Of a stretch of DNA of 64,000 nucleotides, positions 1 to 64,000 are shown piece after piece. Source of the DNA: a virus (taxonomy: Duplodnaviria > Heunggongvirae > Uroviricota > Caudoviricetes); the IMG/VR virus record IMGVR_UViG_3300033405_000002, positions 179,595 through 243,594 of that record; one strand, given 5' to 3'. Under the pieces are notes generated by a model. That model searched no databases and had not been told where the DNA came from. It saw only the letters and a list, made by a program, of their open reading frames with translations. Position 1 is the stretch's first letter; each line of letters begins with the position of its first letter. Position numbers and translations under genes: made by a program.

Positions 1-68
1 CGGACGACAGCGAATCGCAGCGCCCACCGAACAATCCGAAAACCACTATCGCGGCGTATGGCAGGCTG

Positions 69-1034
69 TTGGCCCCAATGCTCACCACCGTGGCTTGGAA
101 CAACCTTCCAACCATCAACGTGCGTATCATCAACGGCATGGCGGACGGCTCCAACGCGACGTACACATACGTCCCTGTCACTCAGTTTTTGCATGAAGGT
201 GAAATCCTGACCATCACCGGATTTTCAAACGCGGAGTTGAACGTGACATCTCCGATCAAGAATGTCTTGAACATTGTCTCGAACATCAACGGCACACAGA
301 TTGTCAACAACCTGCTGTCTGTATCCACGCCAAATCAGTTTGTGCCGGGAATGCTGGTGACCTTTGCCGGGACAGCCGAGACATTCCTGAATGGTCAGAC
401 GGTGGTCGTGGAAACGGCGTCGCCGACAGGTTTCACCGCAACCTTTACGCACGCTAACTACAGCAACCCGAATGATACAGGGACGGCTGAAGTTAGCACG
501 TTCCAGATCACTTTGACGGCTACTATCGCGCTCCAGAGCATCAACACAAGTGCGTTTGTAACCCCGACACTTCAGTCAGGCTACTATCTCTCAAACAGCA
601 ACTATGTGCTGGGTCAAGCCCCGATTCAAACGAGCGGTGTTGGCATCGGCACCAGTTGGGTTCCGGGTGGAACGGTGTTCGTGGGTCAGATTATTGTGGA
701 CTCAAACGGAAACACGCAGCTTGCTATTGCTGGTGGGGTGTCACAAACTGGCTCCGCTCCGGTGTGGAACGAAACGGAGAACGGAACAACATCTGACGGC
801 AGCTTGGTCAAGTGGCGCAACGTTGGACTCAACACATTCAGCCAGCCAAAGCAATGGGTTGGCGTCTTGAACTTCGACGTTTTCCCAGCGCCGGGACAGC
901 CGCAGCCATTTACGGGCGAAGTGGGCAATTGGAATCCAACTGGGTCTTACGGTCTGGTTGCACCACGCCTCAATCAGGTTTGGGAAATCTCTGGCAGCCC
1001 ACAGGATCAAGACTTCATCTTCGGGTTATTCTAA
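69..1034 (+). CDS. hypothetical Thr/Ser/Asn/Gly-rich protein, possibly a virion fibre-like protein; the frame is open back to the window start, so the true start may lie upstream
   Basis: 321-aa ORF; composition typical of fibre or decoration proteins; no stop codon in frame between nt 3 and 69. Confidence 0.5.
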   Translation: MAPMLTTVAWNNLPTINVRIINGMADGSNATYTYVPVTQFLHEGEILTITGFSNAELNVTSPIKNVLNIVSNINGTQIVNNLLSVSTPNQFVPGMLVTFAGTAETFLNGQTVVVETASPTGFTATFTHANYSNPNDTGTAEVSTFQITLTATIALQSINTSAFVTPTLQSGYYLSNSNYVLGQAPIQTSGVGIGTSWVPGGTVFVGQIIVDSNGNTQLAIAGGVSQTGSAPVWNETENGTTSDGSLVKWRNVGLNTFSQPKQWVGVLNFDVFPAPGQPQPFTGEVGNWNPTGSYGLVAPRLNQVWEISGSPQDQDFIFGLF

Positions 1035-1037
1035 TAG

Positions 1038-3428
1038 ATGGATAACGCAACCAAAACCGCGTATGTTTCGCCCCCGAACGGGCAGCTTGACATCACAATC
1101 ATCAGGGATGCGAACCCGCGTGTGACTATTCTGATCGACCTTGGAATTCCCAATTTTACTGTGTTTTCTATGACCTTGCCACTCGCGGAAGGACAGCCGG
1201 GGGCTATGTCCCAGCTTATCGCTGAGGCGGTGCATGTGCTGCTCGACGAAGTGGCTTCGTTCATGATGAGCATGGAGTTTGACGAGAAAGTTATCGTCAA
1301 TATTTACGCTACAGTGCTCGCCACATTCAAGAGCATGAGCACGGAGTCTGACTCAGCCAAAGAGCAGGATGTGTCCGGTCAAGACCCAACAGTCGCTACC
1401 TACGAAGGCACGTTTGAGATTCCGATGGACTTCATCAACGAGACTCAGAAGCGTGTTGTGACCGCCGCTGAGATTACCGAGAAAGAGGCCGAGAGACTCA
1501 TCCGCATGGCTCGTAAGCTGAACGATGATCCAAAGCGCACTGAGCTTTACGAGAAGGCGAAGAGTAGCTGGAGCCGAGAAGAATCCAAAACAGCGCACGA
1601 CTATCAGTGGGCCCCGATTAAGCGTATCTGGGATGCACTTGCAGAATACGTTTCAATCGAACAACCTTTGGGGTTTGACAAAGACGTAGACCAGTTCATC
1701 CGCGAGAAGCTTCAGCACATCGACAAGAGTATGCGTCAAGTGGAGAAAGTGATCTCAACTGGCTCTGATGAATTCTATCCCATGGCGATTGCCATAGAAT
1801 CAACGATCATAAGCGACATGCTTTGGGTAGCCAGAGCGCTTCACTCGCAGGCACACGTGCGCGAGCAATTGGGTGAGAACGCGTGGCGCACCATGCGGCA
1901 GGCTGACTATGAGCTAAAGGACGCGGAGAAAGCTTTGAAGCAAGCTGTCAGGCTGGGTAATGACCCTAAGCGCAGCGAGATTGTTGGAAAAGCCCGCGAG
2001 ACAAAGAGCGAAAAAGATATAAAGGCGGCGCACGAGTACCAGTATCCGCTCATGCAAAAGTTGTACAACACTCTTCTCGATCTTGTGGGCCGTGAACAAG
2101 AGATTGAGTTCGGCGGTGTCGGCAGCGATGAAAAGCAGTACGATTTCATCATTCGTGGCAAGATGAAGTGGTTGGCGTCTGCCTTTGACGACATTGATGA
2201 CATGGTGCAGGGCAAGTTCGTCGCGTTGAAACCATCGGAATATTACAGTGAATACCTGATGTCCACGGAAGAAAACATGCTGAACGAATTGAGCAATGTT
2301 GCTAATGCTCTGAGAGTTCAAGCCCTTCCCACACCTAGTTGGCAGCGAGTTGAAGCCGCGACCAAAATTCAGCGAACTCCCAAGGTCCGTCACGTTGAAC
2401 TGACGTACTCCCCGAAAGAAAAGACTAAACCGAGTGACACCGCACGCGTGATTCGCATGTATCGCAACCGCACGCTGAAGCAACAACCTCGCCCGATGTT
2501 CGTTGTCGTGTACGATCAGGCGGGCCGTCCCGCTGGCGCGGTTCAGGTTGGCCCCGGCAAGAATTTCAAGAATGAACTGTTGCGTCAAATGAAGAAAAAG
2601 GGCAGCATTGATTTTACCGAGCCTGTCAGCTTCGTGAATGAGCAAGAGATGAAGTCGAATCAGCTAAACGGTATCCCGCGTGCCATCAGCGTCGGCGGCA
2701 TGACGTACCAGCCGGAGGCGATGAGTGGCGTGGACATGGCTCTGTACCACGGCCCACAGGACTACATCGTGAAGTTCCCCGATGGTCGCTCAGCTATTTT
2801 CCCCGGACGCCCGACGTTCAGCAAGATGCGCGTGCTCAATTTCCCTGTTCCTCGCAATCGTTTCCGTTGGACGACGATCCCGGAAGATGCTCTCGCAGAG
2901 CCGAAGGACAAGCCGCAAGAGGTCAAGGAAGCCGGGGATGATGATGCTCCACGCAGCGCTGAGCAAGTTAAAAACGATGAAGCACGCAGCATGACCATGC
3001 CCCCTGACGATCACTACAAGCCAAAAGACACGGTTCGCCCGGACATGGTGCATCATCGCAGTGGTGGTGAGAATAAGTTTCGCGGTGTAGAGCAGATTTG
3101 GCTCAAGCCGACGCGCACTTACGACGATCTTGTCCCATTGGATCAATTGAAGAAGCGTCTCGAACGTGACAAACTCAGCGGTCGGCAGATTTTCAGCGGC
3201 TTGATGCTGATCGACAGAATTGGATACTACGGCACCTTCGAGGGCAAGAACGTGCTCGTTATCCCGCAGTATTACATCCGGCGCTACGGTGTGAAGAAGG
3301 ACGATGGCACTTGGCAGGTTTATCACTTGCGGTCTGACGGCCGTGCGCAGAAGATTGGTTTCCGCACGATTACGGACAACGATTTCACCGAAGCAAAGCC
3401 AGCGGAGAGTATTGAACAGCATGGCTGA
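1038..3428 (+). CDS. hypothetical 796-aa protein with an internal duplicated ~50-aa segment
   Basis: long ORF; repeats 'NDDPKRTELYEKAKSSWSREESKTAHDYQW' and 'GNDPKRSEIVGKARETKSEKDIKAAHEYQY'; TAA-TAG-ATG junction with the upstream gene. Confidence 0.6.
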   Translation: MDNATKTAYVSPPNGQLDITIIRDANPRVTILIDLGIPNFTVFSMTLPLAEGQPGAMSQLIAEAVHVLLDEVASFMMSMEFDEKVIVNIYATVLATFKSMSTESDSAKEQDVSGQDPTVATYEGTFEIPMDFINETQKRVVTAAEITEKEAERLIRMARKLNDDPKRTELYEKAKSSWSREESKTAHDYQWAPIKRIWDALAEYVSIEQPLGFDKDVDQFIREKLQHIDKSMRQVEKVISTGSDEFYPMAIAIESTIISDMLWVARALHSQAHVREQLGENAWRTMRQADYELKDAEKALKQAVRLGNDPKRSEIVGKARETKSEKDIKAAHEYQYPLMQKLYNTLLDLVGREQEIEFGGVGSDEKQYDFIIRGKMKWLASAFDDIDDMVQGKFVALKPSEYYSEYLMSTEENMLNELSNVANALRVQALPTPSWQRVEAATKIQRTPKVRHVELTYSPKEKTKPSDTARVIRMYRNRTLKQQPRPMFVVVYDQAGRPAGAVQVGPGKNFKNELLRQMKKKGSIDFTEPVSFVNEQEMKSNQLNGIPRAISVGGMTYQPEAMSGVDMALYHGPQDYIVKFPDGRSAIFPGRPTFSKMRVLNFPVPRNRFRWTTIPEDALAEPKDKPQEVKEAGDDDAPRSAEQVKNDEARSMTMPPDDHYKPKDTVRPDMVHHRSGGENKFRGVEQIWLKPTRTYDDLVPLDQLKKRLERDKLSGRQIFSGLMLIDRIGYYGTFEGKNVLVIPQYYIRRYGVKKDDGTWQVYHLRSDGRAQKIGFRTITDNDFTEAKPAESIEQHG

Positions 3429-3645
3429 TTTACAGGAAGTTCTCGATCACATCAAGGCACACCCTGATGAGCACAGGCACTCGTATGCTGAATTGCTGGT
3501 CTGTTGTTCGCAGACGGAGAACGGCAAGGTAGTCCTTTACAACACGCTTCTCGAAGCGCACAAGGGTCTGCTAGGAGCAAACGGCGGCGTTCTGTGCGAT
3601 GTTGTTGAAGGCGCTTGCTCTTGTGGCGCTTGGCACGGAATTTGA
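3421..3645 (+). CDS. small hypothetical protein
   Basis: ATG at 3421 overlaps the upstream stop (ATGGCTGA); 74 aa. Confidence 0.4.
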   Translation: MADLQEVLDHIKAHPDEHRHSYAELLVCCSQTENGKVVLYNTLLEAHKGLLGANGGVLCDVVEGACSCGAWHGI

Positions 3646-3692
3646 CACAAAAACACAGGTTTTAGGCTACGAGTTTAGGGATAGAGGCTATT

Positions 3693-4361
3693 ATGGCAGA
3701 AATTAAGAAAATCGACCTTGGTTCGGATATGCTTGATCGGCAGACGTATCCCGCCCACATCAACATCCGTGTCCTTCGGTCGGACAACGGCGAAGTTTTA
3801 TGGCAGGGTCACAACGTCATCGTGAACGTTGTGAAGTGGCTTTTCGCCCGCCTGATGGCGAACACGCTTCCGAGCGCTCCGAATCCGCCCTACACCCTTG
3901 GTCAGGCTGGCGTATCCGCTGACCCGCTCTACGGTATCTGGGGTTTGGCGCTAGGTGCAGGCTCCCCAAGTTGGGCCCCCGAAACACAGCCGGACGCATC
4001 GCCTCTTCAAACCGCGCTCATTTCTGAGTTCCTTCGGCAACCAGTGTCGCGTATCAACTACGTGGATGCAAACTTCAACCCCTTGGCTACATTCAGCACA
4101 ATGGTGGACTTCCAGACTACAGTCAACGCCACAACCGATAACATCACGCAGGCCATCCGCGAAATGGGATTGATCGGCGGCGGGACACTCGTAGGCGCTG
4201 GCAACCAACCGACGAACATGCTTACCGCACCATACTTTAACCCGAATGCAACGCCTCCGGGTCCGGCAGATAGCGTGGTGCTCATCAATTACAAGACGCT
4301 CCCGCCGCTCATTCTGCCTGCTGGCGTGGACATCATTTTCAGTTGGATATTGAGCTTCTAA
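3693..4361 (+). CDS. hypothetical protein (possibly structural)
   Basis: 222-aa ORF with an AGAGG RBS. Confidence 0.55.
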   Translation: MAEIKKIDLGSDMLDRQTYPAHINIRVLRSDNGEVLWQGHNVIVNVVKWLFARLMANTLPSAPNPPYTLGQAGVSADPLYGIWGLALGAGSPSWAPETQPDASPLQTALISEFLRQPVSRINYVDANFNPLATFSTMVDFQTTVNATTDNITQAIREMGLIGGGTLVGAGNQPTNMLTAPYFNPNATPPGPADSVVLINYKTLPPLILPAGVDIIFSWILSF

Positions 4362-4362
4362 T

Positions 4363-4650
4363 ATGGCTTCACATTGGGTCTGGGCTGGTCTCGGAGCATT
4401 GGCGATCTGGCCCATTAAGCACATCTGGGAAAATTGGATCGAGAAGTTCTGGACAGCCTTCTGGATCAGCTTCAAAACAGGATTCAAGCAGACGCCAGAG
4501 GGAAAACAGTTCTTGGACGCCTACCACAAGGCCCGCGCTGAAAAGGATGCGCAAATCGCAGCGCAACACCCCGAACTTACAGACATGTTACACTGTAAGA
4601 AATGCGGCGGCAAAGGTTGTGATGATTGCGGCGGCACCGGGTGGGAATGA
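4363..4650 (+). CDS. membrane protein with a C-terminal DnaJ-type CxxCxGxG zinc-finger motif
   Basis: N-terminal hydrophobic helix; C-terminus 'CKKCGGKGCDDCGGTGW'. Confidence 0.5.
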   Translation: MASHWVWAGLGALAIWPIKHIWENWIEKFWTAFWISFKTGFKQTPEGKQFLDAYHKARAEKDAQIAAQHPELTDMLHCKKCGGKGCDDCGGTGWE

Positions 4651-4928
4651 TGAAATTTCAAACGTTGCGGTTAGTCTACAAAAACATGGTCGTGGGCCGT
4701 TCGATGCTGGGGCTATGTGGATTGCTGTTCATGACAGGGTTCTGCACTTTTGACGTGTACTTTGGTGCGCTGAAGTTCGGACATGGCACAGCGGTGGTCA
4801 TGGCAATATTTTCCCTTATCATGTGGCTGGTGATGTTGCCGATGGTTTTTACCATGGTCGACATCAAGCACAGCCCAAAGCGTCTTGAGAAAATCTGGGT
4901 GGAGATGCAACAAAATGGGAAAGTTTGA
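4647..4928 (+). CDS. small membrane protein
   Basis: ATGA overlap with the upstream stop; three predicted TM helices. Confidence 0.5.
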   Translation: MMKFQTLRLVYKNMVVGRSMLGLCGLLFMTGFCTFDVYFGALKFGHGTAVVMAIFSLIMWLVMLPMVFTMVDIKHSPKRLEKIWVEMQQNGKV

Positions 4929-5178
4929 CGACATGGACGCCGAAGATATGTTCGGCGATCCCGACCCGGATTGGGAACCGTCTCCTGAAGAAATTCGTGA
5001 GATTGAAGCCGCCATGCAAGATATGGATGAAGGCTTTGGCTACGAAATGCTCCGTGACGAGAACGATGAACTCACGTGGACTTTCAAATGCCTTAAGTGT
5101 GGGCGAACGGCGGAATTGCACGAGCGACCTTTCCCGCACAGGTATGACTGCGAGATGAGACGCAGATATGGAGACTAA
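4915..5178 (+). CDS. acidic small protein with a CxxC zinc-ribbon
   Basis: ATG at 4915 overlaps the upstream gene; 'CLKCGR...' motif. Confidence 0.45.
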   Translation: MGKFDDMDAEDMFGDPDPDWEPSPEEIREIEAAMQDMDEGFGYEMLRDENDELTWTFKCLKCGRTAELHERPFPHRYDCEMRRRYGD

Positions 5179-5756
5179 TGGCAACACCCGAAAATATCTT
5201 CGCGTTGCAACTTGGCGAACCCCAGCCGCAACAGGTGATCCCTGTCACAGGCGTGCCGTGGGATAGTGGGCTGCGTGCCATACTCTCGGTTCAAACCATC
5301 GTAGCGAAACTTCAAACTACAGTTCTGTTCGGCAACTCCCTTTACATGATTTCCTACGACGTCGGGCAATTTTCGCGGGCCGATGGCTACAAATATTTCT
5401 TGCAAAAATACTTCGGTAAGGAACTGACAGGCGTACAACTTTCTGCGCCGCCGTTCGCCGCAACGCCTTACCTCTACATCATGACGGGACTTCCCGTCCC
5501 ACCACCGCCCACACCGATTGCCACGGGCACGGTCAAGATTCTTAACGCTGGCTTTGATCCTTTCCGGGGTTACTGGATCGAGTTCCACGGCAATTACTAT
5601 TTGCACTTTCCGCTGTTCAAAAACTGGCCCGATGTGATCCGCGACACGCCGAACTATAAAGGCTACCAGCCGAACACAAGCGGTGGTCAGGGCGGCGGTC
5701 CCGGTTCCGGGGGCAACAATGGTGGACCTTCAGGCGGCTCCGGCATCTGCATGTGA
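5178..5756 (+). CDS. hypothetical protein with a Gly-rich C-terminus
   Basis: 192-aa ORF; GGQGGGPGSGGNNGG tail. Confidence 0.55.
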   Translation: MATPENIFALQLGEPQPQQVIPVTGVPWDSGLRAILSVQTIVAKLQTTVLFGNSLYMISYDVGQFSRADGYKYFLQKYFGKELTGVQLSAPPFAATPYLYIMTGLPVPPPPTPIATGTVKILNAGFDPFRGYWIEFHGNYYLHFPLFKNWPDVIRDTPNYKGYQPNTSGGQGGGPGSGGNNGGPSGGSGICM

Positions 5757-5768
5757 TACAATGCTGGA

Positions 5769-6014
5769 ATGAGTCTTCCAGACGATCTGTTGCAAGCCTA
5801 CACGACATTCACCTTCTTAGCGATGAAGCACGGCTACTCTTACGCCGGGATGATGGTTGGCAAAGAGCCGCCTTCAATTACCTGCATTGGCAATGTCACC
5901 GAGCGCGGTCATGACTTCGCCAAACTCCTGCGCATGTACGCCGACGTCGTGGACGAGCGCACGGATGCCGGGATGTTCCAAGAAGAGTCTGCAAACCCCA
6001 GTAAAGTCAACTAA
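5769..6014 (+). CDS. hypothetical protein
   Basis: 81-aa ORF. Confidence 0.45.
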   Translation: MSLPDDLLQAYTTFTFLAMKHGYSYAGMMVGKEPPSITCIGNVTERGHDFAKLLRMYADVVDERTDAGMFQEESANPSKVN

Positions 6015-6030
6015 ACAAAGCACTTAAACC

Positions 6031-6060
6031 TAGCCAAAACCGTCGTTTCAGCGGTATACT
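6031..6060 (+). promoter_or_regulatory. sigma70-type promoter, subtype TAGCCA-N18-TATACT
   Basis: ctAGCCAAAAccgtcgtttcagcggTATACT; near-identical to the minus-strand copy at 54869-54897. Confidence 0.5.
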
Positions 6061-6067
6061 TGAATTG

Positions 6068-6229
6068 ATGGACACCGTAGGCAAGGTATTCCAAGCCGAA
6101 CAGGGAAAACGGCGCTGCAAGGTCTGCGAAGGGCTGTTCACTCGTGACGAAGCCGCCGCCCATGCCGCCGTTCCCTGTCAACCGCAGGAAGCCGCTCAAG
6201 CGGCTGTAGCCGGAGGGTCTCAATGTTGA
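6068..6229 (+). CDS. small Cys-containing ORF (53 aa) downstream of the promoter
   Basis: ATG 6068; CKVCEG motif; below the ORF-track size cut-off. Confidence 0.3.
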   Translation: MDTVGKVFQAEQGKRRCKVCEGLFTRDEAAAHAAVPCQPQEAAQAAVAGGSQC

Positions 6230-6387
6230 AGAGCAACAAAGAAAAGCACGTTACTGGTCAGTCAATCCTGATTGGAGCCATTGCGTTCTTGAACGCCCGG
6301 ACGATTGATTTTGACAACCCGCTGCGCCCCGCTGCAATGGACGCCATCGACATCCTGTTCGAGACTTTAGGCAAGTTTCCCGCTTAA
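6223..6387 (+). CDS. small ORF (54 aa)
   Basis: ATGTTGA overlap with the upstream stop. Confidence 0.25.
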   Translation: MLKSNKEKHVTGQSILIGAIAFLNARTIDFDNPLRPAAMDAIDILFETLGKFPA

Positions 6388-6405
6388 AATCCTGCTTTCT
6401 GACCC

Positions 6406-7905
6406 ATGAGTGAGGCTTCATTCATGGCGAATCTCCTGAAAAAGACAGCAGTTGGACTGACCAATGAAGGTCAGCCGGACTCCGTTTGCCCCAAGTGCCA
6501 TCAGCCCATCGCCGAAGGTCAGATGGTGAACTATCCCGGTGGAAAAGAAACGCACGTGCAGTGTCCGCCAGCGCAACAGCAGCAACCGGGACAAACTCCC
6601 GGCTGGCAGTCTCGCCTAAACCTGCCCCCCGGCTTCAAGCAAAAGCAACAACAGCCCCAGCAAATTTCCCCGAACGCCGGACGCCCAATCGCAAGTATGA
6701 GAACTGAAAAGAAGCTCGCCGGACAGCCGCCGCGATTCAGCTTTGCCGTTCCCATGGAAGCCGCAGGGAAAGTCGCATACTATCTTGCCAAAGCGGGGAT
6801 GAGAGATTTTGAAGTAATCAATTTTGAAGAGGATGCCGTCTCAGTCTTCGCTTTTACCAAAGAGCCGGAGCTTCACGTAGCGGAAGAGATCATCCGCGCT
6901 GAGTTCGCGCCACAGATCGCCGCCGAAAAAGGAATGTGGGCATCATGGACTGAGCATCCGAAAGACCCATCTCGTGTGGAGCCGACCCACGAGCAAGTAC
7001 CACAGCACATGATGAGCAGTGATAAGACCGCCGAAGACCCAAACAGCTACTTGCGCGGAAAACGTGTCACAGGGCCGCAAGCTGTTCCGTCTCGTTACGA
7101 AGCTGCCGTGCAGAAAGCACTCGCAGGTCTGGACGCATTGTCCGAGATCGGCCCTAGCGAAGACATCAAAGGTTGCGCCGCGATGAGCGCTGCTGATCTA
7201 CGTCAGTTTGTTGAAGACCACGCACAGGGACGCGCACGGAAGTTCAGCGCCGGAGAGAAGATCGCCGGACAATGGGGCGAGCGTTCTTATGATGGCGATA
7301 CGGTGCATGATCTTCTGGATGCACACCGCCCGGACAAATCCCAAGGCTTTGATTCTCCCGTCCCCGAAGAAGAAATTGAACCTTTGCTCCGCGAGCTTGA
7401 TAAGGGCCCTGTTTCGGGATCGGACGACAACCAGCACTACCTTGGTGTCATCTATTTCCTCGTGACGCACGGTTCCACCGTGCCGCCTGTCTATCGCGAG
7501 CGAGCGCGTCAGATTGCGGAAGCGATGCTCTCGGATGAAGAATATTTGAATTCGTGGAAAAACCCGAAGGAACGCGCAGCCGAACTGGAGAAAGAGATTG
7601 ACATCCTCTCTGGCGGGAAGACGGCCGGAATTCACCCGGAAGCTGATCTTCCGCTTATCACGCAAGGCGCACCAGTACAGAGTAAGGGTATGACTGATGA
7701 AGAAGTGGCGAAGATGCGCAAGTATCGCCGCAAGAAGCTGCTCGCGTGGATTGACGAGCTTGGTCTTGACCTCAGCGAAGAGTTGAAGAAGTTCGATGAA
7801 GGCGATTTCTGGGCGGCGGACGAAGCGTATGAGTCAGTCCGTGATATGGTCAATGAAGACCGTAAGTTCCAGACTCAATATCGCCGCTCGATGCGAGGGC
7901 GTTGA
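6406..7905 (+). CDS. hypothetical 499-aa protein with an N-terminal CPKC...CPP motif and a Gln/Pro-rich linker
   Basis: long ORF. Confidence 0.6.
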   Translation: MSEASFMANLLKKTAVGLTNEGQPDSVCPKCHQPIAEGQMVNYPGGKETHVQCPPAQQQQPGQTPGWQSRLNLPPGFKQKQQQPQQISPNAGRPIASMRTEKKLAGQPPRFSFAVPMEAAGKVAYYLAKAGMRDFEVINFEEDAVSVFAFTKEPELHVAEEIIRAEFAPQIAAEKGMWASWTEHPKDPSRVEPTHEQVPQHMMSSDKTAEDPNSYLRGKRVTGPQAVPSRYEAAVQKALAGLDALSEIGPSEDIKGCAAMSAADLRQFVEDHAQGRARKFSAGEKIAGQWGERSYDGDTVHDLLDAHRPDKSQGFDSPVPEEEIEPLLRELDKGPVSGSDDNQHYLGVIYFLVTHGSTVPPVYRERARQIAEAMLSDEEYLNSWKNPKERAAELEKEIDILSGGKTAGIHPEADLPLITQGAPVQSKGMTDEEVAKMRKYRRKKLLAWIDELGLDLSEELKKFDEGDFWAADEAYESVRDMVNEDRKFQTQYRRSMRGR

Positions 7906-7911
7906 AATAAC

Positions 7912-7941
7912 TGGACGAAAAGTCCAACTTCTCAGTATAAT
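7912..7941 (+). promoter_or_regulatory. sigma70-type promoter TGGACG-N18-TATAAT upstream of the tmRNA
   Basis: cTGGACGaaaagtccaacttctcagTATAAT; a member of the repeated promoter family. Confidence 0.55.
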
Positions 7942-7984
7942 GTAGAAGAAGATTGATGGTCGTGCGTTTTACAGAAGACCGTAA

Positions 7985-8248
7985 GACAATAGGCACCAGA
8001 CACGTTATCGGACGCGGGTTCGACTCCCGCCGCCTCCACCATAAAGATTTGGTGGTACTCCCACAGCAGGGCTTATGGGGGCGTCACGGCTTCGACGGTG
8101 AATGATGCGAGGATAGCGCCAACGACCCGATGATCGGTTCCCAGCGTTAATAGGGGGCAAAAAACAGTAAACGCCAACGCTCCAAAGGCAATGGCTGCTC
8201 ATGCTTAATGAGCCTGACCCGGTGGGTCAGTTCCTCAACACCACAAAA
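7985..8248 (+). ncRNA. ssrA: tmRNA (ssrA), circularly permuted two-piece type. The acceptor piece ends with ...GGACGCGGGTTCGACTCCCGCCGCCTCCACCA at 8041. The coding piece starts with GGGGGCG at 8077
   Basis: 3' T-arm and acceptor nearly identical to E. coli ssrA; coding-piece 5' GGGGGCGTCACGGCTTCGACGG resembles the tmRNA 5' end; the 5' strand GGGGGCG pairs with the 3' strand CGCCTCC and gives a G3:U70 pair; candidate tag ORF GCC AAC GCT CCA AAG GCA ATG GCT GCT CAT GCT TAA TGA at 8173-8211; helix-5-like hairpin follows. Confidence 0.75.
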
Positions 8249-8250
8249 GA

Positions 8251-8273
8251 ACCCGCGCAAGCGGGCTTTTTTG
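8251..8273 (+). terminator. rho-independent terminator after the tmRNA
   Basis: CCCGCGCAAGCGGGC hairpin followed by a T6 run. Confidence 0.7.
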
Positions 8274-8292
8274 TTTGTGGTAGAATCCTGTT

Positions 8293-8490
8293 ATGAACAC
8301 CACACTTGGTCCTTGGCTGCGCGGCGATTATCTCGACGCGGGCATTCTCGCGCTTCTCATCATCTGGTTTACTCTTGACCGTCTCAATTGCTATTTCTTC
8401 GATCTGTGGCAGGTGTTCCGCCGCTGGCTTTACATCCTAAACATTTTCACTTCGCGCCCGTGGGACGAGAATGGCAGGAGACCGCTGTAG
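8293..8490 (+). CDS. small hydrophobic protein
   Basis: 65-aa ORF; ends with TAG, which overlaps the GTG of the next gene. Confidence 0.4.
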   Translation: MNTTLGPWLRGDYLDAGILALLIIWFTLDRLNCYFFDLWQVFRRWLYILNIFTSRPWDENGRRPL

Positions 8491-8837
8491 TGGGACTCAT
8501 CAAGCTTTTCAGTGACGGCAAGTACGAACCGCCGAACCCTAATCCGAAGAACTTCAAGCTCATCCACGCGCAGTGCGCAGAAGACAAGCGGACAATCTGG
8601 GTGTGCGAAGTTTACTATCCGGGATGCACCACACTGGATGGCAGGAAAATTCTCGTCTACGAGTGCGAATTTGACGCCTTTCTCGCTTTCCTGCGCGGCA
8701 AAGAGATGGACCCGCACTTCCTTGACCCGTGGGATAAGCGACTGGGCCCGATTGCCAGATTTCCGGCGACCGAAGAAGGCATTGATGACGCGCTTCATTT
8801 CGCTGACTGGAAGAGCAGGCAGGATCGAGTATTATAG
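8490..8837 (+). CDS. hypothetical protein (GTG start)
   Basis: GTG at 8490 overlaps the upstream TAG; ends with TAG; in frame with the next gene and separated from it by one codon. Confidence 0.45.
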   Translation: MGLIKLFSDGKYEPPNPNPKNFKLIHAQCAEDKRTIWVCEVYYPGCTTLDGRKILVYECEFDAFLAFLRGKEMDPHFLDPWDKRLGPIARFPATEEGIDDALHFADWKSRQDRVL

Positions 8838-8840
8838 GCT

Positions 8841-9053
8841 ATGAACAAAGAAATTGTGCGCGAAGAAGTGGTCAAGGCGCAGTACGAATACTATTCGAAC
8901 GCCGCGAGTCTTTGGAAGAATGACTTGGAAGCTGCCTTGGAGCGCGGGGATAAAGCAGCGGCTTGCTACTATTTCAGCACGTACATCAAACTCAAGGCGC
9001 TCGTCCGTGAGATCGAAACATACGCACAGCCTTATGCAATCGAGGTCTGGTGA
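8841..9053 (+). CDS. hypothetical protein
   Basis: 70-aa ORF. Confidence 0.5.
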   Translation: MNKEIVREEVVKAQYEYYSNAASLWKNDLEAALERGDKAAACYYFSTYIKLKALVREIETYAQPYAIEVW

Positions 9054-9268
9054 TGTGCGATCAATGCTGCACGTCCGGTCGAATTCAGTATCCGCCTGAA
9101 GGCACCACCGGGAGCGCCAAGTATGTTGGTGACTGCTGGAAGTGTGGCTGGCCTTGCTACGAAAATCTGAGCCATTCGTGCCCCACCGCGCCGCGCTATA
9201 CCGGGACGTACAAGTACGGCACTTCGTGGATTCTCAACGGCAACACCCACTCGATCACCAATGACTGA
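9050..9268 (+). CDS. Cys-rich small protein
   Basis: MMCDQCCTSG...CWKCGWPC. Confidence 0.5.
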   Translation: MMCDQCCTSGRIQYPPEGTTGSAKYVGDCWKCGWPCYENLSHSCPTAPRYTGTYKYGTSWILNGNTHSITND

Positions 9269-9509
9269 GCATTACTGTGAATTCGTTATTCTATTTGAGG
9301 GCGACCAAGACGCTTACGGCAACCCTGTTGATGAAGTGGTGCAGTGTGGCAAGGTTGCACACTTCAAAGACGAATTGGATAGCTGGTGGTGCGCCGACCA
9401 TTATGATGAGTTGATGGACATGGCAAACATACAGTACGTTGAAGGTCAGGGAGTTTGCCGCATCTGCAACTGCGAATTTTTCAACGGCGAGTGCAACTGC
9501 TCATCATGA
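9261..9509 (+). CDS. Cys-rich small protein, paralog A (WWCADHYDE motif)
   Basis: 82 aa; shares the W(W/F)CADHYDE motif with the next gene. Confidence 0.5.
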   Translation: MTEHYCEFVILFEGDQDAYGNPVDEVVQCGKVAHFKDELDSWWCADHYDELMDMANIQYVEGQGVCRICNCEFFNGECNCSS

Positions 9510-9796
9510 ATTTCTGTCAATACATTGTCGATTTTCACATGGAGCCGGGGGAAGACGGTGACCCGATTTTCTGCGATAAGCCCGCCCCGATCAAATGGGA
9601 TGGCTGCTGGTTTTGCGCCGATCATTACGATGAGGTCGTGGCGAGCGCGGCCAAGCCGAAGGGCGGTTACATCTATCGGCAAGGCATGGCGTCCATGCCG
9701 GGACTTGCCTTCCCAGACGAGAAGCTGTTCATTGGCGTAGATTTTGACGAGCTTAAAAACGCTGTATTTTCATTCTGTTACGGCTCGAAAAAATAA
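9506..9796 (+). CDS. Cys-rich small protein, paralog B (CWFCADHYDE motif)
   Basis: ATGA overlap with the upstream gene; tandem paralog. Confidence 0.5.
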   Translation: MNFCQYIVDFHMEPGEDGDPIFCDKPAPIKWDGCWFCADHYDEVVASAAKPKGGYIYRQGMASMPGLAFPDEKLFIGVDFDELKNAVFSFCYGSKK

Positions 9797-9809
9797 TTTT
9801 TCGCAAATC

Positions 9810-9839
9810 TGGACAAATTTTCCGAATTCGCAGTATAAT
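9810..9839 (+). promoter_or_regulatory. sigma70-type promoter TGGACA-N18-TATAAT with a conserved upstream AAAAATAATTTTCGCAAATC element
   Basis: near-identical ~50-bp copy at 16227-16278. Confidence 0.6.
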
Positions 9840-9858
9840 AGCAGCAGGAGAAGCAAAC

Positions 9859-10320
9859 ATGAAGCTCCAACTCGAAGGTCTCTAGGTTCATCCTTACTTC
9901 TACGTCTTTGTGCGACAGGACATTTCGCTCGCGCAACAGATAGTGCAGTCCAATCACGCCACATTTGAAGTTGCTCGTCGTCTCCCAACAGACTATAGCG
10001 AAGTTCCGCACATGGTTCTTATCGGTGTGCCCGATAAGGCTGCGCTCTTCCGCGTGGTCGAAAAACTCAACAAAAATGACATAGGACATCAGGTCTTCTA
10101 CGAGCCTGATGACAACATGGGTCTGTCCGCCGTGGCAACCGTGCCACTCGAACAGAGCCAGCGCCGCTGCCTGTCCAATTACGCGATCTGGCGCGATACG
10201 ACCAAGGACAAGCAGCAACGCGAAATGCTGGCGGAACGCCTCGCCGGACGCGCCGTGCCGCCTGATGCGTGGCTCGACTGCGGAACACCATATCTCAGTG
10301 AAGGGGCAGCCAATGACTAA
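9859..10320 (+). CDS. PTH2-family-like peptidyl-tRNA hydrolase. It has an in-frame TAG at 9883-9885 after the leader MKLQLEGL, so it needs amber readthrough. Alternatively it is a GTG-9910 start or a pseudogene
   Basis: AGGAG RBS then ATG 9859; TAG at codon 9; downstream frame 'VHPYFYVFVRQDISLAQQIVQSNHATFEV...HMVLIGVPDKAALF' resembles the PTH2 beta1-alpha1 core (VVR.D....AQ..HA); there is no ATG, GTG or TTG between the TAG and GTG 9910. Confidence 0.5.
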
Positions 10321-10567
10321 GCGCGTCTACATCAAGCTGTGGGTCTACAACTACGACAGGTCGCCGCGTGCGCACTGGGTGCAGCACAACTGTAAGTCCA
10401 TCGAGCAGGCGCAGCATCTTGTCAAACGGCTGCGCTCGCTGCAAGGCGTCCTGTACTCGGACAATCGCACTGGCGGCTGGCTGATGCGCAACCACAATAT
10501 TGACGGTTTTGTTGAGCACGGTGGAATCGAAGGCATTTACGAAGAGATCACTAGGAGAATACAATGA
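10313..10567 (+). CDS. hypothetical protein
   Basis: ATGACTAA overlap with the upstream stop. Confidence 0.5.
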   Translation: MTKRVYIKLWVYNYDRSPRAHWVQHNCKSIEQAQHLVKRLRSLQGVLYSDNRTGGWLMRNHNIDGFVEHGGIEGIYEEITRRIQ

Positions 10568-10956
10568 CAAACTCTGAACTCGCACAGCAAGCCTACGAGA
10601 TTAACAACCAGATTTATGAGATCGCCAACGAGGTGTTTGGCAAGTGCCGTGAGGCCGGAATTATCGACAAGCATTACGGCTTCGACAAGTATGAGCTTGA
10701 CCAGAAAGGTATGGAGATCACAGGCGAATACTACTCCTGTGGCGATACGGATTACGAGTCGTTCCACATCCCCTACGCCGATCTGGACAACATCGACGGT
10801 TTTGTCCAGAGACGCACGGCTGAGATTGCCGAAGAGAAGCGCAAGGCGATTGAGAAGCGTGCCGCTGAAGATGAGCAAAAGAAGGTAGCGGCGGCACAGG
10901 CTGAGCGCGAGCAGTATCTTAAACTCAAGGCAAAGTTCGAGGGAGCAGGACAATGA
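10564..10956 (+). CDS. hypothetical protein with a Lys/Glu-rich coiled-coil C-terminus
   Basis: 130-aa ORF. Confidence 0.55.
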   Translation: MTNSELAQQAYEINNQIYEIANEVFGKCREAGIIDKHYGFDKYELDQKGMEITGEYYSCGDTDYESFHIPYADLDNIDGFVQRRTAEIAEEKRKAIEKRAAEDEQKKVAAAQAEREQYLKLKAKFEGAGQ

Positions 10957-11624
10957 AAACGAAAGACCTAATCAGAGAGTTGCAGGAAGCCGACCCGTCC
11001 GGCGAGATTGAAGTTTGCGTGAACAACGTAGACATCTTCTGCGTGACGACGGAACCTGCTTATTGGGATGGCAGACTGCAACTTCTGGTTCGCGATGAAA
11101 AGCTGAAGCCTTATTTCGACGTCGTTGGCGGCAAGTACGTGACGAGCGGGTCGAAGGTGGTGATCCAGCCAATGAGCATCACAGATGTTCTCTGGGACAA
11201 CCCCGAGGCCCCTGTGGATTACTCAGAGCTTGGGGAAGCAACCGAACAGCGCTACAAAGCAACCGATGACGAGACACGGAAAGCCGCCCGCGACGTCGAA
11301 TTGAAGGTTGACATGGACGCGTTTCATCGTTGGGTGGAGAAGAAAACTCAGGAGATTCGTCCGGGCAACAGCGACAAGTGCCGGAGCGCGGCGGATTATT
11401 TTTACGAGAAGAACCTGAGTCCGAAAGACCCGGTGAAAGATTTGCCGCCGAAGAAAGAAAAGATGGGCGGTATCCTTGGGATCGGTGCAAAGGAATATGA
11501 AGTTTGGCCTAGCTGGAATGAACGCCGGGAAGCGAAGTGGGACGACGATCTGGAAGTTTACTGGCGCGGCGGCTGGGGCATCCGTAAAAAAGGTGAGACA
11601 AACGGAGACACATACAGTGATTGA
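10953..11624 (+). CDS. hypothetical protein; its N-terminus is paralogous to the ORF at 16068
   Basis: MKTKDLIRELQEADPSGEIEV compared with MTVREFIMELSDYDPDAEIVV. Confidence 0.55.
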   Translation: MKTKDLIRELQEADPSGEIEVCVNNVDIFCVTTEPAYWDGRLQLLVRDEKLKPYFDVVGGKYVTSGSKVVIQPMSITDVLWDNPEAPVDYSELGEATEQRYKATDDETRKAARDVELKVDMDAFHRWVEKKTQEIRPGNSDKCRSAADYFYEKNLSPKDPVKDLPPKKEKMGGILGIGAKEYEVWPSWNERREAKWDDDLEVYWRGGWGIRKKGETNGDTYSD

Positions 11625-11790
11625 TCTTTTGAAAATCTTCACGCGGACAGAGCGCGTGTGCTGCTGCGGTTCAGAAAACCCCGGTTCACACAAACTGCGT
11701 TGCGTGAAGTGTGGCAAAGATTATTGCTGGGGGATTTTATACGGTGTGACGTGTCCGCAATGCGGATACTGCGCCGAAATGGAAGATTAA
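11617..11790 (+). CDS. Cys-rich zinc-ribbon small protein (GTG start)
   Basis: CCCGSENPG...CVKCGKDYC...CPQCGYC. Confidence 0.4.
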   Translation: MIDLLKIFTRTERVCCCGSENPGSHKLRCVKCGKDYCWGILYGVTCPQCGYCAEMED

Positions 11791-11794
11791 GTTT

Positions 11795-11954
11795 GCGCGG
11801 GTAGCTCAGTGGGAAGTTGGAAGACGGGTTGATCTCCGTTACGACAGCTTCATGAGCGCCATCGGTGAGACAGGGGGAATGAGAGGGACGCTTCTTTGGA
11901 AGCCTGTCAATAAACGTGAAAGCAAGGGTGGTTCGATTCCATCCCCGCGCACCA
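11795..11954 (+). tRNA. tRNA-like gene, aberrant at 160 nt. It has canonical acceptor 5' and D-stem 5' ends (GCGCGGGTAGCTCAG) and a canonical T-arm, acceptor 3' strand and CCA, but about 90 nt are inserted between them
   Basis: acceptor GCGCGGG pairs with CCCGCGC; T-loop TTCGATT; paralog of the tRNA-like gene at 12432; no canonical D-stem 3' or anticodon arm identified. Confidence 0.35.
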
Positions 11955-11955
11955 A

Positions 11956-12028
11956 GGGCGGTTAGCTCAGTGAAAGAGCGCTCGGCTTGTCCGAGAGGTC
12001 GGGGGTTCAAGTCCTTCACCGCCCACCA
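11956..12028 (+). tRNA. tRNA-like gene with a shortened anticodon arm (5-bp stem CTCGG/CCGAG closed by a 5-nt loop CTTGT)
   Basis: acceptor GGGCGGT/ACCGCCC; D-arm GCTC...GAGC; T-loop TTCAAGT; encoded CCA. Confidence 0.4.
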
Positions 12029-12033
12029 AGTTA

Positions 12034-12155
12034 TGCAGGATAAAGGCTCAGGCGAAGATAGGTCGCACTTATCAGACCAAAAGCTGAAGTTGGCAACACG
12101 GCGCTTGCCCTCATCGTGAGATGAGAAACCGGGTTCGACTCCCGGCCCTGCACCA
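12034..12155 (+). tRNA. tRNA-like gene, long at about 120 nt. It has a T-arm and acceptor with a hairpin variable arm (CTCATCGTGAGATGAG), but no canonical D-arm or anticodon arm
   Basis: T-arm CCGGG-TTCGACT-CCCGG; 5' TGCAGGA pairs with 3' CCCTGCA; candidate anticodon hairpin has an 8-nt loop. Confidence 0.3.
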
Positions 12156-12289
12156 AATGTAAAACGGGCACACGCTGTTAGGGAACCGCGCCGTAAATGT
12201 TCTGTTAGAAAGAGCAGGACACTAGGCAGCGGACAGCAGCTTGCGGAGCCAAGTACGGCAAACTGAAAACGCGGGAAATACCATGGTGA

Positions 12290-12344
12290 GTACCGCGCAA
12301 GTAATCCGCATTCGCCGGAGGTTCGATTCCTCAGGTGCCCACCA
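12290..12344 (+). tRNA. tRNA 3'-half-like element (T-arm, acceptor 3' strand and CCA); no convincing 5' half found
   Basis: GGAGG-TTCGATT-CCTCA then GGTGCCC-A-CCA. Confidence 0.25.
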
Positions 12345-12354
12345 AGTTTGTTGC

Positions 12355-12430
12355 GCCTGATTAGCTCAGCGCAGAGCACCGGACTTTTAGTCCGGGGGTC
12401 GGCTGGTTCAACTCCGGTCATCAGGCTCCA
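12355..12430 (+). tRNA. tRNA-Lys(UUU)
   Basis: acceptor GCCTGAT/ATCAGGC; anticodon arm CCGGA-CTTTTAG-TCCGG; T-loop TTCAACT; CCA encoded. Confidence 0.6.
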
Positions 12431-12431
12431 T

Positions 12432-12505
12432 ACGCGGGTAGCTCAGAGAAAGAGCATCCGGCGCAAGCTGGAAGGTCGGTGGTTTAATTCCATCCCCGCG
12501 TGCCA
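12432..12505 (+). tRNA. tRNA-like gene in which the anticodon arm is replaced by a 6-bp hairpin capped by a GCAA (GNRA) tetraloop
   Basis: acceptor ACGCGGG/CCCGCGT; D-arm GCTC-AGAGAAA-GAGC; T-loop TTTAATT; TCCGGC-GCAA-GCTGGA. Confidence 0.4.
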
Positions 12506-12506
12506 C

Positions 12507-12541
12507 GGGGCTGTGGCGTTAGTAGCGTCGCAGCCCCACCA
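12507..12541 (+). other. acceptor-stem minihelix-like element: a 7-bp stem, a 17-nt loop, then A-CCA
   Basis: GGGGCTG...CAGCCCC-A-CCA immediately after the tRNA-like gene. Confidence 0.3.
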
Positions 12542-12607
12542 AGTTCATGAGTTTGTTGGAGTTGTATCGGTAGCCAAAGATGGTTGGTTTTCCGTATACT
12601 TGGGTAT

Positions 12608-12684
12608 GCGCCCGTAACGCTTAGCGGCTAAAGCTGTGGTCTCTAAAACCGTGATCGGGGGTTCGAGTCCCTCCGGGCGCACCA
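12608..12684 (+). tRNA. tRNA with anticodon CUA (amber suppressor type). It has two extra nt between the acceptor and the D-stem
   Basis: acceptor GCGCCCG/CGGGCGC; anticodon arm GTGGT-CTCTAAA-ACCGT with U33, CUA at 12643-12645 and A37; T-loop TTCGAGT; CCA encoded. Confidence 0.5.
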
Positions 12685-12713
12685 ACCTTCAGTATTAACC
12701 CCCAGCACAAGAT

Positions 12714-12817
12714 GCCCCGGTAGCTCAATAGCAGAGCAGCGGTCTCTAAAACCGTCCTCACTAGAGCAGCGGATGTTAATCCGTTGGTTACGGGTTCAAG
12801 TCCCGTCCGGGGTTCCA
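12714..12817 (+). tRNA. tRNA with anticodon CUA (amber suppressor type) and an about 34-nt variable arm
   Basis: canonical D-arm GCTC-AATAGCA-GAGC; anticodon arm GCGGT-CTCTAAA-ACCGT with CUA at 12746-12748; variable-arm hairpin CGGAT-GTTA-ATCCG; T-loop TTCAAGT; acceptor GCCCCGG/CCGGGGT. Confidence 0.55.
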
Positions 12818-12818
12818 C

Positions 12819-12893
12819 ACTCCTGTAGCTCAACGTGGCTAGAGCGCGGTCCCTAAAATCGCAGATGCGAGTTCGATGCTCGCCGGGAGTGCC
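12819..12893 (+). tRNA. tRNA with anticodon CUA (amber suppressor type, C33 variant)
   Basis: acceptor ACTCCTG/CGGGAGT; D-arm GCTC-AACGTGGCTA-GAGC; anticodon arm GCGGT-CCCTAAA-ATCGC with CUA at 12853-12855; T-arm GCGAG-TTCGATG-CTCGC; CCA. Confidence 0.5.
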
Positions 12894-12897
12894 AACG

Positions 12898-12926
12898 ATT
12901 GACAAATTCACTAGACGCGGTATTAT
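12898..12926 (+). promoter_or_regulatory. sigma70-type promoter TTGACAAATT...TATTAT, related to the TGGACAAATT family
   Basis: gaTTGACAaattcactagacgcggTATTATgtg, right after the last tRNA. Confidence 0.5.
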
Positions 12927-13034
12927 GTGAATGGCGATAGTACCTCGCAATAGAGAACCGTCAACATCCGATACGTAGAAGCTTCATGAAGTCGTTCGGT
13001 GAGAATCAGGGCTTGCGCGTGGTTGAGCTATGTG

Positions 13035-13058
13035 GGGGTGTGCAGCGCTGCACACCCC
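13035..13058 (+). promoter_or_regulatory. perfect 24-bp palindrome (candidate operator) between the promoter and the RBS
   Basis: GGGGTGTGCAGC|GCTGCACACCCC; no trailing T-run, so it is not a terminator. Confidence 0.45.
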
Positions 13059-13077
13059 TGCGCTATCTAGGATCGAA

Positions 13078-13569
13078 ATGAAACTCGCACGGATCGAACA
13101 TTGGCGTTGCGGTGAACCTATCGGTTGGAAGAACGGCAGCGGCTCCACGTATGTGTGGGTGCCCGATTCAATGACCGAAGAAGAGTTCAGCACGTTCTGT
13201 GAGAACGCCCGCCAATCTTACCTCCTCGTGGAAGAGGGGTTCAAAAAGAAAGCTCCGGTCTATCCACCGGGATACGGCCCGTCCATCGAGCATTACCCTG
13301 ACACCATGACGGTCGCTGAGATCAAGGCCGATCACGCAAAGAAAACCGCTGCATACAAAACGTACACAGATGAGTGCAATCGGGCGCGGAAGCCGTATTC
13401 GTGGCATCTGCAATTAGTCAGTGGTGGTACAATCAGACTGTTCTATGATGTGAAGCCAGAGCTTGAGTACGAGCTTTCATGGGGCCATAGACACGGCACC
13501 ACGATTGAGCACAGCGGCACTGACTTCGGCGATTATCCACCAAAAACAGAAGACGAGGACGGACTGTAA
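13078..13569 (+). CDS. hypothetical protein
   Basis: AGGA RBS; 163 aa. Confidence 0.5.
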   Translation: MKLARIEHWRCGEPIGWKNGSGSTYVWVPDSMTEEEFSTFCENARQSYLLVEEGFKKKAPVYPPGYGPSIEHYPDTMTVAEIKADHAKKTAAYKTYTDECNRARKPYSWHLQLVSGGTIRLFYDVKPELEYELSWGHRHGTTIEHSGTDFGDYPPKTEDEDGL

Positions 13570-13859
13570 TGCCAAGAAACCTTCACTGCGGATGTCTCTG
13601 CCACGGCTCCAACGGGAACCGGATCGGTGATGAATATTTCGCCTGCAAGAACTGCTATGCGGCGAACCACATGCACAACTTACCCAAGGTTGTGCCACAG
13701 CAGCGCACGAAGCCTGCTGGGAAACCCCGCAAGCCACGCCCTACCGCGCCGACTGGCACGATTGAAGCCGTTGCTGCCGCCGTAGCCACTGAAACTCCAA
13801 AGCTGGATCGCACGAAACCGTTGTATGATCGCAGCAAGAAGATCGAGCAGAACGTTTAG
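13569..13859 (+). CDS. zinc-finger protein with a basic C-terminus
   Basis: CGCLCHGSNGNRIGDEYFACKNC; ends with TAG. Confidence 0.5.
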   Translation: MPRNLHCGCLCHGSNGNRIGDEYFACKNCYAANHMHNLPKVVPQQRTKPAGKPRKPRPTAPTGTIEAVAAAVATETPKLDRTKPLYDRSKKIEQNV

Positions 13860-13993
13860 ACATTGACCGGAATCCGAAACGTATGTCGGAGGAAGGCAAT
13901 CCTTGGCAACAGGTTAATTGCACGTGTGCTCAACACATAAAATACCGAGCCGAGTCCGCCAGATGACCCGTTAGCAATGTGAGCCGTGTCCTA

Positions 13994-14076
13994 CCTTGAC
14001 TCGATAATATAGGTCGTGCGCCCGTGGCTCGTAAACACCGTGGATGTGTCTAGCCTTGACTCATAATGGTAGGCCG
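13994..14076 (+). repeat. two copies of an about 25-nt direct-repeat motif CCTTGACTC(G)ATAAT..GG.CGT spaced about 60 nt apart
   Basis: 13994-14018 and 14054-14076; TTGACT then ATAAT only 3-4 nt later, so it is not a standard sigma70 spacing. Confidence 0.4.
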
Positions 14077-14143
14077 TTCTCCTCGACCGTCAACCGGGGA
14101 AGGTTTCGGCGGGGGATTCCATAAAACCTGCCACAGTTTCCAG

Positions 14144-14365
14144 ATGAGCGACTTCACGGATTTCCTGATTGACGGCCCAGATCGTCCCCGCAAGAAGCCG
14201 AAGAAAGCACGGCGCTGCGTGAACTTTGACATCTGCGGTAAGCGCGTCTCCCCTCACAGTGACGAGAAACAGTGCTACTGGTGCATCAAAGCTGAGCGCT
14301 GCCCATCCTGCGGCGGCACGCCGGACGGCCCTTTTGGATGTGAAGATTGTATGGTACTATCCTGA
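14144..14365 (+). CDS. Cys-rich small protein
   Basis: CVNFDICGK...CYWC...CPSCGG...CEDC. Confidence 0.4.
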   Translation: MSDFTDFLIDGPDRPRKKPKKARRCVNFDICGKRVSPHSDEKQCYWCIKAERCPSCGGTPDGPFGCEDCMVLS

Positions 14366-14403
14366 TTTCTGGTATCATACATAGAACATCCAAGGAGGAT
14401 GCC

Positions 14404-15323
14404 ATGTCACAGCGGGACGCTTAAATGAGACTTTACGCCGTCATTTTGACGGGTATGGTCTCCCTTTCTCTTTTTCAACCAACGTAATCCCCGAAAACGA
14501 TCCAACCACTCTCTTCATTAGCGCGGGGATGCAACCACTCAAACCAAGGTTTCAGACGCCGGACGGCACAGGCTACGGCAATGTGCAGTATTGTGTGCGC
14601 ACGAACGACATTGACGAAGTGGGCGATGGCACGCATCTGACTTTCTTCCAGATGATCGGCAGCTTCGGCTTTGGCACCTACAACTACGAGAGCCACGTGC
14701 AGATGTGGTCGGACATCATGACCGACCTGAAGATTCCTATTGACCACGTGGACGTTCACCCAGACTCCCAGCTAGATTATCTGTGGCTTCAGCGCGGCTA
14801 CGGCGTGCGCATGAACCCGGAGTGTGTTTGGTCGGACGGCAATGTCGGCGGTTATTGCTGCGAACTATTCACGCCGGACGGACTCGAAGTAGGCAATCTG
14901 GTGAACCCATTGCAGCACTCCGTGGACGTAGGATTCGGCTACGAACGAATCTTGCAGATCATGGAGGGCAAATCTCGCGTGGATGAGACGAGCCTTTTCA
15001 ACCAGTTTCTCGATCCGATTTCTCGCGACCATTTTCGCACGCTCAACGTGTTTCATGAGCAAGGGATTGTTCCGGGGAACAAAGGGCGGAATTACGTCTG
15101 CCGCCGCCTGATTCGCCGCTTTATCCGGTTGAATCCAAACGGTTTAGAGTGTTCGTTCATGGATTGGATGGATGATGAACGAATCCGCATGGAGAATTCG
15201 ATCCGCGACGGGCGCAAGCATTGGCGCAGGAATAAACGCAAACTCCCACCAATACCGAACTCGTTCTATTGGGAGACTTTCGGCATCATGCCCGATGAGA
15301 TGGTATTAGTGAAAGAGGAATAG
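14404..15323 (+). CDS. alanyl-tRNA synthetase catalytic-domain fragment (mini-AlaRS). It is split into an SD-ATG leader MSQRDA-TAA (14404-14424) and a -1 frame (14385-15323); it needs a -1 frameshift, or it is a pseudogene or carries a sequencing indel
   Basis: frame-0 region 'ENDPTTLFISAGM...QYCVR...THLTFFQMIGSFGFGTYNYESH...VDVGFGYERILQI...GNKGRNYVCRRLIRRFIRL' matches the E. coli AlaRS motifs HNDPTLLFTNAGM, QRCVR, HHTFFEMLGNFSFGDYFK, IDTGMGLERI and GRGYVLRRIIRRA; AlaRS-like homology extends 48 codons upstream of the first ATG (14529) with no start codon in that frame; the AAGGAGGA RBS serves ATG 14404 in the +1 frame; ends with TAG. Confidence 0.6.
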
Positions 15324-15327
15324 AACT

Positions 15328-16068
15328 ATGGCAAAAAGCAAAGCAAAGAAGCAGAAGTTGAGTCCGCGTGAACGTATGTTGGCTACGGTAGCCGGGGAAA
15401 CTTTCACGAAGCTACCCGCCCGCAACGCAGACAACCAACTGATCGAGGAAGAGAAGCGTCCAGCAGGCAGCGTCCTGCTCGAAGGCATCGACAACGCGGC
15501 GGCGGCACCGATTGACGAGATGTTCAATCACTGCCCGATTTGCAGCCAAGAAAAGGTCGCGAAAGAACGCGCCGTGGCTGCGGCCGCAAAGACCGAGATG
15601 ATTCTGACTATCCGCGCTCTCGTGGAGAACTTCAGGAAAGATACGGACACCAAGCTTGCGAAGCTTGCGTCATTGATCGAGACGCAGCTAAAGCCTATCC
15701 TCGCGATGACATCGGCTGTTGCGGTTGAACGTGCAGAGTTGACAACTCGCTTGGTCGCGTTCGAAAATGAATTGAAGGACGCTTTCGGAATCAAGGATGA
15801 GATCGACCCGAACGTTGCATCCGGTGCAATGTTCATGGAGACGATTGACGGCGACGCATGGGGAATGAACCTCAATGATGAGCCAGCCCCCGGCACGGAC
15901 AAAGCCTTCGATGCGCTGACTGACAAGCTCGGTAACGCACTGGACGAGAATGACCCGGACGAAGTTCTCGGCGGCGTGGCAGCGAGGCAGGAAGTGCGGG
16001 ACGTGCAGAAGAGTGTGGAAGACGAGGCGCGTGACAACCGATCTTATCCGCGTCCATGGACGGTCTGA
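15328..16068 (+). CDS. hypothetical acidic protein
   Basis: 246 aa. Confidence 0.55.
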   Translation: MAKSKAKKQKLSPRERMLATVAGETFTKLPARNADNQLIEEEKRPAGSVLLEGIDNAAAAPIDEMFNHCPICSQEKVAKERAVAAAAKTEMILTIRALVENFRKDTDTKLAKLASLIETQLKPILAMTSAVAVERAELTTRLVAFENELKDAFGIKDEIDPNVASGAMFMETIDGDAWGMNLNDEPAPGTDKAFDALTDKLGNALDENDPDEVLGGVAARQEVRDVQKSVEDEARDNRSYPRPWTV

Positions 16069-16229
16069 TGACAGTAAGAGAATTCATCATGGAACTCAGT
16101 GACTACGATCCTGACGCGGAGATCGTAGTCAAAGGCTCATGCCCGAAGAATCCCGGTGAAGAAGTGGATTCCTACGATGCGGAGCCTTTTACCATAGCTG
16201 GCGATGGGAAGGTCACCATCTACTCCTGA
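16068..16229 (+). CDS. small protein whose N-terminus is paralogous to the 10953 gene
   Basis: ATG overlaps the TGA (TGATG). Confidence 0.4.
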   Translation: MTVREFIMELSDYDPDAEIVVKGSCPKNPGEEVDSYDAEPFTIAGDGKVTIYS

Positions 16230-16248
16230 AAAATAATTTTCGCAAGTC

Positions 16249-16278
16249 TGGACAAATTCCCAGACTTTGCAGTATACT
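16249..16278 (+). promoter_or_regulatory. sigma70-type promoter TGGACA-N18-TATACT with the conserved upstream AAAAATAATTTTCGCAAGTC element
   Basis: paralog of 9786-9839. Confidence 0.6.
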
Positions 16279-16343
16279 ATGTAGGTAGCACACAGAATGT
16301 CCCGTCAGGGCGTTGCCGGACGATACACGGCGAGATTGAAATT

Positions 16344-16433
16344 ATGAAGCAGACACAGACAACGCGAACTACAACGACCCAACGAATTATTACGGGCGTG
16401 CGCGTTGACGTGTCTGAGGGCTGGGACGATTAA
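16344..16433 (+). CDS. leader peptide ORF MKQTQTTRTTTTQRIITGVRVDVSEGWDD, rich in Thr, Gln and Ile
   Basis: 8 Thr, 3 Gln and 2 Ile codons in the first 17 codons; followed by a terminator, then an array containing only Ile, Thr and Gln tRNAs. Confidence 0.45.
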   Translation: MKQTQTTRTTTTQRIITGVRVDVSEGWDD

Positions 16434-16460
16434 ATAACCCAGTAAAATCAGCAAGTTAAC

Positions 16461-16491
16461 GAGCCGCCAGAAATGGCGGCTTTTTTATTTT
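16461..16491 (+). terminator. rho-independent terminator, a candidate attenuator, between the leader ORF and tRNA array 2
   Basis: GCCGCC-AGAAAT-GGCGGC followed by TTTTTTATTTT. Confidence 0.65.
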
Positions 16492-16565
16492 GGCGAGTAG
16501 CTCAGTGGGAGAGCACAGTCCTGATAAGACTGGGGTCGAGAGTTCAATCCTCTCCTCGCCAACCA
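16491..16565 (+). tRNA. tRNA-Ile(GAU)
   Basis: canonical cloverleaf; anticodon loop CTGATAA; CCA encoded. Confidence 0.7.
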
Positions 16566-16583
16566 AGTTTTGAGATGTGAGAT

Positions 16584-16657
16584 GCGCCCTTCGTCTAACG
16601 GCAAGGCCCACGCCCGATTAGCGTGAGATCGCGGTTCGAATCCGTGAGGGCGTACCA
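16584..16657 (+). tRNA. tRNA with anticodon GAU (Ile-like) and an atypical loop (C33, U37)
   Basis: anticodon arm CACGC-CCGATTA-GCGTG; T-loop TTCGAAT; G1:U72. Confidence 0.45.
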
Positions 16658-16663
16658 AATTTT

Positions 16664-16867
16664 ATGAAGAGTGACTGGCGAAAACGATACGAAGACGCGG
16701 AGAGTGCCTTCCATAAGCTGAAGAGCATGACGAAGCGCGTTCCCGCCAGCGCATGGACGCCGGAGTATCGCGAACTCGCGAACGCGATCCACACGTTAGG
16801 AAGAGAATCTTTCTACGTGGAATCAGATGATTTTAAGCCTGAAGATCGAGAAGATTGGGAAGGCTAG
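16664..16867 (+). CDS. small hypothetical protein between tRNAs
   Basis: 67 aa; ends with TAG. Confidence 0.4.
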   Translation: MKSDWRKRYEDAESAFHKLKSMTKRVPASAWTPEYRELANAIHTLGRESFYVESDDFKPEDREDWEG

Positions 16868-16871
16868 TTAG

Positions 16872-16954
16872 GCCGATGTGGCTCAGCGGCGACAGCAGCG
16901 GTTCCGTAAACCGCCACACAAACATCGGGGGTTCGAGTCCCTCCATCGGCTCCA
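16872..16954 (+). tRNA. tRNA-Thr(CGU) with a 3-bp D-stem and a 12-nt unpaired variable region (C33)
   Basis: anticodon arm GCGGT-TCCGTAA-ACCGC; paralog of 17830-17911. Confidence 0.5.
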
Positions 16955-16960
16955 AGTTTT

Positions 16961-17035
16961 GCCACGGTAACACAACGGTGGTGTACTCCCTTGGTAAGGG
17001 AGAGGGTGTGGGTTCGATTCCCACCCGTGGCTCCA
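16961..17035 (+). tRNA. tRNA-Thr(GGU)
   Basis: fully canonical cloverleaf; anticodon loop TTGGTAA. Confidence 0.75.
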
Positions 17036-17039
17036 AGTT

Positions 17040-17375
17040 ATGTTTGGGCGAACTACAGATTGCGGCGGCAAGCACGAGTACGAGAAAACAACTTGTCAGC
17101 GCATGGTTGAATGGGAGTTGGTTGACCATGAAACCGGAATCGTGCTGGCGCGTAAGTTCGATCCGTGCCCGCGTCACCAGCCGGGACAGGCAGCGGTCAA
17201 TCTGGTAGATGAGCGCACGCTTCAGGATCAAGCGGTAAAGTTTCTGGTTGCGCACCCAGAGTTGTTCCCGCGCTGTGAGAAGTGCTGGGCGTATTTGACA
17301 CCGAAGAAAGCGCATGTTTGTGCGAAGGCGTCCAAGTGGGAACGGAAAGAGCCGCGTAAAAACGCGAAGCATTGA
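17040..17375 (+). CDS. small zinc-binding-like protein
   Basis: 111 aa with several CxxC or CxxH pairs. Confidence 0.45.
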   Translation: MFGRTTDCGGKHEYEKTTCQRMVEWELVDHETGIVLARKFDPCPRHQPGQAAVNLVDERTLQDQAVKFLVAHPELFPRCEKCWAYLTPKKAHVCAKASKWERKEPRKNAKH

Positions 17376-17388
17376 GTATTTGATTGCT

Positions 17389-17556
17389 ATGAAATGTCAA
17401 GAACAACACGAGCATGGCGGGTGCGGTTTGGAACTGACGTTCCCGCAGCGGTATCCATTGGATGTTACGGTTCCCGGCCCAACGCAACAGTTGGGTGAAG
17501 GTGGACAGCCGGGGACGAGCGAAGATCAATATCCAATGAACGGAACTTGCTGCTAA
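17389..17556 (+). CDS. small hypothetical protein
   Basis: MKCQEQHEHGGCG... Confidence 0.3.
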   Translation: MKCQEQHEHGGCGLELTFPQRYPLDVTVPGPTQQLGEGGQPGTSEDQYPMNGTCC

Positions 17557-17569
17557 CAGACCCCCTTGT

Positions 17570-17824
17570 ATGGGGGCACTCAGCGACGAGCAGACCGACC
17601 TTCTCTACCAGAACCAGAAGGTACTGGACGCTCGTAGAGCCTTCCTCAAAAAGCTTGCGGAAGGAATGAGACGCGGCGATCTGGAGATGATCGCGGAAGG
17701 AAACGCTCTCAAGAAAGTGTACGAAACGCTCTTTGCGGAGCATCTGAAGTGGGTGATTGAAAACCCACCGGAGCCAAAGGCGAAACCGATGGTGTCATTC
17801 AACGGCTTCGCACGCAGAGCGTAA
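17570..17824 (+). CDS. small hypothetical protein
   Basis: 84 aa. Confidence 0.45.
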   Translation: MGALSDEQTDLLYQNQKVLDARRAFLKKLAEGMRRGDLEMIAEGNALKKVYETLFAEHLKWVIENPPEPKAKPMVSFNGFARRA

Positions 17825-17829
17825 ATTAG

Positions 17830-17911
17830 GCCAACGTGGCACAGCGGCGACTGCAACGGTTTTGTAAACCGTCATCCCACATCGGAGGTTCGAGTCCTCT
17901 CGTTGGCTCCA
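17830..17911 (+). tRNA. tRNA-Thr(UGU) with a long unpaired variable region
   Basis: anticodon arm ACGGT-TTTGTAA-ACCGT; T-loop TTCGAGT. Confidence 0.55.
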
Positions 17912-17924
17912 AGTTTAGATTCAT

Positions 17925-17999
17925 TGCCCTGTCGTTTAATGGCTAGGACGGTTGCCTTTGAAGCAACTTATCGGGGTTCGAGTCCCTGCGGGGCAGCCA
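17925..17999 (+). tRNA. tRNA-Gln(UUG)
   Basis: anticodon arm GTTGC-CTTTGAA-GCAAC; T-loop TTCGAGT. Confidence 0.6.
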
Positions 18000-18003
18000 A
18001 GAT

Positions 18004-18089
18004 TGGGAGATGGTGGAAAAGTGTAAACACGCCAGTCTTTGAAACTGGTGCCGATAGGCTTGCAGGTTCGAGTCCTGCTCTCCCAGCCA
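18004..18089 (+). tRNA. tRNA-Gln(UUG), second copy, with a 12-nt variable region
   Basis: anticodon arm CCAGT-CTTTGAA-ACTGG; T-arm GCAGG-TTCGAGT-CCTGC. Confidence 0.55.
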
Positions 18090-18111
18090 ATTCACTACCC
18101 ATCTCTTTTGT

Positions 18112-18534
18112 ATGGACATCCTTCACAAGTTCCTTCTAGGCGGGGAAATCTACCTCGCAGCTTCAGCCGGACTGGTAGTCGTCAGCACGATCTTCCGTGG
18201 TATTCATCACCTTCTTGGCACATCGAACTCCCGCCCAATGACGCCGGAGAACATCCAAGCGGCTATGGCACGGTCTAACGACGAAAGCCGTATCCATCGC
18301 TGGCTGGACGCTTTTGACATCTTCCTAAACGTTACCTTCATGAATGGACAGAACGATGAAACCATGTCTGCCCACTGCTGGCGTGCGGCTCAAGCCGGAC
18401 ATCTGTGGGGCAAAGCGATGAACTGGTGGTTGGAAGGATTCCAGCCAAACCACGGCTACCAAGCTGCCTGCGGCGATCTCCAGCGTGCGCTGAATCGTAT
18501 CGCCATCGAGAAAAAGGCTTTGGGAATTCAGTAG
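18112..18534 (+). CDS. hypothetical protein with an N-terminal TM helix
   Basis: 140 aa; ends with TAG. Confidence 0.45.
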   Translation: MDILHKFLLGGEIYLAASAGLVVVSTIFRGIHHLLGTSNSRPMTPENIQAAMARSNDESRIHRWLDAFDIFLNVTFMNGQNDETMSAHCWRAAQAGHLWGKAMNWWLEGFQPNHGYQAACGDLQRALNRIAIEKKALGIQ

Positions 18535-18613
18535 CCGCCCGTAAAATTTTTTAACACCTTCCGCCAACTCCCTGCATCTAAGCCTACGTAGCCGAATCTC
18601 GTCTGGAGCCATC

Positions 18614-19243
18614 GTGGGTAAGCTTATGACATTGTTGATCGCAGTCTTGATAGCGTTCCTCGCTACCACGGCGGTTCTCGCCTTGGCACAATCTCCGTTG
18701 GATGTCACAGACGGAAAGATCGAGAAAAAGAGTGGACGATTCCATGTTAGTGCCGAAGAGATGCGGGCCGTTCTCAGAGACGACATGCCCGCAAACTCCA
18801 AAGTTGAATTGTCTTTCACATATCTGGGTTCGAGCAAGAAAGTTGCACGCCTTGGCAACGGTGATATTCGACACCAGCTTGGTCTTAAACTCTTCGCGCA
18901 AGACCCGTGTAACCTGCTATATGTGATGTGGGACTTTGATCGTCCTGCGGCGTTGCGCGTTTCAGTTAAAAGCAATCCCGGCATGTGTACGTGGAGCCAA
19001 TGTCGTGACGGCGGTTATTTCGGCTTGAAGCCCACATTAGTCAAACCTCTTCCCCCGATTAAAGCCAACGAATCACATGTGCTTACTGTTGAAACAGCGG
19101 GTGCGGACTTCACTGTCTCAGTCGATGGCGAACTTGTCTGGCAAGGGCGTAACGATATTCTTCCGAGCTTGAAGGGGCCCGCCGGAGTACGTTCAGACAA
19201 TGTAGAAGTCCTCTTCGATCTCAGCGTTAGTGAGCGCAAGTAA
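18614..19243 (+). CDS. secreted protein (signal peptide) of unknown function
   Basis: MGKLMTLLIAVLIAFLATTAVLALAQSP signal. Confidence 0.55.
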   Translation: MGKLMTLLIAVLIAFLATTAVLALAQSPLDVTDGKIEKKSGRFHVSAEEMRAVLRDDMPANSKVELSFTYLGSSKKVARLGNGDIRHQLGLKLFAQDPCNLLYVMWDFDRPAALRVSVKSNPGMCTWSQCRDGGYFGLKPTLVKPLPPIKANESHVLTVETAGADFTVSVDGELVWQGRNDILPSLKGPAGVRSDNVEVLFDLSVSERK

Positions 19244-20493
19244 TGCAAATATATTTCTTCTTACTCTTCTTGACTCTCGCAATCTCTTGGCTGACAGGGG
19301 TGTGCCGCTACCTGTTTGGTGGTATTTTGCAGATTCAGCACCCGGAATACGGCGTCAAGAAAGACTACTCGTACAAGCCAACGGTGAGTGTGTTACTGCC
19401 TTGCTACAACGAAGGCGAAGAAGTTTACCACTCAATCAAGACAACACTTTTAAGCGATTACCCAGAAGACAAGCTGAAGGTCATCGCAACCGATGACTGC
19501 TCCGTGGATGACAGTTGGGAGTGGATTCAAAAAGCGGCGGCGGATTTCCCCGACCGCGTGATGGCGGTGAGAAACCGTACCAATCTTGGTAAAACCGCCA
19601 CGATCCTTAACGCGTTGGATCACAGCGACTCGGAGCTTGTCATCATCGTGGACTCTGACACTCACTTGGGAACGAACGCGATCCGCGAGATGGTAGCGTG
19701 CTTTGGCGGTGATAAATCACTAGGTGCCGTAGGCGCTCCGGCGAATGTCAAGAACCCGAATGACAACGCACTGACGGCGTTCCAGACCTATCTTTACTAC
19801 ATGGGGTTCCGACTGGCGAAGATTCCTGAGTGCTGGGTCAAAACGGTTGGCTGCATCGGCGGTTATTCACTTACGATGCCCCGGAAAATTTTGATGGAGA
19901 TCAAGCCACAGCTTGAGGCGCGGCACTGGTTCGGCACCAAGATACGAGACGGTGAAGATCGGTTCATCACGCATCAGGTGCTCTTGCACGGTTACAACAC
20001 CTACATCGACATGGAGGCAGAAGTCTGGACACTGGTGCCAACTACGTTTAAGGCGTATTTCTTGCAGCAGCTTCGATGGCGGCGCAGCTACACGCGGGAC
20101 TTTACGTTTACTCTGCGAACCCTGCCGACGCACCTAACAAAGCTGCATCCGAGCGTGATCTACACCTACGTGTTAACACCAATGGTGACGGTAATCGCTG
20201 TTATCCAAATGTTCACATTGCCTTTCTTCGGTCCACAAGTGCTGGCGGACCCGCGCATGTGTATTCTGTACGTCGGCACCGCTTTTTTCATTATCTGGCT
20301 CGCTGGGTTGACGCACAAAGATCAACGCCCAAAGAACCCGATAAAGATGTTTGTTTTCTTGACATGGTGGGTGGTAAACAACGTTTTTCTGACACCGCTT
20401 GCTTTTTTGACGCTTGATACTGGTTCGTGGGGGAACCGGGACAAGGTGGTTGAATCCAACAGCGATGTAACAGTGATAGGAGCTAAACAATGA
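19243..20493 (+). CDS. family-2 glycosyltransferase, processive polysaccharide synthase type (cellulose, chitin, hyaluronan or NodC-like), integral membrane
   Basis: DDCSVD and VDSD (DXD) motifs; Q(Q)xRW motif 'QQLRWRRS'; N- and C-terminal TM helices. Confidence 0.75.
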   Translation: MQIYFFLLFLTLAISWLTGVCRYLFGGILQIQHPEYGVKKDYSYKPTVSVLLPCYNEGEEVYHSIKTTLLSDYPEDKLKVIATDDCSVDDSWEWIQKAAADFPDRVMAVRNRTNLGKTATILNALDHSDSELVIIVDSDTHLGTNAIREMVACFGGDKSLGAVGAPANVKNPNDNALTAFQTYLYYMGFRLAKIPECWVKTVGCIGGYSLTMPRKILMEIKPQLEARHWFGTKIRDGEDRFITHQVLLHGYNTYIDMEAEVWTLVPTTFKAYFLQQLRWRRSYTRDFTFTLRTLPTHLTKLHPSVIYTYVLTPMVTVIAVIQMFTLPFFGPQVLADPRMCILYVGTAFFIIWLAGLTHKDQRPKNPIKMFVFLTWWVVNNVFLTPLAFLTLDTGSWGNRDKVVESNSDVTVIGAKQ

Positions 20494-21548
20494 GAAACCC
20501 GTTTCTGATTTTCTTGGAGTCCATGCGCGTTGCACACAACAAAGTTATTCTGCTGCTGTATCGAGCGTTTGCGCTCGTCACACTTTACGGCATTCTCGCG
20601 CTCGTGCTGGGCTACGCTGTCTATATGGGTTTCTACGCGATGAACACTTCGTGGGTTGCCCCGACAATCATCAGTCCGACAAATGACAAGATTCTCGATC
20701 TCACGTCCAAGATCGTGACTAGTGAGCAGACGCTTGCGGTGTTGACAGTTGACCGTGACCATCAGATGTCCAGCTTGGGTGAAATGAAGGGCACCGTCAC
20801 CGCGCTTCAAGCCTTGGATAGCAAATTTCAAGTTGCTATCGCGGAACAAAGCAAGAGCAACAAAGTTGACGGCCCGGAACTTTCCCAACTCGATAACCGG
20901 AAAAAGATTGATAACACTAAAACGTCTGAAGTTGTCGCACAACTTGCAATCGTTGAGGCGCAAGTTGACAAAGACCTGAAGAACGGTCTTATCACGAAAG
21001 TGGACGCGGCATCTGCCAAGGCAACTATCAACCAAGCACGCACGACCGCAACCGACAGCGAGATCACTGAAGTGATGCTGCGTGACAGTATGCGGCAAAA
21101 GACCAGCACGCACTTCAATACGGTTGACGCGCTGGCGAAAGAAGCGGAACTCAAGGGAAATATTGTTCAGCTTCAAATCCTGATCCACACAGGCGAGATG
21201 CAGTTGACGAGTGATCTTGTGCAGATTAAACAACTCGAAAGCGCAATCGCCTTGGCGCAGGATAGCCCGTATTTTCTGGCGACGAAGGGGAAGGTGCAGT
21301 TTGCTTTCGTCCCGTATGCGAACGCATCTAACGCGAAGGTCGGCGCGAAAGTGTACGACTGTTATCTCAGCTTCATCGCGTGTCGTTACGTTGGCACGGT
21401 AGTTCGAGTGTTCAATGACGAAGAAGTCATCAATCATCCGGTATTCAAAACAGCGATCCGTGGAACGTTGACTCAACTTGACCTGAAAGACCCGGAAGCC
21501 GGGAAAGACGCAACTCTGTTTTTTGGTCACAAACCGTTCTTGTTCTAA
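20490..21548 (+). CDS. membrane-anchored coiled-coil protein, a possible HlyD-like periplasmic adaptor or polysaccharide co-polymerase
   Basis: N-terminal TM helix, long coiled-coil, C-terminal beta-rich domain; ATGA overlap with the GT2 gene. Confidence 0.4.
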   Translation: MRNPFLIFLESMRVAHNKVILLLYRAFALVTLYGILALVLGYAVYMGFYAMNTSWVAPTIISPTNDKILDLTSKIVTSEQTLAVLTVDRDHQMSSLGEMKGTVTALQALDSKFQVAIAEQSKSNKVDGPELSQLDNRKKIDNTKTSEVVAQLAIVEAQVDKDLKNGLITKVDAASAKATINQARTTATDSEITEVMLRDSMRQKTSTHFNTVDALAKEAELKGNIVQLQILIHTGEMQLTSDLVQIKQLESAIALAQDSPYFLATKGKVQFAFVPYANASNAKVGAKVYDCYLSFIACRYVGTVVRVFNDEEVINHPVFKTAIRGTLTQLDLKDPEAGKDATLFFGHKPFLF

Positions 21549-21559
21549 GCGAGGAAGCC

Positions 21560-22609
21560 ATGAAAAATATTCTATTGATTTCTCTGACTTTACTGATCGC
21601 CTCGGTAGCATTTGCCGCCGACGATCAAGATGCTTACTGCAAGTACGTGCTTGAGCAAGGCGCGGCGCAACGTGACTTTCTCCGCACACCTGAAGCCACG
21701 TCCGGCATCGTGCAGCCAAACACCGGGCTGCCAGCGCAGCTTTTGTGGGGGGCTTCTAGCAGCTACTCTAGTTTCCGCAAGGCGAAGCTGACAATGGAAG
21801 TCGCAAAGAAGAACTGCGAGCTTTACGTTTCGACGGTGACCGCGCAACAACAACTTCTCTACGCACTACCGTCATTAGAGAAAGCCGCGCTCCTAAATCG
21901 TGTGAGTTTGATTCAACAAGCGAACAGCCAGCTTGACGCGCTTATCGCGGAGAACACGAAGGCGATAGAGGCGCAGGAATCAACTGTGCCCACGCTTTAT
22001 GCTCTGCACGCGGCGAAAGTGAAATTCTTCAAAGATCAAGGCGATACGTCCTTGAAAGCTGCCGCATTGTACACGCCTGAGTCCAGTCCTAAGCCTGTAA
22101 AGCAATTGGTCGTAGAGAAGCAGGGGGACGAAGTGGCGGACCAGAAAGCTATTGACCATTTGGCGCGTCAGCAGAATTGGGACTTGACATTTGAGGGCGG
22201 GATGCGACATCAGATTAACCAATTTTTCGCGAACGGCGTTGGCCCTTACGTCACCTTTCAAGCGAGCTATAGTCTCGCGAACAAAGCCATCAACCGCCAT
22301 CTGGATTCTTCCGCAGATGCCTACGCACAATGGAAGTTGACCGAGCAAGGCGACGTTGTACAAAACGCCGCGATTTTGAAACAGCAGATCGTCAACAGTA
22401 TCTCCGTGGAAGAGTCTCAACTGAAGTCTCTACAAAGCGAAGAGCAAGAAATTGACTCGAACTTGAAGATTGTCAATGATGTAGCAACATCGGCGGCGAT
22501 CAACTTCAAAAACCAATTGCTCGCTGACCGTCTAGGGTTGCGCGTAGAGATTGGGGATGTATCGTTCAGACTTACACAACTCCGGCAGTATCTCGCCGAC
22601 AATTTCTAG
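21560..22609 (+). CDS. secreted coiled-coil protein, a possible outer-membrane or periplasmic export component
   Basis: signal peptide MKNILLISLTLLIASVAFA; ends with TAG; in frame with the next small gene. Confidence 0.45.
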   Translation: MKNILLISLTLLIASVAFAADDQDAYCKYVLEQGAAQRDFLRTPEATSGIVQPNTGLPAQLLWGASSSYSSFRKAKLTMEVAKKNCELYVSTVTAQQQLLYALPSLEKAALLNRVSLIQQANSQLDALIAENTKAIEAQESTVPTLYALHAAKVKFFKDQGDTSLKAAALYTPESSPKPVKQLVVEKQGDEVADQKAIDHLARQQNWDLTFEGGMRHQINQFFANGVGPYVTFQASYSLANKAINRHLDSSADAYAQWKLTEQGDVVQNAAILKQQIVNSISVEESQLKSLQSEEQEIDSNLKIVNDVATSAAINFKNQLLADRLGLRVEIGDVSFRLTQLRQYLADNF

Positions 22610-22618
22610 GAGACTGAC

Positions 22619-22810
22619 ATGGAAGCAGCAACGGCAACATCACAAGAGGGATTTATTGACGACCAACGCGAGACCTGCAAGTGCGGAAAAGAGATTCGCT
22701 GGGACGCGGACAAAAAGAAGTGGTTTCACATTCACAACTTCATGACGTTCTGCTCCGGCAGGGCCCTTGACGACAACCACAACGATTGTGAACGTGGTCA
22801 ACCCGCGTAG
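22619..22810 (+). CDS. small Cys/His protein
   Basis: 63 aa. Confidence 0.35.
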   Translation: MEAATATSQEGFIDDQRETCKCGKEIRWDADKKKWFHIHNFMTFCSGRALDDNHNDCERGQPA

Positions 22811-22927
22811 CACTTCAGTGCTACGATGCAAAATAAAAAGAAGCACCTTCCGAACAGAAGGAATCATAGAGATGTCAAGAACCTTTCGGTTCTGGTTTAG
22901 ATTACTAGCGGCAACCCCGCTTCAAGG

Positions 22928-24484
22928 ATGGTTATGAAACTTCGTCTATTCTCCGTTGCTGCACTGATTCTGTTTGCTACCAGCGCGGCGTTCGCGTGGC
23001 CCTCGTGTTCGGGCAACTGGGTTCAGGTTCCAGCGGGGACCAAACAGGGAACGGTTGGCTCCGGCAACGTCGGAGCTATCGTCACTGAGAACGGTCAGAC
23101 GTTCGAATGTGAATCCCCATCGAACCCCTCCGGTGGTGGAAATACCAACACCAATAACAATTCAGCCAGTTCAACATCCTCGTCCAGTTCCAACTCTGGT
23201 GCAACATCAGGCTCATCGTCCGGCGCTTCTGCCACTGGCGGCAATTCATCCGCCACGGGTGGAAACTCGTCATCGACCGCTAACGGCGGTGCAGGTGGGT
23301 CGGTTTCAGGCTCCGGCAATTCATCTTCTTCGTCCGGCGTGAACAACTCCGGCAACTCGTCCAACACCAATAACAACACCGCTCAGGGCGGCAAAGGTGG
23401 TCAGGGTGGTCAAGGCGGCACTGGTGTGGGCGTAGGCGTCGGAATCGGCGGCGGCGCATCCAACAACGGCAACGGGAACGGCAATGGCAACGGGTCGAAC
23501 AACACGACCACAGCCAACGGCGGAACCTCGAATGCCAACGGCAACGGCAGCAATAACACCACGGTAGCGAAGGGTGGGTCAGCGAACGGCAATGGCTCGA
23601 ACAACACCACCAACTCTACCTCTTCTGCGACAGGCAACGGCAGCAATAACACCACCGCCGCAAACTCCAATCAGTCACAGTCCAGCACTTCGTCAGCGAA
23701 CAACTCTGGCGGTAACTCCAGCAACTCGTATTCGAGCACGAGCAACACGACCGTGGAAGCTCCGAAGATTCCGGTCAACACCGCGTATGCTCCAACCACC
23801 ATCCCGACGTCGCCCTGTCTCAAGGGCTACAGTGGCGGCGGTCAGGGTGCGAACTTCGGTTTCGCTTTCGGCGGCAGCAAGGTTGATGAGAACTGCGCTG
23901 CGCTGGAAACGGCACGTGCCTTCGACTCCATGAACGAACGTCTGGCGGCTTGCAAGGTCAAGATCAACACCAAGTACGCCAAGAAAGCTGGCGTCACGCT
24001 GGAAGACTGTATGCAGGTTGAGATGGTTCCCGCGCCTCCGACCGCTCCGGTGGTTGAGAAGCACGAAGAACGGCAGCAGCCCATCGTGGTTGTAGTCCCG
24101 ACACCGCAAGCTGCGGCTCCAGTGCCAGCGATTGCTCCGCAGCCCCCGGCTCCGGCAATCGTTTGGACGAGCGTTTGCACGTTCGCCAGCAAGACGGTCT
24201 GCACGGCGGAAGATAAGACCTTTACTCCTGATCCGGCCCGTCCGACATCAGTCTGTAAGATCATGATTGACTCCGCAGTCCGTGCGTACAAGCAAAGCCC
24301 GAACAGCCGCTTCGTGCTCGTTGGCAACCGCAACCGGGAAGAGAGCGATCTGCTCCCGACTGCCCGCGCCAACAACGTTCGCAAGCAGCTTGAAGCCGCT
24401 GGTGTACCAGCCAGCGCTATCAACGTTCAGGTTGGTTCAGGAACGACCCGCACGGTAGAGATCGTCCTGATTCAGGCTCAATAA
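22928..24484 (+). CDS. secreted low-complexity protein rich in Ser, Gly, Asn and Thr, with an OmpA-like C-terminal domain
   Basis: signal peptide; about 200-aa SGN repeat region; C-terminus 'FVLVGNRNREESDLLPTARANNVRKQLEAAGVPA' resembles the OmpA-C peptidoglycan-binding motif. Confidence 0.55.
   Translation: MVMKLRLFSVAALILFATSAAFAWPSCSGNWVQVPAGTKQGTVGSGNVGAIVTENGQTFECESPSNPSGGGNTNTNNNSASSTSSSSSNSGATSGSSSGASATGGNSSATGGNSSSTANGGAGGSVSGSGNSSSSSGVNNSGNSSNTNNNTAQGGKGGQGGQGGTGVGVGVGIGGGASNNGNGNGNGNGSNNTTTANGGTSNANGNGSNNTTVAKGGSANGNGSNNTTNSTSSATGNGSNNTTAANSNQSQSSTSSANNSGGNSSNSYSSTSNTTVEAPKIPVNTAYAPTTIPTSPCLKGYSGGGQGANFGFAFGGSKVDENCAALETARAFDSMNERLAACKVKINTKYAKKAGVTLEDCMQVEMVPAPPTAPVVEKHEERQQPIVVVVPTPQAAAPVPAIAPQPPAPAIVWTSVCTFASKTVCTAEDKTFTPDPARPTSVCKIMIDSAVRAYKQSPNSRFVLVGNRNREESDLLPTARANNVRKQLEAAGVPASAINVQVGSGTTRTVEIVLIQAQ
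23130..23760 (+). repeat. low-complexity coding repeat (GGC/AAC/AGC-rich) inside the 22928 gene
   Basis: generates spurious ORFs in the other frames. Confidence 0.6.
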
Positions 24485-24508
24485 CTTTCATACGCAGTAC
24501 CTTCATAC

Positions 24509-24540
24509 CACCCCGGCTTTCGAGCCGGGGTTTTCTTTTG
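24509..24540 (+). terminator. rho-independent terminator
   Basis: CCCCGGC-TTTCGA-GCCGGGG followed by TTTTCTTTT. Confidence 0.7.
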
Positions 24541-24843
24541 TGGTATCATAGCTCTATGGGACTCGAATTTAAGATCATCCAGAGTGAACGCAAGGAACTC
24601 GATAAGGCCATCTGCGACCGCTGCGGCGTAGAGATAAAGAAGCTCAGCGAAGGGCATTGGAATGAGTATGGTGAGCCGCATAGCGTCTACCATGAGCCGG
24701 GGTTTGACTGCTTCTTCTTCCTTGAGCATAGCTGGGGCTATTTCTCCAATAAAGACGGACAGACGCACCGCGCCGTCCTGTGTGAGCCTTGCTACGACAT
24801 CGTGTTCAAAGACGTGAAAATCAAGGTCACGAACTACCTGTGA
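24538..24843 (+). CDS. small Cys-containing protein
   Basis: 101 aa. Confidence 0.4.
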   Translation: MWYHSSMGLEFKIIQSERKELDKAICDRCGVEIKKLSEGHWNEYGEPHSVYHEPGFDCFFFLEHSWGYFSNKDGQTHRAVLCEPCYDIVFKDVKIKVTNYL

Positions 24844-24873
24844 AAAAGTGACCCCGCTTCAGTATTAGTAAAA

Positions 24874-25638
24874 GTGAAACTCCAACTAACGACATCATCC
24901 GCTACTCACAAAGGGCAGCGTCCATACCAAGAAGATCGGCTATTCACCGCAACCATGCAGGAAGGCACGCTTCTAGCTGTGTTCGATGGACACGGCGGCG
25001 GCGAAGTGTCCCATCTCGCGTCCGAAGAACTCCCGGTGATGTTTGCTGACGAAATCACCGAAGACGGAGCGATCAACCACGTGGATGACGTTCTCCGTAA
25101 CGTGGTGCAAAAGTTGAACATAATGACACAGGACAAGGAACCGGGGTCTACACTTTCCCTCGCGTTCATCCCCGCTGGGAAGCCTGTGGTTTACTGCGCG
25201 GTCATGGGGGATAGCCCGATCCTTATCAAAGACAAGGACGGCAAGATCAATATCAGCCCGGATCACAACATCCGAACTAACGACGCGGAGCGCCGTGCGG
25301 CCGAAGATCGCGGCGGTTTCTGCGATGGCGGCTATTTGTTCGCATCGTTTGACGGCATGGGACTTCAGATGGCCCGCGCCCTTGGCGATTCGCACCTGAA
25401 CAAGGTTTTGTCTCGCCTACCGGACGTGTACGCCGTGGAGATCAACGAGAACAGCTTCGTGCTTGTTGGCACTGACGGTCTGTTCGACCCCGGTCACTGG
25501 AACTTCAAAGTGGAAGCAGATGCCGTGGTAAAGTTGATTGACGAAGGGGCCGATGCTGCCGCGCTCGTCACGCGTGCGGTGAATATCCCCACAGGAGACA
25601 ACGTTACGGCAATCCTTGCGAGGTTCGCAAATGAGTGA
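24874..25638 (+). CDS. PP2C-family Ser/Thr protein phosphatase
   Basis: motifs FDGHGG, MGDS, ARALGD and GTDGLFD. Confidence 0.7.
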   Translation: MKLQLTTSSATHKGQRPYQEDRLFTATMQEGTLLAVFDGHGGGEVSHLASEELPVMFADEITEDGAINHVDDVLRNVVQKLNIMTQDKEPGSTLSLAFIPAGKPVVYCAVMGDSPILIKDKDGKINISPDHNIRTNDAERRAAEDRGGFCDGGYLFASFDGMGLQMARALGDSHLNKVLSRLPDVYAVEINENSFVLVGTDGLFDPGHWNFKVEADAVVKLIDEGADAAALVTRAVNIPTGDNVTAILARFANE

Positions 25639-25855
25639 GATGTACGCAAAGCCTCCGCGTGAATTCAGTTGGCGTCGAGACTTTTGGTTTCCAATCTACT
25701 ACTTTTTCTGGCACAACACTTGGTGGTTCCGCCGTTTGTATTGCAAGCACAACGGCGTCCACTTCTCCGATTCGACGAAGGGCGAGTTCACCATGTGCGC
25801 CACATGCTACAGTAAAGACGTGCCGCAACGCTGCGGTCAGAGAAACCCCGTCTAA
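25631..25855 (+). CDS. small aromatic-rich protein
   Basis: ATGAGTGA overlap with the upstream gene. Confidence 0.35.
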   Translation: MSEMYAKPPREFSWRRDFWFPIYYFFWHNTWWFRRLYCKHNGVHFSDSTKGEFTMCATCYSKDVPQRCGQRNPV

Positions 25856-25858
25856 GAG

Positions 25859-27880
25859 ATGAAGCTAAACGAGGAACAAACAAGAGCCGTAGAGCACCCA
25901 CAGGGGGAACCAGCGGTGCTGATCGCTGGCGCTGGCTCCGGCAAGACTCGTGTGCTCACCGAGCGCGTCCGCTGGTTGATGGATCAAGGCGTTGCGCCAC
26001 GTCGTATCTGCGCCATCACATTCACCAATAAGGCCGCCGGGGAACTCAAAGACAGGCTTGGTATTGGCATCCACACGCCGCCTGACAAAGAGCCACGCGT
26101 CAGTACAATCCATTCCCTTGCGTTAAACGGCATCCGCAAGAATCCCCCGGCTTTCGGTCTGGCTGACAAAGTTACACCCTTGGACGAATGGGACCAGCAG
26201 CAGTTGATGAAGAAGGTCATCGAGCGTTACAACGAGAAGAACAAACGCGAAGGGGAAGAGAAAGAAGTTTACGTCATACTGGATAAGATCAGCTTTCATC
26301 GTGCGCGTGGCTTGGGTTTTCGCGACGAATACACTGAAGCTGTCCACAAGAAGGCACAGGTTGAACACTCTGGCTACCACGCCATGAGTGACGAGCACCT
26401 TGACATCTGGGAAGCGTTTGAAGACGAGAAGCGCAAGAACTCTGTCGTGGATTTCGATGACATGCTTCACCTTGTGGTTCGCAGATTGCGAACTGACCCG
26501 AAGTGGAAAGCATCTCTTCAAAAGCAATTTGACCACGTGTTGATGGACGAAGCGCAGGATACGAACCCCGTTCAATGGGAGTTTGTAAACGGACTGCTGG
26601 GCCCTGACAACAAAAATCTTTACGTTGTGGGGGACATGAGCCAGTCTATCTACGGCTTCTCCGGCGCTGTCCCGGCTCTGCTCAAGGAATACTCCGAAGG
26701 CTGGCGTGGCACAGTGCCGACGATGTACCGCATCGCCCGCAACCACCGCAGTCTGCAAGTCATCGTGCAATTGGCGAACAAGATTCAGAAAACGATGACT
26801 CACACGATCCCGCTTCAGATGGAAACACATCGTCCAGAAGAAGGAGATTTCAACATCATCGCCGCCAGCTTGCCACAGGACATCGCTAACGGGATTGCAA
26901 CCCAAATCCAAAAGGATGCGCGGCGCAAGGTCAACCCGATCCTTTACAAAGAAAACGCGATCCTTGTACGCAGTGGTAAAACGCAAGTCCGGGACTTGGA
27001 GGGTGAGCTTGTACGGCGTCGTATCCCGTACATCGTTCGCGGCGGGCGCGGCTTGCTCCAGACTGAAGAAGTACGCGACATCTTGGCGTATCTCCGGTTG
27101 ACTACCAACCGCAAAGACTACATGACGTTTACACGTTGCTGTGCCGTTCCCCGCTGCGGAGTCGGTGACGTGGCGCTCGCTAAGCTGCGTATTGAAGCAA
27201 ACCAGAAATACGACGGAGACTTGCTCGAAGCCGCTAAAACCAACGACCGCTTGCATAATCTAGTCAGCATCATTGACCAGATTACCCTGTTCAAAGACGA
27301 TCCGGTTAACGCATTGCAGAAGTTGCTGGCGCTGTTTGATTACCGCAAGTACGTTGCGGAAAAATACAAGAAGGACAAAGATAAGGTGCGTGTCAAGCTG
27401 GAAAACATCGAAAGATTTGTGCTCATGGTTGTGGCTTTGACAGAAGGCACCGAGCAGACATTGGACGACCTGATCTTCAAAATGACACTGGATCGCCCAA
27501 ACCCGGAGAACGAGAAGGCGTTGTATGACCAGCAGCTTGCGTCCGGGGAGCTAACACAAGAGCAGTACGATGTCAAGATGGAAGAGTTACAAAACGGCTC
27601 AGTCACCATCAGCACAATCCATAGCGCAAAGGGCCTCGAATGGAAGCGCGTTTACGTGACCAACATCTACGAAGGCTCCCTACCGCACAGGTGGTCAATG
27701 GGTTCAGACGAGGAGATTGAAGAAGAAAGACGGCTCTTTTACGTGGCTTGCACGCGTGCTCGTGACACTTTGGTACTCTGTGTCCCCCGAAAGATCGCTG
27801 TCCAAAGCACCGCCAACTTCCAGCGGCTCGCCCCGTCCCGGTTTCTCAAAGAAATCAATGTATCCATTCCGGCTGAATAG
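25859..27880 (+). CDS. UvrD/PcrA/Rep-family superfamily-1 DNA helicase
   Basis: LIAGAGSGKTRVLTERV Walker A; 'TFTNKAAGELKDRL'; 673 aa. Confidence 0.85.
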   Translation: MKLNEEQTRAVEHPQGEPAVLIAGAGSGKTRVLTERVRWLMDQGVAPRRICAITFTNKAAGELKDRLGIGIHTPPDKEPRVSTIHSLALNGIRKNPPAFGLADKVTPLDEWDQQQLMKKVIERYNEKNKREGEEKEVYVILDKISFHRARGLGFRDEYTEAVHKKAQVEHSGYHAMSDEHLDIWEAFEDEKRKNSVVDFDDMLHLVVRRLRTDPKWKASLQKQFDHVLMDEAQDTNPVQWEFVNGLLGPDNKNLYVVGDMSQSIYGFSGAVPALLKEYSEGWRGTVPTMYRIARNHRSLQVIVQLANKIQKTMTHTIPLQMETHRPEEGDFNIIAASLPQDIANGIATQIQKDARRKVNPILYKENAILVRSGKTQVRDLEGELVRRRIPYIVRGGRGLLQTEEVRDILAYLRLTTNRKDYMTFTRCCAVPRCGVGDVALAKLRIEANQKYDGDLLEAAKTNDRLHNLVSIIDQITLFKDDPVNALQKLLALFDYRKYVAEKYKKDKDKVRVKLENIERFVLMVVALTEGTEQTLDDLIFKMTLDRPNPENEKALYDQQLASGELTQEQYDVKMEELQNGSVTISTIHSAKGLEWKRVYVTNIYEGSLPHRWSMGSDEEIEEERRLFYVACTRARDTLVLCVPRKIAVQSTANFQRLAPSRFLKEINVSIPAE

Positions 27881-28130
27881 GCATCAAAGAAGTGTGAAGC
27901 CAAAACGCAAAGTCCACTCCAGCCCTGAGAAGTATGCCGCCGCACGCAAGGAATTCGTTGGCGCGTTGATGGCAAATCTGTTACATTCATTGAAGAACAA
28001 CGGGTACGTCCCGCAAGACTTGCGCCGGGATTGTGCAGAACTCCAACTCATGTGGGACAAAGTTTCACAGTTGCGGATGATTAACCCGCTTACCATTGCC
28101 GAACTCAAAAAGGAATTTGAGCTTTTGTGA
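27858..28130 (+). CDS. small basic protein
   Basis: overlaps the helicase 3' end. Confidence 0.4.
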   Translation: MYPFRLNRHQRSVKPKRKVHSSPEKYAAARKEFVGALMANLLHSLKNNGYVPQDLRRDCAELQLMWDKVSQLRMINPLTIAELKKEFELL

Positions 28131-28396
28131 CGGACGCCCCAAATCTCGAACAGATTACCGAGCAGCGGCAATTGGAAGATGCCACGCGGTTTCTCGCGGA
28201 ATTGCAGAAGCTCGATGCGCCGGGATTCGTTGACATGATCCGCGCCATGCTGGTAATCCGGGACAGCAATGACCCCGAGGCGCTCCGGTTGGCAGCGAAG
28301 TGCATCTTGCGGAACCAAGAGCGCTTGGAAGAAGCTCTTGACGACGCCCGCTCTGACTTGGAATCTTGGAAGCAGCGCGAAAGGTATACGGTATGA
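28127..28396 (+). CDS. hypothetical protein
   Basis: 89 aa. Confidence 0.45.
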   Translation: MTDAPNLEQITEQRQLEDATRFLAELQKLDAPGFVDMIRAMLVIRDSNDPEALRLAAKCILRNQERLEEALDDARSDLESWKQRERYTV

Positions 28397-28545
28397 CGTT
28401 AAAAGGGTTTCTGCTATTGGTGATTCTCATCGTGGTTGTTTGTTTCGTGGTCAGCCATTCGTTCTTTTTCGTTTCGCTTGGCACAGGGCTGGCGGCGCTC
28501 ACGGTTTTGATTCTGGCACTGTGGCTGTGGGGAAAACTGAAGTGA
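28393..28545 (+). CDS. small membrane protein (50 aa)
   Basis: ATGA overlap; two hydrophobic helices; below the ORF-track cut-off. Confidence 0.3.
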   Translation: MTLKGFLLLVILIVVVCFVVSHSFFFVSLGTGLAALTVLILALWLWGKLK

Positions 28546-28688
28546 AAACTTTTGACGAAGCTCTGGACGAGGCGTTCAACAACATCGTCATCGACCGCCT
28601 CGATAGGGTCCGTCAATCGGTGGAGCGTTTTACTGAGCGTGCTAAGAAGCTGCGCGAAGAAGAACAGAAAGACGGGGAGAAGAAATGA
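28542..28688 (+). CDS. small charged protein (GTG start)
   Basis: GTGA overlap with the upstream gene. Confidence 0.3.
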   Translation: MKTFDEALDEAFNNIVIDRLDRVRQSVERFTERAKKLREEEQKDGEKK

Positions 28689-29632
28689 AGCCGAGCTACG
28701 GCGTCATCGTCGGGCGATTCCAAGTCAATGACTTGCACGAGGGGCACATGGAGTTGTTTCGCCAAGTGCGCTCCCGGCACAGCGGCGTCATCGTTTTTGT
28801 CGGCGTTGCTCCGGCTGGTTTGACCAAAGACAACCCATTGGATTTCCCTACGCGCCGCGCCATGATCCAAGCCAAGTTCCCTGACTTCACTGTTTTACCT
28901 TTGCAGGACTGCAAGACCGACGAGCAATGGAGCGAACAGCTTGACACCGCCATTGGCTCCGTTGTAAATTTCGGCGATGTGACGCTCTACGGCGGGCGTG
29001 ACTCGTTCGTGCCACATTACACCGGAAAATTCAAGCCTGTTGAATTAGCCCTCCCCACCGAAACTCAGAAAGTCAGCGGCACCGACATCCGTAACGAATA
29101 CTCGAACAAGGTGATTGAATCGCCGGAGTTCCGCGCCGGGATGATCTATGCCGCCGCGCACCTTTGGCCCGTCCTGTTACCGACCGTGGACATCGCCATT
29201 TTCAACAGCGATTACACTGAAGTCCTGCTGGGGCGCAAACCCGGCGAAAAGCAGTTCCGTTTCATCGGCGGTCACGCGGAGAAGAAGCACGGCACCTATG
29301 AGAAGGGCGCTCGCTGCGAAGTGCTGGAAGAGGCTGGGATTGATCCGAATGAGATGCAATACATCGGCTCCGCTGTGATCCCTGACTGGCGCTATGCCAC
29401 GTCTGATCGCGGCGTGATGACAGCGTTCTTCGCAACTACCACCATGAGCCAAGCTGCTACGGCTGGTGACGACATCGAAGAAGTGAAGTGGTTCAAGGTC
29501 TCGCAACTTACTGCATCCGATCTCGTGGACACGCATCAAATCCTGTATAGGATGTTGGCGGATTACCGAAACAAGATCGTGTTCACCAACATCAACAAGG
29601 AGAAGACAAATGCCGGAACCGCTAAAGCTTAA
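28685..29632 (+). CDS. bifunctional NMN adenylyltransferase (NadM-like) and Nudix hydrolase
   Basis: GRFQV..LHEGH nucleotidyltransferase motif; Nudix box GGHAEKKHGTYEKGARCEVLEEAGI. Confidence 0.75.
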   Translation: MKPSYGVIVGRFQVNDLHEGHMELFRQVRSRHSGVIVFVGVAPAGLTKDNPLDFPTRRAMIQAKFPDFTVLPLQDCKTDEQWSEQLDTAIGSVVNFGDVTLYGGRDSFVPHYTGKFKPVELALPTETQKVSGTDIRNEYSNKVIESPEFRAGMIYAAAHLWPVLLPTVDIAIFNSDYTEVLLGRKPGEKQFRFIGGHAEKKHGTYEKGARCEVLEEAGIDPNEMQYIGSAVIPDWRYATSDRGVMTAFFATTTMSQAATAGDDIEEVKWFKVSQLTASDLVDTHQILYRMLADYRNKIVFTNINKEKTNAGTAKA

Positions 29633-31067
29633 CCCAATCTGGAACACCGACAGCTACAAGCTGGGGCACTGGGTGCAGTATCCACCTGACACTGAGTACA
29701 TTGAGTCCCACCTGATGTCGCGGGGCGGCTTTTTCAAGCAGACTTTGTTCCAAGGGCTTCAAGGCATCCTGAAGGCGAACTACACCGGAGTTGTGTTCAC
29801 GAAAGCTGATGTGGACGAAGCCCGTTTCCTCTCTGCCTTGCATTTCGGCTCCGACAAGGTGTTCAACTACGCTGGCTGGACCCGCTTGCTTGAAAAGCAT
29901 GGCGGACGCCTGCCTCTCAAGATTCGCGCTCCCAAGGAAGGGACGCTTGTTCAGACCAAGAACGCCCTGATGACCATCGTGAATACTGATCCAGAGTTTC
30001 CGTGGTTGACCAACTGGGCCGAGACGATCCTGCTTCAGGTTTGGTATCCAATCACAGTTGGCACCTTGTCGTTCAAGATTCGTCAAGTCATTGGCATGGA
30101 CCTCGTGCGCACAGGTGATCCGGCAGGTCTGGATTTCAAGCTGCACGATTTCGGTTTCCGTGGCGTATCATCGAAAGAGACGGCTGCTATCGGCGGCGCT
30201 TCGCACCTATTCAACTTCCACGGTACTGACACGCTTGCTGCGATTCAGTACATTCGCCAGTATTACGGCGGCAAAGACCCCGGCAACCTGATGCCCGGTT
30301 TCTCGATCCCGGCAATGGAACACTCGACTGTCACTTCATGGGGCAAGCCCGGTGAAGCAGCCGCTTACCGGAACATGCTGCTGAAGAACCCCGATGGTCT
30401 GGCGGCGTGCGTGGTGGACTCCTATGACACCCACAACGCCGTGGAGAACATCTTCGGCGGCGATCTGCGGGACATGGTGCTTCGGCGCAACGGCACTGTT
30501 GTGCTGCGCCCGGACTCCGGCGATCCGGTCGTGGTGATCGAAGACATCTTCAACTCGGTCGCCGACAAGTTCGGCTACACGACTAACACGAAAGGTTACA
30601 AGGTTCTGCCCTCGCAGGTTCGCGTCATCCAAGGCGACGGCGTGAACTTCCAAAACATCCAACGCATCAACTCGTCTTTGACTCGCGGCACGTGGTCAAT
30701 GGACAACTGGGGCTACGGCATGGGCGGTGCGCTGCTTCAGCAGTTGAATCGTGACACTCAGCGTTTCGCGATCAAGTGCAACGCGATCTCTCGCTCTGGC
30801 GTTTGGACCCCGGTCTTCAAAGACCCAAAGACTGATCCGAGCAAGGCATCAATCGGTGGTCATGGTCTGTGTCTTGTGGATCGCGCAGTGGATCACTCCG
30901 GCGACTACACCACGGTTGTAAGCGGCGATTCGGACGCTTATGGCAACGAACTGGATGTCGTACTGTTGGACGGTGAATTGAAACGTGACCAGCTTTATCA
31001 GGATGTTTGGGACACGGCCCGTAAGTACGACACTTACGTTGAAGAAGCGCAAGAAGCATACGCATGA
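29610..31067 (+). CDS. nadV: nicotinamide phosphoribosyltransferase (NadV/NAMPT)
   Basis: N-terminus 'NTDSYKLGHW'; 'GFRGVSS'; 485 aa. Confidence 0.85.
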   Translation: MPEPLKLNPIWNTDSYKLGHWVQYPPDTEYIESHLMSRGGFFKQTLFQGLQGILKANYTGVVFTKADVDEARFLSALHFGSDKVFNYAGWTRLLEKHGGRLPLKIRAPKEGTLVQTKNALMTIVNTDPEFPWLTNWAETILLQVWYPITVGTLSFKIRQVIGMDLVRTGDPAGLDFKLHDFGFRGVSSKETAAIGGASHLFNFHGTDTLAAIQYIRQYYGGKDPGNLMPGFSIPAMEHSTVTSWGKPGEAAAYRNMLLKNPDGLAACVVDSYDTHNAVENIFGGDLRDMVLRRNGTVVLRPDSGDPVVVIEDIFNSVADKFGYTTNTKGYKVLPSQVRVIQGDGVNFQNIQRINSSLTRGTWSMDNWGYGMGGALLQQLNRDTQRFAIKCNAISRSGVWTPVFKDPKTDPSKASIGGHGLCLVDRAVDHSGDYTTVVSGDSDAYGNELDVVLLDGELKRDQLYQDVWDTARKYDTYVEEAQEAYA

Positions 31068-31246
31068 TCGCAGACGTTCTCACGCAGGTGAAAGACGAAT
31101 TCTCAAGTGACCGGGATTTCGTCTTTTTCCTGTTTTCACCGAACTCGTATTTGGACAATCGCCGTCCGGTTGAGCTTTTGGATGTCGATCCGTCCCGACT
31201 CATCGGTTTGGCGCGAGCGTTCGTGCATCCGGCTGACCCATTTTAG
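31064..31246 (+). CDS. small hypothetical protein
   Basis: ATGA overlap with the upstream gene. Confidence 0.35.
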   Translation: MIADVLTQVKDEFSSDRDFVFFLFSPNSYLDNRRPVELLDVDPSRLIGLARAFVHPADPF

Positions 31247-31255
31247 GAGGACGTA

Positions 31256-31588
31256 ATGAAGGCACCTATCACATATTTGACCTACCTGAGATTCGATCCG
31301 GCTCCCGGCAAAATCACGTCTCCCCGCGATAAGAAACAGCCGCGCACTTATTTCATGCACATCACCCCGCCGCTCCGCAAAGGGCAGGAGTATTACTACA
31401 CCACCCGGAAGCGTGCCGAGAACTTTGTCGCCAAGGTTGCGGGAAATTGGGTTAAAGGCGGCTTCGCAAAGGTGTCTGGCGTGGTAGTGAAGGTGGACGC
31501 CGTTCTGCCGCCGCTCAGCGCTATGTCGCTTGCGGAACTGAAAGCCAATCACCAGATTTTCGAAATTCCGGCCGCACCCCAAAAATAA
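31256..31588 (+). CDS. hypothetical protein
   Basis: GGAGG RBS. Confidence 0.45.
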   Translation: MKAPITYLTYLRFDPAPGKITSPRDKKQPRTYFMHITPPLRKGQEYYYTTRKRAENFVAKVAGNWVKGGFAKVSGVVVKVDAVLPPLSAMSLAELKANHQIFEIPAAPQK

Positions 31589-31613
31589 ATAGAATCATGG
31601 TAGACTGAGAAAC

Positions 31614-32411
31614 GTGACCCTAGTTGTCCTCTTGCTCTCCCTACTCGCTGTTGTCGGCCTCACCGGATGCGGTTCCGCATCGCCTGACGCCGGACACCAA
31701 ATTGTGCTCGTATCCAAGCCCCTGATTTTCGGGCACGGCGGTATTGATCCAGAGCCAGTGTCCACAGGACGCACATTCACCGCGCTCACAACTGAAGGCG
31801 TTGATGTCAACATGCAGCCGCAGAAGTACGAAGTGGAAATGGACGACACCCAGACATCAGACGGCATCCCTGTCACATTCCACGCCATCATGGTACTGAA
31901 GGTCAACGATTCCGTTGCCCTGATTACCAACTTCGGCGATAAGTGGTACGAAAACAACTTGTTGGAGCCGTACAAGACGATGGTGCGCCAAGCAGTGCGC
32001 AAGCACACAATGAACGAAACCGCCATCAGCACCACGGCGCTTGACGCCATCGACGCGGAAATCCATGACCAGCTTGTCTCTTTCATCAAGGAAAAGAAGC
32101 TGCCGATTGACCTTATCACGATGACGGTTGGTAAAGCTAATCCCCCTGAGAGTGTGAAGGAACAGCGCATCGCCACGGCTACACAAGAGCAGCGCATCCA
32201 GACCGAGCAGCAGACGAAGCTCGCGGAAGACCAGCGCAAGGCGGCTGAGCAATCCCGCGCCGCCGCTGACAACGCCTATCGTGAGGCGATGGGGCTTTCG
32301 CCGGAACAGTTCCTCCGGCTGGAGACAATCAAGATGGAGCGTGAAGCCTGCAAGACGGCAACCTGTATCCTTGGTGGTGGAGCAACGCCAGTTCTTCCGG
32401 TGGGTAAATGA
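31614..32411 (+). CDS. SPFH/band-7 domain lipoprotein
   Basis: lipobox LTGC; SPFH-like core with an Ala/Glu/Gln-rich coiled-coil C-terminus. Confidence 0.55.
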   Translation: MTLVVLLLSLLAVVGLTGCGSASPDAGHQIVLVSKPLIFGHGGIDPEPVSTGRTFTALTTEGVDVNMQPQKYEVEMDDTQTSDGIPVTFHAIMVLKVNDSVALITNFGDKWYENNLLEPYKTMVRQAVRKHTMNETAISTTALDAIDAEIHDQLVSFIKEKKLPIDLITMTVGKANPPESVKEQRIATATQEQRIQTEQQTKLAEDQRKAAEQSRAAADNAYREAMGLSPEQFLRLETIKMEREACKTATCILGGGATPVLPVGK

Positions 32412-32677
32412 GTAAGCTATCCGCATATCCGTGGGACGCGTACTGCAAGTTGATCTTGTTTTACGCGTTCCTGCTTTGCGTCTTTTTCTCGATGCAGGCG
32501 TGCTCATCTCATTCCGCGCCGGACCCGATCAAAAGTTCGGACATCATCTACTTCAAAGACGCTCGCACCCAGCAGTGCTTTGCCGCCACGAACAGCTTGG
32601 ACGGTCATAGCGGCTGGTACACCACCAGCATCACTTACGTCCCCTGCACCACGGCCGTTGAAGCGCTGATAAAGTAA
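32408..32677 (+). CDS. small lipoprotein
   Basis: signal peptide and lipobox SMQAC. Confidence 0.45.
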   Translation: MSKLSAYPWDAYCKLILFYAFLLCVFFSMQACSSHSAPDPIKSSDIIYFKDARTQQCFAATNSLDGHSGWYTTSITYVPCTTAVEALIK

Positions 32678-32712
32678 TTGAACTCAGCCTGAAAGTAAGG
32701 TAATCTTTAAGC

Positions 32713-34485
32713 ATGGCATCCAAAGCAAAATCGAAGCTGAAGTCTGTGGCGAAGTCGGCACCAACCGGGGGCGCTGTGGCGAAACCCGTTGAGTACCTTG
32801 ATGAGAAAGAAGATCAACCGATTATCGTGTCCAAGTGCGATGGTTTCCGTGTCATTGAACTCCACGGCTTTCAATACATAGACTGCCGTGACACCAAACA
32901 CGGCGGGATGCGCAACGAAATTACAGAGTGGCTCTGCAACGAGATGGACGAGGACTCAGTGTACAGCTACACGCACCGCTATCCGGTCACGTTTCTTCTG
33001 GAGCACTACTACATCCTCAACAACATCAACCACAAGGACAAGCGTGCGTTGCTGAAGATTTTGAAGGCTGAACAGAAGAAGCGTTCAGCGACCTACGCGA
33101 CCCGCAAAAAGCAGGGAATGGTGGAAACAGGCGACATCGAAACAGAGTTCCCTGTTGGCGCTGAGGTTGTGTTCCAGAACGGCGACGACATCATTGGCGG
33201 CGTTGTTCAAGCCATCAAGATTCAAAGCTCTTGGTTTCGCGGGACGTACTTTGAAATCCGTTTGCAAATCATCCATGCCATCAAGGGTGAAGTTGCAGCC
33301 GGACATTACACGGTGCGCTTCCCAACGTGGCACGGACTCGTGGAACTCTCCACCTTACCGATGCGAGCGCCTACGGTAAAAGATCGCAAGCTTCTGACGG
33401 AGCGCGGTAAGAAATTCTCCAAGTTCATGAAGCCCGGAACTTACGTTTCCTACAAAGGGACGTTGACGCAGGACAGCTATTGGTCTTCGCGCACGTTCCG
33501 CGCTGACGGACGCGTTGTAGTTGATCCAATCTCGTTCGAGCGCACAGACCCGGAGACGTGGGGCGACTGTATCCGTGCTTGCGGCATTCAGCTTGAAGAG
33601 CGCGACAGCACCACCAAGCTGAAGAGCACGGTGGAGATCGACGAGAAAGATTACTGGCGCTGTCTGCCTGTTCTGTACGGTTTCAGCCTCACCGTTAAGC
33701 AGTGGGGACGGCTGGAGCTTGACGGCATGAGCGACATCCAGTGGCGTGACTCCGCTTGGGAAACTCTCGTGCTCGATCCAGACGAGAAAGACCTGATCTA
33801 CTCGCTCGTGAAGTTCCACGGCGGCGGGTTCACAGACATCATCGAAGGCAAGGGCGGCGGCTGCATTTTCTTACTACACGGCAAGCCGGGATGGGGCAAA
33901 ACTGCGTCCGCTGAAGCTGTGGCTGAGCTACTGCACAAGCCGCTGTACTCCGTCAGCGTCGGCGAACTCGGTGTGAACACTGACGTACTGGAACGGAAGC
34001 TCCGCGAGATTCTCGACGTCGCTACGATCTGGGATGCTGTCATTCTGCTTGATGAAGCTGACATCTTTCTCGAAGAGCGCGATGAGCACAACATTCAGCG
34101 TAACGCAATGGTTGGTGTGTTCCTGCGCTTGCTGGAATACCACAACGGCGTTCTCTTCCTCACCACCAACCGCGTGAAGAAGATTGACCCGGCGTTCTTC
34201 AGCCGTATCTCCGTTGCGTTGCATTACCGCAGCGAAGGCAAAGCGTTGAAGGTCTGGACGAATCTGCTTATCGCATCCGGTCTTGACCCGAACTGGGCCA
34301 CGGAGATGAGCACGTTCGATGTAAACGGACGCCAGATCAAGAATGCAATCCGCATGGCGCAGACACTCGCACGTGCGAAAAATCGTAAGGTTCAAATCAC
34401 CGATCTGAAGCGTTCCTGTGACGCCGCGATCCGGTTTGAGTCTGAGATGACTACAAAGGCAAGGAAGGCGGCTAACGGCGAATGA
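32713..34485 (+). CDS. AAA+ ATPase with an about 380-aa N-terminal domain of unknown function
   Basis: Walker A GKPGWGKT, Walker B ILLDEAD, sensor and Arg residues (TTNRVKKIDPAFFSRI). Confidence 0.7.
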   Translation: MASKAKSKLKSVAKSAPTGGAVAKPVEYLDEKEDQPIIVSKCDGFRVIELHGFQYIDCRDTKHGGMRNEITEWLCNEMDEDSVYSYTHRYPVTFLLEHYYILNNINHKDKRALLKILKAEQKKRSATYATRKKQGMVETGDIETEFPVGAEVVFQNGDDIIGGVVQAIKIQSSWFRGTYFEIRLQIIHAIKGEVAAGHYTVRFPTWHGLVELSTLPMRAPTVKDRKLLTERGKKFSKFMKPGTYVSYKGTLTQDSYWSSRTFRADGRVVVDPISFERTDPETWGDCIRACGIQLEERDSTTKLKSTVEIDEKDYWRCLPVLYGFSLTVKQWGRLELDGMSDIQWRDSAWETLVLDPDEKDLIYSLVKFHGGGFTDIIEGKGGGCIFLLHGKPGWGKTASAEAVAELLHKPLYSVSVGELGVNTDVLERKLREILDVATIWDAVILLDEADIFLEERDEHNIQRNAMVGVFLRLLEYHNGVLFLTTNRVKKIDPAFFSRISVALHYRSEGKALKVWTNLLIASGLDPNWATEMSTFDVNGRQIKNAIRMAQTLARAKNRKVQITDLKRSCDAAIRFESEMTTKARKAANGE

Positions 34486-34617
34486 CCGCCTACGACATCA
34501 TCATACCGATCCTTGGCGCTGCATCAATCGTCGGGCTGGTAACCGCCAGCTTGCAGATGAGCAAAGCGCTCAAGGACGGTAAGGTGAGAGTGGTTGGAAT
34601 CGTGAAGGGCAAAAAAG

Positions 34618-34887
34618 ATGAACGACTTTCTTAACTGGTTCGGCAGGAACATCGACGCTGGGATTTTGGTCTGCATTGTTGTCATCATTTTAGCGGGGAT
34701 TCTGCTCGCTGCAATCCGCGCTTTCATTGACGGAGTTATCAACGCACTTCGAGCATTCACCGGGAAATATCCGCCGCCGCGTCCGGTGGTAGAATGCGAC
34801 TGCCCCAGCGATCCGTGCAAGTGCTGCGCAGACGGAGAATGTGAAAACGAAGACTGCCGCTGCTTTGGTTTAACCGAAGATGAGTAA
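34618..34887 (+). CDS. small membrane protein with a Cys-rich C-terminus
   Basis: TM helix; CDCPSDPCKCCADGECENEDCRC. Confidence 0.4.
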   Translation: MNDFLNWFGRNIDAGILVCIVVIILAGILLAAIRAFIDGVINALRAFTGKYPPPRPVVECDCPSDPCKCCADGECENEDCRCFGLTEDE

Positions 34888-35461
34888 AACCGTTAACGCC
34901 GAAATCAATACGAACGTCACATTTCCTCTCCTCGTGGATGATGATCTCTTTCCCATCGTGCCACAAGACGCACCGTTTAATGACGGGGCCCACATGCTTT
35001 GGTTTGAGCTACACGGCGTAAGGGGCCATTGGTGGGTAATCGTCCAGCAAGGACGGATAGAAAAGGCGTGGAGCCACATTGAGCACAAGACCACGTTCAT
35101 GCACGAGTTGAACAATGGTCAAGGCGCGGACATTGACATCGAAGTTATGCCCGTTGTCAAGTACATCAATAAGTTGGGCATGACGACGATCAGCAGTTGC
35201 CAAGGCTGGCCCGGTCTGCTCGCCGAAGGTGGGCACCGGGGACACGTGTATTTCACTGACGGTAGCGGCTCGTATGAAAACCTAGCCAACTTCGCCTTCA
35301 ACATCCTTCGCCCTATGTTCGCCCACCTGTGGGATGACGTTTGTTTGGGCATCTTTTTGTCAGAAGACATCGGGTTCTACGTGGACTTGAGTTTTCGCAA
35401 TGAGGCCATACCGGAGATAACAAAGCGGTTAGGCTGCTACTGCGAAATACTTCACAAGTAG
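34880..35461 (+). CDS. hypothetical protein
   Basis: 193 aa; ends with TAG. Confidence 0.5.
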   Translation: MSKTVNAEINTNVTFPLLVDDDLFPIVPQDAPFNDGAHMLWFELHGVRGHWWVIVQQGRIEKAWSHIEHKTTFMHELNNGQGADIDIEVMPVVKYINKLGMTTISSCQGWPGLLAEGGHRGHVYFTDGSGSYENLANFAFNILRPMFAHLWDDVCLGIFLSEDIGFYVDLSFRNEAIPEITKRLGCYCEILHK

Positions 35462-35493
35462 CCGAATTTCTCCGATTTCCCGTATACTTAAGC

Positions 35494-35904
35494 ATGAGAC
35501 TTTTCGGGCTAGTCCTTCTCTTTGCATCCTTCACACAGGCATCCACCGCACGTCATCCGCTCGCGGAGCCTGTCTTTCAAAATGTTGCTTATGCTCACAC
35601 CGGATATGAGTCCATGCGCGAGACGGCGGTGTTTTCAGGGATCGAGCGCCAGCCGTGCGCGAAGACTACGGAGCCTGAGCCGCTTTCAACCCCCGGCCCG
35701 CTGGGTGTTGTGGATTCTGGCGAAGTTGTCATTAGCTACATCATTGGGATTGATGGGCGCGTGGATGGCGTGCTCGTCATGGAGAGCGTCGGGACAAAGA
35801 CCGATCAAGCGGTTGTTCGCGCCGTCAAGCAGTGGCGGTTCCGTCCGGCAAAGTGCAACGGCATTCCGTTCGATACCGAAGGCAGGACCAGCTTTACTTT
35901 TTAG
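35494..35904 (+). CDS. secreted protein with a TonB C-terminal-like domain
   Basis: signal peptide; 'DQAVVRAVKQWRFRPAKCNGIPF' matches the TonB-C signature. Confidence 0.45.
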   Translation: MRLFGLVLLFASFTQASTARHPLAEPVFQNVAYAHTGYESMRETAVFSGIERQPCAKTTEPEPLSTPGPLGVVDSGEVVISYIIGIDGRVDGVLVMESVGTKTDQAVVRAVKQWRFRPAKCNGIPFDTEGRTSFTF

Positions 35905-36250
35905 CCAGCGCCTTCTCTAGCTCCGCATCTATCGCTTTCAAAGTCTTTTTCAGTGTGGCGTCGATCTCTGCCGTAACTTTGTGATAGGTTTGCAGGTAAA
36001 GGTTGCGCTCGCGGTCGTACTCTTTGTCGTAGTCCTTGCCAGCCGACTTTTTTGATGTATCCGCCCGCAGTCCGGCTAGGTAGCGGTTCCACGCCATGCT
36101 CATGCCCGTGTTGTAGTCTTTATTGGCCTTATCGAAAGCTTTCTCCCACTCGTCATCCGCAGCTTTGGCGGCACGTGCGGCTACCGTTTCCGGCGAGAGC
36201 GTGGGGACAGCTTTAGGCGCGTCCGGGGCTTTTGTCTTTTTAGCCATCAC
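35894..36250 (-). CDS. hypothetical Lys/Ala/Asp-rich protein (minus strand)
   Basis: 118 aa; convergent with the 35494 gene. Confidence 0.45.
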   Translation of the reverse strand: MMAKKTKAPDAPKAVPTLSPETVAARAAKAADDEWEKAFDKANKDYNTGMSMAWNRYLAGLRADTSKKSAGKDYDKEYDRERNLYLQTYHKVTAEIDATLKKTLKAIDAELEKALAKK

Positions 36251-36275
36251 TGTAAAATACTGGTATTAAGCACGT

Positions 36276-37106
36276 ATGAGCGATTCTACCCTTTTCTGGC
36301 AAGAAGTCCGGCGCAGTCTTATGGTGCGCGGGGACGAATGGAAACCAGTCATCGAGTCCCTTCCCGATCATGTTTCAGCGAGCGAAGCAAAACAGCTAAT
36401 TCAATCCGCCGACCAGCTTACTGTCCTTCAAGGGCAAGGATACATTGCTGGCGGTTTGATCGAGTCTACACCGCTGAAAATGATCCTGTTGGCCCACGTC
36501 AATGACTCCGAGTTGAATCTGGAGAACATTACACTTCAATGGCTCTACAGATTCATCATCGTGGAGTCCCTGTTGGAACATGTCCGCAAAGAGCCGATGG
36601 CAAAGTGGCCTCCGATGTTCCTGCACATGGTTGAGCAGGGTTTGAACTTTTTGGTCTACATGGCGGCTTTACTGGTTTTGATCGAAGAGAAGAAAGTCAG
36701 CTATGAAGACTGGGTGTACGGGAATGGAGTCAAAAAATATCTTGTCCCACTTTCCGGCTTTGCGGAGACTGAAACACTCGTCAAAAATCGCGTAGCGGAA
36801 GCCTGCGCGTTCCTCCATCCGAAAGCGCAGGACTACGGTGAGAGCTTCCGGCGTCACGGCCTACCGGGATTGATGCCGCGTCTATGGGACAAAATCGCTC
36901 GCTATGCACAACTCAAGGCAGACAACCGCGCCGGGAACTTCGAGAAGAAGGAAGATTCTGCACGCGACCTGCTTGGCTATTGCTGCATTGCCTATTCGCT
37001 TATGCTAGAATTGCCCAAAGAGCTTCGCATAAGCTACCAGCCATCGGCTGTTTACGAAACTGACAGCAATGTAGCCGCAGGCGCGAAATGGAAGAAAGTT
37101 AACTGA
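36276..37106 (+). CDS. hypothetical protein
   Basis: 276 aa. Confidence 0.5.
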   Translation: MSDSTLFWQEVRRSLMVRGDEWKPVIESLPDHVSASEAKQLIQSADQLTVLQGQGYIAGGLIESTPLKMILLAHVNDSELNLENITLQWLYRFIIVESLLEHVRKEPMAKWPPMFLHMVEQGLNFLVYMAALLVLIEEKKVSYEDWVYGNGVKKYLVPLSGFAETETLVKNRVAEACAFLHPKAQDYGESFRRHGLPGLMPRLWDKIARYAQLKADNRAGNFEKKEDSARDLLGYCCIAYSLMLELPKELRISYQPSAVYETDSNVAAGAKWKKVN

Positions 37107-37453
37107 TGCCTTACATCAACGAGCCAAACCGTGAATTGCTTGACCCGCGTATTGAAGAACTTGCGGCACACATCACTTCGACGGGCGATCTCAACTACGT
37201 TGTCACGCGGCTCGCGCTCAAACACCTGATCGAACTGGGTCTCAATGACTACGGGAATTTCGATTCCGAAATGGGAATGTTCCTGTGCGCCTTGCTGGAA
37301 ATGTACCGCAGGGTTGGCACCATTTACGAAGACCTGAAGATCAAGCAGAACGGTGACGTGCCGGAGTACGCGCAAGTAGAGCAGATGGTGCGTAGGCTGG
37401 GGAATCAGTTACCTGCAAACCACGCGGCGGACGCAAGCCAAGCACACGGGTAA
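37106..37453 (+). CDS. hypothetical protein
   Basis: ATGA overlap with the upstream gene. Confidence 0.5.
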   Translation: MPYINEPNRELLDPRIEELAAHITSTGDLNYVVTRLALKHLIELGLNDYGNFDSEMGMFLCALLEMYRRVGTIYEDLKIKQNGDVPEYAQVEQMVRRLGNQLPANHAADASQAHG

Positions 37454-37487
37454 TTGACTAAAATTTACTGAAAGTTGACTCAAATCT

Positions 37488-37652
37488 ATGGCGCAGCGAA
37501 ACGAGTTCGGCGACGTAACAATCACCCTGACAGAAGAAGATTACACGTACCTGCTCATCATGTTGGGCTATGCCTGTGGCGCGGCGAGCGAGCGGAAGGA
37601 CGACAAGGCTGACTTGTTCCTTGACATCACCACAAAGGTTATTCAAAGCTAA
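37488..37652 (+). CDS. small ORF (54 aa)
   Basis: its stop overlaps the ATG of the next gene. Confidence 0.3.
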   Translation: MAQRNEFGDVTITLTEEDYTYLLIMLGYACGAASERKDDKADLFLDITTKVIQS

Positions 37653-37963
37653 TGCCCACATTGAAGCTGACTTTTACACCGTCCGAACTCACGGATGACG
37701 CGAGAGCTTATCTCGAACAACGTTTCATGCAAGAAGATTACGAGAGCATGTGGCTTAGCATCGACAGTCTTCTTGAGGAACTCGCTGATGATTGGATGGA
37801 AGGTTTAACCATAGACGCAAGCACCATCAATTGGGAGAAAACTTCGCTGAAAGACATCCCGAAGGCTTGGTGGAAACGTATGGCTTTCTCTCCAAAAATG
37901 GAGAGAGCAATCAAGGCGTTCTGGAAGAAACACCCCACGGGGGAGATCGAGTGGAGTTGGTAG
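37652..37963 (+). CDS. hypothetical protein
   Basis: 103 aa. Confidence 0.45.
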   Translation: MPTLKLTFTPSELTDDARAYLEQRFMQEDYESMWLSIDSLLEELADDWMEGLTIDASTINWEKTSLKDIPKAWWKRMAFSPKMERAIKAFWKKHPTGEIEWSW

Positions 37964-38823
37964 TGAGAGTCCAAGACCTTTTCAACTTCATCTACGAGCG
38001 CCATTCAATTCATACCAAACGGGCACTTGGTTTACCCAAGCCGTGGACTGACGATCCCATTCTTCAAAGCTATCGCTTCTGCAATGCCTACCGTGAACTT
38101 GACCGGGAAACAATCTGGATCAAAGAAAACTGGCGCGATCCCCACAAGTATGAACCTGAAGTATGGTTTGCAATGGCGGTCGCTCGCTTCGTAAATTGGT
38201 CGCCGACGCTCGCTGAGATTGGTTATCCGGTGCCGTGGGATGAGCGCGTCAGTTCCTACACCATGAAGGAACATTTTGTTAACACGCTGAAGATGCGCGA
38301 GCAAGCCGGGGAGAAAGTCTGGACTGGCGCTTACCTGATCCATGCGGGTAAAGGCGGGAGTAAGGTTGCGCACGTTGCTGATAACATTCTCACGCCGTTG
38401 TGGGAGAGGCGAGATTTTGTGCTCGAAGCCACTTTCAGTTGTGAAGCACTCAGTCAGCGCTTGCAGGAATTCAATGGCATCGGCAGCTTCATGGCGGGGC
38501 AGATTGTCTGTGACACAAAGTACACCCGCTTGCTGGACACCGCGCAAGATTGGTGGGAGTTTGTCGTACCGGGCCCCGGCAGCCTGCGCGGTCTTAACCG
38601 CGTGATGGATCGTCCGGTGAATCAGCGATGGAAGCCCAGCGAGTGGCGTGTGGAGTTGCTTTTACTCAAGACACGCATCGGGCCTTTATTCTTGAACGCG
38701 GGAATGCCGCCGATCTCAGCCCAAGACTTGCAGAACTGTTTGTGCGAGTTTGACAAGTACGAGCGCGTCCGTCTCGGTGAAGGGCGTCCTCGAAACAATT
38801 TCGCTGGAAAAGCTGAAGTGTGA
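37951..38823 (+). CDS. hypothetical protein ('YRFCNAYRELDRET' motif); identity unknown
   Basis: GTG start overlapping the upstream gene; about 290 aa. Confidence 0.45.
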   Translation: MELVVRVQDLFNFIYERHSIHTKRALGLPKPWTDDPILQSYRFCNAYRELDRETIWIKENWRDPHKYEPEVWFAMAVARFVNWSPTLAEIGYPVPWDERVSSYTMKEHFVNTLKMREQAGEKVWTGAYLIHAGKGGSKVAHVADNILTPLWERRDFVLEATFSCEALSQRLQEFNGIGSFMAGQIVCDTKYTRLLDTAQDWWEFVVPGPGSLRGLNRVMDRPVNQRWKPSEWRVELLLLKTRIGPLFLNAGMPPISAQDLQNCLCEFDKYERVRLGEGRPRNNFAGKAEV

Positions 38824-38846
38824 TAGAATTAGGTGACGAGGAATTT

Positions 38847-39131
38847 ATGAACGGTGCCGGAACTGAAGAAACAAACCAACCTACTTTCACCCCAGAACAA
38901 GAAGCCGCAGCCAAGGAACTTGTCACCAAGTTGGCTACCGTTTGCCGCGAGTACGAGCCGGGACTTGTTCTTTTCGTGCTGGAAGCTTGCTTGTCTGAGG
39001 AGCTTGCCCGCATCAGTCCTGTTATTGGCATGATGTTCGACGGCTACATGCGTGAGTTCAAGAAGAGGTCATCCTTGATTCTTAACGTCATGGAAGCTCT
39101 GGAGAAGACCGTCGAGCGTCAGGAGACATAA
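38847..39131 (+). CDS. hypothetical protein
   Basis: GAGGA RBS then ATG 38847 (alternative GTG at 38820). Confidence 0.45.
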   Translation: MNGAGTEETNQPTFTPEQEAAAKELVTKLATVCREYEPGLVLFVLEACLSEELARISPVIGMMFDGYMREFKKRSSLILNVMEALEKTVERQET

Positions 39132-39135
39132 AGAA

Positions 39136-39366
39136 ATGACGATGGAAGAACTCATGAAGTCGCCACTGGCGGCTCTTGCGCTTGCGTCCGTACAAGCTGA
39201 CCCAACATTGAAAACGGAAACGCCTGTCTACACTCAAAAGCTGTACGAGTGGATGCGCGAGAATCAGATCACATTGCCACAGCTAATCTGCGCTTTTACA
39301 AACCTGTTGGGAACCTACTGTGACGATTCGATGATGAATTTTCCGGGTTCGGACACGATCAACTAA
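39136..39366 (+). CDS. hypothetical protein
   Basis: 76 aa. Confidence 0.45.
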   Translation: MTMEELMKSPLAALALASVQADPTLKTETPVYTQKLYEWMRENQITLPQLICAFTNLLGTYCDDSMMNFPGSDTIN

Positions 39367-39923
39367 CGCTTTTTCTTTTTTCGTGCTTTGAGAGCTAGGG
39401 CGACAACCGCGTCCCCTAGCTTTTCTTCTTCATCCCAGCCGATCTCCATCCAGAAGTTGTTCTTCATCACTTTCCTCACCTGCTTATCGAACGCTCGCGC
39501 TTCCGCTTCCGTCTTCTGCACGCGGCTTTCCGGGTCATACGATCCCGGCGTTGGATGGATGTAGACGTTATACGTCTCGAATCGCTTGGCGCAGTCGGCA
39601 ACCACCACCTTCAGGCTTTTCTCGTAAGGGTGCCCCTTAAAATAGAGCGTCTGTTGCTCCAACGATGAGTCACAGATTGCAACCTCGAAGCTGTGGCGCT
39701 TCAGCCGCAGCACTCGCTCGTACTGCTGACCTACCACAAGCACTTGGTTGTCGAGAAGTTGCTGAGGAACCCGGTCGGGCGGGTATTCGTAGATGTGATG
39801 CTCTCGCGCCGCTTCACTGGTGAGTTCCGTCCTGATCCCGGCCTTCTTCAAACGGTACGCCAGATAGTAGGATAGGGTGGTTTTCCCGCACCCCGGCCCG
39901 CCACATAAGTTGATGAGAATCAT
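39363..39923 (-). CDS. P-loop NTPase or kinase (minus strand)
   Basis: Walker A LCGGPGCGKTT; small-kinase-sized at 186 aa. Confidence 0.6.
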   Translation of the reverse strand: MILINLCGGPGCGKTTLSYYLAYRLKKAGIRTELTSEAAREHHIYEYPPDRVPQQLLDNQVLVVGQQYERVLRLKRHSFEVAICDSSLEQQTLYFKGHPYEKSLKVVVADCAKRFETYNVYIHPTPGSYDPESRVQKTEAEARAFDKQVRKVMKNNFWMEIGWDEEEKLGDAVVALALKARKKKKR

Positions 39924-39962
39924 ATCAGTAAATACGCGATTCTAGGTTAGAGGAACCCTTTC

Positions 39963-40916
39963 ATGATCGTTTTAACCCAAGGACAACAGACGGGCACGCA
40001 AGACTTGGCGATCCTCGTCCGTGACGGCAATGGGAACCTTGTCGATCCGGTGTCAATCAGCTACACCATCTTCAAGCTAAAGGACTTGGTGCCTACCAAG
40101 CCGACCGTTGCCTACGAGTATGACATGCGTCAACCGCTGAATATGGAGGGAGGCCCGCCGCTCCCGCCTGAAGGCTCCACGCTCGTGAGCCAGCCACAAT
40201 CCACCCCGGTCAAGGCGTCCGTTGGCACCTACTACGCCCAATTCACGATTCCGACCACGTGGAAGGGACAATACAAGATCGTGTGGCAGCTTCAGGTGTT
40301 CTCCGGTTCCTGCCCTATCAGCTACGTCCACATGGACTTTATCGTCCAGTCGATTGATCCGGCTGATCCGGCCTTCGAAGCACCGTCCATGATTATTGGT
40401 AAGCAGATGGGCATCGCCGACGCTCGCACAACACCCGCAATGTTCGCTCAAGCCATTCGCGTCGTGCGTGAACTTTTGTCAGACACGAACCCAGACCGAA
40501 ACTACCACTTCCGTCCACCAACTCCGGGTAGGGTGGTTGCGAACTACACGACTCGCGTCGGTTTTATTTGGCTGGACACGACGATTCTCGTCAATCTGGC
40601 GATGTCAATCTCCATGCTCAATCTGTACAACCCGATGAACTACTACAACTGGAATCTGAACACGATTCCGTATGACTGGGGCAACATCGCAGCGCTCGAA
40701 GCAGCATCACTCTGTCTCAGCGGCGAATCGGCACGTTGGGCGGCTGAAGAGTTTGGTTACAGCTTGAACGGTGTTTCGCTCGATCTGAACAAATCCGGGC
40801 TGTACCAGTCACTCGCGACGACATATCAACAGCAGTTCAACACAATGGCCCCGCTGGTTACGGCGAACCGTCCGTTCAGCGCAGGTCTGCGCCAGCAACG
40901 CTGGCTCTTGGGATGA
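39963..40916 (+). CDS. hypothetical protein (possibly structural); contains copy 1 of the 114-bp repeat
   Basis: 317 aa. Confidence 0.55.
   Translation: MIVLTQGQQTGTQDLAILVRDGNGNLVDPVSISYTIFKLKDLVPTKPTVAYEYDMRQPLNMEGGPPLPPEGSTLVSQPQSTPVKASVGTYYAQFTIPTTWKGQYKIVWQLQVFSGSCPISYVHMDFIVQSIDPADPAFEAPSMIIGKQMGIADARTTPAMFAQAIRVVRELLSDTNPDRNYHFRPPTPGRVVANYTTRVGFIWLDTTILVNLAMSISMLNLYNPMNYYNWNLNTIPYDWGNIAALEAASLCLSGESARWAAEEFGYSLNGVSLDLNKSGLYQSLATTYQQQFNTMAPLVTANRPFSAGLRQQRWLLG
40445..40558 (+). repeat. 114-bp perfect direct repeat, copy 1, inside the 39963 gene
   Basis: identical to 41007-41120. Confidence 0.8.
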
Positions 40917-40965
40917 CGGCTTACATTTTCCGACTTTCTCAGTATTAGACAGAGAGGTCACTATG

Positions 40966-41136
40966 TACATCTATCTCATTGTCAACCACGTCACCGGAAA
41001 GTATTACGCTCAAGCCATTCGCGTCGTGCGTGAACTTTTGTCAGACACGAACCCAGACCGAAACTACCACTTCCGTCCACCAACTCCGGGTAGGGTGGTT
41101 GCGAACTACACGACTCGCGTTGGAACGAGCTTATGA
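40966..41136 (+). CDS. small ORF that re-encodes the 38-aa segment AQAIRVVRELLSDTNPDRNYHFRPPTPGRVVANYTTRVG with a new N-terminus
   Basis: formed by repeat copy 2 in the same frame as in the parent gene. Confidence 0.25.
   Translation, partial: YIYLIVNHVTGKYYAQAIRVVRELLSDTNPDRNYHFRPPTPGRVVANYTTRVGTSL
41007..41120 (+). repeat. 114-bp perfect direct repeat, copy 2, intergenic
   Basis: identical to 40445-40558. Confidence 0.8.
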
Positions 41137-41453
41137 CTGGGCACGACACATCACCTGAGACGATAGAAAAAATCAAAGCCGCCCGCGCTGAACAGGACGA
41201 GTCTCAGCGTCTAAACGCTTGGAACGATTGGAAAGAACAAAAGCTTACAGAAGACCCTGAGCATTTCAAAAAGATCGGAGGACGTGCTTCTAAAGAAGAC
41301 ACAAGGGCAACAACCTTCAGCATTACCTTCAACAGAAATTTTATGAAGCAAAGCACCGACGCGAGTCTGAACATCGGAGAGAAGTGCGTGGATGGTAAAA
41401 GCATCACGACCGTGCTTCCGCATGGATGCGTAAAGATGGGAACGATTCTTTAA
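41133..41453 (+). CDS. hypothetical protein
   Basis: 106 aa. Confidence 0.4.
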   Translation: MTGHDTSPETIEKIKAARAEQDESQRLNAWNDWKEQKLTEDPEHFKKIGGRASKEDTRATTFSITFNRNFMKQSTDASLNIGEKCVDGKSITTVLPHGCVKMGTIL

Positions 41454-41634
41454 GCGTCGGACAGCAAGGCACGCGCAGGCCGCATGGGTTCTCGCGAAGA
41501 CAAGCAAAAGGCAGCCCGTGCCAGCATCGCAAGCGGCAGTTTGGTGAAAGCACACCACACCCGCTGGCACGTCAACCGTGGCATTATCAACCCTACATGC
41601 CAGCTATGCGTTCCTTCTAGTAGGTAAGGCGCAA

Positions 41635-42948
41635 ATGATCCAGAACTTACAGGTTTTGAATTCGAGCTACGTTGGCTCTCACGACATTTGGTGGGAACAG
41701 GACACGACCGCCACGGTTGGTTACAACATTTATCGTGCGTATGACTTCCCGACCAACTGGGTGAAACTCAACCCTGCTCCGTGGGGTGGGAACTTCTGGC
41801 GCGACATGAGCACGCTTACTCAGGTGACATACACCGTGCAGCCACAGGATTTCATTGAACACGGTGAGCTAGGTCGCTGGGCGTTTCGCATTCCTGACAT
41901 TCCTTACACGACGGTTTATGCTCAGCGCGTGGTTGTGAGCAACAGTTGCGATGACGTGGAAGTAACCGTTAGCGTGAGTGGCAATCCCTTGATTGACGGT
42001 CAGAAGTTCCGCCCAATCAAAGTTGAGGGCTTCGACCGCACAATCTACATGCAGATGGACAACACGCTTCCGGCTGGCGGTGCGGTGAGTGACGAAGCTT
42101 TGGTGAATGCAGGCAACGTAAGCATTGCGGATTACAGCAACATCACGCTCTGGCAGGTCACCTACAATAAGCTGACAAACTACGTTGACATCTATACGAA
42201 CTTCAACCGCACGTATTACACGGTTGTTCCTGTTGGGCCGAATGGCGAATGCCACGAACCCGGCTGCAAAGGCTCTGTCATCAAGAACACACAAGAAGTG
42301 GACGAGATTGATTGGGTATATGCGGAAATGGTACGCCGCAACCAGTACATCTTCGAGACCACGGGCGAGCCAGCCTATCTATTCTTCCGCAAGTGGCGCG
42401 GGGAATTGTGCGGCTGTACTTATGGTAGTGAGCAGGCAAAGCACGGCTGTAAGGTTTGCTACGAGACGGGCTATGTCGGCGGCTACATCGGGCCGTTTGA
42501 CTTCTTGTTCGTTCCCCCTGACTCCGCTTTGCAAGTTGAGTTGGACGAAGGTGGTCGCAAGGTCACTCGCGACTCGCGCAGCTACTTGTCTCGGACACCG
42601 ATTGTCCAGAATGGTGACTTCATTCTTCGCCGGAACGGTGACCGCATGGTCATTAGCAATGTCGTTTACAAGATGCCGCGTGGAATCCTGCTTCAGCAGG
42701 ACTTTACCGTGTCCTTGATAACCCCCGGAGATACGCGCTACCTGATCCCGTATGAGAATACAGGACTGCCGACGATTTACAATCCGGTTGTTCGTCCCGA
42801 TCCGTTCAACTTGCGGAGTCCCAAGGACGGACATGGCGAACCGATCTTCGATCCTCGCACAGTTCCGTCAATCAACGGCGGTAAGGATTGGGAGAACCCA
42901 AACATTCCAATCGGCCGTACCATCGAATTCGGAAAGATTTCTACATAG
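41635..42948 (+). CDS. hypothetical protein (possibly a virion component)
   Basis: about 437 aa from ATG 41635; the ORF is open from 41578. Confidence 0.55.
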   Translation: MIQNLQVLNSSYVGSHDIWWEQDTTATVGYNIYRAYDFPTNWVKLNPAPWGGNFWRDMSTLTQVTYTVQPQDFIEHGELGRWAFRIPDIPYTTVYAQRVVVSNSCDDVEVTVSVSGNPLIDGQKFRPIKVEGFDRTIYMQMDNTLPAGGAVSDEALVNAGNVSIADYSNITLWQVTYNKLTNYVDIYTNFNRTYYTVVPVGPNGECHEPGCKGSVIKNTQEVDEIDWVYAEMVRRNQYIFETTGEPAYLFFRKWRGELCGCTYGSEQAKHGCKVCYETGYVGGYIGPFDFLFVPPDSALQVELDEGGRKVTRDSRSYLSRTPIVQNGDFILRRNGDRMVISNVVYKMPRGILLQQDFTVSLITPGDTRYLIPYENTGLPTIYNPVVRPDPFNLRSPKDGHGEPIFDPRTVPSINGGKDWENPNIPIGRTIEFGKIST

Positions 42949-43239
42949 CTCGGACAATTAGTTGAAATTAAACAACTTCGTAACACGCTGACGAGTCGAA
43001 CGATAAAAATCGCCGTGCGCATATTCTTGATCTTCAAGGACAGCAATTCGGATATGTGACTGTGCTTTTTTTGTTTTGCGTTAAGCAGAAAGCTGAGTGG
43101 ACAGTTCAATGTTCTATCTGTGGTGCCAAGGATGTTGTGAGATGCGACAGGATCAGAAATGGTGATTCGGCCTTTATGCGAGCACACCGACATCAGACTT
43201 AAAAACTAACTACCGCAAGCATTAAAGAGAGGCACCACT

Positions 43240-43767
43240 ATGGCATTTGACGCATCCTTACTGGCAAAAACAGCACGAGTGCTGGACGAATCTGATCTTC
43301 CGAACGGCAACCCCGAGCTTCAGGCTATGGTGGGCGATCCAGACGATTTCCGCTCGTCTACATGGGCGCAGTTCAAGCCGAACCCCGGCAACATGCAGCT
43401 TCCGAATCCTCTCTCCCCGGTTGAAGGCGACGAGATGTTCTTCGCTTACATGATTCCGGGTGCCAAGTTTCAAGCTCGCGACGGCAGCCAGTGGAACGTA
43501 CTGGACTACCCGTGGCAGGGCATGGTTCACATCGAGAACGTGTGGTATCCGCGAGTCAACGCGCAAGTCAACCTAAATGATGTTCGTCGTTCCATCGAAC
43601 AGTGGGTTGAGCCAGTTCAGATTTTCATCGCGGCTCCGGCCCCCGGCGTGGACTACGGTGCCATGCCTGTCAAGATCGTCGATGGGCCGACCAACTACGG
43701 TCGCCCGGACGAACTTTCGAAAGGCGAGATGGGCGCGGGGAACTCGGACGTTTCTGGCGGCTGGTAA
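43240..43767 (+). CDS. hypothetical protein
   Basis: 175 aa. Confidence 0.5.
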   Translation: MAFDASLLAKTARVLDESDLPNGNPELQAMVGDPDDFRSSTWAQFKPNPGNMQLPNPLSPVEGDEMFFAYMIPGAKFQARDGSQWNVLDYPWQGMVHIENVWYPRVNAQVNLNDVRRSIEQWVEPVQIFIAAPAPGVDYGAMPVKIVDGPTNYGRPDELSKGEMGAGNSDVSGGW

Positions 43768-44045
43768 TGGGCGTCAAGCTGACATGGCTTGATGACAATA
43801 TCGTCATGTTCCGCTGTCCCGGTTGTGAAGAGGAACATGTTGTTCGGGTTAGAGGCGAATCGCCTTGGGGCTGGAACAACAGCATGGAAGCACCTACTTT
43901 CACTTCGAGCATTCTTGTCAATCGCGGTCAGTCGAATCCAACCGCGCACCAGTGCCACAGTTTTGTTACGGACGGAAAGATTCAGTTCTTAGCAGACTGC
44001 ACGCACCGATTGGCAAACCAAACGATAGAGCTTCCAGATTGGTAA
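43767..44045 (+). CDS. zinc-ribbon protein
   Basis: CPGCEEEH...CHSF...C. Confidence 0.45.
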   Translation: MGVKLTWLDDNIVMFRCPGCEEEHVVRVRGESPWGWNNSMEAPTFTSSILVNRGQSNPTAHQCHSFVTDGKIQFLADCTHRLANQTIELPDW

Positions 44046-44060
44046 ATAGGGAGCTTTGGA

Positions 44061-45956
44061 ATGATTGATTTAACTGGTGCAAATCTCGTCAACTATCTGA
44101 TGCGCATGGTCCGTGACATCGTGGATCGTAATCCGCGCTTCAAAGAAACTCTTGGCGAAGTCACGTTCCCCGCAAACACGCTCATCCAGTGGAAAGATGC
44201 TTGGGTCAGCATCACCAGTGTTTCCACATCAGGTACTCGCTTATCCCCCAACTATTTCATGTGTACGCAGCTTGGTCGCTGCATCCTCGCCAAGACCGTT
44301 GACAAGGACGGTCAGTTCATTGAGTGGACACGCGAGACTGACAGAACGCAGCAAACGCCCGAAGCAGGCATTTATTATCTGGGCGTGACCTACTTCAACG
44401 ATCAGACACGAGACCTTGGTCTGGTTGTCCAAAAGTACCGCTGGGTCGAAGGCTGCTACAAGAACGCAGTTGGAACAGCCGTTTATTTCGCTCCCGGTAT
44501 CGACCTGACAACCGTAAACCTGAGTGACGCAGCAACAAGCACGCCTGTTCAGGCGACTATGTTCAACGCGAGCACTGGCGGACGAGCGTATCTTCAAACA
44601 CCAACGCAACAGCTTGTTGCTACGTACAATGACGCGTTGAATTCCCCCGTGTGGGATTCGTTCACAACTTACATGATCGGCTCCATTGTAACGTATGACG
44701 GCGCAGCATACGTTTCTGGAGGACAGAGCCTTGGCGTGGTTCCGGGCACCAACCCAGCGTTGTGGGCACCATATCTTGCGCAGAATCCGCTCGCCGGACA
44801 ACGGCTCGCACCGTTTACTGATTATTGGTATCAGTTGCCGCAGACCGCCGTAATCTGCCAGAACACCGTAGCAGGCACACAGCTTTGCAACATCCCACTA
44901 CCGTATCTCTCGGTGACGATCACTGACCAAACAGGCTATGAGTTGCGCTCCGGCATTGACTATCAGTTCCAAGGCCCGCAGTGGATTACCTTGAGCGCTT
45001 ACACGCCGCCCGGTTCTACGATCAGCGCGAATATGGTTGTCAAGGTCAACCCTTACAATGCCGTGGGGATCAACCCAGAGAACTACATTCAAGTGAACTT
45101 GGGGCCAAACGAGACTCTTGCGCCAAACCAAGTCTTCATTCATACGAATGAGGGGACGTTCACAAACCCGATTGTCAACTCGAACGGCACATTAACGGTG
45201 CCAGTGTTGTTGCAGCCGGGAGACAACATGCGTTGGTCTGTCAGGATCAACTCCGGTCAATATTATGCAAGCGCCAAGAAGTGGGAACTCAACAGCTTCG
45301 TGCTGGTGAACCCCACCACGATCACTTATGCGAAGCCGGACGCGAACCAAGGCGGTAAGCTCGTCCCGGTTCCGACAAGCTGGGTTATGGGTGCTGATTC
45401 ATCGCAACTCGCTGGCGTGATGCAGACTTCAGCCGGACAACCGCTCTTGGACGCTAACGGACAGGTGCAATACATTCTACCCGGACTGCGCTGCGCCATC
45501 GGTGACAACGTGGTTGTGGGTGACCAGTGTGCCATCATCGTAAGCCCCACCCGTACAGAGACTTACGAGGTATTTGGCTCCAAGGAAAACTTGACTTTCA
45601 CGCTTCAAGTTAAGGCTAATGACATGCAAACATCGTCTGATCTCGCTGAAATGCTCAAGCGCGAAATGCTGGTGATGCGCCGCGCAAACACAGAAGCGGA
45701 TGGCCTAACGATATTTGAAATCTCCCGCAATTACGTTGGTCAGGCTCGCGATGCCAGCGCTACGGCACCCAGCTACGTTAACGAGGTTACTGTCACAGCA
45801 TCAGCCGATTGGAAGGTCTACGTGCCGCTTGTGACACGTCTTGCAAGCTTGGAAATCAACGAGGTAGAAGTGCAAAACGACTTTCAAGGTAAATTACAGA
45901 TGGCTCCGAGAATGAAGGCGCTAGGCGCTGAAGCGTTCATCCCAGCCTACGTATAA
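44061..45956 (+). CDS. hypothetical structural protein (fibre or baseplate-like)
   Basis: 631 aa; Thr/Gly/Val/Asn-rich. Confidence 0.6.
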   Translation: MIDLTGANLVNYLMRMVRDIVDRNPRFKETLGEVTFPANTLIQWKDAWVSITSVSTSGTRLSPNYFMCTQLGRCILAKTVDKDGQFIEWTRETDRTQQTPEAGIYYLGVTYFNDQTRDLGLVVQKYRWVEGCYKNAVGTAVYFAPGIDLTTVNLSDAATSTPVQATMFNASTGGRAYLQTPTQQLVATYNDALNSPVWDSFTTYMIGSIVTYDGAAYVSGGQSLGVVPGTNPALWAPYLAQNPLAGQRLAPFTDYWYQLPQTAVICQNTVAGTQLCNIPLPYLSVTITDQTGYELRSGIDYQFQGPQWITLSAYTPPGSTISANMVVKVNPYNAVGINPENYIQVNLGPNETLAPNQVFIHTNEGTFTNPIVNSNGTLTVPVLLQPGDNMRWSVRINSGQYYASAKKWELNSFVLVNPTTITYAKPDANQGGKLVPVPTSWVMGADSSQLAGVMQTSAGQPLLDANGQVQYILPGLRCAIGDNVVVGDQCAIIVSPTRTETYEVFGSKENLTFTLQVKANDMQTSSDLAEMLKREMLVMRRANTEADGLTIFEISRNYVGQARDASATAPSYVNEVTVTASADWKVYVPLVTRLASLEINEVEVQNDFQGKLQMAPRMKALGAEAFIPAYV

Positions 45957-45963
45957 GGATCGA

Positions 45964-46332
45964 ATGGCTACTTACGACTTTAAGTGCAAGAACGAGAAGT
46001 GCGGTTTGGTGGAAGAGTACATCTGCCCGATAGCCGAATGCCCCGAGGTTTTGAAGTGCAAACGCTGTGGTTCTGACTCGGTGCAGGCGTATTTGACCCC
46101 GCGTGGTGTGCTAACAGGCAATATGACACACGCACCAATAGATGTCGTGATTGGGCGCGATGCCGCCAAACGCTGGGACCGTATTCACGCGAACAAAGCG
46201 ATGCGCGACAAGATTCGTCAGGAAACAGGGAAGCAGCATATTGAGGCGACCCCGGTTGGCGAGTTTGGCGCGAAGGATTACAAAGGCAGCGACAAGCAGT
46301 TGCAGTTTGTCAGCACGCCGGAGCCGAAATAA
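45964..46332 (+). CDS. FmdB-family-like zinc-ribbon protein
   Basis: MATYDFKCKNEKCG...CKRCGS. Confidence 0.5.
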   Translation: MATYDFKCKNEKCGLVEEYICPIAECPEVLKCKRCGSDSVQAYLTPRGVLTGNMTHAPIDVVIGRDAAKRWDRIHANKAMRDKIRQETGKQHIEATPVGEFGAKDYKGSDKQLQFVSTPEPK

Positions 46333-46417
46333 GGGCTAAACCCCCTGTTTCGGTCGAGAATTATCACATTTTTGGACTTTGTGCAGCTTAATTGAAGTCC
46401 CTTTTGAAGAGGAAAAT

Positions 46418-49400
46418 ATGGCTCTATTCACGTCTTACGCCCCGCCCGGGGTTTCCACGACCGAAATCTTTGTGTCGAACACGGCGTCGAACGTCGGCAC
46501 CGCCCGCATCCCGGTCATCATCGGCGAAGGTGTACAGTTCTTCACGATCAATAACCAAGAACTGTTCCGTGGTTCCTCCCCGGTGCAGGACGACCAGTCG
46601 GTCAACGAGAACATTTCCGATCAAGTCACGGGCTTCACGCAGAACTTCCAGACAACCTTCTATCCTGTGGTTGACGGAACTGGCAAGGGAGTTGTCACGA
46701 ACAACCCGGCCCTGATTCAGTGCCAAGCGATCTACTCGAACGGCAACGTTGTTCCTGTAACGGTCATCACACTGAACGGCGCAACTGGACAATTTACCAC
46801 TCAAGAAATCATCCCACCCGGAACTGACCTGACGATCACCTACTTCTTCAAGCGCGGTGACACACTCATTCAGAACGAGAACGATTCGTACCAGATTCCG
46901 CAGTATGCGTCACAGACAATCGTTCTTGGCTCTTCACCAAATCAGGCATCACTCAAGCTGAGTCTGACGACTCCCGGCGAGTCCGGCAACCTTGTTACGC
47001 TGCAATTCGTGGCTGGCCCTCCGGTTCCAGATGCACAAGCTGTGCTTGGCGCTGGCACTGACGCAATCACGATCAACATCACCAGCACAACTGGTACGCG
47101 CACAATCGCCGACCTGTACACGCTCGTCAACAGCACAAGCATCCCGACGCTGGACGGCGGCTACTTAACATCCGGTCAGATCGTGCTCACAGGCACGGCT
47201 ACCACCGCTCAGCCACTCGTGGCAACGGCTGGTGCAGTTCCTTTCACTGGCGGCATCGGCCCGAACAGCAACACGGTGTTCCAAGTTCAGAATCTTCCGA
47301 TTGTGGACGGCACCAACGGCGGCGTGGTTACCACGAATCCGGCGCTTGTCACAGCCTACGTCAATGGCCTCGCGGTTACAGTCAGCGCGGTCAATGGCTC
47401 AGAAGGTCTCGTGACCTTGGCGCAGCCTGTTCCTTACGGCGCAACGCTCACACTCACTTACTACACGAACACGTGGCAGAACACGTTCGACCTGCTCCCA
47501 TCGTCCAATGTGGCGACAATCTTGCAGGTTGGTCTTGGCCCGAACCGCGCTGATTACACGCAGGGTGTTGACTACAGCCTTGGCGTGGCGCTCGATTCAC
47601 AAGGCAACGTTGTGGCAAACACGGTCAACTGGGGCAACAACGTCAGCGAAGCAGTTGGCGTGGACGCATCCGGTGACACACCGTTCAGCCCATCCGAAGT
47701 TCTGACAACTCTCGTTGACGAGAGCGTTTGGCTCCGTCCGCTGGCTGGCGTAACGAATGGTCGCAACGCGACCTTCACACTGCCTGACACACCGACAGAC
47801 GGTAGCGGTCAAGCACGCCCAACCAACAACCCAGCGCTCGTGAAAGTTTACATCGGAACCGATCCGCTGGAAGCCTTCCAAGCTGGTGCTGTGGCTGTCT
47901 CCTCGCTTAACGGCAAGGCACAGTCCATCACGCTCTACAACCCGCCTCCGGCTGGTTCAAGCGTTTACGCGAGCTACTACCGCAACACGCTGGAAGATCA
48001 GCAGTACACGTTGACGGTTGTCAACCCCGGCTTCTCCGGCATCGGCACCTACACAGTGCAAGACAACCTCCAGCGCTACATGCCGCTGGTGACATTCAAC
48101 GGCGCATCTTCTTACGTGGCGGCATCTGGCGCGTTCGCGGCGACAGGCGTTGTTTATCCGTTCGGCTTCTCCGACGCGGTTGATGACAACGGCTCTCCGT
48201 CCGAAACGGTCACACTGACGTTCCGTAACGACGGCACCAACACATTGCAGCCCGCAGTGCCAGCCATGCTGACATTGACCTTCGGTGCAAGCACCCTGAC
48301 CTTCGCGGCAGCGGCAGGCATCGGCGGCAATGACGTTCAAATCGCCATCGACGTTACGACTGTCAACCCGCAGCCAGTTGTGGTGGGTGGAAACCTCGTC
48401 ACGATCTACGCATTCTGGAATGGCACACTGGCAACTTTGAGCCAGATCGCAAGCTACTTCCCGTCCGCTGAGACTGTAAACGGTGGTCAGATCACTTGCG
48501 CAGCAGGCGGCGCTACTCCGAGCACACAGACTCCAACCGTGACCGGGGCAACGAATCTCGTTGGCGGTGCAAACGCAGTCACCGTCCCGGTTAGCCACAG
48601 CTACGTTGTTTCAAGCAGCTTGGTGACAGGCGGCTCCAACGGTCTTGGCTACCTTGACCAGACTTACATTGACGCTGTGACCGGATTCCGTGTCACCATC
48701 GTCAACCCGTCCGATCACGTGGCTTACGGCGTCACTTCGATCCCACAGAACTACAACTTCGTGGGCGCGGATGATGTCAGCTTGAACGGGGCGACAATTC
48801 AGGTCAACACCGACATCGTTACGGTTACGGTCAGCAACAACGTTGCAGTCGGTCAGCCTGTGACATTCAGCGGACTCACGGGTGCTACGTTCCTAAACGG
48901 TAAGACACTCAACGTGGTGACCGCGACCAACACGCAACTCACGTTTGCAATGACCACGCCGAACTACGGCCCGACGGTGGAAACATCCGGTACGGCAGCC
49001 GCAGCGGGCGACAAGCTGGTGTTCAACGTTGTGCAGAACGGCGCACGTTACGTTGGCAATCCGGGCATCGCTCCGGCGCAGGCGAACAACCAAGTTGCAA
49101 TCTTCGGTCTCAAGACCAAGGTTGTTTCGAACTTCGGTGCAACCGCAGGCGACACGGTTATCGTGAGCACGGTACGTGGTTCCGGTAACGAGCCGAACAT
49201 TGGCGAATACTACTATGTCACTTACACAGTGAACAAGGTAGCCGCCGACTACGCGATCAAGCTTTACACTGACCCGAACATCGCTTACGCAGCCTACGGT
49301 CAGCCGAGCACGATCAACCGTCTGTCCTTGGGCATCCAGTTCATGGTTCAGAACGGCGTCCAGACCTTCGGCGCGATTCAGGTTCCGGTTGTTCCGGGCA

Positions 49401-50254
49401 CGAACTACGCATCGAGCGCGGATTACATCAGCGCGATCCAGACGCTCACAACCAACCTGCCGGGGCTTAACCGCAAGGCAGACGTTGTGACCCCGCTCTC
49501 TAACGATCCAGTTGTGCATCAGTTCCTCAGCCGTCAATTGACGACTCAGGCGACCGCACGCTACAAGGGCGAGGCAATCGGCTTCGTTGGATACAGCCAG
49601 TTCACCACACCGCAGCAAGCAAGCGCTAACGCGCAGGCATTGCTCAACCAGCGCATGATCGCCATCGGCAACGCAGCCGCAGGCGTCCTGCTCACCAACT
49701 TGACCACTGGTGTTTCAGTGGAATACTTGGTGGACGGCACCTTCATGGCGGCCGCGATGGCTGGCTTGAACTGCAACCCAGCAAACGATGTGGCAACCAG
49801 CTTGACCCTCCAGAACTTGGTTGGTTTCAGCCGCTTGCTCATCACCTACGACGACAACACGATGAACCTGATGGCGGCGAATGGCTTGACACTGTTGCTC
49901 AACAACAACGGTGCTCTCCAGATTCGCCACTACAAGACCACGAACCCAAGCAACACGCTTGTCAGCGAGCCGACTTCAACAACCATCGCCGACTACGTGG
50001 CGCAGCGCTTCCGTGGCGACTTGCAGCAGTTCATCGGACGCAAGCTGGTTGACAGCTTGGTTACAGACATTCAGATCGTCTGCAACTCGCGTCTGAAGTC
50101 CTTGCAGGATCAGCAGATCATCACTGGTTACGAAAACCTAGTGGTCATGCAGAACGCCGATGACCCAACCGAAGTTGATGTCACAGTCACGTTCAAGCCG
50201 ATCTTCAGCTTGCTCTACGTGAGTGTCACCTTCACGGTGCAGACAAGCTTGTAA
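46418..50254 (+). CDS. large virion structural protein (about 1278 aa), possibly fibre or sheath-like with a repetitive beta-rich architecture
   Basis: GAGGAAAA RBS then ATG 46418; Thr/Gly/Val/Asn/Ala-rich. Confidence 0.65.
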   Translation: MALFTSYAPPGVSTTEIFVSNTASNVGTARIPVIIGEGVQFFTINNQELFRGSSPVQDDQSVNENISDQVTGFTQNFQTTFYPVVDGTGKGVVTNNPALIQCQAIYSNGNVVPVTVITLNGATGQFTTQEIIPPGTDLTITYFFKRGDTLIQNENDSYQIPQYASQTIVLGSSPNQASLKLSLTTPGESGNLVTLQFVAGPPVPDAQAVLGAGTDAITINITSTTGTRTIADLYTLVNSTSIPTLDGGYLTSGQIVLTGTATTAQPLVATAGAVPFTGGIGPNSNTVFQVQNLPIVDGTNGGVVTTNPALVTAYVNGLAVTVSAVNGSEGLVTLAQPVPYGATLTLTYYTNTWQNTFDLLPSSNVATILQVGLGPNRADYTQGVDYSLGVALDSQGNVVANTVNWGNNVSEAVGVDASGDTPFSPSEVLTTLVDESVWLRPLAGVTNGRNATFTLPDTPTDGSGQARPTNNPALVKVYIGTDPLEAFQAGAVAVSSLNGKAQSITLYNPPPAGSSVYASYYRNTLEDQQYTLTVVNPGFSGIGTYTVQDNLQRYMPLVTFNGASSYVAASGAFAATGVVYPFGFSDAVDDNGSPSETVTLTFRNDGTNTLQPAVPAMLTLTFGASTLTFAAAAGIGGNDVQIAIDVTTVNPQPVVVGGNLVTIYAFWNGTLATLSQIASYFPSAETVNGGQITCAAGGATPSTQTPTVTGATNLVGGANAVTVPVSHSYVVSSSLVTGGSNGLGYLDQTYIDAVTGFRVTIVNPSDHVAYGVTSIPQNYNFVGADDVSLNGATIQVNTDIVTVTVSNNVAVGQPVTFSGLTGATFLNGKTLNVVTATNTQLTFAMTTPNYGPTVETSGTAAAAGDKLVFNVVQNGARYVGNPGIAPAQANNQVAIFGLKTKVVSNFGATAGDTVIVSTVRGSGNEPNIGEYYYVTYTVNKVAADYAIKLYTDPNIAYAAYGQPSTINRLSLGIQFMVQNGVQTFGAIQVPVVPGTNYASSADYISAIQTLTTNLPGLNRKADVVTPLSNDPVVHQFLSRQLTTQATARYKGEAIGFVGYSQFTTPQQASANAQALLNQRMIAIGNAAAGVLLTNLTTGVSVEYLVDGTFMAAAMAGLNCNPANDVATSLTLQNLVGFSRLLITYDDNTMNLMAANGLTLLLNNNGALQIRHYKTTNPSNTLVSEPTSTTIADYVAQRFRGDLQQFIGRKLVDSLVTDIQIVCNSRLKSLQDQQIITGYENLVVMQNADDPTEVDVTVTFKPIFSLLYVSVTFTVQTSL

Positions 50255-50276
50255 TTGAGCTTGAGCGGAGCTAAGA

Positions 50277-50726
50277 ATGCAGATTAACCCAATCGTTACG
50301 CAGGCAAACGGCATCATCAGCATCCAGCTTCAAGCGCTGTTTGTCGGTGGTCCAACGGACGCGAGCGACAAGCAAAAGATCGCAGCGTTTGGTGATCCGG
50401 TTGTGAACATGGCGGGCAACTTTACTGACCCGAACAATCCTTCGTTCACGTTTGCGTTTCCGCAGACTGAGCTATGGGTTGGTGTCACAACGCAGATGTC
50501 AAGTTACACCGTGCGCTTCATGGAAGCGCTGCCGGGTCCACAAAACCCGAACCAACCCGCTCCGGTTCAGGGGCCGTTGGACTGCGTAACGATTAACCCA
50601 AGTGAGGCTTGCCAAGCTTGGTATAACGTGATGGCGGGGTTAGGAATCAGCAGCAGAATTGGTCAGGCTATGCAGCAGTTGCGTTCACAGCAAGTTGTGC
50701 CGACACTGGTGCCAGCGACGATCTAA
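50277..50726 (+). CDS. hypothetical protein
   Basis: 149 aa. Confidence 0.5.
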   Translation: MQINPIVTQANGIISIQLQALFVGGPTDASDKQKIAAFGDPVVNMAGNFTDPNNPSFTFAFPQTELWVGVTTQMSSYTVRFMEALPGPQNPNQPAPVQGPLDCVTINPSEACQAWYNVMAGLGISSRIGQAMQQLRSQQVVPTLVPATI

Positions 50727-50735
50727 GGAAAAACA

Positions 50736-52442
50736 ATGTCAAGACTGATTGCTCGCCGTAACGAAAAGAAAGCGACGATTTTGCGTTCCAAGAGAACTGT
50801 GGAAGACGCAATTCAACGCGCAAACTCGCTCGCTCAGGCGTGGATGAACGAGAACCCGAACGACCCACGCCTTGACGAACTCGAAAGAGTTGTCAGTCAC
50901 TTGTCGAGCGTTTTGAAGAAGACGCCACAGGAGATGCGTGCTGAAGGCGCTACGTCCATTGAAGACTATTTTGATGACGCGAAGATGCCGGAATCAGCGA
51001 ACACGATTAAGAGAGAGGTTGACATGATCGCAAAATGGAACAATCAACAGCGTCCGGCTGCACAGGGCGTCCCCGGAGAAAAGGGCGTCGGGTATGTGCC
51101 GGATACCGCAGTGGCCCAGCGCGGCATACACGCCAGCAAGAAGCAGGCGGACGGCGGCGCGGCGTTCACTACGGATCGCGATGATAAATCCGACCCGAAG
51201 TCACCTGAACAAGTGGAAGTTCCCCGCGTAGCGGCGAAGAAAAAGGAAGCAGTGCCGGAAGCTCCGGCTCCCGCAGCACCAGTTCCAACAGCCCCCGCGA
51301 GCGGCGCAGCAGGCGGCGGCGCGGTCAATCCTATCGACTACATTCCAACCGACATTCTCATCAAGATCATCGGCGATCTTCCAAAAGAAGAAGATTTCCC
51401 GCAGAACCAAGGCAAGCAGGACGCGGTTATCGAACTGACCAACATCCTCAAGTCTCGTCCAGTTGAGCCGCCAGAGCCAGCAGAAGGCGCAGCACCAGCG
51501 GCCCCGGCAGCGGCGGCACCCGTGGCAGCCCCGGTCGCCAGCAAAAAGAAGGCTGACCTTGGCGGTCTGTCTATCGCATCTTCGGTTGACGAAGAAGGCA
51601 AGACGGCTGACTATCGGTTGCACGACTACAAGCTCGAAGATGAAGGCGTTCGTCCTTCCGGCAAGCTTCCGTCAATGGAAGAGCAGGAACAGCGAATGCA
51701 CGTCGAAGATGAAGAGAACCCTGAACTGATTGAGGCTTCGATGGACAAGGAAGCTGTTTCGCCTTCGGGCTGGAGCGGCACCACGGAGCACATGAAGAAG
51801 CACAAAGAGATTGACAATCCTTGGGCCCTTTCATGGTACATGAAGAACAAGGGTGACTCACCACACTACAAAGAGTCCGGCGATGAGCCTGACACAGCGG
51901 ATCGTCGCATGGCGGCTCTGGAAGTTTGGAAAGAGCGTCAAGCCAGCATGTACAAAGAACTGGCGTCGAAGTACGCTTCCGGCGCGGCTGGCGGCGGATG
52001 GTCTACAGACATCGGCGAAAAGGGTAGAGTTGTTGAAGACGGCGGCAACCTCGCGGATGTAGACGAGGCGCACGCAGCACTGGATGAGTCCGGCGCACGT
52101 TTGAATCGCCCTGTCACAACCAATCCAATTCAGTTGAACAAGCAGGCGGCTGAGATGACTGCAACGAAGGCAGTCAAGGAAGCGGAACGGCTTGGCAACG
52201 AACTCAAGAAAATGTATCTCGATGCGAAGTCTTTGACTCAGGTCAACGACACGCGTCCAGTGCGCGAAGCGGTTGAGAGTATCTTCCGTGCAGCGGACAT
52301 GTTTGACGAAGCAACGAAGGCTCTCAACAAGCAACAGCAGCAAGAAGAGAGCGAGCGGGAAGCGGCGGCGATCAAGGAAAAGAACAAGAAGTCTTCCTTG
52401 AAGTCTCCACTCTTCTCTCTGTCAGTAGCAGCTTCGGAATAA
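50736..52442 (+). CDS. acidic protein with Ala/Pro-rich linkers (possibly a scaffold or internal protein)
   Basis: 568 aa. Confidence 0.55.
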   Translation: MSRLIARRNEKKATILRSKRTVEDAIQRANSLAQAWMNENPNDPRLDELERVVSHLSSVLKKTPQEMRAEGATSIEDYFDDAKMPESANTIKREVDMIAKWNNQQRPAAQGVPGEKGVGYVPDTAVAQRGIHASKKQADGGAAFTTDRDDKSDPKSPEQVEVPRVAAKKKEAVPEAPAPAAPVPTAPASGAAGGGAVNPIDYIPTDILIKIIGDLPKEEDFPQNQGKQDAVIELTNILKSRPVEPPEPAEGAAPAAPAAAAPVAAPVASKKKADLGGLSIASSVDEEGKTADYRLHDYKLEDEGVRPSGKLPSMEEQEQRMHVEDEENPELIEASMDKEAVSPSGWSGTTEHMKKHKEIDNPWALSWYMKNKGDSPHYKESGDEPDTADRRMAALEVWKERQASMYKELASKYASGAAGGGWSTDIGEKGRVVEDGGNLADVDEAHAALDESGARLNRPVTTNPIQLNKQAAEMTATKAVKEAERLGNELKKMYLDAKSLTQVNDTRPVREAVESIFRAADMFDEATKALNKQQQQEESEREAAAIKEKNKKSSLKSPLFSLSVAASE

Positions 52443-52554
52443 GTTCGGGGGAACAACAAGCCGGGTCATCGTGCTGGAGTTTCACTGCCTTAGGGCCGTT
52501 ACCGTTACTTGCGATGAAATGGAACGAAGGTTTTAGTTCCCCCGATTCGATTGA

Positions 52555-52935
52555 ATGAAGGTTAATTACGCAAATCCGTTCGCCTATACAACGGCGCTGC
52601 AATCGCAGGCGTGGTATGACCTTCGAAAAGAGTTTCTATCGTACAAGGTTGAACTGGCGATAGGGAACGAGGAAGTTGCGCTGGGTGTGATTGAGCGCAA
52701 CCCAAACGATGGTGGGCGCTGGCGGTGGGACACACCGTTATTCGACAGAGAAGTCGAAGAGTTAATGTCGCGCATCGTCAAGTCCGAGCGATTTGAAGCT
52801 GTTTGGCTGCGGAAAGAGAACGGCAAATACAGCGTGCTCGATGGTCACCATCGGCTCGTAGCTTGGCAAAAGCTGGGCAACACGAAAGTTCCCGCAGTTG
52901 TTGTGCATGTGACGCCGTTTAGATCGGCTGTTTGA
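52555..52935 (+). CDS. ParB/Srx-like N-terminal-domain protein
   Basis: 'SVLDGHHRLVAWQKLG' motif. Confidence 0.5.
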   Translation: MKVNYANPFAYTTALQSQAWYDLRKEFLSYKVELAIGNEEVALGVIERNPNDGGRWRWDTPLFDREVEELMSRIVKSERFEAVWLRKENGKYSVLDGHHRLVAWQKLGNTKVPAVVVHVTPFRSAV

Positions 52936-53000
52936 CAGAGAATACGGGAAAGAAGACTTTGGGGCTATCTTAATGAAGCCCTTGTAGGGCAGGAGAAACT

Positions 53001-53678
53001 ATGGCACAAGGCGGCTACATTTATCGGCAGGGCACATCAGCCAATACCGAAACCGTCATTTCCAGTCGGTTCAAGATTTTTACCGACATGGTGGATGTTG
53101 GCGCGTTCGTAAAGTTGGGTGTGACCTCGACCTTCAGCTACACAGAATCGAAGACCATTGACGCGGTGCGCGGTTTGGGCTACGGCGATCAGGTCGCTGA
53201 ACTCGTGCCGGGTGTCACCACGCCGCTGAGCATCAGCATCACGCGTACTTGCCTGTATCTGGCGAACCTCATGCAGGTTCTCGGTTACAAGGCGGGCGTG
53301 AGCGGCGCTGTTCGTTCACTCAAGCATCACCGTTGGCCCTTCGACATCAAGACTGAGATCGTTTTCTCAGAATTGGCAAACGAAGACCCACAGGCAAACA
53401 CCACTCCCGGTGGGCCAATCCTAGCAGACATCCCGAACGAAGGTGGTTTGAACAACACTGGTAACCCCGGACTGTACTGCGTTGCAACCGTCTATGAAGG
53501 CTGCTGGATGGAGTCTTACAACACCAACTACACGATTGACACGGCGGCTGTTGCGGAAGATTGCACGGTCACGGTCACTGACATTTTCGACGTGAGCGGT
53601 TCGATCTACGGCGAGTTCTTGGACGCAGGTCTGAACAAGCAGGATACAACCGGACGCTCGCTACTCTACAGCGTCTAA
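53001..53678 (+). CDS. probable abundant virion protein (tube or capsid-associated)
   Basis: 225 aa, followed by a strong terminator. Confidence 0.5.
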   Translation: MAQGGYIYRQGTSANTETVISSRFKIFTDMVDVGAFVKLGVTSTFSYTESKTIDAVRGLGYGDQVAELVPGVTTPLSISITRTCLYLANLMQVLGYKAGVSGAVRSLKHHRWPFDIKTEIVFSELANEDPQANTTPGGPILADIPNEGGLNNTGNPGLYCVATVYEGCWMESYNTNYTIDTAAVAEDCTVTVTDIFDVSGSIYGEFLDAGLNKQDTTGRSLLYSV

Positions 53679-53708
53679 TCATCTTCTGGACGATGAATCC
53701 AGAATCCA

Positions 53709-53744
53709 AAGCCCCGGTTACAAGCCGGGGCTTTTCGTTTTATT
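53709..53744. terminator. bidirectional rho-independent terminator
   Basis: GCCCCGG-TTACAA-GCCGGGGC followed by TTTTCGTTTT; sits between convergent genes. Confidence 0.7.
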
Positions 53745-54672
53745 GGTTGTGGATGGACACCGTAGTGCCGAGACCTTCTGTTTCCCATCGCCAGTTTCTA
53801 TGGCTCCAGATGACCTCTTTGATCGGCTTGCGGTAGAGTTCCCGCGTGAACATGGCGTAGATGATATTCTCTGTGTCCGCCTTTACGATCACGCCGATAC
53901 CGCCACGGTCACCCACTACAGCGATGCGGTCACCCGTCTGGATGATGCGCTTGACTGGCTTTGTATCGTACCAATCCTTGCGTTGGTCAACGAGATAACC
54001 CATCCCTTGCGCTGACCAGCCGTAGTCTTTAATCCACAGGGGAATAGTCTTGCCGCCGACACAGGGTTCACTCCCCGTCTGAATGTAAATGTCCACGTTG
54101 AACGGGATGAGTGTGGATTCTACACGCTTCTTAATCTCCGCGATCTGCCACGGAAACATGTTGTGCGGCACGATGAAAAACTTTGGATAGGCGTACTGCG
54201 CACGCCAGCCGAGCGAGTGTTCATAGAGACGGCCCCAGAGCAACACTTCGCCGTGGATTCCTTGCGCGGCGTAACCAATGTTGATGAGATGCTGTAGGTT
54301 GATGCCAGCATACATGCCGCACGTGCAATCTTCATTCGGCACAAGGTGCGCTGGTTCAGGGAAGTCGGTGAACTGGACGCCATTTATTGAGAGTGACGAC
54401 GAGAGCAACGAGGAAAGTTTTCGTCCCTCTTCGGCATGGGGGCACTTAGCTTCGAAGGCAACGCCCGGAGTCCAGCGTGCATTGTTGAGAGACTTGATGC
54501 CTTCGGCGTCCCACTGCCAGACGCGGTAGGCGGTGATCGGTGACGTGTAATCGGGGATGCCCTCGATAGCTGGTGTCTGCGGACGTGAGCGCACGTCGCG
54601 CTTGCTCAGCTTGAGCGGAGTCGGCTTCGCTTTAAGACACTTCCGCTTCGCTTTGGGGCGGCGTGGTTTCAT
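53740..54672 (-). CDS. hypothetical protein (minus strand)
   Basis: 310 aa; basic N-terminus. Confidence 0.5.
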   Translation of the reverse strand: MKPRRPKAKRKCLKAKPTPLKLSKRDVRSRPQTPAIEGIPDYTSPITAYRVWQWDAEGIKSLNNARWTPGVAFEAKCPHAEEGRKLSSLLSSSLSINGVQFTDFPEPAHLVPNEDCTCGMYAGINLQHLINIGYAAQGIHGEVLLWGRLYEHSLGWRAQYAYPKFFIVPHNMFPWQIAEIKKRVESTLIPFNVDIYIQTGSEPCVGGKTIPLWIKDYGWSAQGMGYLVDQRKDWYDTKPVKRIIQTGDRIAVVGDRGGIGVIVKADTENIIYAMFTRELYRKPIKEVIWSHRNWRWETEGLGTTVSIHNQ

Positions 54673-54676
54673 TATT

Positions 54677-54826
54677 TGGTGTTGACTTCAACGGGTACGA
54701 GCACAGGCACTTCGATGCGCTGCGGTTCGGGTTCAGGCTCCACTTCGCGGTTTGGCATCGCGCAGGGAAGCTCTAAAGGATCAACCACAACGATTCGTTT
54801 TGGTTCGCCGATGTAGCACATTAGGT
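54677..54826 (-). CDS. small ORF (49 aa) between the minus-strand promoter and the 53740 gene
   Basis: GGAGAA RBS; its stop overlaps the ATG of the downstream gene. Confidence 0.25.
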
Positions 54827-54868
54827 TTTCTCCAAAAGGAAAGGTGGGAGATTTTGTCCCCCACCCTA

Positions 54869-54897
54869 GTATACTGCAAGTCCGGCGATTTTGGCTA
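54869..54897 (-). promoter_or_regulatory. sigma70-type promoter TAGCCA-N18-TATACT on the minus strand
   Basis: minus-strand sequence ctAGCCAAAAtcgccggacttgcagTATACT, near-identical to 6031-6060. Confidence 0.5.
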
Positions 54898-55704
54898 GTT
54901 CTGGTTTACCAGCTTGCCGAACACGCCGCCAACTTCCTGAGTGGCGTCAATGCGCGTGGTCAACGGCATCTCTTTTGCCACTTCGGTGAAAGCGTTCAAC
55001 AGGTTCCAAGCGTTGCGATCACGGAACGCGGCAAACTTCGGCTCGTCGCTGTTGACGAACTCGTTGAAGTAGACGTTCGAGACGGTCGGCATGAACCGGA
55101 CAGGCATGATCTGCTGCGCAAAGATGTCATGAATCATGCACTTGGCGCGGTCAGAGTCCATCGCGTAGTTCTGGAGACGGTCAACTTCCATCTTCAACTG
55201 GCGATAGTGACGGTCATACTCGTCCAGAGACTTCACCAGTTCGTCCATCAGGTTCAAACCACTGGTGTGACGGCGCTTCATGATGATGGTCTCGCCGGAG
55301 AACGCCATGTTATCGCAGACGAATACGCGCAGACCAGCGATCATCTGGAGCGCCATCGTCTTGTTGTTCGCGGTGCGCAGACCAAGGCTGGCGCAGGTGC
55401 CGCCGATGCCGTTCAGAGTCAGGTCAAGCGTACCGAACAGGCGCATACCATTGGCGGACATCGCAAACTGTTCGCGAGTGATCTGGATGTCCCGGTCATT
55501 CAGGCGACGTTCCAGAGACTCGATCAGTTCGATGTGAGCAACAGGCTTGAAGGAATCGGTGCCGATGACGGCGGGAAGAGCGGCTAACTGCTCACGGGTC
55601 ACGAGGTTAGTGTTCTTGTGGGCCGAAAGCGAAGAGCTTGCTGCGATGACTTCTGCCATAAATTCCCCCTTTAATTTGACTGCCTTTACACTCTTATTAT
55701 ACAA
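54895..55704 (-). CDS. hypothetical protein (minus strand)
   Basis: 269 aa. Confidence 0.5.
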   Translation of the reverse strand: MYNKSVKAVKLKGEFMAEVIAASSSLSAHKNTNLVTREQLAALPAVIGTDSFKPVAHIELIESLERRLNDRDIQITREQFAMSANGMRLFGTLDLTLNGIGGTCASLGLRTANNKTMALQMIAGLRVFVCDNMAFSGETIIMKRRHTSGLNLMDELVKSLDEYDRHYRQLKMEVDRLQNYAMDSDRAKCMIHDIFAQQIMPVRFMPTVSNVYFNEFVNSDEPKFAAFRDRNAWNLLNAFTEVAKEMPLTTRIDATQEVGGVFGKLVNQN

Positions 55705-55768
55705 CCCGGTGGTGAAAAATGTCCATTTATATCCTCAGTGTTTTCAGTCTTTTGGCACCCTAATTAGG

Positions 55769-58700
55769 ATGAACTCCCCACTTTTCAAAAAGAGAGCGAT
55801 GGACGCCCTGCTCGATACCATGGTTGACACACCCTACGACTCGCTGGGAAACCACAGTCGCGGCGAGCTTGAGTCACTGCCTGAACAGAAAGGCACCGAG
55901 ATGGAGTCCACGCACGAGCACAGCGTTATGATCCCGTCGAAAGACATTGCTCAAGCCCCCGATCCTGCAACCGCAGAGTTTTTCAAAGAGAGTGATCCGG
56001 TGATGAAAGGTGAGCCGCCAGCGAGCATTGACGGCGTTCCGGTCTACGCATCTGGTGTTGCGCCCATCGTCCCGATTGAAGAAGAAAAAGAAGAGCATGA
56101 GTTTTTCAAGGAAGCGCCGGAGTTTGAAATAAACGCGTCCGGCATCCGCCGCATCGCAAAGGGAGATTCCCCGGAGTGGGAATACATCCAGAACTTTTTA
56201 TTGAAGCACGACTACCGTTGGCTTGGTAGAGTCTCCGATGGTACTGAGTTGTGGGGACGTAAAGAGCAGCGTGTGTCTTACGATCCTGCTAGAAAGATGT
56301 GGTCGCATACAGTCAATGGGGTCACCGATCTCAGCGGCCGCGTGGATGAACTTGAAGAAAAGTTGATGTACTACGGCTTGGACAAGCCCCTTCCCCCGGA
56401 ACCAAAAACATCTGCGCTCAAATCTTGCGTAGCATGTGAGTGCGGGGACTGCTTTGAACACTCATCCGTCGTCGCGTCTGAACCCGAAGAGCCTGCGCCG
56501 ACATCAACGCATGGCAATGTGCCGGACACAGGAAAGTATGATTTTGAGCACGAAGCACACGTGCGCCAAGAAGCGAAAGACTGGTCGCAATACGCCGAAG
56601 AGCGCGACAATGAAGGTGACATCCGCCCGTATGATGAGAGCGGAAACTACCTGTGCGGCACGTGCGACATGCGCCGCGAGCCAAGCCAATGTGCGCGTGT
56701 TGAAGGCGAAATCGACCTGACGGCTGGCGGCTGCAAACTCTACCACATCGGTAAGCCTGAGACTGATCCGCCGATGAAGAAGAAATTTTCGCGGGAAGAG
56801 GCGCGTTATAGCGAGCACGAAGGCGGCTTCGGTTGCCATCGTTGTGAGTATGGTTCGAAAGCTAAAGCCGCTGATGAAGAAGGGCGCGAGTCATGGTGCT
56901 CGTTCTGGGGAATGCACATTGACCCGATGGCTTGCTGCGCCGAATGGGAAGAGGGCGGCGAGACAAAGACAGCAGCTACGCCACTTGAGTTCGAGAAGCT
57001 GGATAAACGGTGGTCGAAGTTCTACCACAGCCTTGAAGGTAAAGAGAAGTCAGTTGATTTCCTGAAAGCTGTCATTCCTGCTGTCAAGGACTTCGCCGCG
57101 AAATTGTACGAATACGCACGGAGCGTGGGTTCAAACGAAGCTCTGTTCGAGCATGTGCAGCCGGAGCTAGGGAATGTGTTACCCAACATCGCTACGTGTT
57201 TGACCGCGCTGAAACAGGTTGAACTGGACATGGAGTATTTGGACTCCGATTGGGCAGAGCGCAGCGGACGTAATGAATCCGATATGCACTGGTCGTGGAG
57301 CCATGCGCTTAGTTCTTTATACATCGCGTTCAACAACATGCGTGTTGAATACTACCATTTGCAGCCGAAAGAAAAGCAGGCGGATAGCACAACCAAGAGC
57401 TACGGCTTGAACCAGCCGCTAGGCGGCACCGCTAACCCGGACGCTGGCGTAGACGATCCCACGGAAGATGAAGACGAGAACGCCGCCATGAATATGACTT
57501 CGGCGCTCGAAAAAATCGCGGCTATGGGTGACGACACCAGTTGGTGGATGAAGTCTGCTCGTCCAACAGAGCAAAAGATTGAACTATTGCAGAAGCAGCT
57601 AGGACTTACGCCGGAGCAGATTGAACTCTGCATCAACGTTGACCCCAGCCCCCAGCAGAAGGATTTCGTAGCCACAATCGCAAAGTGGCTTGCCAAGAAA
57701 CTCGTGAACTTGCCAGAAGACGGAGCAAGACTTAAAGAGCAATTGGAGATATTCCAAAAACTCAAGAAGTCACCGAACTTCCAAGGCGACAAAGACATTC
57801 AGAAGTACGACCCGGCGAAGCTCTACCAGACCGTAGAGCAGAATCAAGAAGCCGTCAGCAAGAAGGAAAAAGCCCGCGAGACAGTAGCCAAAGGCGCAAC
57901 CATCATCGTGCGAGACGGCGATCTGGTGATCTATAAAGTCACAGACGTTAAAGCGTTGAACCAACTTAGCGGCGGCACCAACTGGTGTACAGCGCACACA
58001 AGTCATGCTAGTCGTTATCTAAAAATGGGGCCGTCTTACGTGATGTTCAAGGGCGGTAGCGCGTTCGCGCAACTCCACCCCGCGTCCAACCAACTCATGA
58101 ACCGCGCCGATGTGTGCATGGTGAATAAGATTGAAAATGAAGGCGAAACTATCGCCAAGTTCATTGACGATCCTACCGCACTACGCGGACTCCAACTTTT
58201 AGCCGCCACAGAGCCGAATGTAGCCGCATGGGTGAAAGAGAACGCAACAGACAAAGAAACGCTCATTGAAGTTCTCGGTAAGAAGAGAGAGGAAGAAGCA
58301 GGCAAAGGGACGGACAACCGCGAGATGGCAGTTTGGTACGCCATCACTAAGGGTGAACAGCTTGACCCCAAGGAAGAAGCGATGCTTCCGAAACGTGTTG
58401 ACTTGGGTATGCTTCTTAAGTACGGTCAAAAGTTTCATTCAGGTCAGCCGTGGGAACCGCTTGAGAAGCGGATTCTGACAGACAAGTTTGTCAGCACTGA
58501 AATTGCCGATTACGCCATTGAGTTTTTGAAGGGTCGCTGGCCCAAGGCTGAGCAAACAATTCTCCGTAGAGCATTTGGCACGGGCGTGATAGGTAAAGGC
58601 CCGATGAGCACCGCGCTTGACTACGCCCAACGTGTAATTAAGGGGCGCTGGCCTCAACTCGAAAAGAAGTTCCACACGGCGGCTCCTACGTCAACCAACG

Positions 58701-60499
58701 GTTACGGTTCAGCACAATATGCCATTCTGATTTTGAAACAGGCTTGGCGGAACGTGCCTGACATCAAGCCGCGTGAAGATGGCAGATTCAACGAAGAAGT
58801 CATCATCATGTCTTCGCCGAAAGACGCTAACGAATATTACAAAACGTTCATGCCCGCAGAGTTGTGGACTGAGTTTGAGAATGAAGGTTACGCGAGCGCA
58901 GCGGGGTTGTACGACAAAGACTTTGACGAAAAGCATGATTGCTACATTATTCGTCAATGGCGTGACGCGGCTGCTTGCGTTCGTAGCATTGGTGTGGAAG
59001 ACGCGGACGAAGCCTTGGATTATGCACTCGAAGCAGAAACGGAAGCTGGGATAGATGTTACCCTGCCCGATGATGAGGACATGGTAGATAGGATCGTTGG
59101 AAACATCAGCTACAGAGCCATGCAACGGATTGGTCAGTCCCTTCAAGAAGAAGTGCCAACTTACATTCAGAGATGGGCATCCCAGAACAACATTGATGAA
59201 ATTGACTTTACCGATCAGCGACAACTCGCATCTGTCTTGATGTTTATGGCTAATTACGCACCGGAATGCTCCGTGTGGCGCAACATGCGAGAGGCGTTCA
59301 GCAAGGATGCAGAGGCGCAGTACAAAGGCCAACTCGCGAGCGATTTGGAATACGAGTTCACATCCGGTATGTATGAGCGCTCAGAAGGCTGGTATACAAC
59401 CCTGCTCTTCGGGCCAAACTTTGACGAAGCGTGGAGTGGTGACTGGCACCAAGGCCCGGTGTACGAAGTGCTTGACCGCGATGGTGCTGTGCGATTGATG
59501 CAAGACTTCCCGAATCCAGAGGAAGAAATCAAAAATATTGGCGACGGAGAAGTTGAACTTTGGCTGGACGCCAGCAGCACCAGATACAACCTCGAACATG
59601 ATGACAGCGAGAACAACGAAGAAGCCTACGAACTGATGGATCGTTGGTATACGAAAGGGCAGCCGCAGCAAAGCGACGAAAATCAAATGAGACTACAATT
59701 CCAATCCAGCCTGCTGAAGAAGAAGGCGCTTGTTGACATGCACGAAACGCCAACGAAGCTGCCGCCCCGCGACGACATGAAACGTCATCTTGACGAGCAG
59801 GAACAGGATGAAATCATGGACGGCGTTCTGCCGGAAGACAAGATGCCGCACCGTCCGGGTCAAATTGATCCGCGCATCAACCCTATGGGTGTCCGCGCCA
59901 AGCGCAAGGAAGGCGCGAACGCAGGCGTATGGGATTTCCCAACGTTCAAGCAATGGTGGGCTGCGGCGAAGCAAGCGCCGGAACTCGTGAAGAAAAATTT
60001 CAGCGTTGATACAGTGCCGGGATTTGGTCTCGCTAACGGCGCGATCCGCCTGATGTGGGGCGGCAAGACTTTGGGCTATGTTGGTTTCCCATTGCAAGAG
60101 TTTGAAGGTCTCGTGGGTCCGGTAAAGAGATGGCTTGAGAAAGGCAAAGAAGACATCGACCCATATCAGATGGAACGGCTCGGCAGCAAACAGGCTGACT
60201 ACTCTGACCAAGACTGGGCGGACGATGAGCAAGCGGAATACTTCCTCGATCAGGTGCGGGACGCTAAGAACGAAGCTAAGCGTCATTTCATGCAAGAGGA
60301 TTATTTGCAACAGATTGCAGACGAACAGATTCCTCCTATGACGATGGAGCAGCTTTGGGACAAGATGGGCGACGAATATACCGCTGAATTCTACGGTACG
60401 CCGTACACGAAAGTGCCGGATTGGACTGACGAAGAAGGCGGCTGGCAAGGCGAACGCGTTTCGAGCAAGAAGCGCAATGACTTTCGAGTCAATAGGTAG
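55769..60499 (+). CDS. giant hypothetical protein (about 1576 aa) with Cys clusters and acidic regions, possibly a virion internal or ejection protein
   Basis: the ORF is open from 55547, but its start must lie after the minus gene ends at 55704; ends with TAG. Confidence 0.6.
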   Translation: MNSPLFKKRAMDALLDTMVDTPYDSLGNHSRGELESLPEQKGTEMESTHEHSVMIPSKDIAQAPDPATAEFFKESDPVMKGEPPASIDGVPVYASGVAPIVPIEEEKEEHEFFKEAPEFEINASGIRRIAKGDSPEWEYIQNFLLKHDYRWLGRVSDGTELWGRKEQRVSYDPARKMWSHTVNGVTDLSGRVDELEEKLMYYGLDKPLPPEPKTSALKSCVACECGDCFEHSSVVASEPEEPAPTSTHGNVPDTGKYDFEHEAHVRQEAKDWSQYAEERDNEGDIRPYDESGNYLCGTCDMRREPSQCARVEGEIDLTAGGCKLYHIGKPETDPPMKKKFSREEARYSEHEGGFGCHRCEYGSKAKAADEEGRESWCSFWGMHIDPMACCAEWEEGGETKTAATPLEFEKLDKRWSKFYHSLEGKEKSVDFLKAVIPAVKDFAAKLYEYARSVGSNEALFEHVQPELGNVLPNIATCLTALKQVELDMEYLDSDWAERSGRNESDMHWSWSHALSSLYIAFNNMRVEYYHLQPKEKQADSTTKSYGLNQPLGGTANPDAGVDDPTEDEDENAAMNMTSALEKIAAMGDDTSWWMKSARPTEQKIELLQKQLGLTPEQIELCINVDPSPQQKDFVATIAKWLAKKLVNLPEDGARLKEQLEIFQKLKKSPNFQGDKDIQKYDPAKLYQTVEQNQEAVSKKEKARETVAKGATIIVRDGDLVIYKVTDVKALNQLSGGTNWCTAHTSHASRYLKMGPSYVMFKGGSAFAQLHPASNQLMNRADVCMVNKIENEGETIAKFIDDPTALRGLQLLAATEPNVAAWVKENATDKETLIEVLGKKREEEAGKGTDNREMAVWYAITKGEQLDPKEEAMLPKRVDLGMLLKYGQKFHSGQPWEPLEKRILTDKFVSTEIADYAIEFLKGRWPKAEQTILRRAFGTGVIGKGPMSTALDYAQRVIKGRWPQLEKKFHTAAPTSTNGYGSAQYAILILKQAWRNVPDIKPREDGRFNEEVIIMSSPKDANEYYKTFMPAELWTEFENEGYASAAGLYDKDFDEKHDCYIIRQWRDAAACVRSIGVEDADEALDYALEAETEAGIDVTLPDDEDMVDRIVGNISYRAMQRIGQSLQEEVPTYIQRWASQNNIDEIDFTDQRQLASVLMFMANYAPECSVWRNMREAFSKDAEAQYKGQLASDLEYEFTSGMYERSEGWYTTLLFGPNFDEAWSGDWHQGPVYEVLDRDGAVRLMQDFPNPEEEIKNIGDGEVELWLDASSTRYNLEHDDSENNEEAYELMDRWYTKGQPQQSDENQMRLQFQSSLLKKKALVDMHETPTKLPPRDDMKRHLDEQEQDEIMDGVLPEDKMPHRPGQIDPRINPMGVRAKRKEGANAGVWDFPTFKQWWAAAKQAPELVKKNFSVDTVPGFGLANGAIRLMWGGKTLGYVGFPLQEFEGLVGPVKRWLEKGKEDIDPYQMERLGSKQADYSDQDWADDEQAEYFLDQVRDAKNEAKRHFMQEDYLQQIADEQIPPMTMEQLWDKMGDEYTAEFYGTPYTKVPDWTDEEGGWQGERVSSKKRNDFRVNR

Positions 60500-60507
60500 A
60501 GGGAAAA

Positions 60508-61443
60508 ATGTCTTTCAAAAAGACTGCCAACGCGGGGTTAATTGATCCGATTCTGAAGGACTCAGATTGGATGAAGAAGTTTGGCAACCGTGCTTTTCGC
60601 GGTTGTGACATAGACTCCGACCATCCCTTCTGCAAAGTGGCGAGTGGTGCAACGGCGGCGGCACGCAAGATGGCTGCTGATACGAGCAAGTATATTCTGA
60701 GCCACTGCACGATCATGGCGTCTGTCATGACCGAAGAAGAACCCTTCGACTACCTCATCAAGCCTGAAACATCGCATCTTGTGAATAACAACGACGACGC
60801 GTGGACAAACGAAGTGCTGAAGCTCAGTCACCGTTCATTCGTAGGCGCGTTCAATTTCGTTGAACATTTCCAGAACTCCAAATATGCGAAGGGGCACATT
60901 CTTGACGCCGTGTTGCGAAAGATCAATATCGCCGAAGGCGGGCAGATTTGGGTCTACTTCTGCGACATCCTAGTGGCTACGGACATCACCCACGAGAAGC
61001 TGGTTGATGACATCCGTGAAGGCAAAGTCCGCTACCTTTCGATGGGTTGCGTCACCGATTTGGTCATTTGCAGCTATTGCGGATCACATGTCACGGACGC
61101 CAACACATACTGTAACCACCTTTCTTATCAAAAGGGTACGTTCCTTGCGGACGATGATGGTATCCCCCGGCGCATCGCTGAGCTTTGCGGTCACAAGACC
61201 ATGCCGAATGGCGGGGTCAAGTTCGTGGAAGCCAGTTGGGTAGCAACTCCGGCCTTCCCCGGCGCAGCGAAACGCAACATCGTGGCGGAAGAGTGGGTGG
61301 GCCCGAAAACGCCGTACACGCAGAAACAGGCAGCCTTGCCTAGCAAGTTTGCTATGACGGCATCGAAAAATACTGAATATGTAGACCTTTCATTGAGCGA
61401 TGCTCTGCTTGATGCAGACCTACGTGGGAACCTGAGACGGTAA
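60508..61443 (+). CDS. hypothetical protein
   Basis: 311 aa. Confidence 0.5.
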   Translation: MSFKKTANAGLIDPILKDSDWMKKFGNRAFRGCDIDSDHPFCKVASGATAAARKMAADTSKYILSHCTIMASVMTEEEPFDYLIKPETSHLVNNNDDAWTNEVLKLSHRSFVGAFNFVEHFQNSKYAKGHILDAVLRKINIAEGGQIWVYFCDILVATDITHEKLVDDIREGKVRYLSMGCVTDLVICSYCGSHVTDANTYCNHLSYQKGTFLADDDGIPRRIAELCGHKTMPNGGVKFVEASWVATPAFPGAAKRNIVAEEWVGPKTPYTQKQAALPSKFAMTASKNTEYVDLSLSDALLDADLRGNLRR

Positions 61444-61450
61444 CGAAATT

Positions 61451-63727
61451 ATGGCAAAACTAAACCTCAAAGTGGTACAAGCCGCACTCGCAAAGAAGCA
61501 AGCCGACCTTGACATGGTTGACGAAGAGATCATGGGGATGCCTGAAATGGCACCCGATGCTCCAGCGGACATGGGCACTTCGCCCGAATTTGACCTGCTC
61601 TCGCAGAAGCGTGAAGAACTCGAAGAAGAGATCACGAAGATGCACGAAGGCGTGCAGCTAATCAGCGAGTGGGAAAAGTTCAAGGGTGGGCCTTGGTCGG
61701 AAGAAGTGAAACAGCTTCTTGGCGAGATCGACGTCGAAATCAGCGACATCGCGAGCGATGAAATTGCTCCCGGCTCGGCAATGCCTGAAATGGGTGCGGA
61801 ACCGCCTGTTGTAGGCGCTCCGGCTCCCGCAGTTCCAGAAGCACCAATTGGCGGCGAAGGCACTGGTGATACGCTTTCCAGTCCCGCAGCCCCGGCTCCC
61901 GAAGAAAGTCCCGTTCCTGAAGCGGGAACAGCAGAACCCGCCCCGATTGAGCCTCCAATGGCGTCAGTCAAGGCAGGAAAATCCCCAACTAGCAAGAAAA
62001 ACAGCTATCAATCCCCTGATAAGAAGGGCGTTTCTGCCCGTTCTGACATGAAAAAGGAAGGCTCCAATATGGCAAATCCGACCCCAGCCAAGGCTTCAGT
62101 CCAAGAGAAGCTGGCAGATACCAAGACCAAGCGCGAATCAATTAAGCGCGAGGCACAGCAGCGCGTCGCGGCTGCGTGGACTATCGCAAAAACGATGCTC
62201 CCCGAAGCTCCGGCAGAGGTTCAGAAAAGCGCAGCGGCCAACCTGCTTCAGAACCCGACACGTGTACTGAACGCAATGTTGCGTCAGACCGCGAAGAACG
62301 CTCACTATTCCAAGCTTGCTGAAACCTTCAAGCAAGTACACAAAGTTGAACTCAACGATCTCCTCGAAGACCCATCCGTATTGCACGCAGAAAAGAAAGC
62401 CGTCGAATCTGAAATCAAGGGCGATGCCAAGAACGCCGCCGCGAAGTCAGCCGACGACCGCAAGGATGCGGGTCCGCAGACATCGACCTATAACGACGGT
62501 CGTGGTTGCGGCGGTGGAAAGCACACCGAACCGAAGCAGATGGATGCAGGCTCTTCCGCCTCGCAGACCGAAGCTGAAGGTCGTCCGATGGACACAGTGA
62601 ACAAGTCTGAAGGCGATTCCGCTAAGAAGACTTCTTCCAAGGAAGCTGCCGTGGAAACAAAGACCGCAAAGAAGTGCGAATGCAAGGGCGAGTGCAAGTG
62701 TGAAGAGAAGAAAGCGTCCGAGAAGACCGCGAAGTGCGACAAGTGCGGAACTTCGGAATGCGATCACAAGCACGCTGCCGAATCGTGTGGCGCTGACTGC
62801 AAGGGCTGCGACAAGTGCGCGGCTTCGAAGAAAGCTGCAATCGACGCTTCCGTAGAAGAGAAGAAAGCTGCACAGTCCAAGAAGGCTGATGAACCGATGG
62901 CGGAAGCCACGGCACCAGCAGACATGGGCGCTGAAGCACCACCGGAAGCCCCGATGGACGCTGCTCCGGCTGAAGAAGCACCGATGGGCGAAGAGCCTCT
63001 TGGTGAAGAGCCGATGGCTGACGAAGGCGATAGCTCCGCTGAAGTTCTCTCTGACGAGAAGAAGATGATCGTCGAAGAGAAGATTGAAGAAGCGCAAGAA
63101 GCTATCCAAGCTCTCGAACAGGAAATCCTGCAAGAGGGTGAAGAAGAGCTTGACCTGTCACAGGTCTTTAACGAGGACGAGATGGAAGAGAAAGTCTCGG
63201 CGCTCGCTAACGAAGGTGACGAACACACTGCTGGTAACGGCGAAGAGTTTTTTGCTCCGTCCGCAGCAGAGAGTATGGAAGCCAGCCTCGATGAGCCTCA
63301 GATGGCCTCGATGGAAGACTTCTTCTCGCTCAAGGGCAGTGACTCCGATCCGCTGGCGCACCTTATCGCTGGTGAGATCAAGACCGCTGAGCAGGTTGCT
63401 GGTATGGAAGTTGTTCCTTCCTTCACTGGTGAAGCTGCAAAGCACTTTGAGTCCGACACTGCAACTGGTGACACTCGTGACAACGAGAACGATCACGACG
63501 GCGATCTGTTCGCAGAAGCTATCGAAGATCAGAAGCCAGAAGACGGCGGCTTCAAGCGCGTGAAACAGGACGAAACAAACGTCATGGAAGCGCCGAAGTC
63601 CGCAGCCAAGACCGCATCGGCGAAGAAAGAAACGCCGAAGGTCATCAAGAAGCTGAAGCCCGTTGTTGCATCTGAGCAGAAGCCGATTGACATTGCATCC
63701 GCCCTATTCGGCAACGACGAGTTCTAA
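61451..63727 (+). CDS. acidic Ala/Pro/Glu-rich protein with a CxC/CxxC cluster
   Basis: 758 aa. Confidence 0.55.
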   Translation: MAKLNLKVVQAALAKKQADLDMVDEEIMGMPEMAPDAPADMGTSPEFDLLSQKREELEEEITKMHEGVQLISEWEKFKGGPWSEEVKQLLGEIDVEISDIASDEIAPGSAMPEMGAEPPVVGAPAPAVPEAPIGGEGTGDTLSSPAAPAPEESPVPEAGTAEPAPIEPPMASVKAGKSPTSKKNSYQSPDKKGVSARSDMKKEGSNMANPTPAKASVQEKLADTKTKRESIKREAQQRVAAAWTIAKTMLPEAPAEVQKSAAANLLQNPTRVLNAMLRQTAKNAHYSKLAETFKQVHKVELNDLLEDPSVLHAEKKAVESEIKGDAKNAAAKSADDRKDAGPQTSTYNDGRGCGGGKHTEPKQMDAGSSASQTEAEGRPMDTVNKSEGDSAKKTSSKEAAVETKTAKKCECKGECKCEEKKASEKTAKCDKCGTSECDHKHAAESCGADCKGCDKCAASKKAAIDASVEEKKAAQSKKADEPMAEATAPADMGAEAPPEAPMDAAPAEEAPMGEEPLGEEPMADEGDSSAEVLSDEKKMIVEEKIEEAQEAIQALEQEILQEGEEELDLSQVFNEDEMEEKVSALANEGDEHTAGNGEEFFAPSAAESMEASLDEPQMASMEDFFSLKGSDSDPLAHLIAGEIKTAEQVAGMEVVPSFTGEAAKHFESDTATGDTRDNENDHDGDLFAEAIEDQKPEDGGFKRVKQDETNVMEAPKSAAKTASAKKETPKVIKKLKPVVASEQKPIDIASALFGNDEF

Positions 63728-63756
63728 CTTAGACCTCGCGACGATCCTTAACTAAG

Positions 63757-63786
63757 AAGCCCCGGTTAAATTCCGGGGCTTTTTGC
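63757..63786 (+). terminator. rho-independent terminator
   Basis: GCCCCGG-TTAAATT-CCGGGGC followed by TTTTT. Confidence 0.7.
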
Positions 63787-63937
63787 TGCTCGAAATCGAC
63801 AATGAACGTGTTTTTTCAATACGCCTCCCTTATATGAACGCGTCCTTCCTATAGTCCTACCCGCCCCCAAAGCGGCCGGATTGGGAAAGACAAATCAAGC
63901 GCTCACTGTTTCAACCCAAAAACTGGAGAAACCACTT

Positions 63938-64000
63938 ATGAGTCTTAAACTGACTTATTACGGGCAGAACGACAGCGTGAACTGCACGCCAGCCGTTTTC
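63938..64000 (+). CDS. 5' end of a downstream gene (partial)
   Basis: GGAGAAACCACTT then ATG; the ORF runs off the window. Confidence 0.3.
   Translation, partial: MSLKLTYYGQNDSVNCTPAVF

Follow-up and report, generated by a model that had tools for sequence, protein, structure and literature searches.

The locus described here lies on the + strand of a phage genome recovered from metagenomic data, within a 64,000-nucleotide stretch that was analysed as a whole (the window) and to which all positions refer. It opens with a promoter (16229-16278) made of an A/T-rich upstream element (16229-16248), a -35 box TGGACA (16249-16254), an 18-nt spacer and a -10 box TATACT (16273-16278). This arrangement is of the sigma-70 type (10/12 consensus matches) and the transcript start is predicted at about position 16285. 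An earlier, sequence-only reading of the window had placed a "promoter copy" at 16249-16278, and this wording was right because a second copy (51 nt, 80% identical) exists at 9790-9840. The ORF that follows the second copy was guessed to be peptidyl-tRNA-hydrolase-like, a guess for which Pfam gave no support. An exact promoter-pattern scan returned one match, in an unrelated AT-rich phage (L005), and it was judged to be a chance match. From 16279 to 18520, no further promoter-like site was detected on the + strand.

The 5' untranslated region (16285-16343, +) contains two small hairpins; 9 nt upstream of an ATG it has a weak, purine-rich motif (GAGA). Its Shine-Dalgarno pairing energy is -3.6 kcal/mol (mean of the window genes, -3.9; random positions, -2.1). 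The ATG, about 60 nt downstream of the predicted transcript start, opens a leader ORF of 29 codons followed by UAA (16344-16433, +), which encodes MKQTQTTRTTTTQRIITGVRVDVSEGWDD. An intrinsic terminator follows (16461-16490, +; GAGCCGCCA-GAAA-UGGCGGCUU, then UUUUUUAUUUU; -16.4 kcal/mol), with a 9-bp GC-rich stem (16461-16469/16474-16482), a GAAA loop and the U tract TTTTTTATTTT. The sequence-only reading had reported both the 29-codon ORF and a rho-independent terminator set directly against the first tRNA, and both were recovered at these positions.

Seven tRNAs, on which ARAGORN and Rfam concur, make up the downstream array (all +). The first, tRNA-Ile (GAU) (16491-16565, 66.1 bits), begins at the final U of the terminator's tail. 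It is followed by a second tRNA called Ile (GAU) (16584-16657, 44.6 bits), whose non-canonical anticodon loop CCGAUUA (C33) is kept in two relatives (L008 and L017) with covariation in the stem. Then come tRNA-Thr (CGU) (16872-16954; 12-nt unpaired variable loop and a non-canonical anticodon loop, C33), tRNA-Thr (GGU) (16961-17035, 65.9 bits), tRNA-Thr (UGU) (17830-17911; 11-nt variable loop), tRNA-Gln (UUG) (17925-17999) and a second tRNA-Gln (UUG) with a long type-II-like variable arm (18004-18089). The array is interrupted by three ORFs: one of 67 aa with no Pfam match (16664-16867, +), a Cys-rich one of 111 aa (17040-17375, +) and one of 84 aa with a homologue at 69% identity in the relative L069 (17570-17824, +).

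The Ile/Thr/Gln content reported earlier thus stands for all seven tRNAs; the accompanying statement that no other identities occur is true for this array alone, because a separate cluster (Gln, Lys and three CUA suppressors) lies 4 kb upstream. A global reassignment of TAG, hinted at by the three CUA tRNAs, was considered and rejected, as the ORF statistics of the window give it no support. Searches with a flanking 246-aa protein (IMG/VR and a set of 5.8 billion proteins) returned no relatives beyond identical copies; every contig with this protein matches the window at 100% identity and is therefore uninformative. Homologues of DUF6915 in bacterial genomes do not adjoin tRNAs.

The composition of the leader was compared with the tRNAs that follow it. 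Codons 3-17 (16350-16394, +) comprise 8 Thr (ACA, ACG, ACU and ACC), 3 Gln (CAG and CAA), 2 Ile (AUU) and 2 Arg (CGA) codons. The array tRNAs can decode 13 of the 16 codons at positions 2-17, vs 15.4% of the codons in the long ORFs of the window, and not one of 17,496 16-codon windows taken from these ORFs equals the leader. Among 252 short ATG ORFs, only the leader itself reaches this level (runner-up, 0.375). Read from the sequence, the ACN periodicity is present in a single reading frame alone. The match between leader composition and downstream tRNA identities is far beyond chance, and it bears out the earlier observation that the leader is rich in the amino acids of these tRNAs. The further claim that all three encoded Thr anticodons would be needed went too far: UGU together with GGU would suffice for ACN.

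The transcript between the ORF start and the terminator can fold in alternative ways. Segment 1 (16351-16381, +), an anti-antiterminator strand within the Thr/Gln codons, pairs with segment 2, GGGCGUGCGCGUUGACGUGUC (16394-16414, +), in a 1:2 helix of -23.0 kcal/mol (2 of 200 shuffles were as good; z = -5.4). Segment 2 can instead pair with segment 3, AGCAAGUUAACGAGCCGCC (16450-16468, +), which consists of the spacer and the 5' arm of the terminator, including its GCCGCC. This antiterminator duplex has an energy of -21.6 kcal/mol, equalled in 0/200 shuffles, and the complete antiterminator hairpin (16390-16470) reaches -35.5 kcal/mol vs -16.4 kcal/mol for the terminator. Nested within it is a small hairpin (16420-16443, +) whose loop contains the UAA that ends the leader (16431-16433). 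The mutually exclusive pairing for which the sequence-only reading had suggested folding the region was therefore found.

The effect of ribosome position was modelled by cutting the transcript before the 3' arm of the terminator and scoring the pairing of the 5' arm. In the window, the 5' arm was paired at 0.48 without a ribosome, at 0.77-0.78 with the ribosome at codons 1-13 (0.70 at codon 2) and at 0.48-0.65 with the ribosome between codon 14 and the stop. The same script gave 0.32, 0.75 and 0.05-0.12 (0.52 at codon 15) for E. coli thrL. This kinetic score discriminates only weakly and has limited power: the leuL and hisL leaders of E. coli, used as controls, score poorly, and several phage units failed to beat their shuffles. 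The Ile codons of the leader (codons 15 and 16) adjoin segment 2, and in the model both are too near it for antitermination; a ribosome stalled there may therefore block the antiterminator rather than permit it. Equilibrium folding with a masked ribosome left the terminator more than 88% formed at all ribosome positions, and likewise for E. coli thrL. It was dropped as a refutation of attenuation and is regarded as uninformative, not negative, because thrL gives the same outcome.

Leader conservation was examined in related metagenomic phages, where at least 29 distinct versions of the leader-terminator unit were found (GC 44 to 59%). In those 29 units the ORF, its frame, its length (20-32 codons) and its composition are conserved, and the leaders are preceded by the same promoter type (e.g. 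TTGACAAATTCCCAGACTACGGTATTAT in L064). Their Shine-Dalgarno complementarity is intermediate (mean -3.4 kcal/mol; genes -3.9, random positions -2.1) and near zero in some members. The composition of the N-terminal part is kept and the order of its residues varies (e.g. HTQTQTQI, HTQTTTQI, TSQTRITTTTQT); within subfamilies, the amino-acid sequence is conserved in the C-terminal part (e.g. GGGACSG, VS.G..D). The GCCGCC...GGCGGC terminator core is present in nearly all members, with the exceptions of L027 (ACCGCC...GGCGGT) and L062 (GCCGCT).

Two classes of leader were distinguished. Thr/Gln/Ile-rich leaders account for 21 of the 29 units, and each of the 17 for which array data exist is followed by an Ile-Ile-Thr-Thr-Thr-Gln-Gln array. 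The other eight units, a paralogous class, have Leu/Tyr/Ser-rich leaders (e.g. MNRTYLSLALLYTLLSG...) on the same promoter type and the same GCCGCC..GGCGGC terminator; these abut tRNA-Tyr, with Leu(/Ser) tRNAs after it, and 8/8 precede such Tyr/Leu(/Ser) arrays. The composition match was thus present in the homologous loci, as leader conservation had been. The association of leader class with array class (17/0/0/8) gives a Fisher p of 9e-7 for units that are not phylogenetically independent; with only two leader classes, it rests on two evolutionary lineages. The mean codon match of leaders was 0.56 to their own array and 0.06 to the array of the other class. The Leu codons used in leaders (CTA 6, CTG 13, TTG 5 and CTT 9; CTC and TTA absent) match the anticodons of the downstream tRNAs (UAG, CAG, CAA and GAG), and the four Thr codons are in even use. 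Arg (CGA), Pro-His and Ser (AGC) codons are also conserved in leaders, with no matching tRNA in the arrays. Two terminator-motif scans added a few members and, among the matches listed, which were mostly unrelated terminators, no third leader class.

These data bear on the idea that the composition arose by chance, for example as a by-product of an A/C-rich hairpin arm. Segment 1 is indeed A/C-rich and a helix arm, and A/C-rich DNA favours Thr, Gln, Pro, His and Asn; the confinement of the ACN periodicity to one frame, the codon-window controls and the recurrence of the match in 29 diverged units, with a second class of different composition, argue against it. By the controls and the recurrence, chance is effectively refuted, and we give it a negligible probability.

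An independent small gene for a micro-protein, or for an sRNA about 205 nt long, could also occupy the site, the tRNAs being expressed by leakage through the terminator or from elsewhere. Such a gene would account for the promoter and strong terminator of the unit, for an A/U-rich stretch before the terminator that is like sRNA 3' ends and for the C-terminal conservation within subfamilies, and the Leu-rich version of the leader resembles a hydrophobic peptide. It would leave unexplained the switch of composition from Thr/Gln/Ile to Leu/Tyr/Ser together with the downstream tRNA identities, the conservation of N-terminal composition without order, and the fact that it is the conserved C-terminal codons that base-pair with the 5' arm of the terminator; a promoter between the terminator and tRNA-Ile is moreover impossible because the two abut. 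We consider a small gene improbable.

The alternative pairings were then followed across the family. A duplex between the 3' part of the ORF (from codon 14-21) and the spacer together with CCGCC in the terminator arm was present in 25 of 25 units tested (-16.6 to -27.7 kcal/mol), and in 20 of them it was better than all but 0-4 of 200 shuffles. All 24 units folded (of 29) formed a single long antiterminator hairpin (-23.5 to -38.3 kcal/mol). An equivalent of the stop-codon hairpin, with other stem sequences, was present in most relatives folded and was not resolved in a few. The 1:2 helix was significant in the window and L023 only, and not in most other members. Antiterminator sequences vary between members and co-vary within each, e.g. 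by a U-A to G-C double change between the window and L023. When flanks were swapped between units, with the conserved core excluded, cognate flanks paired 2.4 kcal/mol better than swapped ones (0/20,000 permutations). RNAalifold recovered the antiterminator in the MPHTQTQ subfamily (17 pairs); on a whole-family MAFFT alignment it found no structure because the helix registers differ, and the subfamily-A alignment was likewise poor. Since an MPHTQTQ covariance model matched that subfamily alone, the alignment-free shuffle and swap tests replaced column-based covariation statistics.

Antitermination, or a polymerase of their own, is common among large phages, and the terminator is strong and was never removed in equilibrium folding. 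Both points would suit a fixed throttle or timing gate, at which a phage antitermination factor or RNA polymerase overrides the terminator and the ORF senses nothing. No antitermination factor was identified, and the conserved ORF, the codon-tRNA match and a conserved, co-varying antiterminator with its 5' strand within the ORF would go unexplained, so that we assign this gate a low probability.

Direct sensing of tRNAs by the leader RNA, through codon-anticodon contacts and without translation, would also connect leader codons with downstream tRNAs, and T-box leaders likewise switch between terminator and antiterminator. Against such T-box-like sensing, a T-box covariance model gave no match in the window or in the loci of the relatives, no other Rfam family matched, and an Rfam search of the relatives' loci returned tRNA matches alone. 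The conserved ATG, the frame and the in-frame stop inside a conserved hairpin have the layout of a translated leader, and there are many codons for several tRNAs instead of one specifier. We regard this reading as very unlikely.

The explanation that we favour, and consider very likely from the sequence comparisons and folding models, is that a ribosome-mediated (leader-peptide) transcription attenuator gates the phage tRNA operon by the speed at which a ribosome decodes the codons that its own tRNAs read. The attenuator proposed in the sequence-only reading is supported by the antiterminator, by the conservation of the unit and by a leader composition that tracks tRNA identity. Since the leader-array codon match recurs in related phages, the phage probably makes the array tRNAs only when they are in short supply.

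The mechanism, for which we infer leader translation, terminator function, coupling kinetics and the physiological trigger, would operate as follows. Host RNA polymerase would initiate at the sigma-70-type promoter and transcribe the leader, and a ribosome would translate the 29-codon ORF. With an ample supply of Thr, Gln and perhaps Ile tRNAs, the ribosome would cover segment 2 on its way to the stop codon and prevent its pairing with segment 3; the terminator would form and transcription would end one base short of tRNA-Ile. When ACN or CAR codons are decoded slowly, the ribosome would stall on segment 1 and leave segment 2 free to pair with 16450-16468 once transcribed, which would sequester the 5' arm of the terminator and let the polymerase pass on to transcribe the three small ORFs together with the Ile/Thr/Gln tRNA genes. 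Without any translation, the 1:2 helix would form and termination would occur by default. As the product of read-through would be the limiting reagent itself, the circuit would be a negative-feedback regulator of tRNA supply. It is somewhat likely that large soil/peat phages carry modular "tRNA-stats", in which each array is autoregulated by a leader written in the codons of its own tRNAs; the modules found so far are two, Thr/Gln/Ile and Leu/Tyr/Ser.

Phage-encoded tRNAs are common and, to our knowledge, the control of their expression is largely not understood. If the attenuator operates as proposed, this would be the first case found where sensor input and regulated product coincide, both being a specific aminoacyl-tRNA pool: a minimal, virus-borne closed-loop controller of decoding capacity. 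The phage would gauge that capacity codon by codon and turn its tRNA genes on only when host tRNAs are limiting, possibly through phage codon demand, host tRNA turnover or tRNA-targeting defence nucleases; the sensing of defence-associated tRNA cleavage is speculation. It would become testable whether phage tRNAs answer codon-usage mismatch, host tRNA degradation or anticodon-nuclease defences, and the codon choice of each leader would reveal the tRNAs that the phage monitors. The Thr/Gln/Ile and Leu/Tyr/Ser modules, built on one promoter-terminator chassis, would provide a natural specificity control and could offer compact codon-programmable sensors for synthetic biology. For annotation, this is a caution against discounting as noise the short ORFs that adjoin tRNA arrays in genomes of metagenomic phages.

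Among known systems, the E. coli thrL attenuator is similar in that a short ORF near the promoter, in which Thr and Ile codons abound and Gly codons come next, is followed by an intrinsic terminator. In both, this Gly-codon region (segment 2) mimics the 3' arm of the terminator and pairs with the 5' arm, and the folding model, weak as it is on other controls, gave similar ribosome-position behaviour for the two. The phage element differs in that it controls tRNA genes instead of amino-acid biosynthesis genes, adds Gln codons, is phage-borne and has its stop codon in a hairpin nested within a much longer antiterminator. The Rfam Thr_leader model (RF00506) gave no match at E <= 10, and Phe_leader and Trp_leader gave only sub-threshold, terminator-driven matches.

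Huge phages and the classical phages T4 and T5 likewise carry tRNA arrays with interspersed small ORFs. One huge phage genome (LR756502.1; Al-Shayeb et al.) carries a related long-variable-loop tRNA-Thr; the array examined there differs in mixing many identities. In the roughly 500 nt inspected ahead of it, no leader ORF rich in cognate codons was seen next to the array; a terminator-like hairpin is located about 250 nt before it. In the literature searched, no description of leader-peptide control of phage tRNA clusters was found, nor any Rfam family, deposited phage or paper describing such a tRNA-gene attenuator. The E. coli pheU/pheV tRNA genes, considered as a possible precedent with an attenuator-like leader, were rejected, as they have plain promoters.

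T-box riboswitches are untranslated RNAs characterised by conserved T-box motifs and one specifier codon, and the RNA itself binds uncharged tRNA. They too monitor tRNA status and act by a terminator/antiterminator switch over translation-related genes, and differ in binding tRNA without translation and in reading one specifier where the phage leader has a multi-codon ORF. Leader-peptide attenuation of the translation apparatus through cognate codons is known from aminoacyl-tRNA synthetase genes, among them pheST of E. coli (pheM leader). There, as in the phage, a component of that apparatus is controlled through codons for its cognate amino acid; the pheST target is a synthetase protein gene, cellular and not viral, and one amino acid is sensed. 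With respect to classical leader-peptide attenuation, the novelty of the phage element is that the genes predicted to be regulated encode the very tRNAs being sensed.

The window derives from a large phage-like contig. A phage-type helicase, NAMPT and many tRNAs are encoded within it, and a 243,654-bp JGI metagenome contig encodes the 111-aa protein of the tRNA array. Every element of the sequence-only reading was found at its coordinates on the + strand: a sigma-70-type promoter (TGGACA-18-TATACT, 16249-16278), a leader ORF of 29 codons (MKQTQTTRTTTTQRIITGVRVDVSEGWDD, 16344-16433), a canonical intrinsic terminator (GAGCCGCCA-GAAA-UGGCGGCUU followed by UUUUUUAUUUU, 16461-16490, -16.4 kcal/mol) and tRNA-Ile, the first gene of the array, which starts at 16491. 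The promoter had been described as a copy, and a second 51-nt copy (80% identical) is located at 9790-9840. Seven tRNAs were identified concordantly by ARAGORN and Rfam in 16491-18089 (Ile-GAU, a second 'Ile'-GAU, Thr-CGU, Thr-GGU, Thr-UGU and two Gln-UUG), with three small ORFs of 67, 111 and 84 aa interspersed among them. No further promoter-like site was detected on the + strand in 16279-18520, and since there is no room for a promoter between the terminator and tRNA-Ile, transcription of the array must pass this terminator.

Thirteen of leader codons 2-17 have a decoding tRNA in the downstream array; as background, 15.4% of codons in the long ORFs of the window (18,312 in total) are readable by the array tRNAs. 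None of the 17,496 16-codon windows in these long ORFs reached a match of 0.81, and among the short ATG ORFs of all six frames (n=252) the leader alone reached this value (runner-up 0.375). The initial observation was thus confirmed, both for the elements and for a codon match beyond chance. The Shine-Dalgarno complementarity of the leaders is intermediate.

For the flanking proteins, no diverged homologues were found (contigs sharing them were 100% identical), and two other anchors were therefore used: the tRNA-Thr pattern and a DUF6915 protein. The unusual tRNA-Thr of the array, with an 11-12-nt unpaired variable loop, also occurs in the 642-kb phage LR756502.1, and a search with this pattern gave two IMG/VR contigs in which the Ile-Ile-Thr...Gln array recurs. 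In both contigs, a homologous short ORF and terminator are followed by a DUF6915 gene and then by the array. A search of IMG/VR and the JGI metagenomes with the DUF6915 protein yielded ~90 loci, from peat, bog and forest-soil metagenomes (contigs of up to 463 kb). The conserved unit consists of a promoter, a short Thr/Gln/Ile-rich ORF and a GCCGCC...GGCGGC terminator, upstream of Ile-Ile-Thr-Thr-Thr-Gln-Gln arrays, on contigs that span 44 to 59% GC. The leader itself is conserved in the relatives: 21 distinct peptides of the Thr/Gln/Ile class were counted (for example MRLTSQTRITTTTQTSGGGIVVSGTEFD, MNQTSTTRITTTQCTTTGVRVSVSDKWPE, MMNITMPHTQTQTQIWAGGGACSG and MKQTLQTRTTTTQRITTRVRVGVSEGMDPV), constant in composition and variable in residue order, with Thr codon usage even across the four codons (ACA 24, ACG 25, ACT 16, ACC 18). 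In most relatives the DUF6915 gene separates the terminator from the first tRNA; the window has no DUF6915 gene, and its terminator directly adjoins tRNA-Ile, as in the related locus L299. The closest cellular DUF6915 homologue (65% identity) belongs to an Acidobacteriaceae isolate and does not adjoin tRNAs; this similarity may be taken as a weak hint at the phage host.

A paralogous DUF6915 gene was found within another type of array (Tyr, Leu-GAG, Leu-CAG, (Ser), DUF6915, Leu-GAG, Leu-UAG, Leu-CAA). Upstream of its first tRNA-Tyr are the same promoter type, a short ORF and the same terminator as in the first class, which adjoins the tRNA; the promoter of one such locus, L064 (TTGACAAATTCCCAGACTACGGTATTAT), has the 16-mer GACAAATTCCCAGACT in common with the window. 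These short ORFs are Leu/Tyr/Ser-rich (for example MNRTYLSLALLYTLLSGAGSGVSNG, MNRLALSLTLYSLLSGLHGGAFIG and MNNITLSPSLSLLAYYLSLPRGGVFNG) and comprise eight distinct peptides, plus a ninth in L361. Leu is encoded in them by CTA (6), CTG (13), TTG (5) and CTT (9); CTC and TTA are absent, and the codons used match the UAG, CAG, CAA and GAG anticodons of the downstream tRNAs. The match in composition extends to homologous loci: leader class and array class agreed without exception in the 25 distinct leaders for which array data exist (17/0/0/8; Fisher p = 9e-7). Because the units are related to one another, this association is best taken as two lineages whose matches are each improbable on their own. 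The mean codon match was 0.56 to the unit's own array vs 0.06 to the other class. As a control, ~230 unrelated phage loci with the same terminator motif, among the matches listed, were screened. In a first scan of the matches listed, tRNAs lay within 1.5 kb downstream of two units, whose upstream sequence, read by eye, showed no such leader; in a second scan, all eight units with downstream tRNAs, among the matches listed, were family members with class-matched leaders. The tRNA-Leu, -Tyr and -Ser families are the three bacterial type-II (long-variable-arm) families, and since the second class covers all three, sorting of the arrays apparently follows tRNA structural class in addition to amino acid.

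The Leu/Tyr/Ser leader class was observed in L054, L064, L073, L074, L076, L316, L353, L356 and L361. Nearly all relatives, in either leader class (L021-L110), carry the DUF6915 gene within the predicted attenuator-controlled operon (for example 3001-3387 in L021 and 3001-3249 in L054). In L034 (~600-920), an HNH-endonuclease-like ORF is found immediately 5' of DUF6915, at the position of the leader in other members. The public contig OCZT010145384.1 (L060) starts with Illumina adapter sequence (1-45), which points to an assembly artefact.

Leader-peptide attenuation implies a pairing alternative to the terminator, and one was found: GGCG-U-GC-G-CGUUGAC (within 16394-16414, segment 2) pairs with GUUAACG-A-GC-CGCC (within 16450-16468) to form an antiterminator, enclosing a small hairpin (16420-16443) with the stop codon in its loop. 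In the window, the antiterminator hairpin has an energy of -35.5 kcal/mol vs -16.4 for the terminator, and the leader fold has a z of -5.4. The Thr/Gln codons at 16351-16381 can pair with segment 2 in an anti-antiterminator (1:2) helix (-23.0 kcal/mol, 2/200 shuffles as good), which is significant in the window and the related locus L023 only. The Ile codons of the window leader (15 and 16) are very near segment 2, part of which would be masked by a ribosome stalled there. The antiterminator duplex, extending from codon 14-21 to the terminator 5' arm, was present in 25/25 units (-16.6 to -27.7 kcal/mol), and for 20 of these 0-4 shuffles out of 200 were as good; all 24 units folded had one long hairpin at this region. 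The stems vary: L023 has GUGAGC/GUUCAC where the window has CGUUGAC/GUUAACG, and a U-A pair of the window is G-C in L023, a double change. When the conserved CCGCC core was left out, cognate flanks paired 2.4 kcal/mol better than swapped flanks (0/20,000 permutations). RNAalifold found the antiterminator in the best-aligned subfamily; whole-family alignments were too poor to yield column-based covariation.

Equilibrium folding of the whole leader gave a formed terminator at every ribosome position, and likewise for E. coli thrL, the positive control. Because attenuation is a kinetic process, transcripts were cut before the terminator 3' arm and the pairing frequency of the 5' arm was scored. 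Without a ribosome, this frequency was 0.48 in the window vs 0.32 in thrL. With the ribosome on early codons it was 0.77-0.78 in the window (codons 1-13; 0.70 at codon 2) and 0.75 in thrL (codons 1-14), and with the ribosome on later codons up to the stop it was 0.48-0.65 and 0.05-0.12 (0.52 at thrL codon 15), respectively. This kind of kinetic score performed weakly with two further E. coli controls, leuL and hisL, and with several of the phage units.

Arg-CGA, Pro-His and Ser-AGC codons are also conserved in the leaders, with no cognate tRNA downstream. The Arg CGA codons (16362-16364 and 16383-16385 in the window) are kept inside the Thr run of subfamily A Thr/Gln/Ile leaders, in the motif T-R-[I/T]-T-T-T, and the array has no tRNA-Arg; the conserved CGA may serve as an in-built slow codon or belong to the 1:2 helix.

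The attenuator interpretation is supported computationally by the conserved unit, the match of leader and array classes and the antiterminator pairing, and the element is most likely a ribosome-mediated attenuator of the phage Ile/Thr/Gln tRNA operon. In this model, slow decoding of the codons served by the array would lead the phage to transcribe the Ile/Thr/Gln tRNA operon, and the sister module would exert the same control over Tyr/Leu/Ser tRNAs. A tie to anti-phage tRNA cleavage is speculation.

Several tRNAs of the window are unusual. The second 'Ile' tRNA (window 16584-16657; 6018-6092 in L008 and 1886-1960 in L017, two related loci) has the anticodon loop CCGAUUA, with C33 and U37 where U33 and a purine at 37 are usual; this loop is kept in relatives while the anticodon stem co-varies, and the gene is thus a maintained non-canonical tRNA. 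The Thr-CGU tRNA of the window also has C33. The tRNA-Thr genes at 16872-16954 and 17830-17911 combine the 11-12-nt unpaired variable loop with a 3-bp D stem, and this family includes LR756502.1 and 13 IMG/VR contigs of widely differing GC (6001-6081 in L006; L008-L020). The tRNA-Gln (UUG) at 18004-18089 carries a long type-II-like variable arm on a Gln-type acceptor end (U1-A72, G2-C71, G3-C70, G73). A permuted tmRNA gene is located at 7949-8299 (Rfam RF04321 match 7981-8208, 69.6 bits), with the tag peptide ANAPKAMAAHA predicted by ARAGORN. Near the tRNA region, a 264-aa ORF (14529-15323) matches the N-terminal part only of PF01411 (class II alanyl-tRNA synthetase, E = 3e-22), and its product is a putative synthetase fragment or editing-like protein.

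A second tRNA cluster (11792-12894) contains Gln-UUG, Lys-UUU, an odd tRNA whose 'anticodon' is 2 bases long (12432-12505) and three CUA (amber-suppressor) tRNAs (12608-12684, 12714-12814 and 12819-12894), the middle one being 101 nt long with a very long variable region and detected by Rfam only. Separated tRNA-like halves hint at tRNAs with introns: a 5' half lies at ~11795 with a T arm at 11927-11958, and there is a further T arm at 12312-12349. Global TAG reassignment, prompted by the three CUA tRNAs, was unsupported by the ORF statistics of the window: reading TAG as sense gave a coding-length gain no greater than reading TAA as sense, and TAG terminates 11/54 long + strand ORFs. At 9790-10320, an AGGAG ribosome-binding site and an ORF of 8 codons (MKLQLEGL) come after the second promoter copy. 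This ORF terminates at TAG, beyond which 144 more in-frame codons have no Pfam match; the suppressor tRNAs of the phage could read through this amber codon, or translation could start at a GTG further downstream.

The element belongs to no curated RNA family: Thr_leader and T-box gave no match, and the matches to other families were all sub-threshold and terminator-driven. None of the deposited phages was found to carry this element. Leader-peptide attenuation of tRNA genes, in phage or cell, was not found in the full-text literature covered, which takes in few subscription journals. E. coli pheU/pheV, a candidate precedent with such a leader, was ruled out against the genome. The element represents a known attenuation mechanism in a new variant, with an unusual closed-loop logic. 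Its layout is common to classical leader-peptide attenuators, and the closest likeness is E. coli thrL, with which it shares a Thr/Ile run followed by Gly codons that mimic the terminator 3' arm.
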